Shown: positions 1 to 64,000 of the stretch, piece after piece
Numbering within the stretch: the first letter of the stretch is position 1
Layout: each line of letters opens with the position of its first letter
DNA from: Asterias rubens
Lineage: Eukaryota
DNA: 64,000 bases
Direction: 5' to 3'
Assembly: GCF_902459465.1 (NCBI RefSeq)
Contig: NC_047064.1
Span: forward strand, 21,204,001 to 21,268,000
Program-made: the position numbers and the translations under genes
Notes under the pieces: generated by a model
The model's input: the letters and a program-made list of their open reading frames with translations, nothing else
Told to the model about the DNA's origin: nothing
Database searches by the model: none

Positions 1-639
1 GGGTTATTAGAAATAAACACACCACGCCCGAATGTGATGCCCATGTCTACTATTCTGTCAAGCAGAAGGTGTTCACTTCCAGGCATGCCTCCTCCTCTCC
101 GCAAATGCCACACCGTCCACTCTATCAACGTATCTGACCTCTTAGAGAACAAACCTTCGCTTCCAGCGACAAGCTGCCCAAACAATTTACAGAGTAGTCA
201 CGGTGACCTGATGGAGGAGACCGCAGAGTGCGACGACGATGAGGAGGACACCGAGGGACAAACTCTCAAACAGGCTGTCTCCAAGGGCGTTCTGGACGGT
301 GGTCCAGGAGGCCTGATTGCCATGCATCGACGCCAGAGGTGCAGGGAGCGGAGAGGGTCTGCCCCGTTTATCCTGGAGGACGAACTAGCTCAAACTAGGC
401 CAGGAAGGCTGCCTCCTCTGAAGGTCAGTCCCAGCGTACCACTTCCTGGTATCGGTCGCTTGAAAGAGCCAGTGGTCAGATCAGGACCTTCCAGTCCTAG
501 CAGGATGGAGAGGGTGGACAGAAGACATTCCATGCAGCCAGAGGACTTGCGGAGTCTGACGTCATTTGCAGCCAGGAGCAGAGGGAGTTTTCGCAATAAA
601 CATAACAGCCACAGCACTGAGTCGACAGACAGCATCTGA
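1..639 (+). CDS. 3' terminal coding exon of an unidentified gene; low-complexity Ser/Pro/Arg-rich C-terminal tail
   Basis: Frame 1 is open from base 1 to TGA at 637-639 (GLLEINTPRP...STESTDSI*). The segment is much more GC-rich than the flanking DNA and is followed by AT-rich UTR-like sequence. No family recognised. Confidence 0.75.
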   Translation, partial: GLLEINTPRPNVMPMSTILSSRRCSLPGMPPPLRKCHTVHSINVSDLLENKPSLPATSCPNNLQSSHGDLMEETAECDDDEEDTEGQTLKQAVSKGVLDGGPGGLIAMHRRQRCRERRGSAPFILEDELAQTRPGRLPPLKVSPSVPLPGIGRLKEPVVRSGPSSPSRMERVDRRHSMQPEDLRSLTSFAARSRGSFRNKHNSHSTESTDSI

Positions 640-1510
640 TTGTCGTTCAGGTTGCTTGCTGTCGACACATTGCCGCTATGTTGTCACAATGCCGTAAAAT
701 ATAATATATTAGCGTGAATATGGTAAAGTTTGTCAAATAACAATAATTTTAATTTGAAGGGAAAATGCTGTCATTCGACAGAGAGTAGGCAAATGTTCAG
801 TACTACCTCCTAATTTCCTTCTCATTTTATTTGTTTGTTATTTAGCTTTTCCTTATATTTTTATTTATTTATTCACTTATTGATTGACTGATTTATTTAT
901 TTTAATTTGTATGTATTCTATTTGGGGGTGGGGGATTAGGGAGAATACTTTTAATATGTACAGTTTCAAAATAGTGTAAATGGCAGCGGTTTGACCGACA
1001 TTACAAAAACTGTGTTCATCCTTTCGCACCAATATTCGCAAGTGAGTTGAGCAGAGTTGAACGCTGCGAATTTGTGACGTCAACATTCGTATCGCATTCG
1101 CATTCGCAGAAAGTATGAACCGGGCTAAAGATGTACAGGTTTTTTTTTTGTCTTGGGTGAATTTATCTTTACTTTCTTCACCATTGATATACTATAAGTG
1201 ATGATCGAGATACCTTATTTTTGTATCTACGTAACATCAATCACGATTTGAGGATTTTACAATAATATTATATTAAGACATTTAAATATAAAGATGAAAC
1301 ACGTTATTGGCTTTTGTGTAATACGTACTTTAGTGTCAGGTTTTTATATCACCAATTTATTATGATAAGTTTGGTATCGCTTTTGTTGTTTCGTTTTTTC
1401 TTTTGTTTTTAATAACATCGGTATTGATACGGTTGGTTTGCCTAAAAGGTGTGATACAGTGATTGATATTGAAAGAAAAGGGGGAAGATTTGAAATGTTG
1501 ACCGATAACT

Positions 1511-1896
1511 TTAAAGGCAGTGGACACTTTTGGTAATAACTCAAAATAATTATTAGCACAAAACCTTACTTGGTAACGAGTAATGGGGAGTAGTTGATGG
1601 TATAAAACATTGTGAGAAACGGCTCCCTCTGAAGTGCCATAGTTTTCGAGAAAGAAGTAAGTTTCCACGAATTTGATTTCGAGACCTCAGATTTAGAACT
1701 TGAGGTCTCGAAATCATCCATCTAAACGCACACAACTTCGTGTGACAAGGTGTTTTCTTCTTTCATTATTATCTCCCAACTTTGATGACCGATTGAGCTC
1801 AAATTTTCACAGGTTTGTTATTTTATGCATATGTTGAGATACACCAACTGTGTAGGCTAGTCTTTGACAATTACCAATAGTGTCCACTGCCTTTAA
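1511..1896 (+). mobile_element. TTAA-flanked MITE family A (Kolobok-like), full copy
   Basis: TTAA|AGGCAGTGGACAC...GTCCACTGCCT|TTAA; about 380 bp; many near-identical copies in the window. Confidence 0.85.
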
Positions 1897-2086
1897 GAGC
1901 GCAAACCAAAACAGAAAGGTATAGTTTTCTCGATGACAGTTCATGATCGCCTAATCATTTCTTATGTTCAGAGTTGGCATGTTTTTTGTGTGTTCTTTGG
2001 TTTTGTAAAAGCTTATAATGTAACAAGTAAAACGATTTAGCATGCCTACTCAAATTAAATGAAGATACCCATTTTCAACCATTAAA

Positions 2087-2432
2087 TTAAAGGCAGTGGA
2101 CACTATTGGTAATTACTCACAATATTTATTAGCATAAAACCTTAATTGGTAACAAGTAATGGGGAGCTGTTGATAGTATAAAACATTGTGAGAAACGGCT
2201 CCCTCTGAAGTGGAGTAGTTTTCGAGAAAGAAGTAATTTGAGGTCTCGAAATCAAGCATCTAAAGCACACAACTACGTGTGACAAGAATGGGTTTTTTCT
2301 TTCATTCATATCTCGCAACTTCGACGACCGATTTAGCTCAAATTTTCACAGGTTTGTTATTTTATGCATATTATGTTGAGATAAGTGAGGATACTGGTCT
2401 TTGACAATTACCAATAGTGTCCAGTGTCTTCA
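2087..2432 (+). mobile_element. MITE family A copy
   Basis: Same TIR and body as 1511-1896. Confidence 0.8.
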
Positions 2433-2597
2433 ACAAAGATGGAAATGCCCTAATGAGTTTTATTCGATACAGTGGACACCCAGGGAATGCACTGTTTGGT
2501 TTTGGGTGTATACAGACAAATTTACCCAAAGTGTCTTAGTATTGTGTCAACCATACTCTCAAAATGGCGTATATGTTGCTAAACCTTGTACTGATCT

Positions 2598-2989
2598 TTA
2601 AAGACACTGGACACTATTGGTAATTAATAAAGACCAGTCTTCTCACTTGGTGTATCTCAACATATACATAACATAACTCACCTGTGAAATTTGAGCTCAA
2701 CTGTTGTCGAAGTTGCGAGATAACTATGAAACTGTACAAAATAACATTGTGAAACGAAGTTGTGTGCTTTCAGATGCTTGATTTCGACACCTCAAAATCT
2801 AATTCTGAGGTCTCGAAATCAAATTCGTGGAAAATTACTTCTTTCTAGAAAACTACGTCACTTCAGAGGGAGCCGTTTCTCACAATTTTTTATACTGTCA
2901 ACAGCTCTCCATTTGGCCTACCCGTTTAAGTGCGGTTTTATGCTAATTATTATTTTGAGTAAATTACCAATAGTTTCCAGTGACTTTAA
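2598..2989 (-). mobile_element. MITE family A copy (reverse orientation)
   Basis: Reverse complement of the family A body; TTAA at both ends. Confidence 0.8.
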
Positions 2990-5356
2990 AGATCTATTTT
3001 TGTAATGGAAACATCTGGCGTAAATTGTTTGTTGCTGAAGCACTTCACTTTTAACAAAACGGACTTATGATGTGCAATAACTATTCATGTTTCCAAATTT
3101 ACTCCTATATAATCTAAATATTATCGTAAACCATAATATATGCTTCGTGTATTGAGCATTTTATAAAAATGATGGAGCTTGTCTTTTTGACGGGCGCCTA
3201 CGCAAGACACTCAAGATTCAATCGCAGAGTTTAAGAACAGAACTTCACCGAGTTTAACTGTTTTTGAGCGAGGAAGTATTGGCGACACTTACGGTTGTTA
3301 TAAACTCGCACAACGTTGTTGCGGGACAACTTGCAAGATGCGCCTGTGTACCGGTCTTTAAGAATGGCCGCCATTTTGTTGTCCAGCCTCGTTTTCAGTA
3401 TCCAACAAAGAAAACGGAATCTGATCCTGCAATTACGCAGCTGAGGCAATAATGGGATACCACGCTGTTTTTCCTCCAAGCTTGTTTACCGATTCAAAAT
3501 TTGACAGTGATCGGAAAACAAAATGGCGGAACTTTCGATTAACCCTATATCTATTGCTGTGATGTCTATGAATTGATAATAAATATATATTTATTGTAAC
3601 TGTAAGTTATGAAATAAAATACAAAATGTATTGGTCGAAGGTTTGTTTGAATGATCTTCCCATCAAGGGACATCGACAAACTCCCTCAAAGGGATATAAA
3701 CACCAAGCTAGCAACAGCCAATCTCTCTCATACAAACATTGGTTTGACGTCTATGATTATGAATTGCACAAATCAAGAAATTGTGATTCAGTAACTCGAC
3801 GACAATATTTATTCTAGTCATTGTGAAATCAGTGGTTAGCTGGAGGATTCGAACCCACAACCTTGTGATTGCAAGTCCTTTTCGTAGTATGTTATCCTAT
3901 ACATACACATGAAGGCCTATACTTGATATGTTATGTTGCCCCAAATAGTCAAATTGTTGACAGCTCTTCAAAAATAAATGGCAGACCATTGTCCGATGAC
4001 GTCAGAGCCAGGGGTCTATTAAAACTCGCAACCTTGCCCCTCATCATTCTTATCAACCTAAATGATAAGAGTGTCATCGCCCCCTTATTACTTCGCACGC
4101 AACATGAAGCATGTCCCTATAAACCCAGACCAGAATCCCGGAACACGTGTCTAGAAATGTGCCTAGCTATGGGTGAAAAGTGCAGGGCCAGTCATAATAA
4201 TGTATCTGCTCAAAGAACAGGTGAAGGACAGTTCCAATACATGTAAACATGTTTTCTCCCTCTAATGATTTGATAATCACTCCTCAAATTAATGAGAAAA
4301 CAACAACAGCTTGCAATTATAGTATAAAGAATTTTGAGAGTCATTTCACTTTCGAACTAATGTGGTTATGGACAAAAACAAAATGTTTTTATTCCCCAAA
4401 ATTTAAATCTGAAAAACATTACTGACAGACACATTTCTCAGATTGTGTTTTCCAAAAATGGATCATTCTTCTTGCTTGTGGACATAGATAACGGCTCCGG
4501 TATTTTCATCAATATCTCTAAAACGCTTCCACCCTAAATATTAAATGAAATTTTCACTGATTAGTTTTTGTTTGATAGTATTGTATCTACATTTATATAA
4601 ATCCAAAAGTATACGCTGCCTTTCTCTTTATGTATCTTTGTCTTTACTCTGCTGGTAAATAAGATGCAACAAGTCAATAGAACGCTCTTACTTGAATCAT
4701 TTCATTTGCATAAAAAACTTTCCATCAATAATGTTACGTTTCATAGCCCTGTAGGCCCAATCTCATAACGCCTGTAAGCAGACATGTTCTGCTTATAACA
4801 CTGCTAACCATACTAGCACAAGACACATAGTTGCTTGCCGGCAGTTCATGTAAAGATGACGAAACAACGCAAATCCATTGTGAACTGGCACACACATTAA
4901 AAGGAAATTTTTTTGACGGTTTATGAATCACACTTTTGGGTATACGCATGTTTTTTCTACTCTCAAAGTAGCACATTTACCTCAATGGTAAACAACTTAA
5001 TTGCATTGGGACTAATTACATTCAGTTTGTTTGCCAATTAAACTAAAACAACTTCCGTGTCTACTACGGTTACCAAGGAAAAGGTCGAGCCGTCTTCCAA
5101 ATACAAAACTATGCCTCATCAATTTCCAGAGTCGATGGGTGAAGGCAAACACTTCGACAACAAGGTCACGAATCGGGACGGGCTGAAATACTGCAATGGT
5201 TGCGGGGAAACCAAGGTATGGCTAATGGTCTTGCCTTTTATCAATAGACACATTGTGCGCTGATCGAGCCGTTGTCACGATGAAAAGTTGGGTCGGTCAT
5301 TAGCTTAAAGCACGATCGACGAGAGAGGAGGTTATGGCACTTTGGGCCAGATTTCG

Positions 5357-5727
5357 GTTAAACATTGGACACCTCTAGTAATTGTCAAAGACCAGTCTTC
5401 TCACTTGGTGTATCTGAAAATAATTATGAACAAAATAACAAACTCTCTGAAATTTTTAACAAAGTTGCGAGGGAAAAAAAATGGAAGAAAAACACCCTTC
5501 TCACACGAAGTGTGTGCTTTCGGAAGCTTGATTTCGGGACCTCAAAATCTAATTCTGAGGTCTCAAAACCAAATTCAAATATTTTCGTGGAAAATTACTT
5601 CTTTCTCGAAAACTACGTTACTTCAGAGGGGCCGTTTCTCACACTGTTGTATACTACCAACAGCTCTACCTTGCTCGTTACCAAGAAAGTTTTTACGCTA
5701 ACAATTATTTCGAGTAATTAGCAATAG
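5357..5727 (-). mobile_element. MITE family A copy (degenerate, reverse)
   Basis: Family A body in reverse orientation. Confidence 0.75.
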
Positions 5728-6962
5728 ACGGGAGAGGTTGTGTCACTTTGGGTCGGATTTCAGCCCCGGAGCGGTGTCACTATTGACGGTACATAATGAC
5801 CACCAAAACAAACGCCAATGGCGGAACGCTGAATACAACATGCACGTAGTTGATGAGCGAGCGGTGGTGTTTTAATTTATTCATATATTCAAATAAATGT
5901 TAATGAAAATCAGTCATCGTTTAATTACATATGAAACTAGAACCATGTGGGCCACTGCACTGTGTACTGTAAGTGGTTGGTTGCAGTTTCACTAGCATGT
6001 CACGTTTTTAATTATTTTATGTTTGTTCAAATTTCACGTTTCAGAACATTTCAAACTGCGAAATCTATGATTAATTTGAACTTAACATTCATCCAAGATC
6101 GATCAATGGCTTGAGAAATTGTCACCATGTATTTGCTACATTAACATTAAATGACCATTTACATAATTTATGCAATTAACAAATTCTGATCCGTCATTAT
6201 TACTTCAACATGCATTACACATGAAATTGTTCATGTGTTTTTTTCTCCCATAGACTAGATGTTGGTTGTTCTTCAGCATGCAACTACAAGTTAAAACTCC
6301 CATACATTGTTCATAAAAATTGATGATTTTACATTTAAAAGGGCGCCCTCTTTTGGTGTTATCTTACGCTGTTGGTTTCCTTTTAATAGCAGAGGGCTCT
6401 GTGACATCAACTGTGACATAATTGTCCAAAACACTCAAACAGTGTATCAATGTTGTGTAAAGTCTTTATCAATCATGCATCAATGACATCAATACTTGAC
6501 AAGATGGGGAAAAAACAAAATTGCATGCAACAATAATTCAACAGAGGGCAGGCTTGAGGTGTCAAAAGACGTCTTCCTTTTTTCAATATCTTTGTCCACT
6601 CTGCACTGAGAGTAAATCACTAGTGGTTCGCCCAGGAGCAAACAATATCATGTTTTGCATCAATGTACATCCATACAGATCTAAACACTGACAAATATCA
6701 TAGTCTTGCCCTTTCTTATTCTCGAAATTCATCAAGCATACTGGTAATACTGCTGGGAACCAGACGGAGAGTAGACCACAATTGTGCAGATCACATGGCA
6801 CGATTCCGCTCTCATTTGACACTCAGAGGCAGTTTGTGTATGAAACCAACATAAACCACTCAAATGAGAAGATGGTTCCTTAAAATGAAACCAGCATAAA
6901 ACACTTCAAAAAATAAATTATGTGCTTTCTTCAGAATCTGGAAGGAGGCCATTTAGTAAGGT

Positions 6963-9900
6963 TCAACTTTCTCCAGCGTCCTCAACGTAATATCTCTGAT
7001 GAATTCGATCGCAGAACCTGGTAAGATTCTCGTATTCCTTAACGATGTCGGCCAGCCTGGCACTAGTCAGCTCCGTTGTCAATAACGCATGCAGGTGTGC
7101 AAACACCAGAGCATCTAGCTCTGTTGGGCTGCGGAGAGAGAAAACACTTACAAGTTAGTCTCTGTGGGATGAGAGGGTGGGTATTGACAGGGCGATTGTG
7201 AACTTAAGAGGGAAACTCCTCACTATGGGTTAGACCTGACCTGACCTGACCTGACCTACATATTGTCTATAATCAACAGACAGCAATCAATAATCAATAT
7301 AAGATTGATCAATACAGTCAATATAACAGTAAACATCAGAGATACCAATAAAATGTTATGGAAGTGATCAATACAAAAGCTGTTTTTCTTTTCAAAATGA
7401 TTCAATCAACCAATCAATTATCAGGAATTTGTGGAGCGCCATCCTTCTAGTTGTGAGGCACTTAGCACAACTGGCACATTTATTTACTTTTCTGGATAGC
7501 ATTATTTGAATGATGTCAGTAGACCTTATGCATTGACTTAACATGTTTCAACCACCAGTCTTTAAGGTACATGATTAAGAAATACTATTAAAAAACACCT
7601 GGTGTAATTTATTAATTAACATAAATTTCTTCTTAGCAAATTCTTTTGCTAAGCAAGAAATGAGTGGGTTACCAGTCAAAGCAAATGGTAAATGTACAGT
7701 ATTTCGGCTGGTAGGTTTTTTTTCTGCTATCACAAATACATGAAAAGCAAAAGCTGACTACTTAAGATATTGCTCCTGTTAACGATTATATTTTCATCCC
7801 TATCAACTTATTTATTTATTGAACTTATTTCAAAAGGGTAGTCTAGCCTCAATCAATACCCAAAGTAAATTTCCTATTTGATGATTTGATATGTTCATAT
7901 GAGTGATCAATATTGGTTATAAATGGTTAAAACAATCAATAAAATCAATAATAAAATCAATATCATTTATCAGTTTAATGACTGATATGATCAATCACAA
8001 ATAATTAGTGACAAAACATAAAATGCAATGTTGTGACAGTATTTAAATACTCAACGAGATTGTAATAAATACAAAATATAACAGTAGTCAGTAAGTGTAG
8101 TAAATCTGTCAATTATCAATACATAAAGTAAAATCGATCCATTATAGTCAATAGAAATCAATCAATAATCAATACAAGAATTATCAATACAGTCAAAATA
8201 ACAGTAAATACCACAGATACCAATAAATATTAAAGTAATCAATACAAAAGCAGTTTTTTTCTTTCAAAATGTACTCAATATATCAATCAATCATCAGGCA
8301 TTTGTGGAGTGCCGTCATTCTAGTTGCCTATTCTGAGGCACATAGTAAAGTAAAGGAACAATTTATGACAGAAAACCACAGAATTTCATTTGAAAATGAC
8401 AAGTGCACGGAACTATTTATAAACAGATACTCACCGGTCAATGAAGAAATAATACTGATCACCTAGTTTATGTGAGAGTGCCTTACAACACAAGTTCACT
8501 TCTGTATAAACCTGAAAACAAATCACGGAGAAAGACGGAGAAAGGAATTAAAGAAAGTATAAAACAATAGTGCAGAATCAGGCCTGGAATGTGAGACTTT
8601 GGAACACTAGGTGGCAGCAGACGTGCCTGGTAAAATGTCTATTGTTTATGTAGTTCTGAGCATGTGCATAATTATGAGAACAATGAAGTTATCTGGTGAT
8701 GAAAGTCTGTAGTATCCCCAAAAGTCTACCATTACAGGCAGATGATCAGCCTATTGGTGCCACTACCCAAATGCACCTGCTGATGCCCCAACTGTTGCCC
8801 CTGCTGTTGCCCCAGTTGTTGCCCCTGCTCTCTTGCCCCCCTGCTGTTAACCCTGCCGTTGCCATTGCTCTCTTACCCTTGCTCTTTTACCCCAACTATT
8901 TTGCCCTTGTTCTCTTGCTACTACCCTCTTGCCCCTACCCTATTGCCCTAACTCTTGAAACTACCCTCTCACGCTTGCTCTCTTGCCCCTTCCCTCTTGC
9001 CCTCTTGTCGCTACCCTCTTGCCCGTGCTCTCATGCCCCTACCCTCTTGCCCATGATATGTTGCCCCTGCTCTCTTGCCCCAGCTATTTTGCCCTTGCTC
9101 TCTTGCCCCTACCCTCTTGCCCTTGCTATATTGCCCCTGCTCTCTTGCCCCTACTGCTTGTCCATAAAACTCATTTCGAATATTAGGATTGTTCTAACTC
9201 ACCTGGTCAATAGACTTCTCATACCACCCCTTTGCCTGGAGGTACCTGCCTATTTCTCGCTGTTTGAACCACGGCAGGACCTTATTGAGTGGCCATGGAT
9301 ATGAAGAGCCATACCGCTCCTTTGTGATCTCTTCCACTGTTAGCTTATCACGCCATGTTATGTAAAGCTGAAGCAAAAAGACGGTGCAATTAGAAAAAAA
9401 ACATAACCTTTAGGCATAAGTTTGTTGCTGGTAAATCCTTCAAGACACTCATATAATACAATTTTTGAAGGAAAATAATCATTCTTTGGAAAGTTTAACA
9501 GTGTTTTTACCTCAGCTAGATGCAATCTGTTGACAGTAAGAGACAAGTAGGCTTTCAGTTCAGCCTTTTGAGATCCACTCAGTTCTGATGTTAAACACAC
9601 ACCCTTTTGAATAAGAGGGAGAGAACAGTTAGTTAAAACAGCAAGAACATTTGTTTTAAAGCCATTGGACACTTTCGGTAAACAGTTTTGTCCAAAGGCA
9701 CACACTTCGTGTATCACAACTTATATATATAAAATAACAAACCTGTGAAAATTTAGGCTCAATCGGTCATCGGAGTTGGGAGAAAATAACGGGAAAACCC
9801 ACCCTTGTTTCCGCATGTTTCGCCGTGTCATGCCATAAATATAAAATAAATCCGTAATTCTCGACATCGAGAATTGATAATATTGTTTTAATATTTTTTC

Positions 9901-12629
9901 AAAAAGTAAAGCATTTAAAGGCAGTGGACACTATTGGTAATTACTCAAAATAATTATTAGCATAAAACCTTTCTTGGTAACGAGTATAATGGGGAGAGGT
10001 TGATAGTATAAAACATTGTGGGAAACGGCTCCCTCTGAAGTGACTTAGTTTTCGAGAAAGAAGTAATTTTCTACGAATTTGATTTCGAGACCTCAGATTT
10101 AGAACTTGAGGTCTCGAAATCAAGCATCTGAAATCAAGCATCTGAAACACAACTTCATGTGACAAGGGTGTTTTTTTCTTTCATTGTTATCTCGCAACTT
10201 CGATGAGCAATTGAGCTGAAATTTTCACAGGTTTGTTATTTTATGCATGTGTTGAGATACACCAAGTGAGAAGACTGGTCTTTGACAATTACCAACAGTG
10301 CCCATTGTCTTTAATCAGGATTGGAGTTGACATACTAATTCTTTTTTGTGGGGGGGGGGGGGTCTCAAAAATTTGAAAATTAAGAAACCCACCTTTGAGG
10401 ATAAGTGTTCAACTATAGGGTCAAAGTCAGCGACAATCAGCGGTCCAATTTTGATAAATGGCAAGCCCTCTGTAAATAAATACAAAAAAAATAATTTAAC
10501 AGAAAACTAAACATTGGAAACAAAGCACAACATTTGTGCACTAGCACAACAATAACAAGATTCATATCTTTATCACAATATAAAAACTGAAGGAAAGAAT
10601 TGACACCTACTTGAGGGAGACATCTGTTCTGCGTTGTAGCGCATCTTCTTGTGGTAATTGATGTTGCACATATGGAGGAACGTCTTGACGGCAAGACACT
10701 GCGCTTCCTCTGGAAGAAGAATCTGATCTACAAAAAGCATTGTAAGATCAAACTCAAATTGTAGTGTCGATACTCTTGATAAGGAAACTAACAATAAAAC
10801 ATTAACGTATTTTCAACAGGCAGGATATTTGGTCCTTGGAAAAAGGTAGGAATTTCTTTTTGAGAACAAGGGCTGACCAAAATATACACATGGCGCAAGC
10901 TCTAATAGACATTTCAGGCTGTTTAATCACAATTTAAAAGATTTTTCCAAGAGCAAAAAAAATAACAGAAATTAGACTAAAGCAGGATTAATATCAACGC
11001 TGCTATGAGCACCTTACATAGTGCCTCAAAGCGTTAAACAATGAAGGGTTTTTCTTTTCTTCAAAAAACAGCTTTTGCATTGGATAAAACAAAATTATGA
11101 GATGGACTTTTGAAGATTTAAGGGCGATCAAGAGACTGCCACCATGAGTTAAGCCCAGTTCAAACTGCTTTCTGCAAATACGAATGTGATACAAATTTTG
11201 ACGTCATACATTCACAACAATTGATTCGGAAGAGTTGTAATATGTGCTCAACTCCTGCAGAATATTCGCAGCGAAAACAGAGCCGTGACGTCAATCATTT
11301 GTATTCACAGTTAGTCTGAACCGGGCTTTAGTATCACTACAAAACTACAGTACCTTCATGCTGCTGGTAAATCTCTACATAGTCTGCAATGATTGGTTGG
11401 TCACCTGGTGGGAGAAAATAAAGGGGAATAAATGAAGAAAATACAAAATAGTATTAGGTTACAAAGGCTGCATTTAGCCTATGATTTAGAACCCCAGTTG
11501 TTACATGTAGACCCAGACTGGGGCAGTGCACACTTTTTTTCGAAATTTGCCATTACAACCGATATTTCAAGTACAGCGCCCTATAGCCCACCTTGTTAAG
11601 CTGTAAATGGCTCCGCTTTTAACATCGGTCTCACCACTGTCGCCATAAGGTGGGCTAAGTGCCCTAGTAACTGGGTCTAGTTTTTTTATGTTTATTTTTT
11701 GACAAGGTCATCTCAATCTCATCAACTAAAAAATATAATAAAGATTAATTGCAATATCAATTACCAGTCATTTAACTAACTAAACTAAGTAATAATATGT
11801 CAGTGGCAGTTTACTGTTGCATGTAGTTGCGATAACGTAACCCTCCTCCTGCGACCGGGTTAAGTTATCGCTACTATGTTTGTTGCTTGTTGTAGTTGTA
11901 GTTGTAGTTCTTGTTTAGGAAAATTTTCCGTATGACGCCACCACTTTTTCATTCGATATGAAATAGTAGCATCTAATTTACCTCAATTGAGATATCCCTC
12001 TTTGAAAAAATAAGTGAAACAGTGGTGGCGCCAAACGGAAAGTTATCCCTTGCTTTTTCCTCATGTGGTTTACGATCGAGAGCATGAATAAAAATGGATA
12101 ACTTTCCGTATGGCGCCACCACTTTTTCACTCATTTTTACAAAAAGGGATATATCAATCAGGTAAATAAGTTCCTATATTATTTTATATCGAATGAAAAA
12201 GTGGTGGCGCCATACGGAAACTTTTCCATAAAAATATGTCCCCACAGCCCTTCCATCGCGTTAAATTCGGGTAAAAAAAACAATTACAATTAAAAATACA
12301 ATTTTTTCAACAGTTTGAAAATGATTTGGGTGCATATGACTCTTGTGCATACATTTTACGGTTGACTTATGTTCGAATGTTCTGTTAAAGTGCATTTAAA
12401 AATTGTTGTCGTGAGGGTTCGTGAGTTGTCGGTATTTAGACTAGTGCGACCCATTAAAAGTATTAAAAATTATTGCCAATCCTTGGTTGGTTTGGCACAA
12501 TTTTTCACCCGACGGTCTGCTGGCAACCTTGTGGAACAATTCTGCCTAAATAACCCCATTAATCGACAGTCTCTTACCTCGTGGAGTGACGTTTATCTCT
12601 GCAGCTCTCGTTAGAAGTGGTGTAGCCAT
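6963..12629 (-). CDS. MTX2: Metaxin-2 (mitochondrial outer membrane SAM-complex associated, GST-like fold), 8 coding exons, 265 aa
   Basis: Exons (plus coordinates): 12578-12629, 11354-11404, 10611-10727, 10393-10469, 9511-9603, 9203-9367, 8435-8511, 6963-7128. All introns are GT-AG with compatible phases; total 798 nt. Metaxin-2 motifs: DQILLPEEAQCLAV, NAEQMSPSKGLPFI, QKAELKAYLSL, RYGSSYPWPLN, PTELDALVFAHL. Confidence 0.95.
7308..8341. repeat. About 150-bp direct repeat pair (7308-7460 and 8184-8341) in MTX2 intron 7
   Basis: Both copies run ATCAATACAGTCAA...TTTGTGGAG(C/T)GCC...GAGGCAC. Confidence 0.75.
8770..9165. repeat. Degenerate minisatellite, TTGCCCCTGCTCTC-type units, MTX2 intron 6
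   Basis: More than 25 short TTGCCC(C)-containing units. Confidence 0.9.
9657..9914 (+). mobile_element. TTAA-flanked MITE family B copy, truncated where a family A copy begins
   Basis: TTAA|AGCCATTGGACAC start; the body matches 53833-54207 and 62353-62693. Confidence 0.75.
9915..10314 (+). mobile_element. MITE family A copy in MTX2 intron 4
   Basis: TTAA|AGGCAGTGGACAC...cccattgtct|TTAA. Confidence 0.8.
11919..12228. mobile_element. Two tandem about 130-bp inverted-repeat elements (family F, CGCCACCACTTTTTCA)
   Basis: TTTCCGTATGGCGCCACCACTTTT...AAAAGTGGTGGCGCCATACGGAAA. Further copies at about 22856-22958, 55366-55497, 56421-56534 and 56564-56694. Confidence 0.75.
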
Positions 12630-12830
12630 TTCAATGTAATTAAATTATGCTTTAAAAATGGTTATTTCTGCCTCTCGGCTGAGACTCTGCATCGACTTGA
12701 ATTGTTCGACTTATTTCCCAAATCGACATGCAAGCGCGCCCCCTCTTGTTGGCTCATGATTATCGCTCGGCCCGAGAGGGGGGCGGGCACTAATCTCTAG
12801 CGGGGGGAGCTATCCCTGTCCAAAAACCAC
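12630..12830 (-). promoter_or_regulatory. GC-rich promoter region of MTX2
   Basis: CpG-rich segment with a GGGGCGGG GC box just upstream of the MTX2 ATG. Confidence 0.45.
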
Positions 12831-14257
12831 TTTGCTCCCCATTTTAAAGTAATAAAGATGCTTAGTCCGAGTTTACGCCCCAAAAGTGTATTATTTTAAC
12901 TAGAAATTTGTATAGCTATTCCTTAGAAAAGAGCTAAAAGCCATATTTTTTTAAATGGCAGCGACTAGGGCAGTTAAAATTGAATTGTCAGGATTCCAAC
13001 AAGACTTCACACTTATCTACAATGTATTAACAACTTTGCATAATTTATTTTGTGCATTGCACGCAGTATGATAAAGTTTTGGTATTGTTTTGAAACAGCA
13101 GCATCTGTAAAAATTCCTGCAGAGAAAAAAACTGCAACAATTGGACCATGCGACTCTAAGTAGCATAACAAGAAACCATAATAACTTGTATAGACAAAAA
13201 GAGACAATATTGATGTTCTGGGCATGTTTTTTTAATTTCTAATATTGTTTTCCTTTGCTCATATTTTGACATTCTTTTTGTGATATTTGGTTTACACCCT
13301 TAGCTTCTTCGTCTTATATTAATAAAATTAACCTATCATCATGCAAACAAGTCTACACCATTTCACTCCACACACACTCCTGGGGGTTCATCCACTACAA
13401 TATTGGGCAATGCGAACCATTCACACGTCTTGTTGCAATAAAAGCACCAAAATTGATCTCAGAACTACATGAATCACCATTACAACTCAACTGCAATGTC
13501 ATACGTCATACTAATGTCATCATCACTAAGCAATATTAAATAATGAAGAATCAGCACCCAATTTCATAAAAACTGGTTACCACGGAATTGTACGCTAGTG
13601 AGCCGTTCCATGTACATGTGATTGCACCCAAATGGTTTAGAGAAATCGTGCAAGAGTTTTTAAGGATCCAAACAGAGCAATGACCCACCTCATCAGAGAC
13701 AGGCTTGACCCCACTATTTAACAATACACTTGCTGTTTAGTACCACCAAGTACGTACATGTAAAGAGATATTTTTAGACCCAGTCTTGAAAACCTGCGAC
13801 TGCAAAATGTTTTTATCTTCTTGTTTTAAGTTTTAAAAGTTGATCACATTATGTTTAACCAGTGCAATAAATAAGTCTTTGGTCATCAATACCAATAAAA
13901 ATAGGCAATACTAATTTCAAGGGAAAAACTGTGAACTTATTTTCCTGGAGATAATATGTGCATGTTGAAGATCTACTCATTCATATCGACTTTAAAAGGA
14001 ACCTAAAATACCCGAGTTTGATTTGATTATAATAAATTGGAATATAAAAAGATTAGCTTATTCAACAATTAAATTATTTAGTAATCTAGAGCAATGCAAT
14101 ACTAGAACTTTAACAAGGTTTTTCACAATATAAAACTAACCAAGAAAAATCAACTGCTTACATAAATTAAAGTTACAAAAATTATTAACGGTTGTATGGC
14201 TTCTGACTGGCACCCCCGAACAAAGATATTGACAAAATAGGGACACCGCCAATATAG

Positions 14258-14330
14258 GGCTAGATAGCTCAGTTGGTAGAGCGCCGGCACGTTTATCCGG
14301 AGGTCGTTGGTTCGAATTCCACTCTAGTCA
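14258..14330 (+). mobile_element. tRNA-like (A/B-box) repeat: tRNA-derived SINE head or tRNA pseudogene
   Basis: A box TAGCTCAGTTGG, B box GGTTCGAATTCC, 7-bp acceptor stem, but non-canonical anticodon loop and T stem. Related copies at about 43222-43270 and 49250-49325. Confidence 0.7.
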
Positions 14331-14773
14331 ATTCTTTGTTCAACCCCAAAAATCAAAAATTATTGTGATTACAACATCATCTCGCCAGATATATTTTAAA
14401 GCTATTTCAAAACTGTAACTTTTGGAAAGCTTATAAATAGGATCACCACTATTAAGCTATAGAGCTGTTTTAAAGTTTGAGGGGAATTTAACGCACCCAT
14501 CTGTAACAATCTTTCTTCAAAAATATTACTCCGGTTTTGACCCGAGTGACAAGGTTCTTGAAGGAATGCTAAGACAAGATTGAAATATTCCTTGCTGTTG
14601 AAACTGTTTTAACACATGCATGTTATTCGTTTTACTTTCCATGTTTTAGATTCCATGCCCAAAAACACTTGTCTGTCTTTCCCTGCAGATGCATGTATTG
14701 CACGTCACTTAAGGAATATCACACGATGCCGTCACAAGCTTGCTGGATAAGAAGTGACTTTACGCCGCAACAA

Positions 14774-22418
<7,645 letters not shown>

Positions 22419-22804
22419 GTTGAGTTCTAACACAAACGAAAAGAATGATTTTCAATCTAAAAACCTTATTCTAACGAACTAGTAATACTAATAACATCAG
22501 AGGTGTAGCTGTAAAGGCAAAAATAGTTAATGGCCTGCAATTTGACCCTAGCAGAGTCTTTCTCAAAAAGGCTTAAATGACAACACAACAAACATGAACA
22601 GGTAACTAACTGTAACATAATCATTAAAGTGGAAATACATGAATAGTTCTACAAGTTAAGATCAAACACAAACAAAAAGAATGATTTAACAACTAAACAA
22701 TAACAATGTCAATGATGTAAATTTAAGCATTATAAAAATGAAATAAGATTACAGTCAACTCATATTACAACAAGGCCACTGGGACTGGCTAAACAGAAAA
22801 GGTG

Positions 22805-22814
22805 TTTATATATA
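22805..22814 (-). promoter_or_regulatory. Candidate TATA box for HSP70
   Basis: TATATAAA on the minus strand about 390 bp upstream of the ATG. The TSS was not established. Confidence 0.3.
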
Positions 22815-23501
22815 AGAGGAGAGCAAAACAAAGAAACACAAAGCCGAATAGAGACTCACTCATTTTTACAAAGAGGAATTTTTCGTTCTAGTTAAATAGA
22901 TACTACTTTATTTCATAACGAATGAAAAAGTGGTGGCAGGTTACAGAAACTTTTCCACTGCTTTTAACAATCAAGTTTTACTCGCATTTGCCATTTTGCT
23001 AAATGCTAGTTGAAACTAGTGCACTGGTAGTAGTTAGGGTTGGTTGGTTGCCTTATTTAGCGAGAACCTTTGTCATCTTTCCTTTGTCAAGTCAAGGTTT
23101 TATCAAAGCAGCAATATTTTCAAAAGGAAAACCTTTATTTATTTCAAGTCAAAAAGCTGAACAAAAATTTGGAAAATAACAGTAAAAATGCAAGCGAGTG
23201 GGTACAGACTATTTTTTAGACCGACTTGAAATGGTTAGGGTGACTTTGTATAAACGCTTTTTAATAATAAAGATTATAGATGTGCTCTCTGCTTCAACAC
23301 AAGCAAGCCTCAGAGAGTCATTGTCTGTTTGTTGTGCAAGATGACAGTATGGCATGGCCAGCCATGGGCATGGGGGTAAATTTTACTTTTCAGTTTCTTT
23401 ATTGATTTCATTTTCAAAACTTCAGTCCAAAGATGTAGAAGTCCAACATTTAAGAATTGGAATTAGTTTATTCCACCAACAGCAGATGACAAATTAAGAC
23501 A

Positions 23502-23651
23502 ATAGACCTTATGCATTGACGTCATCCAGCCGCCATCTTTGAGGTCAAACGGTGACGAAACAATCAAAACGCACATAGATTGACCAATGAACAATCTCCT
23601 TTTGACCTCAATGCGGGGGCGCCGTACTGAAATGACGTGCATAAGGTCTAT
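23502..23651. mobile_element. 150-bp MITE with 14-bp TIR ATAGACCTTATGCA upstream of HSP70
   Basis: TIRs at 23502-23515 and 23638-23651; the same terminus occurs at 7520-7537. Confidence 0.7.
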
Positions 23652-23725
23652 GAAACTGTTTCCCAACTTTCATGTAGTATGAATCATCGCGTGAGGGCGC
23701 TGTTCACAGCGCATTAGAAATCCGG

Positions 23726-23740
23726 TTTCTGGAATGTTCT
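23726..23740. promoter_or_regulatory. Heat shock element (three-unit HSE) upstream of HSP70
   Basis: tTTCt-gGAAt-gTTCt is a perfect alternating nGAAn trimer, with further GAA/TTC units at 23716-23765. It lies about 1.3 kb upstream of the HSP70 ATG. Confidence 0.6.
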
Positions 23741-26225
23741 ATTCCGAATCGGAGTTCGTCGAAACAATGACCGTGGGGAAAAACGTGGACATATTTCTTT
23801 GTTCCTTTTAAACATTAATGAAAAAAAGTTATGTGTGGCTTCATATATATCAAATAATCAATATCTCTTGAGAACATTAGCATAAACAGTACAATTTACA
23901 CGATTAATTTCACACTGACGTGTTTGTTCGTCGGCGCAGACAATAAAAAAAAAACCATGCCGTCTTTTGCTCACACAACGAATACGATCGCCACAGAAAT
24001 ACACCAAAAATAAAAAGATTTTCATCCAATAAAATACACTTTTCTGAGAAACAAAAGCCGAAGCTCACTTCACTGCTACATAATCGAAAAGATAAATTAC
24101 ATATTGGGTTTCTCACTTTGAGTTTCTTCAAAATTCTTACCTTTTAAATGGAGTTGGTGAGCTGAGGAGATGAGGAATGTTGGACCACCCGTTTGTAAAA
24201 GAAAGATCAGACGAAAAGTGTGTGACGACGATGGGTGACGTATGATCTGAAATGAATAATGCGTGTGACGTACATGCACTTTGTAATGCGGGTGCACGTG
24301 TGCAAGGCACATGGCTTGTAGTCTTGTTACAAGGTGTTTATTTTTAAGTGTGCCAGGGATGTTTTAAGAAAACAGAAGTTATGACATTTTTGTTCTCTTT
24401 TTGCATGATAATGTTTACACGTTTTTCTTATAACCAAAACAAAATACATTTGCAGCAAAAACAGTGCAATTACATAGTTTTATATACATCTATCTCAACT
24501 TGCGTTTATACAAAACATTTTGAATAAAGACTAGAATCAATCGCCGCCAGTTCATACCATGTGACTTGACACATTTCATTGGCTGGTTGTTTTTACATCA
24601 GACGATGACGTAGAAACTGTTAGTTTGTTGCTCCATGCTGTTACGAAATGCATTGTGTAAAATGCTAATAAAGGAAGTGGTATCAAAGTCAGATTTTTTT
24701 CCTGGAATTTTTCTCGACTTTTCGATTTCGACACACACCAAAAACACATTTTACTTCATAATTTGTGCCATTTTACCAACAACTGTTTTAAACACGAAGT
24801 CTAAATTTTAGTTCATCAAACCATCATACCGAATCTGTGCTTTCTTAGGCAGAGAAAACAATTTTACAATGTTCAACCATTGAATTAAGCAAAATACAAG
24901 TGAGCTACCACCACCAACAATGGGATGGGCAGCATGCATTCAGCTAGTAAAACGATATGCTAATTAAATTCCCATGATACTTAAAAAGTGGTGAAATTGT
25001 TGCAAAAGGACAGGCGGCGAAAATGTTGTAATTCTTCTTCTTTTTTGTCCATTAAATGGCCTCTTTGGTCTTCCTACGTACCCCCCCCCCCCCCCAACAA
25101 ATACCCCCCCCCCCCTTCCCATCCAGCATCCGCCCCTTCTACAGGCAGCAAAATATCCTAACACTCAAAAACCAAAATTTTTGCAGTTGATACTCTAGCG
25201 ACGGACTTTACTGAGCGCAAAATGCGCATCACACCACACACACGGACGCACAATCTGGCAGGTATGGTACCCTTTTCACTAATTTTGATTGCAATGGAAA
25301 GTACACTTGATCAGGCTCTAATTTTGAGCATTGGCAATGAGCATTGGTTGTGTGTGTGGTAGGTTTGGAAAGTCTCGCTAAAAAGTCACTATTTTTATGA
25401 TTTTGGGGATATCTGAAGGACTGACAGTGACCAGCAGACAGTAAGCATCATTAGTGCGGGATTATTTCTGGGTAAGTTTTTTTAAATGAAATAAAAACAT
25501 TTCTGACTCTGACTCCTGAGCGAGTTTTTTTTTTTAAAGTGATGATGTAGTCATGCTCGAGTTGTCATGATGAGTTGTAATGTTACTCAATCAATCCCAG
25601 ATGTTTCCCCTCTGATGTACAACTGCCAGTCCCACTGTTGCATAGATTGTGCAAGAGAAGATATGCATCTTGCTTGTGCTCTGATGATGGAGGCTGCCTC
25701 CACCCATTCCATTGCACTGCAGTCGATAATCAAACTGCAGTGTTTAAAGTAGTTGCGATAACGTAACCCTCCTCCCGACGGCCGCCACGCCGGAGGGTTA
25801 CGAATACGAGATTCCTTTTGAGCGGAAACGGTTGATCTGGTCCAACACGTACAATTTCGACAGCTAGTCACCAGATTTGCCCCATTTTTACCACTTTCAA
25901 AAATCATGACACATTCTGAGGGTACGAACTTGATCCGCAATGTCTAATGCAGCCTGCCATAAATACTCAAAACACCATTTTAGGAAATATTTCGAAGAAA
26001 AATGGACAAAAACTTACCAGATCCCAGAACAAAATCCCAGGTTCCTATTTTGAACCTGTCGCATCGCTTTGCAAACGCATTATTTTGTTGTTGGGCTAAA
26101 CCATTCTGTAAAAGGGGTGTTACAATGTTGCAGGGCTACAGACAGTGCGTGCGCGCCATTATGAGTGAACGGCGTGCAATGCAAACGGACAGCGCGCACT
26201 GCACTGCAACATTGTAACACCCTTT

Positions 26226-26426
26226 TCGAGACCTCAAGTTCTAAACTTGAGGTCTCGAAATCAAATTCGGAGAAAATTACTTCTTTCTCGAAAACTATGG
26301 CACTTCAGAGGGAGCCATTTCTCACAATGTTTTATACCATCAACCTCTCCCCATTACTCGTCACACAGAAAGGTTTTACGCCAATAATTATTTTGAGTAA
26401 TTACCAATAGTGTCCACTGCCTTTAA
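26226..26426 (-). mobile_element. MITE family A half copy
   Basis: Ends in GTCCACTGCCT|TTAA. Confidence 0.7.
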
Positions 26427-27238
26427 TATTTATTTAATCCTAGTTCAAGATCTTTTTATTTAGGTGCAATCATTTTTATAAATAATTTAAAAAAATGCTG
26501 ACTTTAATTACTGTTTTTTTTTAAAATTTTTATGCCCCAAAATAAGTAACACATTTTATTAATATGAATAATTTGAATGAGTGATAACTTTGTTATAAAA
26601 ATAACTTATAATATATATAACATAAGTTATATAAGAAAACAATACTAGCAGATAATTTCATTTGACCTAGAGCTAGACCCAGTTAAACTTTAAAGCCTTT
26701 CGACTAAAAGGGATCTGTACTCGAATTTAGTAAAAAATATACATTTTTGCATTTTCTACTGTGCAAAAATGCAAATGTCAATGTCAAACTTTTTTTTAAA
26801 TTAGTACAGCTACGTACTGGGTCTAAACTACTTTGGACCAAATATTCTTACAATACTTTTCTAACATTTTGCCAATCAACAGACTGTGCAAGCCTCAGAG
26901 GTATTCAAACATTTGGGGACCACTTTGGTCCCACACTGCCACAGACTATGTTTAAACATGACACGTGGAGGACACAAACTCATGCGCTTTAACGAGTCCA
27001 AATATGCACCAGGCTTGCACAGTCTATTTTAGGACATTAGGTAAAGTCATGCTAAAGTATAGTTTCTTCTTCTTTTTTAGATGGAATTTTGTCTTCAGGT
27101 ATTGACAAAAGACAACCCTTCAATGGTACAATATTCCACAGTGTTACCCCATGATAGAGTTGAGCGTTAATCTACATGCAACAGGAATCCTTCCATATTT
27201 CAGTCTCCGTACAGTTAGGAAACTTTTAAATAAAGAAA

Positions 27239-30200
27239 ATGAAAAATGAGGAACGGCAAATTCGGATTATCGAGTGGGATGATTTGGATAAACGTAAGTT
27301 CTACTCGTTGGGATTTGCCATGAGTCTACTCATCCGCGTGACAATCTATCCAACCACCTTGATCAAGACGAGACTTCAAGTTCAGACACATAATGCTATG
27401 TACTCCGGCACTTGGGACGCCTTCAAGAAGATCACCAAATATGAGGGCATGCGGGGTCTCTACAAAGGGTTCTTCATCAACACGTTCACTGTCCTGTCCG
27501 GCCAGGTGTATATCACAACGTACGAGGTTACCAGACGGGCTTGTGGTGAAAACGCCAGCAATGTAACTAAATCGTTTGTGGGCGGGGCTGCCGCTTCCCT
27601 CGTTGCCCAAAGTGTGACTGTCCCGATTGACATTGTATCACAGCATATTATGATGGAAGGCCAGAGTGTGAGCCTGGAAAGAGGACGTAGAAAAGTTACT
27701 TTTAAAGACGCTGGAAAAATCGCTAGCGGTATATGGAACAAATCTGGACCTTTGGGCTTTTATAAAGGATATACAGCATCAATAATGACTTTTATGCCAA
27801 ATAGCGCCCTCTGGTGGCCCTTTTATCATTTTTATGCAGGTTAGTTTTCATATTTTGGTATTTACATATCACAAGAAGGAAATGAACAAATTTCAGTTTG
27901 AGATGTGGGAGGAAAACGCTGGAAAATTATTCCAGGGAAAAACCTACAAAGTCAAGTAGGGACTGAAAACATCAATCCACATAGTGCCCCCGGTTGGATT
28001 CGCACTGGGGTCCCAGAGGTGGAAGGCAAGACACCACTTCACCAACCTGACCAATATGGAAATTTATCTCTCTGTGTTCCTAGTTTGAATCCCTTCAGAC
28101 CAGAGCCTTGCATGTGGATCGGGTTTTCAGTCCCTACCTAGTTGCTAAGGTTCTCCCCATTTGGGCCTCCCACATCTAAAACTGAGCGTTTCCCCTCTTG
28201 TTTTCTTTTCATCCTATTTATTAACATGATTTGGGCCAGCTAGTGTATAGTTAAATAAAGACAGCGAAAACTCATACACAATTCTGAATGAATGTATTTC
28301 ACAATGGTACCAGGGTTTACTCATCTGGAGGTTGCGATACAAAAGCTTGCTCCGAACCATTTGACATAATAATAATAATACACGGTTTTTATATAGCGCT
28401 TTTTCACGGGGTGTCTCAAAGCGATTCCGACATTATTACCCCTGGTCACTGGGCCTTAAATCATTCCTTAAACCATCTTAGCTCCCTGGGGAGTATACAG
28501 CCTGTGCGACAATTATATGTGCTACATGGCTAAACCAATCACAAGAACCATCTCTGCCCTCACAGGTACCCATTTACCCCTGGGTTGAGAGAAGCAATTA
28601 TAGTTAAGTGTCTTGCTCAGGGACACAAGTGTCACGACCTGGATTCGAACCCACACTCAACAGAGCAACTGTCTCTATAGTCTAAATATTCAAATTTTAG
28701 CGGTACCTTGTGAGTTAGCAAGTTTATTGTACCGGACTTTATTCAAATCTTACTCACAATGGCTTATTGTGACATGACCTATGCACCACAAGAACTGTGT
28801 GATGGTTTAGTAAAAGAGGTTTCCACCAAATTAATCTGTGTGGCCAGTAAAGGTATTTTCAAAGAAGATCTGCTTTTTTTCAAAATAGTTTACTTTTAAT
28901 TTTTAATTTTCAAGTTTGATGTCGGTGAAATTTTAAAGGTTTGATTATTAAAACTATAACTCAATTGTTTTTGTGTAACTCTTTTTATTTTCAGATGAGC
29001 TGGCGAAAATTTTCAAAGGCACGTTTCATTTATCAGTACCCGCTCTTGCAATTCAGGCAATGTCAGGACCTCTAGCTAGTGCTTCGGCGGCCATCCTCAC
29101 AAACCCAATGGACATCGTTAGAACGAGACTTCAGGTTAGATAAGGCCTATTGATCAGCAATCAATCAATGATTCAGTTAATCAATCAATCAATCAGGTTA
29201 GGTACATAGCACCAAAAATCAACATTTTTCTTTTACATAATAATAATAACCGTATTTATAACGCGCCTTTTGCCAAAGGACACAAAGCGCCAGGTATTAT
29301 TACTGCAAGGAGTGGGGCGAATTTTGAGATATAAGACCTAATCCTTAAGCACCATGTAATGGTTAACAAGGTGCTGTGGCGCAAAATTCTGCCAATCTAG
29401 CCAGGAACACCGGGGCGAACCCCTTCTCTTTTCGATAAGTGCACTGGGTTCTTTTACATGCGTTTACACAACACATGGGACCAACGGCTTAACGTCCCAT
29501 CCGAAGGACGAAGCAATGGTTAAGTGTCTTGCTTAAGGACACAAGTGTCACGGCTGGGGATTCGAACCCACACTCTGCTGATCAGAAACTCCAGAGTTTG
29601 AATTCGGTGCTCTTAACCGCTCGGCCACAACACTGTCACGTGTAGGTGCTCAGGCACAAATTGAGTGTTTAGTAAGCATGTTTCTCCACCATGCAAAAGT
29701 TTCAACCACCATGCAAAGTTTCAAATCCTACTCATGTACGTTTAGTGTTACTGGAGACCTTACTAGATTGTATCTCCGCCATGCAAAGTTTCAAATCCTG
29801 TGTACTTGGTGTTATCGCAAACCTAACCAGACTGTATCTCCACCATGCAAAGTTTCAAATCCTGTATACTTGGTGTTACCTCAAACCTTGCTAGAATGTA
29901 TCTCCACCATGCAATGTTTAAAATCCTACTCATGTACATGGTGTTACTGCAAACCTTACTAGATTGTATCTCCACCATGCTAAGTTTCAAATCCTACTCA
30001 TGTACATGGTGTTACTGCAAACCTTGCCAGATTGTATCTCTACCATGCAAAGTTTCAAATCCTACTCATTACATGGTGTTACCTCAAACCTTACTAGATT
30101 GTATCTCCACCATGCTATGTTAAAATCCTGTGTACTTGGTGTTACCGCAAACATTATTAGATAGTATCTCAACCATACAAAGTAAATTTTGTTTCCCTCT

Positions 30201-30476
30201 CACTATTGACACTATTCTTGAATTTTGTATATGAATATTGTTTGATTTGATGCAAATAACTTATTTGTTTTTCTCCATATAAAGGTCACTGGAGGAGATT
30301 CTATCGCAGGGTCGTTCAAGAGGTTGTACAAAGAAGACGGAATCATGGGATTTAAGAAGGGACTTTCTGCTCGTCTTATATCAACCATCCCAGCTGGTCT
30401 GGTTATAGCAGTCTCATATGAAACGCTCAAGCGGCTAAGTTTACGTCCAGAGCTTGCTCATACAGTTCAGTGGTAA
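27239..30476 (+). CDS. SLC25A44: Mitochondrial carrier SLC25A44, 3 coding exons, 310 aa
   Basis: Exons: 27239-27839, 28995-29134, 30285-30476 (933 nt). The N-terminus IRIIEWDDLDKRKFY is typical of SLC25A44. Three carrier repeats are present: YPTTLIKTRLQ, VPIDIVSQH, NPMDIVRTRLQ. Acceptor at 27213-27214; probable 5'-UTR exon ending at a donor near 25471. Confidence 0.95.
29245..29633 (-). mobile_element. tRNA-derived SINE in SLC25A44 intron
   Basis: On the minus strand: GTGGCCGAGCGGTTAAG A box, GGGTTCGAATCCC B box, then GTGTCCTTAAGCAAGACACTTAACC (resembles CORE/V-type central domains) and a (TTA)n tail. Nearly identical to 59245-59663. Confidence 0.85.
29690..30180. repeat. Minisatellite with about 62-67-bp units, about 7 copies, SLC25A44 intron
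   Basis: Unit CCATGCAAAGTTTCAAATCCT...TGGTGTTAC...AAACCTTACTAGATTGTATCTCCA. Confidence 0.9.
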
Positions 30477-30769
30477 CTAATGGACGAGTCACATTGCAGC
30501 GATAACGAAAACGCTTATTCAACCAATTGAGGGCGTGCATTTTTATCGTTCTCGTTTTCGTTCTCGTTATCAGGACCTGTGTGACCTGGCTTTTAGTCAA
30601 AGCAATCATGTTAGAAACTAAATCAATGGTTGTTCCTATCTTCAACCCACTGCGTCTGTACAACCAACCCTTTTTCATTTACAAAATGTAGATGCAGACC
30701 TGATACAGAGCCAATTGCCTCTGTGAGTTTGTGGTCATTGCTTTTGTGCTCCTGGAAATGTTCTAAGAC

Positions 30770-31430
30770 TGATGTAATACAGAGAGGCAACGGAGGCAGC
30801 CCCTTGAAACGTGTCTTAAAAGGCCTGATACTTAATGAAGGCAATTGCCTCCATGCTTCTGGTCATTGGCTTGGTGTCCCTTAAAATGTTCCAGGGGTCG
30901 ATTTCACAAAGAGTTGGGATTAGTTCTAACTGAGGACTAGTCTTAGGAGATATAAAAAAAACGTATGGCTAGTTCTAAGTTAGGACGAGTAACTCGTCCT
31001 AACTCGAGGAAAGACTAGTCTTAACTCCTTGTGAAATCCACCCCAGGTGCGATACTTGAGGGAGGCAATTGTCTCTATCCCCCCTGGTCATTGCTTTGGT
31101 GCCCTTTGAATATTGTTCCTAGTCTGAGGTTTCACAGAGGCAAAGAAAGCAATTGCCTCTATGCCCCCTGGTCATTGCATGGTGGCCCTTGAAATGTTGC
31201 AAGCTGCATACTTCACAGAGGCAAAGGAGGCACAGGCTTTGAGCGTCGCTCTTGAAGGGTCAAAGCAATTTCTCTCTGGTAAGCGGTACTTCTATGAGGA
31301 AAACGTAATTTTGTATTGGAACTTTGCAAATGTCACCACAGCAAAAGCACAGTGCACCATCAATGGTTATTGCCTCCCAGGCAATTGCCTCCATGCCTAT
31401 GGTCATTGCCTTCGTTTCCCTTAAAAAGTT
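30770..31430. repeat. Cluster of dispersed-repeat copies (GGCAATTGCCTCCATGCCCCCTGGTCATTGCC) downstream of SLC25A44
   Basis: About 4 copies here; also at about 58985-59140, 60000-60130 and 62100-62255. Confidence 0.75.
30894..31046. mobile_element. Palindromic MITE family E
   Basis: GGGGTCGATTTCACAAAGAGTT...AACTCCTTGTGAAATCCACCCC; also at 46461-46624 and 48750-48915. Confidence 0.75.
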
Positions 31431-32860
31431 CCAGTACAAATTTATATTTCCTGTAGACATGCCACTTACTAAGAAAACACTGCTTTGTACTTAAACAAGA
31501 ACAAAGCATCAGGCTTGTAGCAATGTTATTCTTTCTTCATGAGCAAATGTTCACATCTCTCTTAGTTTATCTCTTTAGGTAACAAAGAAACTTGGGAGGA
31601 ACAACTGTAGATTGGTTTAATTCTTTACCTCAGGGGTAATAGACCTTTATCACGGTGTGGCCATCTTGAATTTACTCCATTCCAACTCATTGTAACCAAA
31701 CTGAGGCTGGACGAAATAATAGTCTGGTTCTATGTTTGCGCAATTAATGTTAGCATTTATCATTCATTACTGTTATGGAAACAGGGAACACGACCAAGAT
31801 GATGACAGAGTGATAAAGTCTATTAATAGGTCATTTTAAAGAATGTCATCTTGTTACTTGATCACAGAGGACGTTCTCAGTGAGGAGACAAAATTTGTAA
31901 ATACTATGCAATAAGATGATCTTCTCTGTGTAGATATATTTTTATACCACATTGATAGCATTTTAGCGTTAAGAAAGTTTGATTTTAAAAAGGGGCTCCA
32001 AGGTCAAGTTCAGTTTGGCTATGCACTCATTTTCCAATAGATGGAGCCCTCAACAAAAATGGGGGGAAAATTCAAGCCTCGAACCTCACATTAAAATGGT
32101 GTAAAATGCCATGAGCCTTTTTGAGATATGGCGGACACAATGCTACGTAGACAACACTAGGTTTGGGTAAGTTTGTGTGTAAACACCCAAACCAAACTGT
32201 ACACTCTTATAACGTCCGCCATACCTCAAAAAAGGCTAATGTGTTTGATACACGTCAAGTGCATTTTTTCAAAATCCAAAAACATTCGCTAACGTCACAT
32301 TTCAATTTATGGGCTGTACATTTGTTGTACAAGGAAAAAGAAAGTCAAATGATCAGATCATGTGACTATAGCTAATGAGAGGACCAACAGCTACACACAC
32401 TTTGGAAGAAAACATCGAAACTTGCCGTGGTTTTTTTTTCTTCAATTTCACATAGAGGCTGTTACTGTAAGTACATAATAATAATAATAATAATAACGAT
32501 TACATTTATATAGCGCGTTATACTAAAAATAAGTTTCTGAGCGCTACACACACAAAAAATATATATAGAAGTACATGACCTGTATAAACTGAGAGTCAAC
32601 TATTTTTCAGATTTCCCTCTGTCAACAGCACGTTTAAATACTGATTCATAGGCAGGCCTACCTCATATTTAAACAAACTAGAAACCTGTCTTTACCTAAT
32701 TTTATTTTAAACTTACTAATGCAGCTTTCACTGATATTTTTTTTAATTGAAATATTGTGTATCCACCAAAATAGATTGATGATGTTTCATTTTTTATGCA
32801 TAGAGATTGTGAAAAAAAATCTACTGGCAAATCACCCGGGTGGGAATGGAACTAACTCTA

Positions 32861-33251
32861 TTAAAGGAACACGTTGCCTTGGATCAGTCGAGTTGGTCTT
32901 TGAAAAGGGTTCTGTAACCGTTTGTTATAAAATCGATATGGTTAGCAAGATGTTGTAAAAGTAGAATACAATGATCTACACAAATATGCCTCGAAATTGC
33001 GTGGTTTTCTTTTTACCTCGTCAACTAACACGGTCGGCCATTTATGGGAGTCAAGTTTTTGACTCCCATAAATTGCCGACCGTGTTAGTTCGCGACGTAA
33101 AATGAAACCCGTGCAATTTTGAGTGATACTTGTGTGGATCATTATGTTCTACTTTAAAAACATCTTTATAACCATCTGCATTTCATAACAAACAGTTTCA
33201 AATGCTTTTTATAGACCAACTCGTCCGATCCAAGGCAACGTGTTCCTTTAA
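32861..33251 (+). mobile_element. TTAA-flanked MITE family C
   Basis: TTAA|AGGAACACGTTGCCTTGGATC...GATCCAAGGCAACGTGTTCCT|TTAA, with an internal palindrome. Confidence 0.85.
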
Positions 33252-33304
33252 ATCATTGCGGTACCTACTGCTAACACTTAGGATTGGAACTGCCTCTAGC
33301 AACC

Positions 33305-33465
33305 TGGCTATCTTCGTGGTCTAGTGGTAAGACATCTGTGCTAGCAATGCAAAGGTTATGGGTTCGAATCCCACCCAGTGATTTGCCTGTGGATTTGTTT
33401 TTCTCAGAGTTCGGGTAAAGTACTGAGTACACAGTGTTTGGTACTCATTGGCGTAAGGGTAAAAA
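33305..33465 (+). mobile_element. Second tRNA-derived SINE family
   Basis: GTGGTCTAGTGGTAAG A box, GGGTTCGAATCCC B box; the body recurs at about 53450-53620. Confidence 0.6.
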
Positions 33466-34038
33466 TAAATTATATCAGAGAGTTTATTTGACTTCAGTGT
33501 CAGTCCATGACCAATGTGTAGCTATTCCATACTTCTAAAAAATGGGGATCATGATATTTCAATTTTACCTTATAAAAATGAGGGACCAGACTTATGATAA
33601 ATGTACAATGAATTGAGAATGTTACGATAATGTAATGCTGTTGAAAAGGAATTAAATTACTACAACTTTTAGGCTTTTTATATTGTTTTAAAGGGAATAG
33701 TTATGTTTTAAAGATTTGAAATGCTTTTATTACAATGCAGAAGGTTATTTATTTTCACTCAATGTGAGGAGGATTTATAATTGATAAAATCTGCTGCAAG
33801 GCATATAAATTTAAACAACAATTTCCAATAATCAAGCAAGATGAATACATTTATTCAATTCAGTTCTTTTAATTTGCTCAAGAATATCTTAAAATAAATC
33901 ACGGCAGGGTTTTTTCCCTCAGGAACCTCTTAAGAAAATTGTAATAATTTTACAGATTTTAAATAATGTTTTTAAGAGGTTCGGATTTGAATTTGAAGTA
34001 GGAGAAAAAAAGAACATTCATAATTATATTTCTGGAAT

Positions 34039-34424
34039 TTAAAGGTAGTGGACATTATTGGTAATTACTCAAAATAATTATTGCCATAAAACCTTTCTTG
34101 GTGACGAGTAATGGGGAGAGGTTGATGGTATAAAACATTGTGAGAAACGGCTCCCTCTGAAGTGCCATAGTTTTCGAGAAAGAAGTTATTTTCCACGAAT
34201 TTGATTTCGAGACCTCAAGTTTAGAACTTGAGGTCTAAAAATCAACCATCTAAATGCACACAACTTCGTGTGACAAGGGTTATTTTTCTTTCATTATTAT
34301 CTCGCAACTTCGATGACCGATTGAGCTCAAATTTTCACATGTTTGTTATTTTATGCATATGTTGAGATACACCAACTGTGAAGGCTAGTCTTTGACAATT
34401 ACCAATAGTGTCCACTGCCTTTAA
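34039..34424 (+). mobile_element. MITE family A full copy
   Basis: TTAA|AGGTAGTGGAC...GTCCACTGCCT|TTAA. Confidence 0.85.
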
Positions 34425-36434
34425 AAGGATTATTTGTATGAATTTATGAAATTATGAGTACTTCATTTAGTGGAAAATGTAATGAAGATTATAAATGTGA
34501 TTAGTATTCTAGAAAATCTACCTAAACCCCTTATTCCCTTGGTATAAATAACTAACTGCATAAAAGTAACGTATTTTGACATGGGGACAAGGTTTGGGGG
34601 ACTGTTTAAAGGAATAAATGGTAATTTTATCATTATATAAAGATTGTTTTGTCCAGAGGGCATTTTCACAAAAATGGTGTTTGGTTGGATCTTGTTTTCT
34701 GTATGAAGCTTTACGTTTTGTTTTTTCCAGAATGCTCTTATATCAGGGAAAAATTGAAAAGTATTTATAAAATACCGTTAAATATATATAGACATTCATG
34801 GTTAATTATTAAAAACATTTTCAAAGGCAGCTAAGGGCTCTTTTGGGGAGAAGTTAACAGTGTTTCTGAAGAAGAAGGAAATATTTTTTTTTATTATTTT
34901 TTTTTAGACATCATAAAGTAAGCCAGTCCATAGAAACTCAAATTAAAAAATTAAATAAAAGTAAAAAGTCGCTAAATCAAACAGATGTCAATATGTTTTA
35001 ATTGTCATTAATTTTTGGGGTTATTATTTTGTGTCCATCCATTAATCGTTTATTCGTCCCTACGTACAAATAATGTTAAATCAACCACTGGAATTGTATG
35101 ATTGTTTCTTTTTTCCTCTGTTTTTTTTTTCTTCTCCATTTGTGTCTGTACTTTTGTAAAAACAATCTGTGCTTTGTTTTTATTTAAAGAATCTCTATAC
35201 TTGTGTTACTTTTATACCAGAAAGTTTTGAAAATCAAGAAGGTGAACGACATAATTTTGTCAAGCTTGGAGTTTTGCTAATTGAATCGTTTACTGACCAT
35301 TTGTAAGATTAGTTATTTGATTGATTAGATAAGTAACAAATGATTGATAACCATTCTTGGTGGGTTTTGTGTTAATCTTTCCCAACGAACTTTGGATTAA
35401 CTTCTAAAATACTTCGTAAAAGAATTTTTTTTTCATTTTTTTGTTTTAATTAAACTTGATTTTTACTAAGTCTTTGAAGCCTATCAAAATATAGTTTGTA
35501 TTTCTCGCTACATTTATTTACATGCTGATTTGCCATCTTTTTTTCTGTTGTAATATCAACAAGGGCTGATTTGCTTGGTGGGATAGATTTTGTTAGGAAA
35601 GTTTTTTTATTTTTAAATGGGTAATGAGTGGAATAAAAGAAAGAATAATGTTTTTAAATGACTTCTAAACCCATTGTTTTTCTGTTTTTAGTGGTCGGTT
35701 GCCGGGTTTCTGTGTTTCAAGTTACTTGATACGGGAATACGATCATATTGTGCCATTCAGTTAATGAAACTTTCTCTTTCTCTGTGATGAAACCAAGTAA
35801 AGGGAGCCTCAAAAGGTTCATAAAACATAGCTCTTCCCGACTTGGAATTGTGTGATACCTGTGAAGAGATAAGGATGACTGTAGGTTTTAGATGTGGGAG
35901 GAAATTACCAATAATTAGTGAAACCTGCAGGGGCGGAGGGGGGGGGGGGTCACAGGGGAGACGTTGAGCTTTTAGAAGTAGGGACACAGGGGTCACAAGG
36001 GCGGAGAGAAAACCACTAAGCTAACCTGAATTCTCATTTGTTTTGAAACAATTTCATAGAATTTCGGTCAGCAAAGTATTACAAAATTTTAAATTATTTT
36101 AGCACTCCAAAATCCCGAACAAAAGGTGATTACAAATCGTCACGGGGTGAAGAATAACTATGACTCGTCGTTGGGGGCGCTTGTTGTCTTTTTACAGACT
36201 GGTTTCCTATTACCATCTATGGGAATACTGCGTTGATTCCATCAGGTACCGGGTGGATATTTTTTGATATGACGTTATGTACAAAATAAAATCCAATGCA
36301 AAATTAAATACACAGAACTTCAGCTAAGCTGTGCTACAACTCGATCGGGAAATCCAGTTGTTTTGCTGATATCGTGAAGATATACTGTTGAAAATATATA
36401 CTTTGAAGAATTTTAGTACTTTTGTTTTGTTATC

Positions 36435-39400
36435 ATGAATCGTTTGTTTGGATCAAGTAAACCAAAGGCACCGCCACCTAATCTGTCAAACTGCATTGAA
36501 AATGTAAGTCAAAAATTCCCTTTTGTTATTTTTTTTTTCTTTTTGATTTGTACGTAATAATAGTATTGTAGTTTGTATGTATTTATTGGTGTGTACGATT
36601 TTAGTTTTTTATTGGGAAAACGCGCCGTATCCTGCCAGCACCTTTCACTTATTTATTATTTTTTTAACAAAAAGGAATTTCTCATTTGAGCAAAATAGAT
36701 TATTGTATTTGTATGAATAATATTGATACTTTTTTATTTCATAACATAACAAGTCATAACAAATGAAAAAGTGAATGGTGGCTGGAATGATATGGAATTT
36801 TGTCCACGTCGGACTTAGACAATGACATCCTTACTCTGTTTCAATTGATAACACGGGTCCTACTACTTGCCGTCAACTCGCCGTCAACTCACTTGCGCCG
36901 TCAACTCGCCGTCAACTCCTCCAACATACATTTAAAATCCACAAAAGAAGCATAGAACTGTAAAGTATCAGCTCAAAGAGCATTCGCGTAAGTTTTAGGT
37001 CATATTTCGGAATAAAAATTGATTTTTTTTTCTCGTGAAAAAAAATTCTCGAAGCCAAAAAACTGTCGGCCGCCATCTTGCTTTTTCACAATGATGAGTC
37101 TTGGCCCAAGATGTCAATGATTGGTACTTTTTTTTTATCAACACAAAGTCGTTTTTGCGAATGAATTTGTACCGAAAACCATGAGAAATATGTAGTTTAG
37201 CCCAGACTTAACACTTCCGTGCCCCTTTTTATAGATTTTTCATGTAAATTTAATGAGTTGACGGCACGAAAATGAGTTGACGGCGAGTTGACGGCAAGTC
37301 GGCGAGTTGACGGCAAGTAGTAGGACCGGATAACACAGTTAATATTTTGATTGTGTGTTTATCATTTAATTGGTCGGTTTCCATTCCATTTATCATTTTA
37401 ATTAATAAAACAAATTATTTTCATTTTAGGTTGACAGCCGTTCGGAATCAATTGAAAAGAAAATCTCAAAACTTGACAATGAGTTGAAGAAGTACAAAGA
37501 TCAGATGAAGAAGATGCGAGAAGGTCCAGCTAAGGTAAACAAAAAGGGAGTTTTAATTTACTGTATTTTTGACCACATGAGGGCGCTTTCAACAGCAAAT
37601 TTCCTTGTGTAAAAATTACTGTTTTATCTTAATTTGACTAGGCTTACTTGTATGTTAGTTTTCTTGTACTTCTTGAACTATGAGGTGCGTTCCTGAGTTC
37701 TTGGAGACGATAGCGGAGCGAACATCACAGTTCTTGGAGTAAGTTTCTTGTATCTATGGTCGCATACTGTGAATTGGTATTTGCTAAAGTTGTTGCCAAC
37801 GATTTCTCCAATGACAATTTTGATTTCTCCAATGATAGTTTTGGTTTTACCCTTACATCGATGTGATTTTTTTTATTCCTGAGGCAAATTTACATCTTTT
37901 ATAATTATATTCCCTTATAATCATAATTCATTCACTACACTTATGTTGACACTAACATTATTCAGAGAATTTTATGACAGGAATTTCTGGACTTCAGTCC
38001 ATCAAAATGTTCAATGTTGAGGTCAGAGGTTCTGCAATGCTAAACATAAGAAAGGAAAGGTTTCTTAACAAAATGCCTTGAGGTTAAAAGTCTAAAGAGT
38101 TCTTCATCTTGTCTCGTTTAGTGTCTTTTTCATAACAAGTAATAAAAAGTAAGTAAATAAAAAATATAAAACAAATATTATTATTATTTTTGTTTTTTAG
38201 AATATGGTGAAACAAAAGGCTATGAGGATTCTGAAACAGAAGAAAATGTAAGTAGAATATAGTCCATCCAAATCTGCTGTGAATTGATGGAACAATGGGC
38301 CGTCCACATTGCTCATTTAGGATACTTGTATGGGAAAAATAAATTTAGGTGTAGGACTATAGTTTTACGTAACTGATGTAGAAAAACAAACCCCCGATCT
38401 CAGACTTGAAATCAAATCAAGTCTAACTCTATGGCCAAGGGGTTATTTTCCTACAGTAATGTAGGTTCAACAACCAGGGGATTTTAAGGAATGGACTGAA
38501 TGTTTATTCTAACGATTTGCTACAGGTATGAGAACCAGAGTGATAATCTAAGGCAGCAGTCGTTCAACATGGAGCAAGCCAACTTTGCAACCCAGACACT
38601 GAAGGATACCAAGACAACTGTGGATGCCATGAAGCTTGGTATTAAGGAGATGAAGAAGGAGTACAAGAAAGTTAACTTGGATCAGATCGAGGTAAACTTT
38701 AGTAAATAGTGTGTTTTGTTTTATCTTTTATTCCCTTCGAAGCTATGATGCCATCTCCCTTGATGCCATCTCCCTTGTGGTAAAAAAGAAACGCAAACTA
38801 GCTGGTGAGAGAGATTGCTGCCTCTCGCCTATGGAACGTTCTTCCTGTCCCCATTAAAAACGCTCAGACTGTTCTGTCGTTCTTAAAGGGTCTCAAGACT
38901 CACCAGTTCTCCAATCTGTCACCATCACTTTGATATTTCCTTTCTCCTCAAGTGCCTTCCATCCTTTAGTAATTTGGCGCAATGTGAATCCAGTTATTAT
39001 TATTATCTTAGTAATGGTCTCTATCCCATGTTTATTATTGTTTACCGATGTGGCCGAGTTGTGTAGCACATCAAAAATCATGATCTGGTGGCCAAATTTA
39101 TGATAATAATTAAATTACTACACTGGGTAGTCAGGTTGACATAGTGGTACCTTTCCTTGCCCTCCACCTCTAGGACCCCTGTTCGAATCCCACCGGGTGA
39201 CACTATGTGGATTGGGTTTTCAGTCCCTACCTGACTACGTGGGGTTTTCCCTGGAATAATTCTCTAGGGTTTTTCTCCCTCAACTAAAACTGAAATTAAG
39301 TTCACTTTTTGTTTATAGTCCTTGGCTTCACAACCAGAAGAAGCGAAACTAAATAAAATGAAGAGAAGTGAAATGAAATCTTTATAAAAATCTTGATCTA

Positions 39401-41316
39401 TGTAGTTGCCATTTTTATTGAAATGATCTTATTATTATCTTCCATTGTTTTGTAAAGGCATCCCAGCCTACAAGCTTTGCTTTAATTGGCCATGCCTCCA
39501 TACAGTTTTCAGTCTTGTAACATCCTATCGCTTGTATTTGGTTTTTGTGTTTGTATGGAAATAAATGTTGATTGATTTGATTTGATTTGATTTGATTGAC
39601 AGGATCTTCAAGATGACATGTCCGATATGTTAGAACAAGCTGATGAGGTACAAGAGATCATGGGAAGAAGTTACGGTATGCCTGAGATGGACGAGGCCGA
39701 TCTAGAAGCAGGTATGTAACCCAAGAATGATGTTTTGAAGACTTTCTTTTGTTTGCCATCATCATAATCCTTCGTCCTTAGACGGAATAGTAGAAGCAGC
39801 TTTGATGAAGTGGTGCCAGGTTGCTTTATCCCTCATGAGTTGCTGGGTCTCGTTTGGATTGAGATTTGTGTCTCGGGTGATGGTGTCTGGGTAGCTCATT
39901 TTCCTCCTGCAGCGATTTGGATGTCCGCCAGGAGGATTCCAGAAGACCAGGTGTGATATTGGTTGATCCACTGTTCGCAAACAGTGACCAGCAAACTGAA
40001 GAAGTCTCTGCTTTATGGTTTTCGGAAAGTGGCGATAGATTTCCATATACCTCCCGGTTTGTAACATAGTCCCGCCAATGGATGTTTAGAACTCAATGCA
40101 GCAATTGAGTGTAGCAACCGTTTTTTGCCACAGAATTAGGAAAAGCGAGGGATAGCCAATAATTTTATTTAGGTCATTCAAATTGCTGACTGATTTACCT
40201 TTTGTATCATTGTGTCAGCACAAAAACGAGATAAGTATGTGCCGAAATCATTGGATGCATGGATCACTCTGGTCTGAGATGTTTTTGTAAAACTGAGATA
40301 CAAAATTTTTGAAATGACATTTTAGTACTGACATATAATTTCTAAGTTTCAAAAGACCCTGATTTGGTACAGATAATATTTGAAAGCAATTTTTTTGAAT
40401 TTATTTTTGGTAGAACTTGACGCTCTCGGTGATGACTTTTTAATGGATGAAGACACATCGTACCTGGATGAAGCTATCACTGCCCCATCGGCTCCAGAAA
40501 CAAATCCGGGTGCTGAATCAATACAGGTACGTCAATTTACTTAATTTATTTGTAACGAAAATCCTCCTCACGAAGTTGTGTGATTGTGGAGGATTGAGGA
40601 TTGTAGGCCCAACTAACAATTGCTCATCACTTGGCCAGGCATACCAATCTTATCCAAGTCCAAACCTTTAGGAGTTGAGTGACCATAGAGTGGAGGATAG
40701 TGGAGGATTGAGGACTGTAGGCCCAACTACTTATCACTGGGCCAGGCATACCAATCTTACCCAAGTCCAAACATATTGGTGCTGAGTGACCATACAGTGG
40801 GGGATTGAAGTCACTTGTAGGCAAGTGTGCCACATAAGTAGTTACATCATTTAGTGAGCAACTTACTTTTAAAAACTTGTAAATGCTTTACAAGAATGTT
40901 ACAGGCTTTTGAAAGTAAATTTGTTTTCATGTAACGTCTTGTTTGATTTGATGTGGATGATGTAAAGATAAAACATGATGTAGAAGGAATAGAATTCAAA
41001 TCTCTTCTTCTAGCCTAATATACAAGGATGTGGTTCCTCTGTTTTAAAAAAGAATTCCGGTTTTGTTTGCCCTAAAAAAAAGAAATTCTGAAAATAAGAA
41101 TACTTTCCTACAGGTGACCTCAATCCTCCAGATTGCAGAGCAGGATGCTCGCAAGTTTTTTGAGCTCGCATGCTCACGTGCTTTGTGCTCTGAGTTCAGT
41201 TTTTGGTGTTAACAGCCTATCACATCCCTGCATATATTTATTTAGAAATTTGTTTGTTTATTCAGGACGGCGTTCCTGTGGATGAGTTTGGTCTGCCACA
41301 GCTTCCATCTTCGTGA
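36435..41316 (+). CDS. CHMP5: Charged multivesicular body protein 5 (ESCRT-III, Snf7 family), 7 exons, 219 aa
   Basis: Exons: 36435-36503, 37430-37534, 38201-38247, 38526-38691, 39603-39711, 40414-40526, 41266-41316 (660 nt, GT-AG). Motifs: [66 protein letters not shown]. Confidence 0.96.
36855..37328. mobile_element. Non-autonomous hAT-like element with 8-bp TSD and subterminal repeats, in CHMP5 intron 1
   Basis: TSD GATAACAC at 36847-36854 and 37329-37336; TIR GGTCCTACTACTTGCCGTCAACTC; subterminal GCCGTCAACTC repeated about 4 times at each end. Confidence 0.8.
39125..39300 (+). mobile_element. Third SINE-like repeat in CHMP5 intron
   Basis: GTTCGAATCCC B box; the body TGTGGATTGGGTTTTCAGTCCCTACCT recurs at about 28110-28190. 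Confidence 0.55.
39762..40075 (-). mobile_element. 5'-truncated LINE (RTE-like) 3' end in CHMP5 intron 5
   Basis: Translation [13 protein letters not shown]...LVFWNPPGG...RDTNL...MRDKATW matches the post-RT C-terminal tail of RTE-type ORF2; followed by a (TGA)n tail. Confidence 0.75.
40575..40810. repeat. Tandem duplication, about 115 bp x2, CHMP5 intron 6
   Basis: GTGGAGGATTGAGGA(T/C)TGTAGGCCCAACTA...GAGTGACCATA(G/C)AGTGG appears twice. Confidence 0.85.
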
Positions 41317-41532
41317 ATGGACACAACATGAGCAACTTCTAGATTATATATCAATTATTAAATCAATTGATATCAGCGTCATCACATTGAGAGAACTTAA
41401 CAAATTTGTATAATCGATATAAAACTTATTGTAAATATCAATAGTTTTGCTAAGTACAATTTTTATTTAACAAATGTAAAGAAACGGCAAAATTGTTAAA
41501 ATTCTTTACAAATTTTAAGGTTGTTCGGTTGT

Positions 41533-41779
41533 TTAACCCCTTTGGTGCACAAAGTGGTCGCTAGCGACCGCCCAAAACATGTCAAATTTGACTTTTATAA
41601 ACAGTCATAACTTAAAAACTACACCCCCCATATATACCGCCCTCATTCGGTTGTTTAGAGCGATTGTTGAGCTTTCGTAAGGTGTGACGTCAAGAGGGGG
41701 TGCTATTAAAAAAAATTGATAAAAACGCGGTTGAATGTGTTTGTTTTTTATTTGTTTAATTTGTGCACCAAAGGGTTAA
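41533..41779. mobile_element. piggyBac-like MITE downstream of the CHMP5 stop codon
   Basis: TTAA|CCC(C)TTTGGTGCACAAA...TTTGTGCACCAAAGGG|TTAA. Confidence 0.8.
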
Positions 41780-42713
41780 TTTGCGTAGTGTATAATATGG
41801 TCTTGTGACAGAATGAATAGAGTTCATGTATTGTTTCTTTTTCACCTTCTTTATCAAGTGAAGACAAACTCGCTCAAAACTTCATGATCTTTGCAACTTA
41901 TTTATTTTAGCTGATGTCACTTTGTCCTTGAAGTTAGGGTCATAGATTTGTAAATACCCAACCATTAATGGCCATACAAACTTACTGGGTGATGAGCACT
42001 GCAGCTGTTGATACTTAAAACTATTCCGAGATAGGATTCCGTTTGAAGTAATAGGGTTTGGTTAAATTTTCACCCTGAAACATTTAAATATGACAAACGA
42101 ATCGTTGAGGGTTGACTGAAAATTCAAATTTCCACGATGTCCATTCATTAATGCTGGGACCAGAGATAATAATAATGACGTCTTCTATAGTGCCGGTATC
42201 CACAAAAAGTGCTCATGGCGCTTGCTCCAATAATATTCCCCCTTGGTTGTTCTCCAGCAGTGCAAAGAACAAGAACAAACTCCAATGTCTAGTGAATGTT
42301 ACTGAAATGCGGTTGGTACCCACTGTCACCTTGCTAAACACTGATGGATTTGACTTTCTCATTGAAAATATTTGACGTTTCTTTTGCTGTTTTTTTTTTC
42401 TTCAAAAAGTAGACCTGGTATTCAGCTGCAACTTATCAGGTGATTATTATTGTATCTTTGTGCCTGCATGTCTATAAAGAAAACAAATCTATAAATTGAT
42501 TCAATTATTTGTAAGGGGGAAAAAAACGCTGGTTGAAATCCTTGTGACAAAAGCAAGTAACAATTTTCATACATTTGGGACGTCTCTTCAATACTCTCAA
42601 TCATTGTCCGTTTCCGAATTGGTGGCTATAAGTAAGACTGTATAAGGTTTTCCTACTTTTTTTCCCTTCAAGTGCCAAATACCATGAATCTGATAAACAA
42701 ATCGTTAACTTCG

Positions 42714-43038
42714 TTAAAGGAACACGTTGCCTTGGATCGGACGAGTTGGTCTATGAAAAGCGTTTGAAACCGTTATGAAATGCATATGGGTAGAAAGACG
42801 TTTTAAAAGTAGAATATAATGATCCACACAAGTATCACTCAAAATTGCACGGTTTTCATTTTACGTCGCAAACTAACACGGTCGGCTATTTAGAAAAAAA
42901 AGAAAACCACGCAATTTCTAGGCATATTTGTGTAGATCATTGTATTCTACTTTCTAACCATATTGATGTAATAACAAAGGAATACAGGACGCTTTTCAAA
43001 GACCAACTCGACCGATCCAAGGCAACGTGTTCCTTTAA
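42714..43038 (-). mobile_element. TTAA-flanked MITE family C copy
   Basis: Same long TIRs as 32861-33251. Confidence 0.85.
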
Positions 43039-43671
43039 CCCATCTTTTCTTAACCCTGTCTACACAATCCCTCCCCTACAGCTAAGTAGCTATGTTGTGC
43101 TGCTTATTACTTGTACATGGAAATAGCTATGTGTAAACTGTAACATGTATGGCTTTAGACTGGCACCTCTAAACAAAGACATGCGTCTTCATGACAAATT
43201 TGGGAAACCGCCAACATTTGGGCTAGATTGCTCAGTTGGTAGAGCACCGGCAAGTCTTGCTCGAGTTAATGGACCCTTCCCGTGAAATATGCTAATCACA
43301 TTAGCGCATGCGTACAGACCCTGTTGGTTGGCAAACGCCATAGAGTTGTGCACTAAGCAGACGCGCAATCGCGTCTGCGTCACGCATCCATTAGCCGTGT
43401 ACAAAACAGCGCGATGTTTCCTCATTTTGAGAACCAAAATGTTAGTGCGCAGGCGCTATGTGCAATTTACATATTTCATGGGAGGGGTCTATTCTTCTTT
43501 GTTCAAAGTCAGTTTCCCTTGTGGCATATTATTTGGTATGATTGAGCAGTAATAATAAATATTTTACAGATAGTAAACTTTATGTTTTTTTAGAGATCTT
43601 TTTCTGTGTGTGTTGTTAATGAACTAGTGTCCAGTCAACTTCAGTTCCATGGTCAATCAATAGGGGCGTTT

Positions 43672-43990
43672 CTTGGACGAGCAGTTAAGAGCGTCAGTCT
43701 CGAGCTCTGGTGTTTCCGATCAGCAGAGTGCGAGTTCAAGTTCTGGTCTTGACATTTGTGTCCTTGAGCGAGATGCTTTACCATTATTGCTTCTCTCTTC
43801 AGGTGAGGCGCAAAGCTGTAGATCAGATAGATAAACAATGTACGCAAATGTACCCAGTTACACTTATCGCTAAGAGAAATGGTTTCCATCAGTGTTTTTT
43901 GCAGTGGGTGCTGATTGCACCTCAGCACCTTGTAAACCATTAGAAGATGCTACATAAATAGGTCTCATAATCCGAAACATAGCTCTGCTT
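43672..43990 (+). mobile_element. tRNA-derived SINE, diverged
   Basis: Degenerate A and B boxes plus the same central motif as 29245-29633. Confidence 0.7.
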
Positions 43991-44939
43991 ATCCTGATAA
44001 AAAACAAAAATGAGCACTTTGATATGCCTGTAGGATTTTGATACAGCATTATATAAGAACCCAGTATTATTGTCATTATGAATAACCTGAAGTTTAGACC
44101 CTAGCAGAGTTTTTATCGTGTAGCCTTAAAGAAATACTCCGTTATGATCCAATCGTCGGCCTTTAACTTTTTTATTTAATTTATACAATAGGTCCTTTTG
44201 GTTAGTAAGCAGTTTGAATCAGCTATTTCTATTTTCTCATAATTATTAATAATAGTTAAACCCAACACACTCCTGGCTCGAGTATAAACATGTTAGTATC
44301 TCTTTATAGACCTTAATCGTGCTGCCTCCATCTTGGTCATGTTCCTTGTATCGAATAACGATAATGAATGCTGATAAGCATTTTGCAATTAGGAAACCGA
44401 CTATTTTGTTCATCCACCCTCGGTTTGGTAACATTGATATCAATAGGAGAAATTCAAGACGGCTGCACGGTGATAAAGGTCTATCGTCTTCTGTCCACAT
44501 TTCATTGATAATAATATATAGGAATCTCAACGAAACACAATAACTTTTTTGATCCATTTTTATTGTTCAGCAAAAATGCTCCTCAAATTTCATATCAAGC
44601 ATGTACATTGCTTTCCATAAATAAATATTAATAATAAATATATGACTTGTACTTAAACTTATTTATTTGTTAACTCTGTTCTCATTGCTAAAATACATGC
44701 ACCATTTCATTTTACCTTTTCTTAAAGGATTCTTATCATTTGTGACCCGGACATACAGTTTACATTCTAGGCAAAATTTCAAATTACTGTACACCTCAAT
44801 AATTGGTACAATTGCTAATAAATATTTGACAATGATAAGCTTGACTCTCTAAAAAATATTTGGACCCATAAAAAATACATCCACCCATGTGTGACAATTA
44901 AAACAAAAATAAGGTGGTCGGTTTAAGAACACAAAATGC

Positions 44940-45315
44940 TTAAAGCCATTATACACTTTCAATACAGAAAAAAAAAAAAAGTTCACAGATTTCAAAATAA
45001 TTTACAGGATTTACAGAAGGTTATGGTGAAAGACTTTTCTTGATATATTATTCCATGAAATGCTTTACTTTTCGAGAAAACATTAAAACAATATCAATTC
45101 CCGATAGCGAGAATGACAGATTATTTTAATAAACACATGTCATGACACGGCGAAACGTGCAGAAACAAGAGTGTGTTTTCCTGTTATTTTCTTCCGACTC
45201 CGATGACCGATTGAGCCTAAATTTTCACAGGTTTGTTATTTTATATATAAGTTGTGATACACAAAGTGTGGGACTTTGGACAATACTGTTTACCGAAAGT
45301 GTATAATGGCTTTAA
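44940..45315 (-). mobile_element. MITE family B full copy
   Basis: TIR AGCCATTATACACTTTC / GAAAGTGTATAATGGCT flanked by TTAA. Confidence 0.85.
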
Positions 45316-46460
45316 ACACGAACAGCAGCCAAGCACAATAAAATGGTGCTAGAAAAAAGTTACCAGCCACAACAATGTGTCTCATGTACAATTTTATCCT
45401 GCTATTTTTTGCTAAGCAAGCAATTATTAGCAAATATTTACTTCTTAAGCAGCTCTATGAATTTTGGTCCTGGGCTGAATTTCACATGGCTACTTACCAC
45501 TGCGCTTACGACACCCTGTTAAGCATAAAGTCCATGGACTGTTAGCGCTGAACTATCCAGTAAGCATCGCATGAATTGGGCCCAGTTCCATTTCAATTTA
45601 CTGAGATTTAAAAGGTTGGTTGGCAAGGACATTTTAATAAGGTGCATGTTGAAGATAATACAAACGCATTTATGGAGCAGTACTTACACTGGGTATTGGC
45701 ACTTTACAAGAGAACAAAAAGATATTGCTTAGCAAATGTCACAAAAAGGTTGCATCTCGCCTGAAAATGCTCAATGTTTTGACATTGGTGGGAGTTCTGT
45801 TTTTATATGACCGATTTGCTGCAGCATGGAGGTATAACAAAGCAACATCCCACAAAAAACGTCAAAGTATTTTCATTTTGACGCACAACGGCAGAAGTTT
45901 GGCTTGTTTTTCAAAACCTTGAGGGTAGGGCCTAATATTACATTTAAAGGATAAACAAACAACAAATATTTGCTCAAGACGCTATTTAAAAACTAACATT
46001 CTGAAATAACCTACTTGCACGTTGTTCACTTATTTTGAAATGTTGTGTTAAAACCAACGAGTCCACTGAAACTGAGTCACTGACAAAATAATTAGTAATT
46101 ATATACAACAAATAAATACAAATATGGCGGCAAGGTGTTGTGCTTAACCCTTATTCAAGGGGTGAAGACATAATATCCCAAAACCTCTCATTAAAAAAAA
46201 AGAAATCATGAAAATAAGTTACCAAAATATACAATTGGCTGAGATGATTTCAGAGATTTCTGAGATGTTTCCTCAATGGCAAGACAAATCTTAAAGTACT
46301 GCTCTTCGTTTGTTTAATACTTGAGACTGATGTTTGAGATGTGCAAAATATGCAAAACGGTAAAATTCTTCTGTTGACCAATGATGAGAACTAGATATTT
46401 CAGGAAAATTCAAGTTGTTGAGGATTAAAACAAATTGATGTGCTATATGACAATCTTCCT

Positions 46461-46624
46461 GGGGTGGATTTCACAAAGAGTTAAGACTAGTCTTATCTCG
46501 AGTTAGGACGAGTTACTCAAGTTAGGACGAGTTACTCAGCCTAACTTAGGACTAGCCTTAAGTTTTTCATATCTCCTGGGATTAGTCCTAAGTTAGGACT
46601 AGTTTTAACTCTTTGTGAAATCAG
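46461..46624. mobile_element. Palindromic MITE family E copy
   Basis: Same TIR as 30894-31046. Confidence 0.75.
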
Positions 46625-47132
46625 CTCCTGTGAAAGCAGTTCACATGACTCGCTTGACGACGGGAGTCGCCCGTTTTTTCTTTACGCATGCAAAGAAAGT
46701 TGGAAGTTGGCACCCTCCTCCCTCATACCAATTAGGAGACCCACAGATAGCCGACCACATTCACAACTGCACCCCGACTCTCCCTCAACGGGCCGATTTG
46801 GACTGGAGTCTCGGATTCACCTTCAGGAAGATGGCTGACAAATGGTTGCCCTGATGAATGACAAGGGCAACAACTCGAAAGACGAAGAAGAAATAAAAGT
46901 CAACCCAAAACCAATGGGGACTTTTGGAGCGCGAGTTGGCAGCAGACTTACCGGGTAAATCCATTGTGTTTTGGTTTCCTTTTTAACTGCACTGTAAATT
47001 AATGCACTTGCTCTCGTCCCGTCAATTTTGCTCATGTAATTGAGTCAGTACTTGGAGGAAGGAAGAAGAAGAACTACCCACGCAAACAATGGAAATCTGT
47101 CTGCTGCCACCTAGAGTTACAAGGTCTCGCAC

Positions 47133-50100
47133 TCAATGGTGTCTTTCCTGTTGGCATCCTGCTATACTGTACTTTCTCATAATGTCCGACACGAACTCAA
47201 AGCGCTTGACACGGTTTCGGAGTCGGTAGAGAGGGTCCAATAAAAACCGAGATTTGGCTGAACTCTCCTGGTGAGGAACGTGAATGGCCCACACGCTGGG
47301 TAACACAACAAACTCATACCTGTGTAAATAAACAAATCAAGTTTAGGAATTACTAACTGTTTATTGTAAGAATTTGTCTTAGCTTGACCATGGAGGAAGG
47401 AAGCGACGGAGTTCGAACGACCCGCCAAACCGCAGAGTAACAAAAGAAAACCCGGACAATGCCCCTTATCAGGAAATGTACACACTGTTGAAAAAAAACT
47501 TTGGTAGTGAGAGTAGCAAGAATCCAAATCAAAGTTCATTGTGATATCGGATAGCTTCTTACCCTCTAGCATGGAGTTCCATGGAATATGTCACTTTGTT
47601 CATTCCGTATCCTGTAAATCGCTCATCAAATGTCTGCACATCAACTGTGTTTCTGCATCAAGAAACAATCAAACAAATTGTGATGTTAATCTGACAGCCA
47701 GGGTACAGCAATTCAAGAAAAAATTACAACATCAGACATCTGTGTTCAGGCTGGTGACCGAGAATTTATTGTCGCTGGCTCTCGGTGATGTAATTAAATT
47801 CCTACTCCTGTTTGAAATTCAGCTGGTCTCTTTCCCCAGGAACTGGACACTATTGGTAATTACTCCAAACAATTATTGTTATCATAAAAACTTACTTAGT
47901 AACAAGCAATTACCTCTACATGTGACATGACCTAAAGTCCTGTTCATACATCCTGCGAATTTGAATGCGATATGAATGTTGACATAAAAAATTCGCAATG
48001 AAAAATTTGCATCAGTTGAAATGTTCTATACTCCTACGAAACATTCCAAATGAAAACAAGACTGTGACGTCAAAAATCGTAGGAACCAGGCTTAAGGTTA
48101 TCATAACTTACTTCATTATGAGATATGGTTCATATTTATCTTGATATTTGATGACCCTATAGGGTTGAGTAGAGGAGTACCAAGCCCTGTAGTCCGTGGG
48201 TCGGTGAGCTTCTGGAGCAGTGGACAGCAGTAAGGAGGAATTAAGGAAAACAATTTGACAAGAACACACAAAAAAGTACAGCCTCTTTAAGATGCTTAGC
48301 AAGAAAACCAGACTCACGCAGCCTCTTTAAGAACCCAGAGTGGCTCAGCAGAAGATGGTGCTACCAAGTTATTTTGCTAAGCTCATAAATAGCAGGGAAC
48401 CAGTTACACAGAATACAGATGGAATGAGAATTTAGCTGGTAACCAGCTTTTTTAACATCAAACTTGTCAAAAGAAAAATACAATTTACTTGTTAAGCATT
48501 CCTGGTTGAAAAAAAGTCTTTAATTTTAATATAACAATCATTTCAAGTTACAAATCATGAAAAAGGATATTAAAAGGAGAAATAACGGCATCTTGGCCAA
48601 ACATGCGATCCTTCAGATCCTGCTTGGTTTTTGGATGATTGGACGGAGAATCCTAAAAGAGAAAAAAGACAAATTCATTATTCTCAAATCAAGAAACTAT
48701 CGCTACAGCTGTCAAGTAGATGTCAAATTGCAACATCTCCTTTGCTCCAGGGGCCGATTTCACAAAGAGTTAACACTCATCTTATCTCAAGTTAGGACGA
48801 GTAACTCAACTTAACTTAAGACGAATCCTAACGTAGGATCAATCTTACGACTAGGACTTGTCCTAAATCCTAGAATCGATCCTTAGTTAGGAAGTGTTTT
48901 ATGACATCGACCCCTTGGTCCCTTTCCCGCAAACCCAGAACTTCAAATAAGACTTCCTTGTATACCTTGATAACCTCTTGTGAATATTCAAAGACTGGAA
49001 CTACAAATGCTGTCTGGTCCATCGAGGGCTGTTTTTCCATCTGGTCTAAAGAGGACTGGAAGCTTGTCTGAAACTCAGGGGACGGAACGAAATCTGCATC
49101 CAAGAGCAGAATGTACTTGGACTTGGCTTGCCTAGAAAGAAAAAAAAAGTTATTGCCTCAGATAAAAATCTAAACCTTTGTTGAAGTAGTGATGTGATGT
49201 ACAATGACTGGCTTTTATTTAATCAATTTTGAATTGAATAAAAGAAAACTGACAAGAGCAGGATTTGAACGTGTGATCTCCAGATTAACATGCCGGTGCT
49301 CAACAACTGAGCTATCTAGCCCTATGTTGGCAGTCTCTCTATTTTGTCAATATCTTTGTTCAGGGGTGCCAGTCAGACGCCATACAATCGTTAGCTGCCA
49401 TAAACTGTAGTTTGTTTGTTTTTTAAATGAGGAAAGTGCCACAAACTACAAGACTTTATAAGTGTTTTTTTATATTTTTAATAGCACTGCAGGGAAACCA
49501 ACAACAAGGAAATCATCTACATGTAAACACCTGGGCCCAATTTCATAGAGCTGCTAAGCACAAAAATTTGCTTAGCATGAAATTTCTTTCTTGATAAAAA
49601 CAGGATTACCAACCAAATTTCCACGTGATTTTCAGGATAAGCAAACAACAGCTGAATACCAGTAACAAGCAAAATGCAACAAAAAGAAATTTGGTTGGTA
49701 ATCCTGTTTTTATCAAGGAAGAAATTTCATGCTAAGCAAGTTTTTGTGTTTAGCAGCTCTATGAAACTGGGCCATGAACCATTCCATGCCTAACCTACTG
49801 AGCTACATTGTTTGTCCCTTAAGGGGCTTTTTTCATGAGAAATAAGTCACAAGTTATCGCCACAACGATTTGAATATCTGCGTAAATTTGTTTGAGACTT
49901 TTTAAAGATTATTACCTAATCGCCAAATTCCTCAAATAGTTGACAGGATAGTCATCCTCAACCTGAAATGAAAAAACAAAAACAGAAATAAAGTAAAAGT
50001 TACAAATTACGATGTAGCTCCTCCTTCTCCACTTTTACAGGAAAGGTTTTAAATATTTTGACTGTTGTGCCAAGAGTCGCATCACTTTTGCTGAAAGAGC

Positions 50101-53100
50101 CTTCTCGGTATATGGACCCAAACTCTGGAATAAACTTCCAAATCACATCAGAGACACAACATCCTTCGACACATTCAAGACACTTCTGAAAGCCCACTTG
50201 AGCAAACCTTTGATTTAGGAGCTTTATAAATTATTTATGATTGATTGGTTGATTGGTTGATTGACTCACTGTTTTGGCAAAGACTACCACCATGTTGCAT
50301 CTACCATGAAGATGGCTATCTTTTAACTTCTTCTTGATGTACAACCTGAATAATACAAAAAAAATCAACTCTTGAATTCGGAAAAAGAAAAAACAGCGAA
50401 AAATCATGACAATCTGATTAATGAACGATAAAAAACTAATCCCAGAAGTGCATCCCTCTAGCCAAACTGAAACCTTAGAGCATCATCAACAGTTTTACGA
50501 AAATCAGACAACATGAGGTAACAAAATACCCTTCTCAAACGACACTCACCGTTTCCAACTATGGTCTTCATCAGGCTGGAGTGATTTCGTTGGAACGTAG
50601 AGAGCGATAGAGATGGGTCCCTGCCAATCCCTGAGAGTAGATTCTATGAGGTCTATTCTATTGAGAGAAACTTGAGTCACGAGGGTTACTGGAAAGGACT
50701 CCTCATCAGCCTGTAGAACGAACAAACAAGTCATTTTTGTATCTTAAAGACAGTTCTTTTCAGAACTGAGAAGTCTCCTGAATTCCAAAAAATCTACACA
50801 GCGGTAGTAGAGAAGTCTTTCAAATTCCAAAAAATCTACTCCGCGGTAGTAGAATATATAGCAAGACAGTTCTCTAAAGAACAAAATCTACTTGGAAAGA
50901 AGACACACACATGGTGTTAATGATGCCAAAATGCTGTTCTTGAGTCCTTCATGTCCTTTTGACATTTCAAGTAAAAAACATATTTAAAAAAATTATTTGC
51001 AAGATTAACTTTTTTTCTCTCACAAATTTAAACAAATAGTCCAAGCAGGTTTGTGATGTGTATGTAGATGCAAAAGGTGGCTCATGAATATTCAATACTA
51101 ACATTTGCATAATGATGATGTCATATATTTATAGAGTCATCATTATTCAGCTAAGACCAAAACACTGGAGAACATCCTCTATAGTTTCTTATCTTTCTTA
51201 AGGATTTGCAGATCTGACTTTTTCTAGACATAGTAGCTCATGAATATGCAATACTTACTTTTGTCTCTACTGTTAGAAACTGTTCTACTTCAAACGGTGG
51301 GCGAGTCACAGTCGTAACCGGATGGAAATATTGCGGACACGGCTTCAGGAAGTTCCTGGGGAGTAGAACTTGATGACCATGGCCTAAAAATTTAAAAGAA
51401 ATCTCAAGACAATTTTTAAATCAATCAAAATATCACAGGACAAACTTTTCAAGTGCAATTTTGTTTTTACTTTTTTTTTGTCATTTGTAAGAATCAGTAA
51501 AAAAGCATAATTTTGGTTATGAATGAATTTACCTGTAGCTGGTCGCACTGTGACGTCCATAAATTTGATGGATCCTTGGTAACCATGGCAACATAGCATG
51601 ATAGTTATACTTTGAAGGACTTTATCTGTTGGGATGACCTGCCAATGAAAACCACCAAAAAGTCATAAAGTTTTAAAAGGTTTTAAAAAATTGCTAGTTT
51701 TAAAGCACTGTCCTTTATTTCCTCTGAAAAATAAAAGTATAGATTATTGAGAACAAATATAGACTGCACTGTTCCTGCCATCCTTGTGGTGAGTCTTACC
51801 TTGTCTACTTTGGCCGATAAATATGGGTGTGTCCCGGCAGGAAAATCAAGTCTGTAAAATAAAATGTATCAGTTGTTCTGAATGGTTTATACCTAAAAGT
51901 AAAAAAAAATAGCAAGACATTTTCGCGTTTACCATTCCTATGAAAGGCTTCCAAGTTTAGCACATTAGATAGCAAAGTTCCTTGAAACATTACAGCAACA
52001 AACAAAAGATCCTCAAATTCCCCAAATATATTTGAATTTGCTCCAGACTTTCATGAACTATGGTGTGATCAAGCTTCTGTTCTGTTAGCACAGAATTTGT
52101 TTTTTTAATGAGATGTCACCAACATCACAAATCCAGATGGCCGCTTCAAGGCGAGGGCTACAGTTAATCGATATGAGCTGTTGACCAAATTAACTGTCAC
52201 CAGGGGCACTTTCCACCTACTCTTTGAGCTGAAACAGGGATACCCCCTTCACAGTCCGTAAGGATGTAAGCATGTGTAGCATCCACAAGGAGCCTGGCTG
52301 GTAGAGCAGAATGCACTACCTTCCCAACTTTTTAGGAAGAATTTATGGACTGGTGCCTTGCTCAAGAGCAAGGGCTTAGAACCCAAACTCTACAACACAA
52401 AAGCCTGGGCTTGGAGAACTAGACTGCTCAGCCACAACACGCCACAGCAATGGGTTCACAGCCAAAACCCCTTATAATGCATATAATCTGTGACTGGTTC
52501 CTTGCTAGTTTTTAATTAGCAGATAATTTTTGCTTAGCAGTGTTTCCTGCTTAGCAGTTTTTTTAAGGCGGGTTAAGTTCTGTACATTGAAAGTCTCACC
52601 TCATTCTGTTAGTTGATTCATCGCTGTATTTGAGTAATGCTATTGCACTGTAGGTTGCATCGTCAGACTACCACAGAGGAAAAGAGAAGTGTGGAGATTA
52701 GAGGAGGTGTTATTAAGAAATCTTGGCTAATAGTTAACCCTCCTACTAATGGTAATATTATTTCCAGTGATCATGGGTCATGTGGGGTGGAACAGCTGTG
52801 TGTACAGATCTGACTGTTTTTTTGTAATGTGTAGATGCATTCACCACATGGTATTATATTGCAGGCTTGCATGGTCTATCTATCATTCAAAACCACAGTG
52901 GATAATAATGAATGGTCAGAAAGTAGGAGGGTTAACTGTGTACTGTGTAGATGCATTCAACAAATGGTATCATATTGTAGGCTGGCATAGATCTGTATTG
53001 CATCATTCATAACCACAGTGGATGATAATGAATGGTCAGACAGTAAGAGGGTTGACTGTGTATTATGTTGATGCATAACAACAAAATTACAGGCCGACAT

Positions 53101-55781
53101 TAGTTTAACTATTTTTCAAAACAACAGTGGATGATATTAAATGGTCAAAAACTTTGGTCTAGAATGCCCCCCAGTTTTGAAAACCCCTGGGTTCTAGATC
53201 CCTGGAAGGTAGTTTTAAACTGTTCTGCTAAAAAAAGAAAACAATTATCTCACCATTTGTTTGTCCTTAGTCAACTTGGATGATGCACTTTTTGCATGAA
53301 AGTATATACTTTTTATTGATATATCTGGATTAATCTGCAGGGGGAAAATCAAGCATTAGTGACTTTTTTATTCCAAACATTCTTACTTTGTCCAGAAAAT
53401 ACCTCTCAATACACGGTGAACACTAATAGAGTATTTCATACATGTATGTTAATTGTGGCATCAGGGATGAGAGTATACTTTGGACTTAACCCTCACACCA
53501 ATGTGTATTCAGAGCTCTGTGAAAAATTCCACAGGCAACAAATCACTCAGGTTGGATCTTTTTCACAGAACTCTGGAGATTATACAGTGCTCAATACACA
53601 TCGGTATTAGGGTGAAAACAACCTGTACAAGTAGAATATTCTTAATTCCAATAACGTAAAATAAATGTGATTTTAAATGTTTATGTTGTTTTAAATTGTA
53701 ATGAAAAGTATCAACCAGTTTCAACTATCATTTGAAGACAAAGTGTTCACACTCTCAAATCAAGCATAGTCCCTTCTTAGCCCAATATTTATTTTTGAAA
53801 TTGAACAAATATTTTGGTTTCAAATCTCAGTTTTAAAGCCATTGGACCCTTTCGGTAAACAGTGTTGTCCAAGGCCCACACTTTGTGTACCACAACTTCT
53901 ATATCAAATAACAAACCTGTGACAATTTAGGCTCAATCGGTCATCGGAGTCGGGAGAAAACAACGGAAAATCCCACCCTTGTTTCCGCGGTTTTAGCCGT
54001 GTCATGACATGTGTTGAATTCAAAATCAGTAATTCTCGTTAACGAGAATTTATATTGTTTTGCTGTTTTCTCAAAAAGTAAAGCATTTCATGGAATAATA
54101 TTTCAAGAGAAGTCTTTCACCATTGTCTTCTGTAAACCCTGTAAGTTATTTGTAAATCTGTGAACTTTTATTTTTTTTTCTGAACCGAAAGGGTCCAATG
54201 GCTTTAAGTAACTACTTTTGGTTTCTGGATGCTTGTATACTTACAGGTAAAAACTGATAAATAGCTCTAACACTGTCTGGCTTGCATTTCACACTCAAGA
54301 CCTGCACAAAGAGAATGATTGGACCAGAATAAAAGTCAGTAATGTGTCAACTATGTTTACAATAAGTGTGACCCAGGCAATATACGTACTCTCTGCAGAT
54401 CATATATGAAAGTTGACTTTTTGTGTCCTAATTTCCACATAAATCCAAGAGATATGAAAGTAAAAACTGGACAAGTTTTGAGATGTGCCCCCTTACATCA
54501 TATCAAAAAAATGATTAAAAATGGACAGTGCAATCTCCATAAAATATAAGATGTTATGTGTCTTCCATTAGGCTGTGTGCAAATCTTGCCTATAGGAAGT
54601 CCAGGCTTGGTGGCTCTTACTTATATTTACCTTTCCGCAGGTCCCCGGTTGGTCCGGTAGACTGCAGTCAATCTCTGGATTCCATCTGACCTGGGGCATC
54701 CACCAACCTCTGAGTTGAATATTGGACGAGTCAATGATTTGAGCTGAGATGAGGTTACTGGATGAGAATGGAAAATCATTGGGGTCTAGATTGACTTCTT
54801 GGTTTAGGAGCGCCTCGTCAATGCCGTCCACATCTGGGAAGTCTATATCTTGCTCTCTGACAGAATGAAAATTAAACACAAAAAATTATCTTTAATTATG
54901 TATTAATGATGATAAAAAATAGTGAGTATTTAATATTTATAATAAACCCAGGCCATAGCGCCTTTAACAAGATCAAAGCGCTTCATATGATATGACACAG
55001 AAACCTAGAACAAACAAAGTGAACAAGATGGTGCATTCATCGACATTATTTTTGGGAGCGTTCGTTTAGCTCCCCAGGGTCGACCCAGGCACGTGGCTGT
55101 TTTTTTTTACCAGGACGAACTTGGGTAATTATCTGCACACACTTTTCCTGGGAAAAAAAAACACACCGGGGTCATCCCAGGGAAGCTAAACGAATGCACC
55201 CATTTATAAAAAATAATAACAACATAAATGAATGGGGTCGTTGTAGGTAGTACTAGAAGTACTTGTGCTAGTAGGCCTCTATTGTATTGACTTAAAATTA
55301 AATTGTTTTAATGTATTGCTTGTTTTGTTTTGGTCATGTTGGTTTGCGTTGTTTTTAAAATTGGAAAAGTTTCCGTATGGCGCCACCACTTTTTCATTCG
55401 AAATAAAATAATATAGTGACTAATTTACCTGATTGATATATCCCTTTTTGTAAAAATGAGTGAAAAAGTGGTGTCGCCATATGGAAAGTTATCCTTAAAA
55501 TTAAATGTTTGTTTCTGTTTCTGTTTGTTTACTTTATATTTAATTTATAATTTTTATAAAAATACAAATACTTATAGAGAGCAGAAATATTGTCACACGT
55601 ACTTATCCCTTGTCCGTCCATCATCATCAAGATATACAACAAGGCTAATGTAAGTGATCATCAGCGAAACGATTGATATCAAGAAGAAGATCCATACGAA
55701 AAAAGCAATATTAAACAGACACAAACGATGTATGCATCGGCGCACTTTCCTTTGTAAATATCTGTGTATGCACGCAGCCAT
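47133..55781 (-). CDS. Type II membrane GT49-family glycosyltransferase (LARGE C-terminal domain/B4GAT1-like) with extra N-terminal lumenal domain, 16 exons, about 606 aa
   Basis: Exons: 55603-55781, 54631-54856, 54245-54301, 53254-53334, 52600-52667, 51800-51851, 51533-51638, 51259-51383, 50550-50710, 50270-50345, 49916-49962, 48966(or 48975)-49131, 48571-48652, 48112-48229, 47563-47652, 47133-47319. Phases are compatible throughout; intron 13 is AT-AC. A hydrophobic TM lies near the N-terminus. GT49 motifs: VTLVTQVSLNR, WQGPISIALYV, YPVNYLRNLAI, LLDADFVP (DxD), AFVVPVFE, HRPTDY, YEPYLI, FDERFTGYGMNKV, YEFVVLP. Confidence 0.88.
48230..48570 (-). other. U12-type (minor spliceosome) AT-AC intron
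   Basis: 5' end ATATCCTTTTT, branch site TTTTCCTTAAT (plus 48240-48250), 3' end CCTTAC 11 nt after the branch A. Splicing here gives the in-frame junction ...AVISPF-M-LSTAPEAHRPTDY. Confidence 0.9.
49532..49773. mobile_element. MITE family D full palindromic copy
   Basis: GGGCCCAATTTCATAGAGCTGCTAA...TTAGCAGCTCTATGAAACTGGGCC. Related copies at about 58433-58628 and 63857-64000. Confidence 0.8.
50050..50265 (+). mobile_element. L2/CR1-group LINE 3' fragment in GT49 intron
   Basis: Translation AERAFSVYGPKLWNKLPNHIRDTTSFDTFKTLLKAHL is the typical L2 ORF2 C-terminus; followed by a (TTGA/TTGG) tail. Confidence 0.75.
52790..53145. repeat. Tandem repeat, about 120 bp x3, GT49 intron
   Basis: GTAGATGCATTCA...ACAGTGGAT(A/G)ATAATGAATGGTCA is repeated. 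Confidence 0.8.
53833..54207 (+). mobile_element. MITE family B full copy
   Basis: TTAA|AGCCATTGGACCCTTTCGG...CCGAAAGGGTCCAATGGCT|TTAA. Confidence 0.85.
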
Positions 55782-55884
55782 CTTGTTTCAGAAAGTTATA
55801 TCGCCCTCTTGTGTGGAGAAAAATTATTACAGACGTGGGTAGGGACGGTCCGCCGCCCACCACAAACAGAGGGCAGTGTTCAAA
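55782..55884. promoter_or_regulatory. Compact bidirectional promoter/5' UTRs between the GT49 ATG and the divergent ATG
   Basis: 103 bp between the start codons; GC box-like CCGCCCAC; YY1/Kozak-like AAGATGGC and AAAATGGC at the two starts. Confidence 0.5.
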
Positions 55885-55953
55885 ATGGCAGATTTCAGTC
55901 GAAAGTCGAAATCAAGTCTCCTATCAAAAAATCTCACAAGAACGAAGGAAAAG
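55885..55953 (+). CDS. Probable first coding exon of a gene divergent from the GT49 gene; weakly resembles the amphiphysin/BIN N-BAR N-terminus
   Basis: caaaATGG start context, 23 codons MADFSRKSKSSLLSKNLTRTKEK, phase-0 donor AAG|GTCAGT. As recalled, the amphiphysin first exon (MADIKTGIFAKNVQKRLNRAQEK) has the same length and a similar end. No amphiphysin-like exon 2 was found in the window. Confidence 0.45.
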
Positions 55954-58900
55954 GTCAGTAAAATTCAATATAATTGTTTCTCATTAGCAGGATTGTTTCC
56001 CTACACGATGGCTGAGTAAATGTTGACATAGTGGTATTTATGACACTCAATTAGTAAGGTTTATTAGTGGACCTGTTGAGAAGAAAAAGAGAAAGTCATT
56101 GATTGGTGCAGTCTATGCCGCTATGCGTTCATGCATTGCCCCAGTGCTGTGGTCTAGGCTAAGCAGGACGTTCAGTGTTCACAAATGCTGACTTTGGTTA
56201 GTATGGGGCACTCGGGTTGTAACTTTTCGCTGTATTAAAACTTAATTTGTCCTGGAATTGGCTGAGGTTGACATTTAATGTTTGATTACTGACTGTCCCC
56301 ACACAACATTATTCCTCTCAAAAAAACCAAAAAAAAGGTGAAAATCCAACCAAACTTGATTGATTGACAGATATTGAAGCATTCTTAAATTACAGTTTTA
56401 ATAATTACAGAATTATTGGAAAACTTTATCCTGCCACCACTTTCTCACAAATTTTACCAACTAGGAATACCTCATGTTACTATTTTTTCATAACGAATGA
56501 AAAAGTGGTGGCAGGATGATGCGGAAACTTTTCTAGATTATCTCCAATCTTTCTTTGAATGGAAAAGTTTGCGTATGGTGCCACCACTTTTTTATTCGAT
56601 ATGAAATAATATAGTTTCTAGATTATCTCATGTGACATACCTTTTTGTAAAAATGAGTGAAAAAGTGATGGCGCCATACGGAGAGAATATCCCTTTGAAT
56701 TGCTCCGCTGTCAGAAAGAAGTACATGAAGCGCTATACTTGGAAGAAGAAGAAGAAGCATAGCAACATACAAGACTATAGTGCAGCGAATTATGTGTCTT
56801 TGAATATAGATGTGAAGTCAAAAAAGATTAGATTATCAAATTGTTGAAAGATACAATTTTACAAAGGCTGGGGATACTTTACTGGCGACATTAAAATCAT
56901 TTTAAACTGTATTGGCTGGCACTGTTCAAACTGCCGTCAAAACAATGTCTCGGAATTTTTTCACAATTGCGGGTAAAATAGCCACTACCATAATCAAACC
57001 ATTAAAATTAATCCCAAGTCACCTTGGTCCGAAATCAACTCTTCCAGGGTCAGCTTGAGGCAAAGCTCTGGTTATTGTCAGCAACAGACTATCGGTTTGA
57101 ATCCCGGTCATGACGGCACTACATCATAATCGTTTCATAAAACGTTTGGAAGTAGTGCATTCTGGTCCATAACCCAGGCTTCTAGTGGATGATACATTGT
57201 ACCCATCCCTACATCCTTACAGACTGTGAAGGGGGTAACTCTTTTTCAGCCCAAGGAGTAGGTGGCAACGTGCCCCCTTCGGCAGTTGATTTGGTTCGGC
57301 AGACCAAATCAGTTACATGTAAGTGTAGCGCTCAACATGAAGTGGCCGTCTGGTATTGTATTGTTAGGTGATATCTCATGGAGAGAACAAAAATAATAAT
57401 AAAAATAATAAAAATTCTCTTAGAGCAAGACACTTTTATCTAAACTTCTCAGTAGCTGAAAGTTTCTTCTTGTTAACTTACAGCATGTCATGTCCATGTA
57501 TTTTTTTATTTGAAGCAAAAGTACTCGGACAATAAAGCATCCAGAGAACATATCAAGTGCTGCAAGTTTGTTTCAATCATGGTGTTGTGGACCCAATTTC
57601 AAGGAAACTGGTTAATATAAGAATCAAGGAAATAAATTGTGGTCACTCATGTTGGTCGCTCAGTTTCCTGATAGTAAAATTTAAGCCCAGTGAAAGTAAA
57701 ACAAAACATGTATACATTTCAAAAACTTTGTTTTCTTCATCAAAATATGTATACACAAAATCAAATCGGAAAAAGATTTACAAAGAAATTAGTACTTTGT
57801 GATCAGTTGTCTTAAATTCTTTACATGTTCAAATTGTGTCAGATCTTAATAAGTTTTGTCCATGAACTTTGTGCGGACAAGTTATTATGCGGAAGGAACA
57901 CAGTACACTGCATGGATTTATTAATTACCAAACTAACTTGTCCTTGCTTTCTTGCTTTTGTTTACAAGGACAATTTCATACAGATCCAACCTTCAAACCA
58001 GCCTGAAAGAGGTGTTTTTACTGATAGTGACTGGATTCATATTTAAATCCTTCCTTTTTAACAGGAAAATACACCTCTATGTAGAGGATTCATCATGTAA
58101 TATGAATTGTAGATAAAACAAACACAGTCTCTATTTTCACTCACACCACTGGGCCATTTCCTGGAAATCTACTGCATGCTCAGGTTATTCATTTACATTT
58201 CAAATACAAGTCCCATACAAATGACCGAGATGAACCAGTCACAAAGCTCAGGACCAGTGAAACAAAAAGTGAACTGTTCCCCTGGAAAGTTACATTTTTG
58301 TATATCGGTCAAACACCCAGGAAAGGAAAATACTGTTATTGATCCAAGGATGAACACAATCATCTTTGACAGATAAGATCCTTGACAGATAAGCTTGTCT
58401 CCTAAAACATGCACAATTCATGTTCAAACATTAGGGTCAAATTTCATAAAGCCTGTGAGCATAAAAATTGCTACTTAGCACAGAAAATATTGCTAAACAG
58501 AAATTGGTTACCACCTAAAATTCCATAAAATTTTCATTGTTGCAACTAGTGCCCCACTCATTATATGCTTTGCAGAAGAAATTTTCTTAGCAGTATTTCC
58601 TGCTTAACGGCTTTGTAAAATTGGGCCCAGGGTATAGTGTATTTACTGTATTAAAAAAAACAAAATAAATTATTCAACTTTATTAATATTTTGTTTGTGG
58701 AATGTTCAACATTTTCAGTAACCTCATTGATTGGATCTTTCTAAATCATTGTTATACAACTGTGGCCATGTGGATTTTTTATTTTTATGAAAATCCCAGC
58801 TCAAGTTCACACAGTGATTGGTAAAAAGGATTCTTATCAAATTAATCTTTGTCAGTAAATATTGATTCTTTGATTCACATTCCTGTATCTGTGACCTGAC

Positions 58901-59244
58901 CATTATAACTGACATAGTTATTTGAGCCCGTCCACACAAAGTGGATTGAGAATTATGGCATTTTGGTCCAAGTTCTGATACTTCACTGAGGCAATGATGG
59001 CGATTGCCTTCATGCCCCCTGGTCATTGCCTTGGTGCCCTTGAAATGCTCTAGTAGAAATTTACTGTTCTCATGGGGTGCCCTTTACGAAGGAGAAAATG
59101 CCTCTGGTGCCATTAATTGCCCTTTCAAAATGGAAGCAAACAGGCATGCGGTCCTTTAGTAGCAATCATTGACAGTCGTAGCCATACATGTAGCTGTAAC
59201 CATCAATTCAAATACAGCCTAATAGTCTGTACCCTTGTAAAAAT

Positions 59245-59663
59245 AATAATAATAATTGTGGCTTCTTATATAGCGCACATGTCCGTCACTCAGTGACGCT
59301 CCTGGCTCTGTAACATACAGTATTTCCTGCAAGATGTGGGACTACGTTTTTAATTATGAGACCTAATTCTGATAGCACCATGTAATGTTTTACAAGGTGC
59401 TGTGGCGCAATTTGCTGCCGATCGGACCAGGAACACCGGGGCGAACCCCTTCTCTTTTCGATAAGTGCACTGGGTTCTTTTACATGCGTTACATAACACA
59501 TGGGACCAATGGCTTAACGTCCCATTCGAAGGACGAAGCAATGGTGAAGTGTCTTGCTTAAGGACACAAGTGTCACGGTTGGGGATTCGAACCCACACTC
59601 TGCTGATCAGAAACACCAGAGTTTGAATTCGGTGCTCTTAACCGCTCGGCCACGACACTTCCA
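59245..59663 (-). mobile_element. tRNA-derived SINE
   Basis: Same family as 29245-29633. Confidence 0.85.
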
Positions 59664-60408
59664 CTTCCTTGTAGTGAATTAGAAAACATCATTAGTTTGT
59701 GCACAATGAACCTGTAGGCTAACACCCGATATTCATCCTTCCCAGTGTAATGAAAGGTCTTCCGTTAATGAAAAAACAAACCTTCAAGTTAAACATCAAG
59801 TACTGATTGATGTCAACAGAGTAGACCCAAAGGTCAAGTGGTTTACACTGTGTGGTTATTAAATCGTAATTTATTAATTGCAACCACACACCACTGATAG
59901 ATAACCTTTACTGTACAGTACACTCTTTGTTATTGTGATACACAAGTATGCGGTAGTTACTTCACATACGTACATCAATAAGCAGGCCTCAAAATAACCC
60001 AGGGCACCCACAACAATTGCCTTGGTGCCTTGTACTTTTGGGTGCCCCTGCAAGTTTCCATTACATTTAAGTGCCTCTTACATGTTTTTATGTACCAGAG
60101 GGAAATTTCTGTGCCCCTTCAAGAACAAAATTTTAAGGCCGGAGTAAGGTTTCCTTTCGTGTAGCAGTTTCAAAGCTAATGTTACTTCATGTCATGGAGA
60201 TGGACCTTTACGGCGTGAACTTTTAAAGTACTTCTAAAGCATCATGTTTTGTTCATCGTTTATACTTCGCTTGAGCAGTATATTTATTTTGTCTTCTATC
60301 TATCTATTCATCTTTTTATGACTGCACTTTCTACTCTGTCCTTACTCTATGATCTACCCTAGCATAAACTGACTGCCGTAAATATCAAAGCAGTTTTAAA
60401 TGATAATG

Positions 60409-60554
60409 AGAAAATTACTTCTTTCTTGAAAACTACGTTACTTCAGAGGGAGCCGTTTTCTCACAATGTTTTATACTATCAAAGCTCCCAATTACTCATA
60501 CCAAGTAAGGTTTTATTTATTTTGAGTAATTACCAATAGTCCCACTGCCTTTAA
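60409..60554 (-). mobile_element. MITE family A partial copy
   Basis: Terminal about 145 bp ending CCACTGCCT|TTAA. Confidence 0.7.
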
Positions 60555-62352
60555 TGATAATGAGAACGAGTACACTAATCGCATTATTCAACGCCTCGGT
60601 GTACAGAGGTCAGGCATTGATATTATTTTGTTCTCTATAAATCATCCTGGAGACCATCTGAGATCGACTATATAGCTCCCTTGGGGTTGGAATCTCTGGT
60701 GTGAATGCACAGATGCACAGTACACATCATGTTTGCACTGTAATCCATTATAGTAAGCTGTATACAGTTGGCCTAATTTTGTATGGATTTAATTAGGCTC
60801 TTTACTGCTAACACAAAGATACATTTGTTTATTCAGTGTAAACTGTAGTAGTGGGATATGTAATATAGCCTGGTTGATACATGTACTTACTGCAAATGGG
60901 ATACAAATTTTGACGTCATAAATTCGCAATGAATAATTCGGAAGAGTTGAGCTGTACATGTACACATGTATGTACTCCTGTGAAATATTTGCAACGAAAA
61001 TTTAAAACAGGGCTTTAGTCTGCGACCAAGTTGGTCTCAGCCAAGAGTATCTGCAAATTATTGAAACTTTTTAAGTCAAGCAAACAATTGTTAGAATTCA
61101 ATATGTAAAAGAGATTGAAACATGAAACAGAAATAGATTGATATTAGGTTGTTTCAATTGAAGAGGAAACTGATGCCTGATTGTCAGAAAATGCAGGGAA
61201 TGTGCCTTAGAGGAACATGACAAAACAATCATAAAGAATAAAAAGACCTGATTCAGATTTTTGAAAACCTCACTTCTTTGGACGAAATTGCAGAATTCCT
61301 TGTTCCTAATCAGGGTTCTTCCCCAGGGTTTTTCCAAGAGTCTATGGGATTCAGGACCCACGTTTGTTTAAATGTTTGGCCGAAGCTACATGTAGCTGAA
61401 TTTAAAACAAGGTCTTTGGAATATTTTCTGCTTGGTGTTTATCTTGGTTTAAAAGGCCCTATTGTTTACTCTGGAGCATTCTATATGGTTTTCTCAGGAC
61501 GTTTGTGGTGAAATTGTTTGCATCAACCAAAAATATGTGCATATCGGCCCGAAATCTGTGTGTATGGGTCGGGTGCCCTAGCTTGTGCATATGGGCAGAA
61601 CCCTGCTGATGATCCCCAAACACCCATCCCCCCCCCAAAAAAAAAACAAAAAAAATGTTTTTGGTTTACCTAATTATGTGATACTCCGGATATAGTCAGC
61701 AATTAGTCTGATGTTGGAATTTACATTACACGGAGGAAGGAACTCAATTTGTCCTTCCTCCATATGTGTCAAACAAATTATTCAGTTTAAAGGGAAAGCA
61801 TATTAATTTTTGGGAATTCACTCTTAAATTAATGAAAACTTCTCTTGATTGAAAGTACAGCAACTTTCCATCATAGTGTAAAGTGTTTTGACATGTTTGA
61901 GAATCATTTGATTTTATCCCCTGATATTATTGACTGAAATTTTGTGCAAAATCTTATGTGCAAATAATGTAAAATTTAAAATCTGAGCAATGTCACTGCC
62001 ATGCGCAGATTGTGGATTCTTTACATGTACCTCAAAAATGCTTCCACCTTTTGAAATGACATTTTCACAGTCAAAATGAACACCAATGAATGGTAGACCC
62101 AGGCCTGATACTTCACAGAGGCAATGAAGGCGATTGCCTTGGTGCCCTTCAAATGCTCCAGTAGAAATTTACAATTTCCTCATAGGGTGCCCTTTGCCAA
62201 AGAGAAAAAGCCTTGGTGCCCTTGCCCTTTCATAAAACCAAGCATACAGGCCTGAGACTCGCACTTTGCGGAGGTGAGTTCTATATTGTGCAAGGGATAA
62301 ATATATTCCCAATGATGTCACAGCACCAGCTGGGCACATTTTCATGGCCGGC

Positions 62353-62693
62353 TTAAAGCCAGTGGACACTTTCGGTAAACAGTGTTGTCCAAGCCCCACA
62401 CTTTGTGTAATATAAAATAACAAACCTGTGTCGGCAGAAAATAACGGAAAAACCCACCCTTGTTTCGGCATGTTTCGCCGTGTCATGACATGTGTTTACT
62501 ATAAATTCTATGTAATTCTCGTTGTCGAGAATTGATAATTGTTTTAATGTTTTCTCAAAAAGTAAAGCATTTCATGGAATAATATTTCAAGAGAAGTCTT
62601 TTACCATTACCTTCTGTAAACCCTGTCAGTTATTTGTAAATCTGTGAACTTTTTTTTTTTTTGTTCTGTTCCGAAAGTAATTTATGGCTTTAA
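62353..62693 (+). mobile_element. MITE family B copy
   Basis: TTAA|AGCCAGTGGACAC start; body matches 53833-54207. Confidence 0.8.
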
Positions 62694-64000
62694 CGTAAGC
62701 AAAGAATCAGCATTTATGGAAGCAGGGTATTCTGCGCTAAGTCAAGCATACATGTATTTCACGGGTTAGCAGGGAATCTTTGTTCATGCGTACTCAATAA
62801 AAGTCTTAGACATTCTTCGCTTATGCAGATATCAGAAATAGAGGGCTTGCACAGTAATGAGAAAGCTGAAGATGGTGATCTTAAGTGCATAATTTGGGGG
62901 TAAGCAGAGTAATGAAATAGGGCCCTGTCCTCTCTCTGGATACATTGTACATTACACAATCAATGAGCTATTTCCCTTGTATAGCATAGCAAAAAGCCAA
63001 CCAAAATGTGCCGAGTTGCTACTCAAAAATTACGATTTGTTACTGAATATTGACATTCAGTGTTCACAAAATAAATGTTCTGCTAAATTTAATGCTCAGT
63101 GCAAAAATTGTTGGACTAAAATCGTTCCATGTATTTTGTACACAATCATGACAACTCCTGTACTGTACACTGTGCATCAATTGTATACACTGTGATAGTA
63201 CATTAACTGTACTGAGTTGTTGAAGGTCTATCGGTACTTGACCTTGAATTAACGCTCAGAATACCAGCTGAGCTGCCTGTGTGTGTTCGGACCCCACAGG
63301 ATCCTATAGGGTTCTACCTACACATATTGTCTGTATTCATCAGTTGTTCGGCCATTATTTATTATTTAGTATCTGCTGACATGCAGTGATAAAATATTGA
63401 TTTTTGAAGATCTGGTGAAAATCAATGGCTGCCATCTGTGTTTTTTTTTTTCATATAAAATTCTTCTCTGAGAAGACAATAGAGTAATGTTTTTTAACAC
63501 AAAGTGGGAATGTAAAATGTACTTGATTTTAAAGTGAAAAAAATAGGGCTTTAATTTAGCGCCCTGATCTGGGATAGTTATTAGTTTCCTTTTCCTTCCT
63601 CGTACTTTCCCGTTTACTGCAGTCCCATTTCTCCAGGAAGTAGAACTAAATTTGATCCAGAAATTTTCTGTTTTGATTCGTTGAATATGGGTTCTGTAAT
63701 TTTGTTATAATTTACTCCAAACTCAGACTAGAAAATAGCTGATATGTTTAGTCTTGTTGCAATTTAATATTCACACTAGGGAATTTTGTTAACTGTCTTG
63801 TATGTCAGATTTTAAATTTTTACAACAAATAGTTCATGGCATGAGTTTTCAACCAGGGCCCAATTTCATGAAGTTGTTAAATGCAGAAAGTATTGCCTGA
63901 GACATTTCTTTGCTTAGCAAAAACTTAATGGGGCACCAGTCACAACAATTCAAACAAAATGTAATTTTGGCTGGTACATGTTTCTGTTAAAGCCATTGGA

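Follow-up and report, generated by a model that had tools for sequence, protein, structure and literature searches.

Does a gene for a GT49 glycosyltransferase in the starfish Asterias rubens carry, inside its catalytic domain, an intron that runs from AT to AC and belongs to the U12-dependent class? An earlier note had placed such an intron at positions 48230-48570, within a GT49 domain, of the 64-kb window (the whole stretch of genomic DNA analysed here). We found that sequence signals, reading frame and RNA contigs agree with this proposal. Intron 13 of LOC117288231 is very probably a genuine U12-dependent AT-AC intron of ancient origin, an ordinary minor intron that is already present in the public gene model; its dependence on the minor spliceosome is predicted from sequence rules.

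Structure of LOC117288231 and signals of intron 13

The coding region of LOC117288231 (47133..55781, minus strand; exact spliced model) consists of 16 coding exons and specifies a type II membrane protein whose GT49 domain is C-terminal. The spliced model that uses the AT-AC junction translates exactly to XP_033624892.1 (P0001; 606 aa). A phmmer search with exon 9 as a query returned the same entry at 100% identity, under the name ‘uncharacterized protein LOC117288231 [Asterias rubens]’. The exact model also bears out the number 13 that the earlier note had given to the exon preceding the intron. Fourteen introns of the gene are of GT-AG type and have unremarkable donors and pyrimidine tracts, which leaves intron 13 as the sole AT-AC intron. 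In the protein, an N-terminal membrane anchor and a stem of ∼300 aa precede a single GT49 domain (PF13896; 170.6 bits versus a cut-off of 27), which is the only Pfam domain found in P0001; a GT8 xylosyltransferase domain (PF01501) is absent. The exon pieces are matched collinearly by the PF13896 profile, with intron 13 falling between profile positions ∼206 and 207 and exon 14 accounting for positions 207-250. The DxD motif is kept (LLLDADF, aligned with LSDIDF of LARGE1), and enzyme activity is predicted. The orthologue from Asterias amurensis (P0041) has the same peptide at the junction.

Coding exon 13 (48571..48652, minus strand; 82 nt, DSPSNHPKTKQDLKDRMFGQDAVISPF plus 1 nt) ends with ...GAT GCC GTT ATT TCT CCT TTT A, the last base being 48571. 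The sequence ATATCCTTTTT (48570-48560), the start of the intron and a match to [AG]TATCCTT, directly abuts this exon end. Intron 13 itself (48230..48570, minus strand) is 341 nt long and lies in phase 1. Its 5′ splice site, ATATCCTTT (48562..48570), followed by TT, is a perfect U12 consensus, as judged from the sequence and from complementarity to snRNAs. The branch-point sequence TTTTCCTTAAT (48240..48250) includes TCCTTAAT, an 8/8 match to the branch box TCCTTRAY, and the likely branch adenosine is 48241 or 48242. The 3′ end of the intron, ...TTCCTCCTTAC (...CCTTAC), is reached at 48230, with the terminal dinucleotide AC at 48230..48231. Counted from a branch adenosine at 48241 the distance is 11 nt, inside the range of ∼10-15 nt (rarely >25 nt) used as a criterion for U12-type introns. 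Coding exon 14 (48112..48229, minus strand; 118 nt) reads (M)LSTAPEAHRPTDY...EPYLIMK, and a GTAAGT donor comes next. When 48571 is joined to 48229, the in-frame sequence DAVISPF-M-LSTAPEAHRPTDYRAWY (...ISPF-M-LSTAPE..., with LSTAPEAHRPTDY after M) results. All three frames of the intron are interrupted by stops.

We searched both strands of the window for the complete U12 architecture, defined as [AG]TATCCTT, then TCCTTRAY no more than 5 kb further on, then AC or AG 6-16 nt later. It was found once, at intron 13; the 5′ splice site ATATCCTTT alone occurs twice in the 64 kb. An Rfam scan of 46000-56500 detected no structured RNA in the intron.

The argument that exon 13 has no usable in-frame GT donor did not hold as it was worded, as 23 in-frame GT/GC-AG combinations can be formed mechanically near the exon ends. 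A narrower form of it stands: the ctccag acceptor has no in-frame GT donor partner and is in frame with two GC sites only. We rejected the 23 combinations; they use weak sites, have no support from RNA contigs and add or remove residues in comparison with the alignment of homologues.

The junction in assembled RNA records

Contigs of four runs from four studies were placed on positions 46500-51000; one run (X1) carries one species label and three runs (X2, X4 and X5) carry another. These are assembled contigs presumed to be RNA, the type of run being a guess, and strand, expression level and minor isoforms cannot be read from them. Each run produced one long record split into the pieces 46xxx-47316, 48112-48229, 48965-49130 and 50548-50710, with the numbers of record letters between the pieces fixed at 93, 81 and 122. 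These numbers are readily translated into exons. The 81 letters represent exon 13 (82 nt) less its first G; this letter was attached to 48965, where the preceding GT donor has its own G. Exon 15 (90 nt) and an additional GTA make up the 93 letters, and the 122 letters correspond to exons 10 and 11 (76 + 47 nt) with a similar ambiguity at the ends. The layout of the contigs is then 46939-47316, the 90-nt exon, 48112-48229, the 82-nt exon, 48966-49130 and, further upstream in the gene, 50550-50710. For the letters between the listed pieces we also considered an exon at 50207-50086 or at 50207-50132, which would require a non-canonical AT..AG intron; the canonical 76-nt exon at 50345-50270 was chosen, in agreement with bin depth and with the protein.

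In all four runs (X1, X2, X4 and X5) the exon 14 piece stops exactly at 48229, next to the AC acceptor and not at the AG at 48216-48217. The 48571 side of the junction, and with it exon 13, was deduced from the letter counts (81 + 1 unlisted letters) and from depth arithmetic rather than read directly. In bin 48463-48613 the depth was 4.3 in X4 (15.1 × 43/151) and 1.7 in X5 (5.96 × 43/151); therefore, the records there cover 48571-48613 alone. In bin 48161-48311 the depths of 8.35 in X2 and 2.72 in X5 equal 69 covered bases (48161-48229). For each of the two bins, depth thus agrees to the second decimal with exon-only coverage in two runs out of four. In the mid-intron bin 48312-48462 we saw depths of 0 in X5 and 0.16 in X1, with 21.3 in X2 and 11.3 in X4, where unspliced RNA or a repeat is possible. 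The minus-strand junction of 48571 with 48229 that had been predicted from the sequence is in use, according to the contigs of the four runs and the exact match to the RefSeq protein.

Components of the minor spliceosome and class of the intron

The A. rubens assembly (417.6 Mb) contains one match each to U12 (126 bits), U6atac (124 bits), U11 (92 bits) and U4atac (90 bits) snRNAs, all above the Rfam cut-offs. The 5′ end of U11, AAAAAGGG, is complementary to ATATCCTTT (CCTTTTT of the 5′ site). The U6atac sequence AAGGAGAG (within ...GAAAGGAGAGAAGG...) is complementary to the same 5′ splice site, and the U12 sequence GTAAGGAAAA (within ...GAGTAAGGAAAAT...) to the branch sequence TTTTCCTTA(A)T. 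A survey by Larue and Roy (PMC10639083) found a vertebrate-like density of minor introns in Asterias rubens; hence intron 13 is one of several hundred minor introns in this species.

The minor-spliceosome pathway is established, and we infer that it applies to intron 13. The U11/U12 di-snRNP would bind the intron cooperatively, U11 pairing with ATATCCTTT and U12 pairing with TTTTCCTTAAT so that the branch adenosine is bulged. The U4atac/U6atac.U5 particle would then join, and U6atac would take the place of U11 on the 5′ splice site. Selection of the 3′ site would depend mainly on the short 11-nt distance from the branch, which is why an AC end would be allowed.

In comparison with the U12-type AT-AC class we saw no structural difference. 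The class has likewise the ATATCCTTT 5′ site, the TTCCTTAAY box, the 11-nt distance, the AC end and phase 1; U12-type introns likewise show deeply conserved positions, switching from AT-AC to GT-AG and conversion from U12 to U2 type where minor introns are lost. The practical value of this case is modest: the starfish gene model is confirmed, and knowledge of minor splicing is unchanged.

Conservation and fate of the intron in orthologues

We read the genomic loci of orthologues at the homologous codon. In addition to the starfish gene, nine intron-bearing orthologues from five phyla were available, and in all nine an intron is present at the same codon and in the same phase. In every case the intron lies behind base 1 of the codon that comes after (I/L/V/S/N/E)-(P/I)-(F/Y), and the alignment of homologous proteins is free of gaps over the junction. 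Eight of the nine introns are of U12 type.

The AT-AC subtype is seen in a crinoid, an acorn worm and two sponges. The crinoid Anneissia japonica has the 5′ site ATATCCTTAA, the branch sequence GACTTAAC and an AC end 12 nt after the branch adenosine; in the acorn worm Glandiceps talaboti these are ATATCCTTTT, TCCTTAAC and 15 nt. In the demosponge Dysidea avara, where the gene is present in three tandem copies, we found ATATCCTTTG, TCTTTAAC and AC after 13 nt, and in the calcareous sponge Sycon ciliatum ATATCCAC (ATATCC...), TCCTTAAC and AC after 22 nt. The amphioxus Branchiostoma belcheri combines ATATCCTTTC and TCCTTGAC with AT 10 nt after the branch adenosine, so that its intron appears to be of a U12 AT-AT kind. 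We infer this end from the continuity of the protein, as the RefSeq protein of B. floridae (P0050) reads ILPFRSVESPESH, in accordance with the prediction from an AT-AT join.

The U12 GT-AG subtype, with an AG end, is found in the sea urchin Diadema setosum (GTATCCTTTC, i.e. GTATCCTT; branch TCCTTGAC; 15 nt after the branch adenosine), in the brittle star Amphiura filiformis (GTATCCTTGA, again GTATCCTT; branch TCCTTGAC; 20 nt) and in the scorpion Centruroides vittatus (GTATCCTTTT, again GTATCCTT; branch TCCTTTAC; 12 nt). The spider mite Tetranychus urticae has a U2-type intron of 61 nt with GTAAGT at the start, CAG at the end and no branch box. The gene of the annelid Owenia fusiformis is a single exon without introns.

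According to these sequences, an intron was present at this codon before sponges and bilaterians diverged, most likely one of the AT-AC U12 type. On the simplest reading of its history, the metazoan ancestor had an AT-AC U12 intron that later changed subtype three times and class once, and that in one case was lost together with all other introns of the gene. The change to the U12 GT-AG subtype would have occurred in echinoids, in ophiuroids and in a scorpion, and conversion to U2 type in a spider mite; from the intronless annelid copy the intron would have disappeared. Subtype switch, class conversion and intron loss are known fates of minor introns. A single codon position thus displays retention, a change from AT-AC to GT-AG, conversion to U2 type and absence in an intronless copy.

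Relation to LARGE and B4GAT1

A PF13896 profile search of the assembly detected three GT49 loci only, all of them intron-bearing. In the starfish LARGE orthologue (contig C8, ∼17.30 Mb) the homologous position lies uninterrupted in one exon. In the starfish B4GAT1-like gene (contig C1, ∼15.96 Mb) profile positions 1-223 are in one exon, with no intron there. As neither paralogue has an intron at this position, intron 13 is a character of a third GT49 lineage. The earlier suggestion that the intron may be a marker of this subfamily is in line with these data, given that nine orthologues from five phyla keep the exact codon. The intron is a simple character that sets a little-studied third animal GT49 lineage apart from LARGE and B4GAT1.

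The closest solved relative of the LOC117288231 product is the glucuronyltransferase (GT49) domain of LARGE1/LARGE2 (PDB 7ZVJ and 7UI6; E-value 3e-40, residues 292-599). Motifs in common with LARGE include VTLVTQ, GPIS.ALY, YPVN.LRN, DxD (DAD versus DID), VP.FE, EPY and NKV. True LARGE matches are bifunctional and carry the GT8 domain PF01501, whereas the starfish protein lacks it, and in a phylogenetic tree the well-supported LARGE clade (98/98) leaves out P0001 and its orthologues; the group of P0001 is not a supported clade in this tree against two long-branch non-animal GT49 sequences. B4GAT1, a priming glucuronyltransferase, likewise combines one GT49 domain with an N-terminal membrane anchor that precedes it, but the N-terminal stem of the LOC117288231 protein (∼300 aa) is much longer. 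LOC117288231 is not the B4GAT1 orthologue; the separate B4GAT1-like gene on C1 has a different exon structure and is 28% identical to the LOC117288231 product.

No vertebrate member of this GT49 lineage was present among 31 matches of a word-limited search; thus the intron would not be expected in minor-intron lists centred on human and mouse. According to the earlier note, vertebrate LARGE and B4GAT1 are not known to contain a U12 intron, and weak indications are in line with this. A literature search returned no paper in which LARGE1, LARGE2 or B4GAT1 is linked to introns of the U12 or minor class, and in PMC8478517 there is no mention of GT49 or introns. LARGE1, LARGE2 and B4GAT1 are absent from those supplementary minor-intron lists of PMC6717393 that were examined; four of six positive-control genes are present in these lists and two are missing, which makes the absence a weak negative.

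Alternative explanations

An intron with AT-AC ends could belong to the rare class that is removed by the major spliceosome. The AT-AC ends alone do not define a class, and U2-dependent AT-AC introns are reported (PMC1557818). Introns of that kind, however, do not have ATATCCTT together with TCCTTAAY near the 3′ end, and both elements are perfect in intron 13; furthermore, the orthologues change to the second U12 subtype, GTATCCTT...AG, with the box kept. We consider a U2-dependent AT-AC intron highly improbable. We would give just as little credit to the splice being an artefact, i.e. to records that have a processed retrocopy in the DNA, or a mis-assembly, as their source, with RefSeq forcing the AT-AC join. 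It is true that the runs were designated as RNA by guess and that contigs rather than reads were placed. Still, the multi-exon structure is identical in four runs from four studies, and the PF13896 search of the assembly revealed no intron-less GT49 copy; as all three GT49 loci bear introns, the spliced records cannot be put down to a processed retrocopy. Against an artefact there is also the collinearity of homologous proteins over the junction and the conservation of the splice signals in nine other species.

The intron could also be real, as we hold it to be, and at the same time putatively be spliced slowly or retained, thereby limiting or regulating the output of the enzyme, as the earlier note had supposed. 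A subset of U12 introns is spliced more slowly in human cells according to PMC4066798, and in X2 and X4 the depth of contigs over the intron is comparable to the depth over exons. The intron depth in X2 and X4 stops short of the 3′ end of the intron, as bin 48161-48311 of X2 has exon-only coverage. On the other hand, the mid-intron bin 48312-48462 has zero depth in X5 and 0.16 in X1, contigs cannot measure retention, and the generality of slow splicing is itself called into question in PMC4066798. Slow splicing or retention with an effect on enzyme output thus seems to us unlikely. Slightly more doubtful still is the broader proposal that the conserved AT-AC intron is a putative splicing bottleneck that tunes the output of a GT49 enzyme apparently absent from vertebrates; if true, it would explain the retention of the U12 type from sponges to deuterostomes.

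Public gene models at the intron position

It had been anticipated that gene predictors restricted to GT-AG introns would mis-model the gene at this site. With respect to Asterias the expectation failed: XP_033624892.1 already contains ISPFMLSTAPE, i.e. the AT-AC junction, and therefore the predictor did not mis-model the starfish gene. It was borne out in Glandiceps and in Branchiostoma belcheri, and probably also in Saccoglossus. In the Glandiceps model C plus ATATCCTT is translated as ‘HIL’ and the reading continues into the intron; in the B. belcheri model the exon is skipped. The Saccoglossus protein likewise has ‘HIL’, with a deletion after it, and this model, known to us from the protein alone, is probably wrong at the position of intron 13. 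The public proteins of Glandiceps, B. belcheri and probably Saccoglossus have spurious or missing residues within the catalytic domain.

Fate of the U12 intron in other lineages

At the position and in the phase of the AT-AC U12 intron of LOC117288231 (intron 13, minus strand, 48570-48230), the homologous locus of Tetranychus urticae (L017) carries a 61-nt U2-type intron, GTAAGT...CAG (2160-2220), which is likely to represent a U12-to-U2 conversion. The minor introns of this spider mite have presumably been lost. Tetranychus urticae is listed in the species key of PMC10639083. The annelid homologue, from Owenia fusiformis (L007, 2001-3713), is an intronless copy, one unbroken ORF of 570 codons, and sits on a long branch of the tree. 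In the sponge Dysidea avara (L012) exons of the GT49 gene were found in three tandem copies (at ∼13.5, 35 and 74-79 kb), and in all three the orthologous 5′ splice site retains ATATCCTTTGG.

Protein models at the intron position

Public models of orthologues are erroneous at the U12 intron in Glandiceps talaboti and Branchiostoma belcheri, and probably in Saccoglossus as well. In the Glandiceps model (L008, 11549-12616) C+ATATCCTT was translated as ‘HIL’, after which the model runs on into the intron; the same ‘HIL’ is present, at the protein level, in the Saccoglossus protein (P0005). The exon ending in ...DDANILPF is missing from the B. belcheri protein model.

Contig depth and repeats

Assembled contigs from four runs, presumed to be RNA, were placed on the window between 46500 and 51000. 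Within the U12 intron (48312-48570) we observed a contig depth of 21.3 in run X2 and 11.3 in run X4, with the 3′ end of the intron not reached; there was none in X5 and almost none in X1. The depth seen in X2 and X4 could come from unspliced RNA or from a repeat.

By far the highest depth in all four runs was found in the bins of an inverted repeat in intron 11 (49534-49773; arms of 88 nt, 95% complementary, with a 64-nt loop), and for this reason we characterized it as an abundant MITE-like repeat family. Also in intron 11, a tRNA-like Rfam match (49250-49321, minus strand, 36.6 bits), at which ARAGORN called no tRNA, falls in a high-depth bin and is probably a tRNA-derived SINE. High-depth bins contain both copies (83-87% identical) of a further interspersed repeat as well, one at 46457-46630 in the 3′ flank/UTR region and the other at 48746-48831 in intron 12. 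Elsewhere in the window, a 101-aa ORF (39762-40067, minus strand) encodes a product that may resemble the C-terminal region of a protein of retrotransposon origin.

Starfish paralogues

GT49 profile position 223 is an exon end in both the starfish LARGE orthologue (G000:C8:17301040-17303960) and the B4GAT1-like gene (G000:C1:15958111-15993702), whereas LOC117288231 has no intron at this position.
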